DNA from: Candidatus Hodarchaeota archaeon
GTDB lineage: Archaea > Asgardarchaeota > Heimdallarchaeia > Hodarchaeales > Hodarchaeaceae
Direction of reading: 5' to 3'
Assembly: GCA_016839785.1 (NCBI GenBank)
Contig: JAEOTQ010000007.1
Span: 1 to 16,985, forward strand
DNA: 16,985 bases
Shown here: positions 1 through 16,985 of the stretch, in pieces
Position numbering within the stretch: the first letter of the stretch is position 1
How the letters are laid out: every line of letters begins with the position of its first letter
Notes under the pieces: model-generated
Databases searched by the model: none
Told to the model about the DNA's origin: nothing
What the model saw: the letters and a program-made list of their open reading frames with translations, nothing else
Translations under genes and position numbers: made by a program

Positions 1-1
1 C

Positions 2-781
2 TCAAAATCTGAATATATAGGGACCTTACTCATTCCTACTCGTGATATAAACCTCCTCTACAAATACTTCAAGCAGTGGGAGGATAATAACAATTTAAAA
101 CTTCAAGAATTTGAAATAATAGAGCAATTAAGACGTAGTACCGCTTTTTCTTTATACAAACCTAATATTGGATGGCGAGACATACCTGCGAAGGAACGAC
201 AGACTATTCTGCGTCATATATCATTGGATGAAGTGGAAGAAACCCTAGAAAATAATTTACTCTTTATCAACAAGCCACTGATCCCACTAAACTGGTCTTT
301 CACTGATCATCCCCAACCAGAAGAGATCATCAGATTATTTTGTAAAATCCCCGACCAATTTTCCTTTTCTAGACTTCCATTTGATAATATAATCCAAGAA
401 AAGGATAAGCACATATCATTAGGAGAAATAGAGCAATTAAAATATTTGTACAACAAAAAAGTATTGGAGGTAGGATTTACTCCTTGGAGGTTGATATACA
501 ATTATTCCGTAAACCGTTACTGTATAAGAATACCCAAGATCACCTTCAAAAAGATTATTCATTTCTTGAAAATCCTACCGTATGCAGAAATCTACTTTTC
601 CAGACACCAGATATATTTTTGGACACGATTGCGTAATAAGGAAGTAGAATGGATAAGAAATCGTTTTAGGTGGACTATTTTTCCAGTGGTACGAGCTCAT
701 CCTATCCCTGATCTTGATTTTGACTGGTTTGAGAAGGACTGCCTTCAGTGGACTCGTTCAAAAGTTTTACAAGATACATAG
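2..781 (+). CDS. Uncharacterised large protein, 5'-truncated by the window edge; paralogue of 11386..12909
   Basis: The frame is open from nt 2 (SKSEYIGTLLIPTRDINLL...YKPNIGWRDI...), so the 224 start in the ORF track is internal. It aligns collinearly with the C-terminal half of 11386..12909 (EYIGTLLIPT/EFVGTFLVPT, GFTPWRLI/GFVPWRLI, FLKILPYA/FLEILPYA, DWF...WT). Confidence 0.85.
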   Translation, partial: SKSEYIGTLLIPTRDINLLYKYFKQWEDNNNLKLQEFEIIEQLRRSTAFSLYKPNIGWRDIPAKERQTILRHISLDEVEETLENNLLFINKPLIPLNWSFTDHPQPEEIIRLFCKIPDQFSFSRLPFDNIIQEKDKHISLGEIEQLKYLYNKKVLEVGFTPWRLIYNYSVNRYCIRIPKITFKKIIHFLKILPYAEIYFSRHQIYFWTRLRNKEVEWIRNRFRWTIFPVVRAHPIPDLDFDWFEKDCLQWTRSKVLQDT

Positions 782-797
782 ATGCAGTCGAGTACTG

Positions 798-823
798 AAA
801 AAAAAGAAAATAAAAAAAAGGGG
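798..823 (-). terminator. Oligo(T) terminator for the small peptide gene 872..910
   Basis: Minus strand reads CCCC-T8-A-T4-C-T8. The same CCCC-T7 element occurs at 12916..12926 downstream of the second peptide ORF. Confidence 0.55.
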
Positions 824-871
824 ATGGAAGGACGTTAGAATGTCAATAAATAACAAAAAGTTTATTTCCAT

Positions 872-910
872 TTATTTTCCACTATCAGGACCATCTCTTG
901 GGGGCATCAT
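872..910 (-). CDS. 12-aa micropeptide MMPPRDGPDSGK
   Basis: ATG ATG CCC CCA AGA GAT GGT CCT GAT AGT GGA AAA TAA, with GAGGT (923..919) 8 nt upstream. A homologous ORF of identical length lies at 12970..13008 in the same gene context. Confidence 0.7.
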   Translation of the reverse strand: MMPPRDGPDSGK

Positions 911-918
911 TCGATTCA

Positions 919-969
919 ACCTCAATCAATATCTTTGAAGTCGCTTTTTAGTCTCATGAAAATTAGGTA
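919..969 (-). promoter_or_regulatory. RBS, TATA-like box and upstream conserved motif for micropeptide 1
   Basis: GAGGT at 923..919, CTAAAAAG at 951..944, and plus-strand AAAATTAGGTA at 959..969. All match copy 2 in sequence and spacing. Confidence 0.5.
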
Positions 970-1139
970 GCAACAGGCCCTCTAATAGGATTCAGAAACA
1001 ATTTCATGATCATTTTTGTCAGACAAAGCACTTATTCACGCATTCACTGACCTCTCTCTTACAAACTTAGTAAATGAGAGGATAGAACTTTTGTATTGTT
1101 TAGCAATCATAATTCCTGAAATAAGACCAGGTGTATTAT

Positions 1140-1592
1140 TCAAGACTTGTTTACGGAATAAAGCATCTGATAGTGGGTATCAGTTTCATTCGTTGTGGCA
1201 AAACCAAGGGATCGATAAAGCTGAAAAGCTCTTTGATTGACCTTGAGCACTTGTAATTCAATATTCTTACCTTCCTGTTCTCCTTGCTTAATAAGATCTC
1301 TAATTAATCTGCTACCAACTCCTTGATTTTGAAAAGCAGGAAGGATTTCGATCACACTTAGAAATAGCTTGTCGGGGTGAATCTCAACCGCAAAACAACC
1401 AATATCCTCACCAGATGCTTGAATTATTGTATAGACCTCAGGATTAACGCTATGTCGATGACGGTCATACTGGAAATCTTCATCCCAGCCCCAGATTTGC
1501 GCTACATATTCTTTCAGCGTTTGTGTTTTTAGATAAAATAGAAACTCTAAATCCTCCTGTTTTCCATCCCGGAAGCTAATCTTCACTGCCAT
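1140..1592 (-). CDS. GNAT family N-acetyltransferase
   Basis: 150 aa with acetyl-CoA motif A (ILPAFQNQGVGSRLI) and motif B (LQVLKVNQRAFQLYRSLGF). Confidence 0.92.
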   Translation of the reverse strand: MAVKISFRDGKQEDLEFLFYLKTQTLKEYVAQIWGWDEDFQYDRHRHSVNPEVYTIIQASGEDIGCFAVEIHPDKLFLSVIEILPAFQNQGVGSRLIRDLIKQGEQEGKNIELQVLKVNQRAFQLYRSLGFATTNETDTHYQMLYSVNKS

Positions 1593-1739
1593 AGGAATTA
1601 AGCTTCACTTCCCTGTTTAGAGTTTGTGCAACTCTACTAGCACAAAACCAGATAGATCGCTTAACAATTTATGAAATAACCAAAATTGAACATTGCTGAA
1701 AATATTTAGAAAATTGTATCCGTTTTTAAATTCGAGTTA

Positions 1740-1776
1740 GAAAAAGAGAAGAAAATAACGACTTAGAGTCGTTATT
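1740..1776 (-). terminator. Stem-loop plus T-rich tract terminator of the 758-aa surface protein gene
   Basis: Perfect 10-bp inverted repeat AATAACGACT-tag-AGTCGTTATT (1754..1776) directly after the stop codon, followed on the minus strand by TTCTTCTCTTTTT. Confidence 0.7.
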
Positions 1777-1778
1777 CC

Positions 1779-4055
1779 TTATTGCCGTCGTTTCTTCAGA
1801 CCGAATGAGGCTACTACCAAAATTACAATTGGTACTATGAAAGAGAACCCAGGAACTCCACCTTCACTTTCATCAGTGGTCGATTCTTCATGCGATCCAG
1901 TTCCTTCGTAAGAGGCTGTAAAGACTGGATCGTGAACAATTCCTTCTCCATTCCATGTTGGGTAACTTGTTATTACCAAGTTCTCACGGAAAAGCCAAGA
2001 AATATCTTGAGTATGAGTATCGGCTGACCATTGCGTAAGTCCAGCGGCTATCCGTCTGGATATTGGAGAAGAATATGGGTTTCGAGCTGTCTGGTTTGTA
2101 GGCTCTCCTGAAAATCCTTCGGCGGTAAGAAGATTCATCACCGATGTACCTGAACTATAAGTCGTACTGGGGTCATTAACCAGATAATACTGTTCCTTGG
2201 TACCTCCAAAATTCTGAGAAAAGAGATCTTGTCCTGCTACAGTCAGATCAAATTGTGACTCTGGGCGTGCGAATGATCCAGAAGCATCTTGGGATATCTG
2301 AGTTATACTAAGATAATAATCCCTACGATAAGCAGCCATGCTCAGTTCTTGAGAACTCATCATTTCTTTTAATTGGGGATTCTGAACTCCCGACTGCTGA
2401 TACGTACTTTCTAAGGTTGAAAGTCCAGCCTCAGGGGCAATAGTTAAAGAGTATCCATAGGTAATATCAGTAAGATCATGACTCACTCGTTCCAAGGATG
2501 AGTTTCTAGCCCACCAGGTTATTGGCATATCATCATAAGTGGTTTCCCACGAAAAAATAGCTTTGCCATTCTCTTTGACTGGTGCATTCCAATTAAGACT
2601 CACACTCTTAGGGCCAGCTTCAGGTCGACGAGGGTCATAACCCCAAGTTTCTTCGAACGGCCGATCAATAGAACGTACAATATCAGTTTCATTATCAGCA
2701 ATTATCCAATCACCGAGGGAAGTATAGACACGTGCGTTTGCAACCCCATTTCCGTAATAAGAACCTTCAATATGAGCTCCTTCAGGAATTCCAACCGCCA
2801 TAATGGCGTCTGGGGTAGCAATATAGGATTCATTGAGATAAGCAGTTAATATCTCGTCTCCATTGACATCTCGATATCCGATCACCCGTCCAGGATTGAA
2901 ATTTCCCCACACAGCAAGATTGGGAGATGTTTCGGTTGAAGCTTTCGTTAGGAGAACTTGGATCATGCTTTGAATTGCACCTTCACCATAAAGAACTCCT
3001 GATTCCTCTTCATAAAAGTCCCAGAAACCAGCTAAAACTAACCGCAATGACTGAAGATGAATAGGTCTGATAGATTCTGGAACCACACTACCATTGCTTG
3101 AAAACGTTACCTCGCGAGTAACATTGGTTGACAATGAACCATCTAAAGTAAAGCCTGCAGTGTAATCGTATTCCACATTCCCAGAAATTAATGCAAAATA
3201 ATCATACCAATAATTCCTTCCATCTTTTATCGAAACATGTTGCCCATGTAAGTTCTCGGTCCATGAACCAGAGAAATTAAATTGACCAGAGAGAGAAGCG
3301 GCTACAGTACTGGTTTCAGTAACTTCAACTGACATTTGGGTTGTTTTTACTCTGATAAATACAAATTTTGGAATAAGAATTTCCTGAAAGACGACTTCAT
3401 CATCATTAAAATCGAGGGAAGTCCCATTATCAAAGACGTATGCAATATGGTACATCTGAAGGGTCGAATAATCATATGCAGTACCAAACCAGTCTTGCAT
3501 TGGGACATCAACAGTCCCCACTTCGGTTAAAATGGCATAAGATGTTAACCATGTCGGGCTTATCCATTTTTCTGCAAGACCGATATCAATTTGACGACCA
3601 AACCAGGATATATTCAAGGACTGAGAGAATGTGTTCCAATTTAATTCCGTAATTCCATGATAACGATACCATGCACCACCAACATCTGTTCCGTTGGTTA
3701 AATATCCATCAGCACGATATCCTCGCCAATTCTGAGGCGTACCCGGTCGTTCCCAGGTTGAGCTTGGCATACTTTTTGAACGATTAGTCCACCGCTGCCA
3801 AAAAACATCTATCACCTCTAATCCAGTTCGGATTGGAGCTTGGATCGTGAATTCTCGTGTCTTAGTATTTGATTCAGATTCAGAAAAAGACTGAGAATAT
3901 GCGACCGTTTTTGTGAAATTCCTCGTTTGCTCTCCATATTCAAAATCAAATCCATAGAAGGAACCAGAGGTCTGAGACGCGACAGGAGCTAAGGACTGAG
4001 AGAAAAAAGTGAGCGAAAGGAGGAATGTTATCAATATGAAGTATTTTCGATTCAT
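1779..4055 (-). CDS. Secreted cell-surface glycoprotein with PGF-CTERM-like sorting signal
   Basis: Signal peptide (MNRKYFILITFLLSLTFFSQSLA), many N-x-S/T sequons, beta-rich body, acidic S/T linker, then VPGF + hydrophobic helix + KKRRQ. Confidence 0.85.
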   Translation of the reverse strand: MNRKYFILITFLLSLTFFSQSLAPVASQTSGSFYGFDFEYGEQTRNFTKTVAYSQSFSESESNTKTREFTIQAPIRTGLEVIDVFWQRWTNRSKSMPSSTWERPGTPQNWRGYRADGYLTNGTDVGGAWYRYHGITELNWNTFSQSLNISWFGRQIDIGLAEKWISPTWLTSYAILTEVGTVDVPMQDWFGTAYDYSTLQMYHIAYVFDNGTSLDFNDDEVVFQEILIPKFVFIRVKTTQMSVEVTETSTVAASLSGQFNFSGSWTENLHGQHVSIKDGRNYWYDYFALISGNVEYDYTAGFTLDGSLSTNVTREVTFSSNGSVVPESIRPIHLQSLRLVLAGFWDFYEEESGVLYGEGAIQSMIQVLLTKASTETSPNLAVWGNFNPGRVIGYRDVNGDEILTAYLNESYIATPDAIMAVGIPEGAHIEGSYYGNGVANARVYTSLGDWIIADNETDIVRSIDRPFEETWGYDPRRPEAGPKSVSLNWNAPVKENGKAIFSWETTYDDMPITWWARNSSLERVSHDLTDITYGYSLTIAPEAGLSTLESTYQQSGVQNPQLKEMMSSQELSMAAYRRDYYLSITQISQDASGSFARPESQFDLTVAGQDLFSQNFGGTKEQYYLVNDPSTTYSSGTSVMNLLTAEGFSGEPTNQTARNPYSSPISRRIAAGLTQWSADTHTQDISWLFRENLVITSYPTWNGEGIVHDPVFTASYEGTGSHEESTTDESEGGVPGFSFIVPIVILVVASFGLKKRRQ

Positions 4056-4250
4056 ATCACATCATTCCAGGTTAATTTTTAACTTTTGAGAGAATCCATG
4101 ATCTCTAATCCTTTTCAAGATCAGAGAAAATTATGGATCTAGATGAGTAATTAACGTTTAAGGTTTATAAGATGAATCAAAAGGGATGCTAATGTATTGA
4201 TGTGTTAATTTCTTCATCAATCGATTTTTCTTCCCTCACTTTCTGGAATA

Positions 4251-5336
4251 CTAATCTCTTTGGAATTTATAACTTATTCCAAGGCCAGATGCACTTGGGA
4301 TTTGGAGGGCTCCTTGTTTTTGGTAAAGTCCCGAAGTCGGATCATCCTGTAATGCTCCAAGGCCAATACCTTGAGGATGTTTAAAATTGGGGGATGATAA
4401 AGCAATATGGAGAGCAGCTGCTACTCCAATTTGTGTTTCCCAAGGACTAATTAAGACACATTCAATGTCATTACACTCAGCTAGAGTTGCAATCTTGGTG
4501 GTTTTAAATATCCCACCATGTTTAATAAGTTTTAGACCAAAAAGATCTGCAGCACGACTTTGAATGAGTTTAACGGCATCAACTATTGTACAAATACTCT
4601 CATCAACCATAATTGGGATATCAACTGATTTTCTGAGAAAATTTAGTCCGTCGTAATCCCATGCTGCAATGGGTTGCTCCACATACTCGATATCCCAACG
4701 TTCAATCTTCTTGAGGACTTTTACTGCAGTATTTAAGGAATAGCCCTCATTGGCATCAATTCTAATATTAAAATCGTCACCCACAATATCTCTAACAGTT
4801 TTTACCGTTTCTATATCCTTTTGAATGTCAACTCCCACTTTGAGCTTGACAGCTTTAATACCAAACTTGAGGAACTGTTCTGCTTTTTGTGCTAAAACTA
4901 AAGGCTCTCCCATACCGAGAGCTTCACAAGTATCTACTTTTGTACGACAGAGACCACCAAGAAGTTTGTATACAGGAACATCTAACGTCTTACCGACTAA
5001 ATCATAGAGAGCCATGTCTATAGCTGCTTTGGCAGAATTGTTCGCGGGAAATTGACGATCTAATTCCTGATGTAAGGCCTCTAGATTGAATGGATCTTTA
5101 TTAAGTAGAATATGAGCATAATACTTGTCTATCATCAACTTTATTGTATCAGAAGTTTCTCCAGAAAAATCTGGAAGAGGACAGCTTTCCCCAATCCCTG
5201 AAAACCCATCATTACTCGTGATTCTAACTATCACATGAGTCTTAATCGAGGGTTCGGTTCCATATGTTGTAATGAAATTTTCATCCGTTAGTTTCGTGGC
5301 TAGATATTCTGTTTCAATTTCTACTATTTTTGACAC
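4251..5336 (-). CDS. Enolase-superfamily enzyme, muconate-lactonizing/dipeptide epimerase subgroup
   Basis: KLKVG (KxK), metal ligands in DANEG, EQP and DES, second Lys in LKLIKHGG, and AAIDMALYDL in the capping domain. Strong RBS AGGAGG before the GTG start. Confidence 0.9.
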   Translation of the reverse strand: MSKIVEIETEYLATKLTDENFITTYGTEPSIKTHVIVRITSNDGFSGIGESCPLPDFSGETSDTIKLMIDKYYAHILLNKDPFNLEALHQELDRQFPANNSAKAAIDMALYDLVGKTLDVPVYKLLGGLCRTKVDTCEALGMGEPLVLAQKAEQFLKFGIKAVKLKVGVDIQKDIETVKTVRDIVGDDFNIRIDANEGYSLNTAVKVLKKIERWDIEYVEQPIAAWDYDGLNFLRKSVDIPIMVDESICTIVDAVKLIQSRAADLFGLKLIKHGGIFKTTKIATLAECNDIECVLISPWETQIGVAAALHIALSSPNFKHPQGIGLGALQDDPTSGLYQKQGALQIPSASGLGISYKFQRD

Positions 5337-5407
5337 ATATTTATCCTCCTATTGGTGAATTCCGCAAAACTAAGTAAAAGGAGAGTTTCCACTAAGAATT
5401 CGTTATC

Positions 5408-6496
5408 TCACTGTTGGCGTTGTTCAATGATAATTTGATCAGGTGCAGCTTGATTTCTAACCTCTTGAATTTGCTCATCAAATCGAATAGCTCTCTGGCT
5501 TCTAAGTCGGGTTTTTTTGCCTTTGAAAAGATCAATTTGCCTTTTTGTTGCATAAAAATGTACAGGCTGTTGGTTATATTGAATAGTTATACCTTGCCAT
5601 TTATCATGGGAGAGTTGGTACAATTTTCCACTACCCGTGGTAGGTTTTTCCTCAAGTTCTATTTTAGAAAACTCATTAGTCAAAATTTCACCAATTTTGC
5701 TTTCAGGATGACTTGAAATCTTAACATCCTTTAAGAATACATGATCCGAAAGAAATCCTTTGAGAACTGATTCACTAAACTGAGTCCAAAGTGAATTGGT
5801 TCCATAAAACTCTAATCCTAAAATTTTATCGCCGTAAAAACAGATGATTCCAGTCTGATCAGAAAGATTCAGACTTGTGGAGAAGTGTTGAAATAAGTCT
5901 TGAAAATGATGGTCTTTCTCGTAGGCAGCTTCTTGGAATTCACGATACGAACTGGAGGGTGATTCAGCTGCTCCATATCCAAGAGAACTAGCATAATATC
6001 CTACACTATTCCAGAGAACTGATTGATCTCCATCTTCCGAAGAGATGTTTGCCATTTGAGGAGCCATTCGTGTAACACCAGAACTAAATCTTTTCGAGGT
6101 AGCGACTCCACGAGAACTTCGATAGGTCCATCTACTTTGTTCGATGCAGCGTGCAGGAATTATAAGAGGATTGCGTTCATCATGACCAGTAGGGACAATA
6201 ATAGGTTCGAAAATAGTTCTATCCTGTTTTCCTCCTACAACCTGATGGAGATAAGGGATTAAAACAGGATACGGACTTTTATTGATTGCTTCTAGATGTG
6301 CTACACTTTCTGCCCCTTCCGATTCTTGAATCCAGGCTAAATCCTTGGCTTCTCCCTCAACTAACCCTAAGATTGAGAGATTAGAGTCTGATTTAACGAT
6401 AGGATAAACTGTAAAATTCTCATGAGTAATAGCGTCCCCAAAAGTATAAAAATTACCTAGATTTTGAATGATTTCTGTAATACTCAATAAATTCAA
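5408..6496 (-). CDS. ARPP-1 / DUF6569-like domain protein
   Basis: Motifs V..LEAINKS..PVLI, GGKQDR, CIEQSRW and QSVLWNSV resemble the family pattern GGKQ(N/D)R...CVExxRW. Recognised from memory, not by HMM search. Confidence 0.65.
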   Translation of the reverse strand: MNLLSITEIIQNLGNFYTFGDAITHENFTVYPIVKSDSNLSILGLVEGEAKDLAWIQESEGAESVAHLEAINKSPYPVLIPYLHQVVGGKQDRTIFEPIIVPTGHDERNPLIIPARCIEQSRWTYRSSRGVATSKRFSSGVTRMAPQMANISSEDGDQSVLWNSVGYYASSLGYGAAESPSSSYREFQEAAYEKDHHFQDLFQHFSTSLNLSDQTGIICFYGDKILGLEFYGTNSLWTQFSESVLKGFLSDHVFLKDVKISSHPESKIGEILTNEFSKIELEEKPTTGSGKLYQLSHDKWQGITIQYNQQPVHFYATKRQIDLFKGKKTRLRSQRAIRFDEQIQEVRNQAAPDQIIIEQRQQ

Positions 6497-6844
6497 CTCG
6501 TTTGATCAATTAAGTCATTAAAGTTCTTCTAATTTTATTTAATGATTAATGTCAAGTATTTTACTGATCCCTATCTTGTAAGATCAAGTCTCCTACTCAA
6601 CCTAGATGTGAATGATTTCCTCACTTATAAGAATTTAAGTAATGGACTGCGATTCTCAACAAGGTAAGAGGCATCAGGTAAGAATTATTTGAAAATATTG
6701 AATTCCGCAATAATATATCTATTAAAAGTGAGAATCCCCATTAAAACAAAGATATGGAAAGTGAACACATTAATAGAGAAAATTATCATTTAGACATTAG
6801 AAAGCCTGTATTTACCTAAAAATTCTTTAGAAGGTTATAACAGA

Positions 6845-7363
6845 GTGGTACAAATAGTTATACCTGATATACTGAACTCAAGAAATATTTGTGCCATTTG
6901 TAGAAGAGAAGTGCATGAAGAGGGGAATTTGATTATCTGTCCTTTCTGTATCTCAGCATATCATCGGAAGCATCTCGCAGAGTGGGTGGAAAGAAAAAAT
7001 TCGTGTCCAGTGTGCAAGAAAGGGCTCAAGGAATATAATCTCGGGATACCTCTCGAGAAGATAAGGCCTAAACCAACACAGAGATCACCATATAGGAAAT
7101 CCCATATTATTTCTCAAGAGAACAGACACAACTATGCTAGATCGGATATTACTAGTCGATCACGGCAAAATAGTAATTTTCACAGGATAAACAGTGAGAA
7201 TCATGACCACACAAAAGAATTAAAACTGATAGCTGCTTTGGTCATATTTTGGTTAATGATATTTAGTACAAATGTCACTCTTGCCCTGGTGGGTTCTATA
7301 GTAATTGTTCCTCTAATATTTTACTTTTTCAATAGATGGTATAATTCTTATCATCTATTGTGA
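6845..7363 (+). CDS. RING-finger protein with C-terminal transmembrane hairpin (putative E3 ligase)
   Basis: CAIC-x12-CPFC-x3-YHRKHLAEW-x6-CPVC zinc-ligand pattern, a basic disordered linker, and two hydrophobic segments (LIAALVIFWLMIF; LALVGSIVIVPLIFYFF). Confidence 0.8.
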   Translation: MVQIVIPDILNSRNICAICRREVHEEGNLIICPFCISAYHRKHLAEWVERKNSCPVCKKGLKEYNLGIPLEKIRPKPTQRSPYRKSHIISQENRHNYARSDITSRSRQNSNFHRINSENHDHTKELKLIAALVIFWLMIFSTNVTLALVGSIVIVPLIFYFFNRWYNSYHLL

Positions 7364-7454
7364 GTCACGAAGAGACCCAAATTAGAGTTAATTCTTGCCT
7401 CAAGAGATAAGTATTAAAAAAAAGGTTGAGAGGTATTCTCAGTAATCCAGCTGA

Positions 7455-8636
7455 ATGAGTGCAGAAGTGAGAGAAGTGGTAAAATTTCCTTTTGGTTTTT
7501 TTCTTATCATATACTTAGTTACAATAAATGGCTATGTGATACACGGCACTAATATGAAAACAACTCAAGGTGACGAGTGGTACTTTACAGAACTAGCAAG
7601 GTTGAGCACAGGAGGGGATGCTTATACGATCAAAGTCGAAAATGACTATTGTTACATTAGTTGTGGGTACAGTGGATTTAGAATCTTCGATATTAGCAAT
7701 CTTTCAGCTCCATACCAAGTAGCACACATTCCTCAAACAACCAACGGATATGCTCATCAATTCATCCTCCACGAAAACATTGCGTTTATAGGGAATGGTT
7801 ATGGAGGGATCTGGATAATAAACTGTACCAATCCAGAGGAACCAAACATAATTACAGAGTATGAGCATGATTATTCCTGGGATGTACAGCTGAAGGAAGA
7901 CATGATGTATGCTGGAAATGGGCACATCCAACCCCAGGAGAGTGTTACAGTCACTAACGTGAGTGATATAACTAAGCCAATTCATATGAAGACTATCTTA
8001 ACAGATGATGATATTACTGATTTGCAACGAATAGATCATAGATTATATGCAGCCAGTTCAACAGATGGATTGTTAATATTTGATATTACGAGTAGTACAG
8101 ACCCCATATATTTAGGTAAATATGTAGACGCTCAGCATCCTGACATCTACTTAGTGAGCTTTGATGTTGTAGAAGAGTATGCATTTGTAGTGTATTATCA
8201 ATACGGAATGCAAATTTTGAATATTAGTGATGCCACAAATATCACTCTTGTCACAGAATTAGTGAATGAAAACACAGATTACTATTCTATCCATGTGAGG
8301 AACGATATAGCTTACATATCGGATATAAACAATGGAATACTCTTAATTAATGTGAGTAGCAGCACCGATCCAGAAGAGATCGTCCAATATACCTATGAGA
8401 ATTGTGGGACGAATGATATTTTTGAACAAGGTGAAATTTTATTTATAGCAGATAGAAATATTGGATTATTGATTTTCAATACGACAAAGGGATTGAAAAC
8501 GTCAACAACAACAGTAATAAAGACTAACGATTCTTCTGAAATAACCACAACCACCACGACGACAACCCCTCTTTCTGAAATCTTGATCTTTCTCCTCTTT
8601 GGACTATGGTGGCTATATATTAAACGAAAGCGCTAA
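7455..8636 (+). CDS. LVIVD-repeat (beta-propeller) surface protein with Thr-rich linker and C-terminal anchor
   Basis: About 42-aa repeats such as YCYISCGYSGFRIFDISNLSAP, LYAASSTDGLLIFDITSSTDP and AYISDINNGILLINVSSSTDP. N-terminal hydrophobic stretch; ends TTTTTTTP + TM + KRKR. Confidence 0.88.
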   Translation: MSAEVREVVKFPFGFFLIIYLVTINGYVIHGTNMKTTQGDEWYFTELARLSTGGDAYTIKVENDYCYISCGYSGFRIFDISNLSAPYQVAHIPQTTNGYAHQFILHENIAFIGNGYGGIWIINCTNPEEPNIITEYEHDYSWDVQLKEDMMYAGNGHIQPQESVTVTNVSDITKPIHMKTILTDDDITDLQRIDHRLYAASSTDGLLIFDITSSTDPIYLGKYVDAQHPDIYLVSFDVVEEYAFVVYYQYGMQILNISDATNITLVTELVNENTDYYSIHVRNDIAYISDINNGILLINVSSSTDPEEIVQYTYENCGTNDIFEQGEILFIADRNIGLLIFNTTKGLKTSTTTVIKTNDSSEITTTTTTTTPLSEILIFLLFGLWWLYIKRKR

Positions 8637-8741
8637 AATACTTTCTAAATCAAGTACTCCCTTTATGATGTCTTCGGAATCCACTAAAATTTTCCCTGAT
8701 ACAACTTCCTCCAAAAAAAAGAAATAATTGGAAATATCCAA

Positions 8742-9419
8742 CTATTTCTCTATACTGGAGTTATTTTTCACCTTCCTTTGTTTTAATCCAAATAGAATTA
8801 AAATGCCCATATTCAAAGGGATTAGAAAACCTGGAAATCCTTTGGCTTTTGTGGTGGTTGTAGTAGTTAGAAAAGTAGAGGTTATCCCAAACTCTTCAAG
8901 AAATTCTACATCGGGTCGAAATTCATTAAGAATAGGCTGAAAATCAACATAATCCTGATCGAAGGAGCCTATATCCACAAACTTCGCCAGACTAATAATT
9001 TGTAGATCAGGATCATCCATTTCTGAATTTTCGATGAATATCATAGATAATTGATGTTGATCAACTTGAAAATGTTCATTTTCACTTCCCATTTGCCATA
9101 TACCAGACGCGGAAAATGGATCACCCAGCATCCAGAAGAGATAATTATTACCCTCATTTGTACGGAAGAATAACATGGAACCAACATAATTAGTGGTAGC
9201 ATCTAAGGGAATTGAAAATAATATGAAAACTACTAACGACTTTGTTTCTCCTCTGGCGGGTGCTACAAAAAGATCGAAATCAAGGGTGACTAGAAGTTGA
9301 GAACTACTCTTTGTCACCTCCAATATTGCTACATCAGAAGCACACGATCCTGAAGAAGTATAGAGATTAAACGAAACAAAAAGAAGGAGAAATAACATTG
9401 ATACGTGTTTTTGCTTCAT
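8742..9419 (-). CDS. Secreted surface protein with Thr linker and PGF-type C-terminal anchor
   Basis: Signal peptide (MKQKHVSMLFLLLFVSF), acidic body, TTTTTT-KAKGFPGF + hydrophobic helix + KQRKVK. Starts 11 nt after the Hcp stop. Confidence 0.75.
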   Translation of the reverse strand: MKQKHVSMLFLLLFVSFNLYTSSGSCASDVAILEVTKSSSQLLVTLDFDLFVAPARGETKSLVVFILFSIPLDATTNYVGSMLFFRTNEGNNYLFWMLGDPFSASGIWQMGSENEHFQVDQHQLSMIFIENSEMDDPDLQIISLAKFVDIGSFDQDYVDFQPILNEFRPDVEFLEEFGITSTFLTTTTTTKAKGFPGFLIPLNMGILILFGLKQRKVKNNSSIEK

Positions 9420-9430
9420 ACTACTTCACG

Positions 9431-10036
9431 TTAACCAGGTGGGTTGATCCAGTCGTCTTCAGCTTCTATATTTCCCTTAGCGTTTCCCTCGGAATCATAT
9501 TCGGTATAAGTCCATTTAATTGTTTCATAGGTGAAAGAAACGGTTTCTCTGGGGATTTCGTCAATACTAATGGTTCCATATCCTTGAACGGAAGTGATCT
9601 TCGCATTAGTGAGCTCAATAGTGTAAAAATTTAATCCACTAGGTTCAAAATAAAATCGTAAAATGACAGAGGGGGCAGTAGTCCCTTTGACACATTTCTC
9701 ATATAGTTTTGGAGTCGATTTATCAATAGATTTCATAATTCGAAGGGGTGAATGCTGTTTGCCAGTAAGGTCTCCTGTAAGTCGGTCATACGGATTACTT
9801 ATACTATGGGAATAACCAAGTACCGTTATTGATTTTTCCCGACCAGCAATGATTGATTCACCATCAACACCCTCATAAAATAGATTCATTGAGATTGAAT
9901 TGAAGCTCGGATATTGAGTTTCAAGTGTAGAGGCATTCACATGTTGACCAAAACTAATAATCAACATAGAGAGAGTGGTTATTCCAATAAGTACCCCTAA
10001 AAGAACAACCAAACGTGTATTATATCTAATCTTCAT
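9431..10036 (-). CDS. hcp: Hcp (type VI secretion tube-like) family protein with N-terminal signal/TM segment
   Basis: Typical Hcp motifs: VDGES...REKSITVLGYSH, HSPLRIMKSIDKSTPKLY, YTIELTNAKITSV, ETVSFTYETIKWTY. Start is ATG 10036 or GTG 10045. The first ~35 aa are basic then hydrophobic. Confidence 0.9.
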   Translation of the reverse strand: MKIRYNTRLVVLLGVLIGITTLSMLIISFGQHVNASTLETQYPSFNSISMNLFYEGVDGESIIAGREKSITVLGYSHSISNPYDRLTGDLTGKQHSPLRIMKSIDKSTPKLYEKCVKGTTAPSVILRFYFEPSGLNFYTIELTNAKITSVQGYGTISIDEIPRETVSFTYETIKWTYTEYDSEGNAKGNIEAEDDWINPPG

Positions 10037-10199
10037 TTTTATCACTTCTGAATTTTAATAATTTATTCTTGTGAACGGGTCCCAGCAGTGCACATTGGGA
10101 TTCTTATGCTTATCGTTTAGTTGCGATATCCGTTTGTCATGAGGTTCGGGAAAAATCCTTTAATAGGACTTTAGATTATGTTTAGAAGAGGGGAATATA

Positions 10200-11222
10200 A
10201 TGCAAAAACTTGTGTCTAGATGTGGCAATATTTGCTCTGATTGTCCTTGGTCAATGTATTACCGTCAAAGAGTTGAAAAAAAGAATTGGGAACACTTAAG
10301 TAAACAATTCAAGAAATATGTTGGATATTATCCAATAAAGTACGAATGGGAGGGGTGTGTTGGGTGTGTAACTCCAACTGAGCGACTCCCAAAACATCCT
10401 CACTATAATTTCTTAAAGTCGTGTAATACAAGAAAGTGTGTAAACTATAATGAAATAGACTCATGTGCACACTGTAGTAGATATCCCTGTGGGAATACAG
10501 TGTCTCTCCAAGGTTTAACGAGAGAAAGAATATCAACAAAATTGGATGAGGAGATCTCTGATGAGAATTACGAACAATTTATCAGAATGTTTGATTCAAA
10601 GACAAATCTGACAGATATTCGACAATCCCTCTCCAAAAATCAGTTACATGACCCAAAACCAATCGAAAAATCCACTCTAACTAGAGATATTTCTGATAGG
10701 ATCAAGGATGAAGCGCTGAAGCAATTTTACAATACATTGATGGAAATCTATGCCTCCGACCTCGGGATTCAAGATATTGATACACTAGCTGGATTCGAAA
10801 AATTGAAAATAAGGCAGGAGGTAATCTCAAGAATATTATGGCTAGTTGGAATCCAAGGAGAGAGTGATAGTGAGGGTATAATCCTTGATGGAATAACCTT
10901 ACACAAAAATAAAAAAACCGCTAAATTGCCAACGAATGAAAAAGGCTGGGAAATTTACTTAGAAACATTAACAGGATTTGGAATAAAAAGTATATTGGAT
11001 ATAAAAACAGAAGACCTCTATACGCCAGGTGGTTGGATGCGTGATAGAATTCCAAAATCGAATACACCTGCTTATTATCTGAAAATGAGTTTAGATCCCA
11101 AATTTATCAAATTTGCGTTTTTCAAGATATTAAAGAACTATATAGCCGATTTACAAGCTACTAGTGGAAGAAGAGGGTATACCAAATTTAAAAATTTAAA
11201 TACAAATTTTTTCTTCGAATAG
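10200..11222 (+). CDS. DUF3795-domain Cys-rich protein with C-terminal extension
   Basis: SRCGNICSDCP...CVGC...CNTRKC....IDSCAHCSRYPC pattern. RBS GAGGGG upstream. Confidence 0.75.
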   Translation: MQKLVSRCGNICSDCPWSMYYRQRVEKKNWEHLSKQFKKYVGYYPIKYEWEGCVGCVTPTERLPKHPHYNFLKSCNTRKCVNYNEIDSCAHCSRYPCGNTVSLQGLTRERISTKLDEEISDENYEQFIRMFDSKTNLTDIRQSLSKNQLHDPKPIEKSTLTRDISDRIKDEALKQFYNTLMEIYASDLGIQDIDTLAGFEKLKIRQEVISRILWLVGIQGESDSEGIILDGITLHKNKKTAKLPTNEKGWEIYLETLTGFGIKSILDIKTEDLYTPGGWMRDRIPKSNTPAYYLKMSLDPKFIKFAFFKILKNYIADLQATSGRRGYTKFKNLNTNFFFE

Positions 11223-11385
11223 GACATTCTACAAAGAAATTCTAGGCAAAATAGCATCTATCGGAAGGAAAAAGTAATTAGAAAGCAAAAAAAATGATCT
11301 CTCTTTATCCATCACAATTATCTTTGTGAGTAATATCCCGAAGAAGTAATAATATTCTCATAATAAAGAAGCTGAAAGGATTCCC

Positions 11386-12909
11386 GTGAAAAGACTAGAA
11401 AATATCAAAAAAAGTATCGGAACAATTCTTGATCAATTTCCCAAATTCCTCGAGCCCTATGACCACGAGGACCAACTCTTAATCAAAACATTCTTAGAAT
11501 TACTTACCTATATTGAAGAGGCAGAACATAATAGAGCCAACCTTTCCAATCGATTCGTTGAGTATCGAGAGTTATCTTTCGCTCACCAAAGGTATTTTAC
11601 AACACAATTTCTTTGGTTAACTAAAAGTATTGCAGAAGAGGCCATCTATCATTTAAGTATCTCACGTTTTTATCCTTTAGATTTTTATAATTTCGTTCTA
11701 TATCAAATTAGACAAGTTTTTCAGTTAATTCGACAGACCATACCATTGAATCATCAGCTCTTTGAGGATCAGCAGGAAAAACTAAAACCGCTATATTCTC
11801 CACTAACTCCTGATGAAGTTGAGCTTCTGAAATTATTTCAGTCTATCTTGAGGAAAGGAGGAATTGAATCACTCAATGCAAAAACAATAAGGAATGAAGT
11901 ACTCCATAATACTGCAATCCCAAGTAAAATGAAACGAGAAACAGAAATCTCGCGTTTTCAAACCTTAATTGAGGGAAAATGGTGGCTTCTATTTCAATCT
12001 CTTGCATTTGGATTAACACGTGTGTTCTTTCATCTTAACGTGGGAAAAAATCAAACACTAGACAATTTGTTTGAATTATCTAATCCAGTAAATACCACAC
12101 TAGGTCGAAGTGATGTCTATAAAATCTGGGGATCAGAGGCTGAATTTGTAGGGACTTTTCTTGTTCCTACTATAGATCTAAATCCTCTGGAGAGACTGCT
12201 TAAGCAGTATGAAAGGGAAGGAAAACTGGTTGTCAAGAAACTTGTACCGATAAGAATGAGAAAACGGACAATCTCTATTACCAATTATAAAACTAAATAC
12301 GGGTGGAAAAATCTAACAAAAAAGGGGGAACAGGCAATAGTTAGTATGATTAAGCCAGTTAAGCAAGTAAAGAACATAATATCAGATTTAGAATTATTTC
12401 TTAATCCATTAATATTGCCTAACTGGCATATCACTGAAGTAGATTCCCCCACCAGTATAGTAGAGCTCTATTGCAAAACACCTTCAGAGTATACATATCC
12501 GAATCTTCCCTATACATTTCTGCCCAAAAAAAAGAAAAATATCTTAACCCGTTCCGAAATTACAATTATGACGCAGTTATTTGAGAAGAGTGTAATTGAC
12601 ATAGGATTTGTTCCTTGGCGTTTAATTGATGAATATTCTCGAAATTTATATTGTATTGAAATTCCTCCCTTACCCTATTCGACGCTAATACCATTCCTAG
12701 AAATTTTACCCTATGCAGATAGTTATTTTTCAGAGAAAAATCATTTTCTCTTAGCGAGGTTATCACCACAAATGGTTCAATGGATTCAAAAATCATTAAA
12801 ATGGAAAACATTTTCTTTACAGCGTCTACATTTTGCAACAGAACTAAAAAGTGATTGGTTTAATTCAAAAACAATGGAATGGACTAAACCTCTAATTTTA
12901 CAGAAATAG
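11386..12909 (+). CDS. Uncharacterised 507-aa soluble protein, possibly with wHTH/Lrp-like modules; paralogue of <2..781
   Basis: Long ORF with no signal peptide or TM segment and a helical N-terminus. LTPDEVELLKL...AFGLTRVFFHL and LTRSEITIMTQL weakly recall wHTH starts. The paralogy is visible directly; the fold is speculative. Confidence 0.85.
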   Translation: MKRLENIKKSIGTILDQFPKFLEPYDHEDQLLIKTFLELLTYIEEAEHNRANLSNRFVEYRELSFAHQRYFTTQFLWLTKSIAEEAIYHLSISRFYPLDFYNFVLYQIRQVFQLIRQTIPLNHQLFEDQQEKLKPLYSPLTPDEVELLKLFQSILRKGGIESLNAKTIRNEVLHNTAIPSKMKRETEISRFQTLIEGKWWLLFQSLAFGLTRVFFHLNVGKNQTLDNLFELSNPVNTTLGRSDVYKIWGSEAEFVGTFLVPTIDLNPLERLLKQYEREGKLVVKKLVPIRMRKRTISITNYKTKYGWKNLTKKGEQAIVSMIKPVKQVKNIISDLELFLNPLILPNWHITEVDSPTSIVELYCKTPSEYTYPNLPYTFLPKKKKNILTRSEITIMTQLFEKSVIDIGFVPWRLIDEYSRNLYCIEIPPLPYSTLIPFLEILPYADSYFSEKNHFLLARLSPQMVQWIQKSLKWKTFSLQRLHFATELKSDWFNSKTMEWTKPLILQK

Positions 12910-12915
12910 GGGAAG

Positions 12916-12946
12916 AAAAAAAGGGGAAAATGGAAATAATATTTCC
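12916..12946 (-). terminator. Oligo(T) terminator for micropeptide 2 with adjacent small palindrome
   Basis: CCCC-T7 on the minus strand (12926..12916) and GGAAATA-a-TATTTCC inverted repeat (12932..12946). Confidence 0.55.
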
Positions 12947-12969
12947 TTGTAAAGAAATTTCAATTCTCC

Positions 12970-13008
12970 TTATTTACCATCGCTTCCGCGATCACTTGGG
13001 GGCATCAT
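12970..13008 (-). CDS. 12-aa micropeptide MMPPSDRGSDGK
   Basis: ATG ATG CCC CCA AGT GAT CGC GGA AGC GAT GGT AAA TAA, with GAGGT (13021..13017) 8 nt upstream. 7/12 residues are identical to 872..910. Confidence 0.7.
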   Translation of the reverse strand: MMPPSDRGSDGK

Positions 13009-13016
13009 TTCGGTTG

Positions 13017-13067
13017 ACCTCAGCATTTATTTCCTTAAAGGTCTTTTAAGCTCCCAAAAATGACGTA
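13017..13067 (-). promoter_or_regulatory. RBS, TATA-like box and upstream conserved motif for micropeptide 2
   Basis: GAGGT at 13021..13017, CTTAAAAG at 13050..13043, and plus-strand AAAATGACGTA at 13057..13067. Confidence 0.5.
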
Positions 13068-13163
13068 CTAGGGATTTTGTGAGAAATCTCTTTACAGAGA
13101 AATCCAATCATAAATCAAAAATTAATTGAAAAATTTGATTTTAACCTCCCCAAAATGTACCAC

Positions 13164-13250
13164 AAAAAAAGGAGGAAGGAAAATCTTATTACGCGAATCC
13201 CTAATCAGGAAGAATATGTTAAGATGTTATTGATGTATTGTTCCTCCTAA
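13164..13250 (-). ncRNA. Candidate small structured RNA
   Basis: Nested inverted repeats: AGGAGGAA 13170..13177 / TTCCTCCT 13241..13248 and ATCTTA 13183..13188 / TAAGAT 13220..13225. A T7 tract follows on the minus strand, with TTACATAAATA about 30 nt upstream. Confidence 0.3.
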
Positions 13251-13434
13251 TTACTGTATACATCTAGTTATGGAATATTTATGTAAGCCTTTCAGAGTTA
13301 GATTCAGGTTTAAAAGACAAAATTTCTACAGAATATCAGCATTTTTAAGAGAAAACTTCTTACAAGGAGAATCCGATTTAAATCTTCTAAACTAGGTAGC
13401 TAAAAGAATTAATTACGTTAAAATGAATCTAAAT

Positions 13435-13526
13435 GAAAAAGAGATAACTTTATAAACATTAAACGTTCAACTGCGAATTGTGAGGCAATTAATGAACTCA
13501 CGAAAATTCAAATAGAGAAAAGGTGA
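13435..13526 (+). promoter_or_regulatory. BRE/TATA promoter and RBS of the histone gene
   Basis: Purine-rich GAAAAAGAGATAAC followed by TTTATAAA (13449..13456). AGGTGA (13521..13526) lies 6 nt before the ATG. Confidence 0.6.
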
Positions 13527-13532
13527 AAAAAT

Positions 13533-13751
13533 ATGGGTAAAAAAAGAAAAGCTGGTTTTGCAAGTGCTCGTGTCGAAAAACTAATCCGAAATGCTGGAGC
13601 TTTTCGAGTATCAGCTGACGCGACTTTTCGACTGAATGAGATCTTAACTAGTTACGCAATGTCCCTGGCAAGATATGGAAATGATATTGCAAAGCACAAT
13701 GGGCGTAAAACAGTTCAAGAATCAGATATAATACTAGCTGCAACTAAATAA
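13533..13751 (+). CDS. Archaeal histone (HMf-like) with short basic N-terminal extension
   Basis: 72 aa with histone-fold signatures AGAFRVSADA and AKHNGRKTVQESDIILA (compare HMf AGAERVS..A, ARHAGRKTIKAEDIELA). Confidence 0.96.
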   Translation: MGKKRKAGFASARVEKLIRNAGAFRVSADATFRLNEILTSYAMSLARYGNDIAKHNGRKTVQESDIILAATK

Positions 13752-13782
13752 GAAGGGTTAACCTTCTTTTCATTATTTTTTT
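13751..13782 (+). terminator. Histone gene terminator
   Basis: AGAAGG-gttaa-CCTTCT hairpin followed by TTT-CATTA-T7, immediately after the stop. Confidence 0.6.
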
Positions 13783-13828
13783 AATTCTAAATAACTTAGA
13801 GTCAACAATCCTTATCATAATGTCTTTA

Positions 13829-14719
13829 TCAGGCAAGTTTAATGTGATTAAGAATTTCACTGATGATTTGGGGAGCAAGAGTAGGGGAAATATTGTGGCC
13901 CATTCCGTCAACACTTACAAATTTGGCTCCTGGGATTGAATTGGCTGTATCACGACCTCCTTCAATCGGAACAAGGGGATCAACATCACCGTGTATCACA
14001 AGAGAAGGGATGTTGATTGATTTAAGCGCTTCAGTTCGACTTCCTGAAGTAAAGATAGCAGCTAATTGTCGAACTGTTCCTTGAGGATAAAAAGATCGGT
14101 CATAGGATCGTGCAAGACGATTCCGAATGGCTATCTCATCAAAGGGAAGAGTCCCTCCATCGAAAATCCTCCACATTTCTACTCCCTGTTCAATCCGAGC
14201 AGCCCGTTCTGGTTCAGGGGGAGTCATTAGAGCCGCCGAAGCTTCAGGAGTAGAAAGAGGTAAGTCAGGATTTCCTGTACTAGACATAATTGAAATTAGA
14301 GAACGGATTCTGTCTGGAAATTCAATAGCAATTGTTTGAGCGATCATACCTCCCATGCTAACTCCACAAATATGTGCACTACGAATGTTTAACGCGTCTA
14401 GTAATCCTATAGAATCTTTTGCCATGTCAATCAGTTGATAGGAAACTTCTACTTGTTCTCCCTGCATCATTGCAAATATGTCGGGAACGGGGGAGTCATC
14501 AAATTTCGTGGATAATCCTACGTCCCGATTATCAAAACGAATCACGAAGTAACTATGAGAGGCAATTTCCTTACAAAATTCTTCTTCCCAGGTTATCATT
14601 TGTTCCCCTAACCCCATGATTAGGAGGATTGGGGGATTGGTATCTTCACCAAAGGTATCATAACAGATCTTAAGATCATTTGAACTAGCTATTTTTTCAC
14701 CTGAATAGGGGATTATCAT
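13829..14719 (-). CDS. Alpha/beta-fold hydrolase (esterase, RdmC-like)
   Basis: LLIMGLG oxyanion loop, RFDNRDVGLS, nucleophile elbow GVSMGG, IHGDVDPLVP and catalytic His in GMGH. Confidence 0.93.
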   Translation of the reverse strand: MIIPYSGEKIASSNDLKICYDTFGEDTNPPILLIMGLGEQMITWEEEFCKEIASHSYFVIRFDNRDVGLSTKFDDSPVPDIFAMMQGEQVEVSYQLIDMAKDSIGLLDALNIRSAHICGVSMGGMIAQTIAIEFPDRIRSLISIMSSTGNPDLPLSTPEASAALMTPPEPERAARIEQGVEMWRIFDGGTLPFDEIAIRNRLARSYDRSFYPQGTVRQLAAIFTSGSRTEALKSINIPSLVIHGDVDPLVPIEGGRDTANSIPGAKFVSVDGMGHNISPTLAPQIISEILNHIKLA

Positions 14720-14836
14720 TCCATTCCATCTCCTGCGTTTCTCATGTTCTTAGAACCTGCTCACTCAATATATATTAGCTTTTCTTCAAAACATCATTGA
14801 GATATATAAATAATTAAGAGCTGGCTAAATCCTCGT

Positions 14837-15061
14837 TTATTTTCTTTTATAGATACTAATGGCGAATAGGAGTAATAATATGAAATAAACTTGGGAAAAA
14901 GATCCTGCTTTGGTCATTTTACTCGTAGAATCAGACTCAACCGAGTTTGTAATAGAAACAGTTGTGGTTAGGGAGATGGAACAAGAAAACCTACCAGTAA
15001 TTGAGAGGCTCCCTCCTTCCTTCAAAATCAGATTAAGCGTTATAAAAGTGAAAACTGACCC
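14837..15061 (-). pseudogene. Possible C-terminal remnant of a surface-anchored protein
   Basis: Open frame with no ATG, signal peptide or clear RBS near its 5' end. It encodes an S/T-rich linker + hydrophobic helix + KRK, like the tails of three other genes here. Confidence 0.4.
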
Positions 15062-15095
15062 TTACTTATCTTCGTCGCAACATTTAATAGGAATC

Positions 15096-15713
15096 TCATC
15101 TTAAACTAATTTTTGGGAGCAACATAGGCACTTTCGTTTTATACTCTTCATAGGTAGAGCCAAATTCCCGAATTAATTCTTTTTCTTCCTTTCTTGCTAG
15201 AAGATACAGATAAACAAACATAAAAGGTGTAAGAAGAAAGGAATAAAATGCTGATAGAAGAATAGATATTGCGAAATGGGCAAGTAATGCTCCCAAGTAT
15301 TGAGGATGTCTAACTCGACTATAAACTCCTGTATGAATAACTCTCTCTGGTCGATGGGTTTCAGCTACCTTAAGGGTTACCTCTATGACACCCATGAATG
15401 AAAACCAGAGTACTACCACAATAATGGGTAAAAAAATTAGAACATGGATAATAGGGGTATTTATATTAACAAATGGGAGTATAAAGGATGTTTCGGAGAG
15501 AATAGGAATAGTGAAGCGGGGTTGGGGAGCAAACCAGATTCCAAACAGAAAAAGAAAATACCCCCAACCAGAAATGAGACCTAAAATATCCCCAATTCTT
15601 ATCCCCTTGGATTTCCCGAACTTCTTTCGTAACCTGTGATGTTCTAATGACCAAATATAGAGAGGAAAAATTAGTATTTCGCCTAATATGCTAATCCAAA
15701 ACAGTAAACTCAT
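15096..15713 (-). CDS. Isoprenylcysteine carboxyl methyltransferase (ICMT/PEMT) family membrane protein
   Basis: Multiple TM helices, TGVYSRVRHPQYLG and EEKELIREFGSTYEEYKTKVP motifs. Confidence 0.9.
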   Translation of the reverse strand: MSLLFWISILGEILIFPLYIWSLEHHRLRKKFGKSKGIRIGDILGLISGWGYFLFLFGIWFAPQPRFTIPILSETSFILPFVNINTPIIHVLIFLPIIVVVLWFSFMGVIEVTLKVAETHRPERVIHTGVYSRVRHPQYLGALLAHFAISILLSAFYSFLLTPFMFVYLYLLARKEEKELIREFGSTYEEYKTKVPMLLPKISLR

Positions 15714-16126
15714 TTCAAATCTAACTAATCTAGGATTTCACTTGAGAAATAAAGGTTCTTCAGTTATTCTTCGCCCTGAAAAACTCGTGAAAAAAGGATT
15801 AGCCAACAGAAGATCAGAAATTTCAAAGAAAAAAAACAAATAATTGGCATTGGGAGAATTAAAATTTACGTAAAATAATAGTTTCAAAAATAATTGCTTT
15901 TCTGAATTCTCATACTCCGATCTCGAAAACAAGTAGAAATCCCAATTCTCTAGATATAACTTCTTATTCAAGAAATAGTGGTAATAATCTCAAGGCAGAA
16001 AAAATTCGTTGGAGATTTAGGAGTACCTGCTGGGAGATGTAGGAACTCTTGTAAGGGGTGAAATGCTAGAATATAGATAGTGATGAAATCAGTACATTAG
16101 AATGAAAACCCCCCCTGAGATGATGT

Positions 16127-16985
16127 ATGAAAATGGAATCGTTGAAAAATGCCACAAAATGGGGAGATCGTGAGTCTACTCATATTAAAGTAACCGAACC
16201 GCTGAAAAAATTTGTTTTTCACCATCTAGACATGGATCCAGATACTCGTCCCAAACAATACTCGCAAAAGAAGACTTTGAATGCTCTCTTGGGTGATTCA
16301 CAGGTATTAACCACGTTTCAATCTGAATTAGAAGAACTTATTAATAAGACGCAAATAATTACAGATCCTTGGACTCGTATAACCAACTCGCTAGGGCAAG
16401 GATATGTAGAATCGCTTCGCACACGCTTTTCGGATATTCCCGCTGTGGTTGAACTTGTTATATTTCCTCATAATCATGAGGAAATCGTGAAAGTTGTCCA
16501 ATTAGCGAATAAGCATGAAGTCCCCATTTCAACTGTGGCTGGAGCAACATCCGTCACACTGGGAATAGAACCTTCCCCTGGTATCGTCGCAGTAAATTTA
16601 ATCCAGATGAATAAGATACTTAATGTGAATCCAGAAGCTCAATATATCACCGTTGAATGCGGGATTTTGGGCCCTGAATTAGAAGCGCAGCTTCAGACTC
16701 ATGGACTGACTCTAGGGCATTTCCCTCAATCATTTGAGTATAGTACATTGGGAGGATGGGCAGCCACCCGGGGAGCAGGACAAAATTCTACTCTTTATGG
16801 AAAGATTGAAGATATGGTCATGGGAATGAAGTTTGTTACGGGTTCAGGAGATACATTGATCACCAAAAAAGCCCCTGCACGAGCAACAGGGCCCGATATC
16901 AACCAGATACTCCTTGGTTCCGAAGGAACTTATGGTATCATTACCGAACTGACCCTGCGTGTCTGGAAAACTCCTAGAAAGACCC
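16127..16985 (+). CDS. FAD-binding oxidoreductase, alkyldihydroxyacetonephosphate synthase-like (3'-truncated by the window edge)
   Basis: Not in the ORF track; translated by hand: MKMESLKNATKWGD...AGATSVTLG...TLGHFPQSFEYSTLGGWAATRGAGQNSTLYGKIEDMV...PARATGPDINQILLGSEGTYGIITE. Confidence 0.9.
   Translation, partial: MKMESLKNATKWGDRESTHIKVTEPLKKFVFHHLDMDPDTRPKQYSQKKTLNALLGDSQVLTTFQSELEELINKTQIITDPWTRITNSLGQGYVESLRTRFSDIPAVVELVIFPHNHEEIVKVVQLANKHEVPISTVAGATSVTLGIEPSPGIVAVNLIQMNKILNVNPEAQYITVECGILGPELEAQLQTHGLTLGHFPQSFEYSTLGGWAATRGAGQNSTLYGKIEDMVMGMKFVTGSGDTLITKKAPARATGPDINQILLGSEGTYGIITELTLRVWKTPRKT

Follow-up and report, generated by a model that had tools for sequence, protein, structure and literature searches.

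Features of the Locus

The window, i.e., the whole 16,985-nt stretch of DNA from Candidatus Hodarchaeota archaeon, a Hodarchaeales (Asgard) MAG, that was analyzed, contains two mini-genes of 12 codons on the minus strand, both of which lie 60–90 nt past the stop codon of a large gene on the plus strand. The features of the two pairs are as follows.

2..781, plus strand: 3' part of large-protein paralogue 1 (259 codons; HMM positions 253–508, E 9e-84)
798..824, minus strand: predicted oligo-T terminator of mini-gene 1, a C-rich tract followed by two T8 runs
872..910, minus strand: coding sequence of mini-gene 1, MMPPRDGPDSGK (39 nt; 12 codons plus TAA), reading ATGATGCCCCCAAGAGATGGTCCTGATAGTGGAAAATAA
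919..923, minus strand: GAGGT Shine-Dalgarno (SD) motif of mini-gene 1, 8 nt 5' of the ATG
945..952, minus strand: TATA-like box of mini-gene 1, CTAAAAAG, 37–44 nt 5' of the ATG; putative promoter element
11386..12909, plus strand: large-protein paralogue 2 (507 aa), soluble, aromatic-rich, and without a known family
12916..12926, minus strand: predicted terminator of mini-gene 2, CCCC plus T7
12970..13008, minus strand: coding sequence of mini-gene 2, MMPPSDRGSDGK (12 codons plus TAA)
13017..13021, minus strand: GAGGT SD motif of mini-gene 2, 8 nt 5' of the ATG
13043..13050, minus strand: TATA-like box of mini-gene 2, CTTAAAAG; putative promoter element

The terminator of mini-gene 1 (824..798) adjoins the stop codon (779..781) of the plus-strand ORF <2..781, and the stop of ORF 11386..12909 lies 60 nt from mini-gene 2. 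An earlier note on this DNA had described the first copy as a 39-nt ORF with GAGGT 8 nt upstream, a TATA-like box, and a poly(T) terminator in a tail-to-tail layout, all of which were found as claimed; the second copy that it placed at 11386..13067 has the same architecture, with its own box, GAGGT, and terminator around 13008..12970, and the penultimate Gly is indeed encoded differently, by GGA in mini-gene 1 and by GGT in mini-gene 2. An identical 15-nt core, AAATGATGCCCCCAAG, is common to both mini-genes. A near-orthologue of mini-gene 1, MMPPRDGPDSGL, is present in another genome (G014, contig C70), the two copies being distinguished by two synonymous changes (in the second Pro codon and in Ser) and by replacement of the last codon.

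Linkage of Mini-Gene and Large Gene

The check proposed in the earlier note, a scan of the opposite strand downstream of homologues of the large gene, recovered the expected short ORFs: an M(x)PP ORF (8–16 aa as scanned, 9–16 aa as found) lies on the opposite strand within 300 nt at 54 of the 72 assessable large genes from the 22 genomes of the genus, and none of the 72 has such an ORF within this distance on the same strand. About 0.75 loci would be expected by chance, as calculated from the genome-wide rate in genome G000 (281 per 8.08 M strand-bases). At all 54 loci the mini-ORF is convergent, lying 19–204 nt (median about 65) past the large-gene stop, and the two-gene unit claimed from the window alone thus recurs as a unit. 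Neither a lack of such ORFs beside other homologues, nor conservation of nucleotides at the expense of frame, start, and stop, nor a failure to detect any transcription or translation, which the earlier note had listed as grounds for abandoning the idea, was encountered. The linkage has been kept across nearly all clades although the large proteins have diverged to about 22–25% identity. Linkage by itself would lead one to expect the peptide and the protein to diverge together.

Eighteen large genes have no mini-ORF by this definition. One of them is accompanied by a variant, MEIPPISPPNGRE, one has had its mini-gene displaced by inversion, and two are followed by less than 160 nt of sequence; the others comprise 11 genes in three long-stem clades and 3 singletons, the clade tree being a quick IQ-TREE result with SH-aLRT branch supports only. 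On contig C63 of G000 the large gene is inverted, and the pair is hence tandem. In two clades without a neighboring mini-gene, a Ras-family small GTPase gene stands in operon with the large gene instead (9/9 members).

A position-blind search of 83 genomes of the class (22 in the genus and 61 others) with the pattern GAGGT-N7-9-ATGATGCCNCCN returned 15 matches in 8 of the 22 genus genomes, 14 of which lie beside a large gene or its C-terminal fragment and one at a contig edge. The 61 genomes outside the genus gave two matches to the strict pattern, neither of them a mini-gene, and the reversed-pattern control gave none. Within G000, three of the four mini-genes are beside large genes. No conserved third gene was found in 70 neighborhoods, where the best neighbor family occurs in 13, nor was any conserved transporter; the neighbors of the pairs are ordinary cellular genes that differ between loci.

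The linkage is not absolute. An orphan mini-gene, MxPPQDHPPGF, is convergent on a TFB-like gene in five genomes and has no large gene adjacent to it; these are exactly the genomes that hold large-gene clade B, which is itself mini-less, and the orphan is one lineage that counts as one event. Apart from this lineage, no mini-genes were found away from large genes. Intact mini-genes also occur beside decayed large-gene fragments and in partial tandem duplicates. Since the orphan persists under purifying selection and mini-genes adjoin decayed fragments, a large gene neighboring in cis is evidently not required.

Coding Evidence and Peptide Composition

Across the family, the predicted peptide consists of Met, an optional residue, Pro-Pro, and a tail of 7–8 residues, mostly Gly, Pro, and Asp and often ending in Lys; PP is invariant among the 54 by selection of the set. 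The MMPPxDxxxxGK pattern recognized in the earlier note holds within the window's own clade but not family-wide, where it relaxes to M-(x)-P-P plus a Gly/Pro/Asp-rich tail of 7–8 residues, while the protein-level constraint that was suggested there, in which the N-terminus is conserved and the core varies, is borne out across the 54 loci. The typical mini-protein has 10–12 residues (9–13 aa in 53/54), and the tail after PP numbers 7–8 residues in 47 of the 54. Tails contain 27% Gly, 21% Pro, and 9% Asp (57% in sum), with aliphatic and aromatic residues below 10%, which makes for a hydrophilic peptide. No column of conserved Cys, Ser, or Thr exists in the 54 peptides, and no signal or pro-sequence was found in the mini-proteins.

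Codon usage varies beneath this composition. The first Pro codon is CCC in 37 mini-genes, CCT in 11, CCA in 5, and CCG in 1, and the second is CCA in 27, CCT in 21, CCC in 5, and CCG in 1; TAA (35), TGA (11), and TAG (8) all serve as stops. G+C at codon positions 1, 2, and 3 of the tail is 71, 62, and 18%, respectively, against a genome G+C of 36%. For 13 pooled sister pairs, the values are 0.384 for pS and 0.150 for pN (pN/pS 0.39), and 41 of 93 changes are synonymous vs 23.6% expected (binomial p = 1.1e-5). Between species, the orphan shows 4–5 synonymous changes and one replacement, and, judged from these substitutions, it is under sequence-specific constraint. It is very probable that the mini-ORF is a genuine micro-gene, translated and tied to the large gene.

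Expression Signals and RNA

An SD-like motif precedes 41 of the 54 mini-genes, whereas among 1861 long ORFs and as many control windows it occurs in 265 and 42, respectively. TATA-like words are concentrated at -45..-31 in the 54 mini-genes, and a run of at least six T residues, at which transcription may terminate, separates the stops of the two genes at 50 of the 54 loci. RNA is attested for copy 2 by a single, low-depth 176-nt contig of metatranscriptome run X14, with no strand assigned, that covers 12916..13086 and whose end at 12916 coincides exactly with the final base of T7; apart from it, X14 contains just one piece of the window, 13512..13737, which lies within a histone gene. Run X14 was chosen for holding words of this very region, and by the analyst's own arithmetic estimate a 171-nt piece in a 2-kb query has a chance of about 7% of covering the ORF; the parts of the window without X14 cover carry no meaning. 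Runs X5–X16, which have small word shares, were left out of habitat considerations.

A structured RNA at the mini-gene site was considered and rejected: Rfam gave no match there even at E up to 10, and folding is no better than that of shuffled sequences, with z-scores of +0.22 and +0.86 for the strand that encodes the peptide and of -0.79 and -1.34 for the opposite one. A C/D-box sRNA or tRNA-derived att site, which AUGAUG/CUGA in copy 1 might have indicated, was likewise rejected, as CUGA is absent from copy 2, ARAGORN found no tRNA, and Rfam was negative at the site.

The Large Protein Family

The large proteins form a family of about 510 residues that is restricted to one Hodarchaeales genus, with up to ten paralogues per genome and a single architecture common to 188 representatives. 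The two paralogues of the window are 35% identical over 258 aa, and the N-terminal part of paralogue 1 lies on another contig (C84). Neither the whole protein nor two candidate segments of it gave a significant match to Pfam, NCBIfam, or PDB profiles; a search for HTH, TPR, and other peptide-binding domains produced no significant hit, the best being LuxR-type HTH matches (E 0.6–1.1), and no transmembrane segment or signal peptide was found. In the Atlas, the closest clusters consist of archaeal hypothetical proteins, some members of which have HTH_24, AsnC, or TrmB (scores of 0.78–0.88, to be taken as leads only); these Atlas hints and those from PDB fall below significance. An internal duplication, prompted by two "LTxxE..L" motifs, was rejected on an hhalign probability of 0.2% between the N- and C-terminal halves, as was a defense system or mobile element, given no PADLOC matches and ordinary cellular neighbors that vary by locus.

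Conservation among mini-bearing copies reaches 85% or more in 45 columns, and the mini-less clades retain 36–39 of these. All conserved Trp, Tyr, Arg, and Glu residues are kept in them except W473, which is Cys in clade C, and W199, which is Thr in one of the four clade-A members. With 36–39 of 45 columns retained, there is no obvious decay of a "binding site" upon loss of the mini-gene, and this comparison does not discriminate between the readings weighed below.

Comparison With Known Systems

The microcin C precursor gene mccA has 7 codons and a dedicated SD, and its peptide serves a neighboring large protein as substrate or partner; the gene is co-directional in an operon with adenylating enzyme, exporter, and immunity genes, and, to our knowledge, its peptide always ends in Asn. 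The mini-genes resemble mccA in ranking among the smallest genes known and in their dedicated SD, but the operon traits and the terminal Asn are absent from them. Type I toxin-antitoxin systems (e.g., bsrG/SR4 and txpA/RatA) pair hydrophobic membrane toxins of 25–60 aa with an sRNA partner and have convergent, 3'-overlapping transcripts. A small ORF and a convergent transcript that probably end within or across each other recall this arrangement, whereas the hydrophilic peptide and a partner that is the gene of a 510-aa protein place the mini-gene outside the class.

Short regulatory ORFs that depend on eIF5A or EF-P include the polyamine-sensing "MAGDIS" uORF of eukaryotic AMD1, the PPW element of AZIN1, and bacterial proline-rich leader ORFs; such ORFs lie upstream of the gene that they control and on the same strand. 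The mini-genes are similarly very short, with a potentially decisive hard-to-translate motif, and their composition matches the sites at which eIF5A-dependent pauses are reported in yeast, namely PP, GG, PG, GP, Asp before Pro or Gly, and termination (PMC5499558). Unlike those regulatory ORFs, however, the mini-gene has a predicted promoter and terminator of its own and faces the 3' end of its neighbor, and stalling on it is putative.

The propeptides of RRNPP systems are 20–50 aa long and have export and cleavage signals, and the receptors are of the TPR type; neither such signals nor a TPR-type receptor was found in the Hodarchaeales pair. Membership in the RRNPP and SHP-Rgg systems, to which the earlier note had drawn a likeness, is accordingly not supported, as the large protein has no detectable HTH/TPR architecture and the peptide is hydrophilic, without a signal or pro-sequence. 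The alternative of a RiPP precursor with its maturase fares no better, since the leader and core length, conserved Cys/Ser/Thr, a known maturase domain, and a conserved third gene are all absent. The pair does have in common with Rgg/SHP, Rap/Phr, and other RRNPP systems the two-gene unit, the multiple paralogous pairs, and the joint divergence described for them (PMC10075063; PMC3679016), and the adjacency of peptide gene and receptor gene that characterizes RRNPP systems has its counterpart at 54 of the 72 loci.

Closer in scale, and a working analogue for the ligand reading below, is the SIP/LCP-RopB system of leaderless communication peptides in Firmicutes, in which a 24-bp ORF beside its cytoplasmic partner encodes a peptide, mostly of 8–10 aa, that is described as active without processing (PMC10518010). 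An ultrasmall ORF by its partner gene, many variants with distinct "codes," and commonly convergent neighbors are points of resemblance (PMC10518010). The differences are nevertheless considerable: as characterized in the same source, LCPs are highly hydrophobic, with aliphatic and aromatic residues, whereas the Hodarchaeales peptides are hydrophilic and rich in Pro, Gly, and Asp; the LCP gene is divergent from ropB, whereas the Hodarchaeales pair is convergent and tail-to-tail; and RopB is an Rgg-clan receptor with HTH and repeat domains, whereas the large protein matches no family (PMC10518010). LCP-RopB is, moreover, bacterial, and the pair of mini-gene and large protein belongs to Asgard archaea.

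Possible Functions of the Mini-Protein

The best explanation as a whole, tentatively held at somewhat below an even chance, is that the mini-gene is a separate gene whose product is an unprocessed intracellular ligand or modulator of the cognate large protein; that the mini-protein acts in trans as a peptide partner, presumably by binding, is rated about the same. The 39-nt ORF would be transcribed and translated by itself, and the unprocessed mini-protein would work inside the cell on the large protein, possibly a winged-helix-type regulator. The N-terminal MxPP would provide a common anchor, and the paralogue-specific Pro/Gly tail, probably polyproline-II-like, would confer specificity; the large-protein family has diversified, and each paralogue usually keeps its own tail-to-tail mini-gene. 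Of the ideas in the earlier note, that of an inhibitor or ligand peptide is thus the best guess. Given the convergent layout and terminators within a few tens of nucleotides of one another, the ends of the two transcripts probably meet or overlap, and the expression of both genes would be coupled in this way. A ligand acting purely in trans would leave the strictly convergent layout without an explanation.

The main rival, unlikely but deserving of weight, is that the mini-ORF is a cis-acting translation sensor, there to be translated slowly and thereby to tune the convergent large gene. The opening Met-(x)-Pro-Pro and the Gly, Pro, and Asp after it make up a series of the poorest peptidyl-transfer substrates, over which the transit and release of the ribosome would need aIF5A (hypusine/polyamine status) or a supply of Pro-tRNA; a ribosome parked at codons 3–4 would cover the SD and start and, through coupling or uncoupling of RNA polymerase, would apportion transcription between termination at the oligo-T tract and antisense read-through across the 3' end of the convergent partner. 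The composition fits, as PP at codons 2–3 or 3–4 alone is invariant (in a set selected on PP), the tail is 57% Gly, Pro, and Asp, and the whole peptide is built of residues that make translation a/eIF5A-dependent; convergence with a terminator near the partner's stop holds at 54/54 loci and recurs independently in the orphan (5 genomes), and a strong SD with promoter-like elements would suit a highly translated sensor. In E. coli, EF-P reportedly maintains transcription-translation coupling (PMC5021804). A leader attenuator would nevertheless lie upstream and be co-transcribed, whereas the mini-ORF lies downstream of its supposed target, on the opposite strand, with its own TATA-like box and T-run, a geometry without an attenuator precedent in the open-access literature searched; the pair on contig C63 of G000 is tandem, and stalling on such a sequence would be conjectural in any archaeon. 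Residues outside Pro, Gly, and Asp (Q, H, and F in the orphan; K, I, and N elsewhere) are, moreover, under purifying selection with synonymous change saturated, and tail length is fixed at 7–8, both of which suggest that the product itself matters. A product that matters could also be an independent small protein with its own cellular role, e.g., as a ligand of a proline-recognizing module or as a peptide that binds the ribosome or an enzyme; its inheritance alongside the large gene would then reflect a duplicating unit that comprises the 3' end of that gene and the mini-gene. The orphan, conserved in five genomes without a large gene alongside, and the partial tandem duplicates that pair an intact mini-gene with a large-gene fragment speak for such independence, as does the polyproline binding reported for a Heimdallarchaeal profilin (PMC8410842). 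Hitch-hiking does not, however, explain linkage that is maintained down to about 22–25% large-protein identity; 14 of the 15 strict matches are beside a large gene or fragment, mini-genes were not found elsewhere beyond the one orphan lineage, and that lineage, in exactly the clade-B holders, is one event, all of which leaves this explanation distinctly improbable.

Less credible still is a secreted or modified peptide, RiPP-like or quorum-sensing, for which the large protein would be the maturase or receptor. Adjacent pairs with many paralogues per genome and different peptides are reminiscent of the multiplicity described for Rap-Phr or Rgg-SHP (PMC3679016), and leaderless signals of 8–10 aa are on record (PMC10518010); nevertheless, 10–12 residues are too short for leader plus core, Cys, Ser, and Thr are unconserved, and the peptide is hydrophilic, unlike SHP or LCP as described (PMC10518010), and neither the neighborhood nor the large protein shows a conserved transporter, protease, or known maturase domain, the large protein itself being without a signal peptide or membrane segment. 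The suggestion that there is no gene at all, but rather a conserved DNA or RNA motif that is open by chance (e.g., an sRNA, a site bound by a protein, or a portion of a terminator or promoter that works in both directions), has hardly any probability left. The 15-nt core identical in the window copies would fit such a motif, and the X14 contig points to an abundant small RNA, not to translation; against it, the 54 loci vary at wobble positions while keeping frame, start, PP, and stop, three-base periodicity is accompanied by a pN/pS of 0.39, the SD stands at a fixed spacing, and an Rfam family and folding above shuffled sequences are both lacking. By wobble variation, composition, and substitution pattern, i.e., on comparative sequence grounds, the motif reading is largely refuted.

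Significance

Genes of 10–12 codons are ignored by gene callers and protein databases, yet the comparative support for the mini-gene equals that of an ordinary gene: over 50 loci look independent, the codons show periodicity, selection is purifying, and expression signals of its own accompany the ORF. The mini-gene would be one of the smallest protein-coding genes to be conserved in archaea. As far as the open-access literature searched extends, either leading reading would be an archaeal first, whether a proline-rich peptide that acts inside the cell as a ligand and differs in its tail between paralogues, or a mini-ORF that stalls ribosomes in dependence on aIF5A and lies tail-to-tail with the gene it targets.

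A bolder extension of the ligand reading, which must be considered a long shot, is a private "peptide code" in which each protein of ~510 aa is switched by its own unprocessed polyproline-II mini-protein of 10–12 residues, with mini-proteins and small GTPases as interchangeable inputs to one signaling scaffold. Were this true, the system would be an archaeal forerunner of proline-motif-based signaling in the archaea proposed as closest to eukaryotes, Hodarchaeales having been put forward as their sister group (PMC12395588), and the aIF5A-dependent composition of the peptides could also tie output to polyamine/hypusine status. The mini-gene also offers a first way into the function of an orphan protein family that is multi-copy and confined to one genus.

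The mini-gene family and its two copies in the window

The mini-genes constitute a real, previously unrecognized family of micro-genes, of which the two window copies are typical, and this family is tightly coupled to an orphan family of proteins of ~510 residues (large proteins) in one Hodarchaeales genus. The description of both window units in the earlier note (ORFs, GAGGT, TATA-like boxes, terminators, and tail-to-tail arrangement) proved accurate in every detail.

Mini-gene units and other genes of the window
2..781, +, large-gene copy 1, 3' part, open at the window start
824..798, −, terminator-like C-rich tract and two T8 runs of mini-gene 1
910..872, −, mini-gene 1 CDS, 12 codons, MMPPRDGPDSGK
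923..919, −, GAGGT of mini-gene 1, 8 nt 5' of the ATG
952..945, −, TATA-like box CTAAAAAG of mini-gene 1, 37-44 nt 5' of the ATG
1779..4055, −, 758-aa protein without Pfam family, between the two units
5408..6496, −, ARPP-1 domain protein, between the two units
6845..7363, +, RING-finger protein (zf-RING_2/Prok-RING_1), between the two units
9431..10045, −, type VI secretion Hcp domain protein, 204 aa (PF05638, E 1.7e-29)
11386..12909, +, large-gene copy 2, 507 aa
12926..12916, −, CCCC+T7 of mini-gene 2
13008..12970, −, mini-gene 2 CDS, MMPPSDRGSDGK
13021..13017, −, GAGGT of mini-gene 2
13050..13043, −, TATA-like box CTTAAAAG of mini-gene 2
13533..13751, +, archaeal histone, 72 aa, basic N-terminal tail MGKKRKAG... 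(PF00808)

The terminator-like tract of mini-gene 1 adjoins the stop (781) of the + strand large-gene ORF, whose 5' part the same assembly has on its contig C84; the contig ends overlap (window 1..127 with C84 5011..5136, 42 residues identical), so that large-gene copy 1 is split over two contigs. The two large proteins of the window are 35% identical, and the two mini-gene regions have a 15-nt core in common, with differing surroundings. Alignment reveals another conserved GAGGT block, ~150 nt 5' of each mini-gene (1060..1075 and 13140..13150, both −), which is followed by no comparable ORF at either and may be the remnant of an older mini-gene copy. The Hcp-domain gene, here situated in an Asgard archaeal MAG, neighbors an ORF without family (8742..9419, 225 aa).

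Family-wide, the peptide reads M-(x)-P-P-x-[D/E/G]-[G/P]-[P/G]-[P/G]-[G/P]-x-[K and others], position 2 being M, S, L, N, K, C, V, or missing; the pattern MMPPxDxxxxGK proposed from the window holds for the window's own clade and gives way to M-(x)-P-P in the rest of the family. Orthologs carry similar peptides (e.g., MPPKDPGGIN, MPPKDPPGIN, and MPPKDPSGME), and MMPPKDGGTGNN is identical in two species; the paralogs of one genome all differ in their peptides, and 52 distinct sequences occur among 54.

Linkage of mini-gene and large gene

Every large-gene copy found in 22 genomes was collected (78 ORF hits, 73 with the C-terminus), and 72 of these 73, followed by 120 nt or more of sequence, were assessable. 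The scan suggested in the earlier note, run for ORFs of 8-16 aa beginning M-P-P or M-x-P-P at most 300 nt downstream, returned an opposite-strand mini-ORF (9-16 aa) at 54 of 72 large genes and a same-strand one at 0 of 72. In the whole window assembly (G000), both strands included, the same definition finds 281 ORFs per 8.08 million strand-bases, for an expectation of 0.75 in 72 downstream stretches. Among the 18 large genes without a mini-ORF, one has a variant (MEIPPISPPNGRE), two have less than 160 nt of downstream sequence, three well-supported long-stem clades account for 11, and a further three are singletons; in one more, on G000 contig C63, inversion of the large gene leaves the mini-gene at its other side.

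Relative to the orthologous locus L044 (genome G013), the C63 large gene (locus L072, 174..1921) is inverted with flanks and mini-gene unmoved, and an 18-nt inverted repeat (174-191/1904-1921), 94% complementary and containing a TTTAAA box, delimits the segment. C63 also abuts 23S-rRNA-like sequence, and the inversion is either real or an assembly artifact.

A position-blind search for GAGGT-N7-9-ATGATGCCNCCN in 83 genomes of the class gave 15 matches within the genus, spread over 8 of its 22 genomes; 14 adjoin a large gene or its C-terminal fragment, and one sits at a contig edge. The two matches in the 61 genomes outside the genus (a 15-aa hydrophobic ORF and a 28-aa ORF) are not mini-genes, and the reversed-pattern control gave none. 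As no other neighbor gene is constant (the commonest neighbor family occurs in 13 of 70 neighborhoods), the unit consists of two genes. Extra intact mini-genes, MMPPQDGGNGGH and MMPPANGGNSVK, stand beside mere C-terminal large-gene fragments, which suggests that duplication copies the mini-gene together with the large gene's 3' end.

Loci outside the window
G017 contig C90 (L011), 2132..2480, extra mini-gene and large-gene fragment
G005 contig C314 (L050), 8176..8526, extra mini-gene and large-gene fragment
G000 contig C24, 14821..15336, Ras-family gene (orthologous loci elsewhere)
G000 contig C96, 4468..5016, Ras-family gene (orthologous loci elsewhere)
G000 contig C145, 7610..7645, +, orphan mini-gene MSPPQDHPPGF (L071/L073)

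Coding character and signs of expression

Across the 54 mini-genes, the first Pro codon is CCC in 37, CCT in 11, CCA in 5, and CCG in 1, the second is CCA in 27, CCT in 21, CCC in 5, and CCG in 1, and the stops are TAA (35), TGA (11), and TAG (8). In 47 of 54, the tail after PP is 7 or 8 residues long; overall it is composed of 27% Gly, 21% Pro, and 9% Asp. Its G+C at codon positions 1/2/3 (71%, 62%, and 18%) is periodic in the manner of coding sequence from an AT-rich genome, and G+C of the mini-ORF is 55% versus 34% and 30% in the flanks. Comparison of 13 sister pairs (one of 14 was left out for unequal peptide lengths) gave pS 0.384 and pN 0.150 (ratio 0.39), with 41 of 93 changes synonymous against 23.6% expected (binomial p = 1.1e-5, the pairs not being fully independent). 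Conservation of nucleotides at the expense of frame, start, and stop, named in the earlier note as contrary evidence, is the opposite of what is seen; wobble bases vary.

The mini-genes have exceptionally good expression signals. SD-like words at −18..−4 precede 41 of 54 of them, compared with 265 of 1861 long ORFs and 42 of 1861 in a control region, and TATA-like words cluster at −45..−31. A T6+ run follows 50 of 54, starting a median 38.5 nt past the mini-gene stop and ending a median 19 nt before the large-gene stop. The mini-gene site has no Rfam match and folds no better than shuffles. Genome comparison reveals a translated-looking micro-gene, under purifying selection and genetically bound to the large gene.

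The metatranscriptome run X14 (contigs only), picked for holding words of the window's own region, contains two pieces of the 17-kb window: one (12916..13086) covers mini-gene 2, with one end at the last base of the T7 run, and the other (13512..13737) lies inside the histone gene (PF00808, E 5.7e-13). That the companion lies in a histone gene suggests abundant RNA and not carried-over DNA, and a single low-depth contig without strand information hints at expression of mini-gene 2. Contig ends are not transcript ends; the histone contig begins ~30 nt after the start predicted by the TATA box. The histone gene has a GGTGA SD 6 nt before its ATG and an TTTATAAA box ~80 nt upstream.

The large protein, mini-less clades, and an orphan mini-gene

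The large protein matched nothing in Pfam, NCBIfam, or PADLOC, nor PDB sequences in profile searches (whole and as two segments), nor did the same two segments from 29 members match Pfam; the protein contains neither a membrane segment nor an internal duplication. Profile searching of 1.84 billion representatives found just 188 relatives, all of the same ~510-aa architecture or its fragments, the sole near-identical database protein being a 'hypothetical protein [Candidatus Hodarchaeales archaeon].' Genome searches located it in all 21 other genomes of the genus and in 0 of 19 searched genomes from other genera of the order or class, at up to 10 copies per genome, often several per contig in shared orientation (G000 comprises 4.04 Mb in 248 contigs, 36% G+C). 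In an Atlas feature search with a homolog as query, the nearest entries were hypothetical proteins of archaea, a subset of whose members has winged-helix domains (HTH_24, AsnC, or TrmB); as the scores (0.78-0.88) fall below the tool's 0.9 line, possible kinship to winged-helix proteins is only a lead.

Three large-gene clades have no neighboring mini-gene; in two of them, each of the 9 members has a Ras-family small GTPase gene (PF00071, E 4e-44 in one example) pointing the same way, 95 nt upstream or ~400 nt downstream. Of the 45 columns conserved at 85% or more in mini-bearing copies, these mini-less clades retain 36-39. At G020:C266 and G021:C5, the mini-gene is closely preceded by a Ras-like gene on the same strand.

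The orphan mini-gene, which has no neighboring large gene, has the same TATA/SD/terminator layout as the others; it converges on a TFB-like gene, and the gene divergent to it encodes a 511-aa GTPase of the EF1A family. This orphan recurs at L074, L075, L076, and L093 as M[S/N]PPQDHPPGF, with 4-5 synonymous changes and one replacement between species. The genomes that carry it (5 of 18 assessable: G000, G002, G004, G014, and G019, the last predicted beforehand) are exactly the five with mini-less clade B; as they form one lineage, the match counts as one event.

Possible functions

Plausibly, if tentatively, the mini-protein may bind or modulate its large protein inside the cell without prior processing. 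Consistent with this reading, the peptide joins a conserved anchor to a tail that differs between paralogs, the linkage outlasted large-protein divergence down to 22-25% identity, purifying selection is sequence-specific even on non-P/G/D residues, a third partner is absent, and a bacterial working analog exists in an 8-10-aa leaderless peptide and RopB (PMC10518010). Nevertheless, the domain and profile searches recognized no peptide-binding or DNA-binding domain in the large protein, no large-protein site decays in mini-less clades, an orphan copy exists, and a ligand does not account for the strict convergent geometry. That geometry, kept everywhere and re-created at the orphan, speaks for the mini-ORF as a translation sensor, a possible if rather unlikely role; the PP near the start (invariant by the choice of the set) and the Gly/Pro/Asp tail consist of residues at which yeast ribosomes lacking eIF5A pause, termination included (PMC5499558). 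Yet the mini-ORF is downstream and antisense rather than upstream, its tail has a fixed length, selection acts on particular residues, and the C63 pair is tandem. It is doubtful that the mini-protein has a role of its own, its gene having been duplicated along with the large gene's 3' end; a peptide that is secreted or modified is poorly supported and very improbable, and a non-coding motif, likewise poorly supported, is scarcely credible.

Adjacency aside, the defining features of RRNPP and RiPP loci that were tested for were not found at the unit, and membership in the RRNPP/SHP-Rgg or RiPP precursor-maturase systems raised in the earlier note is not supported; those tested for leader-peptide attenuators, type I toxin-antitoxin systems, and Rfam RNAs were likewise not found. 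In its workings, the unit most resembles a leaderless peptide/receptor pair or a regulatory mini-ORF dependent on proline, although it belongs to neither, and no description of the family was found in the open-access papers and bioRxiv preprints searched. With both components free of known relatives, the mini-gene unit represents an ultrasmall ORF coupled to its neighbor gene.
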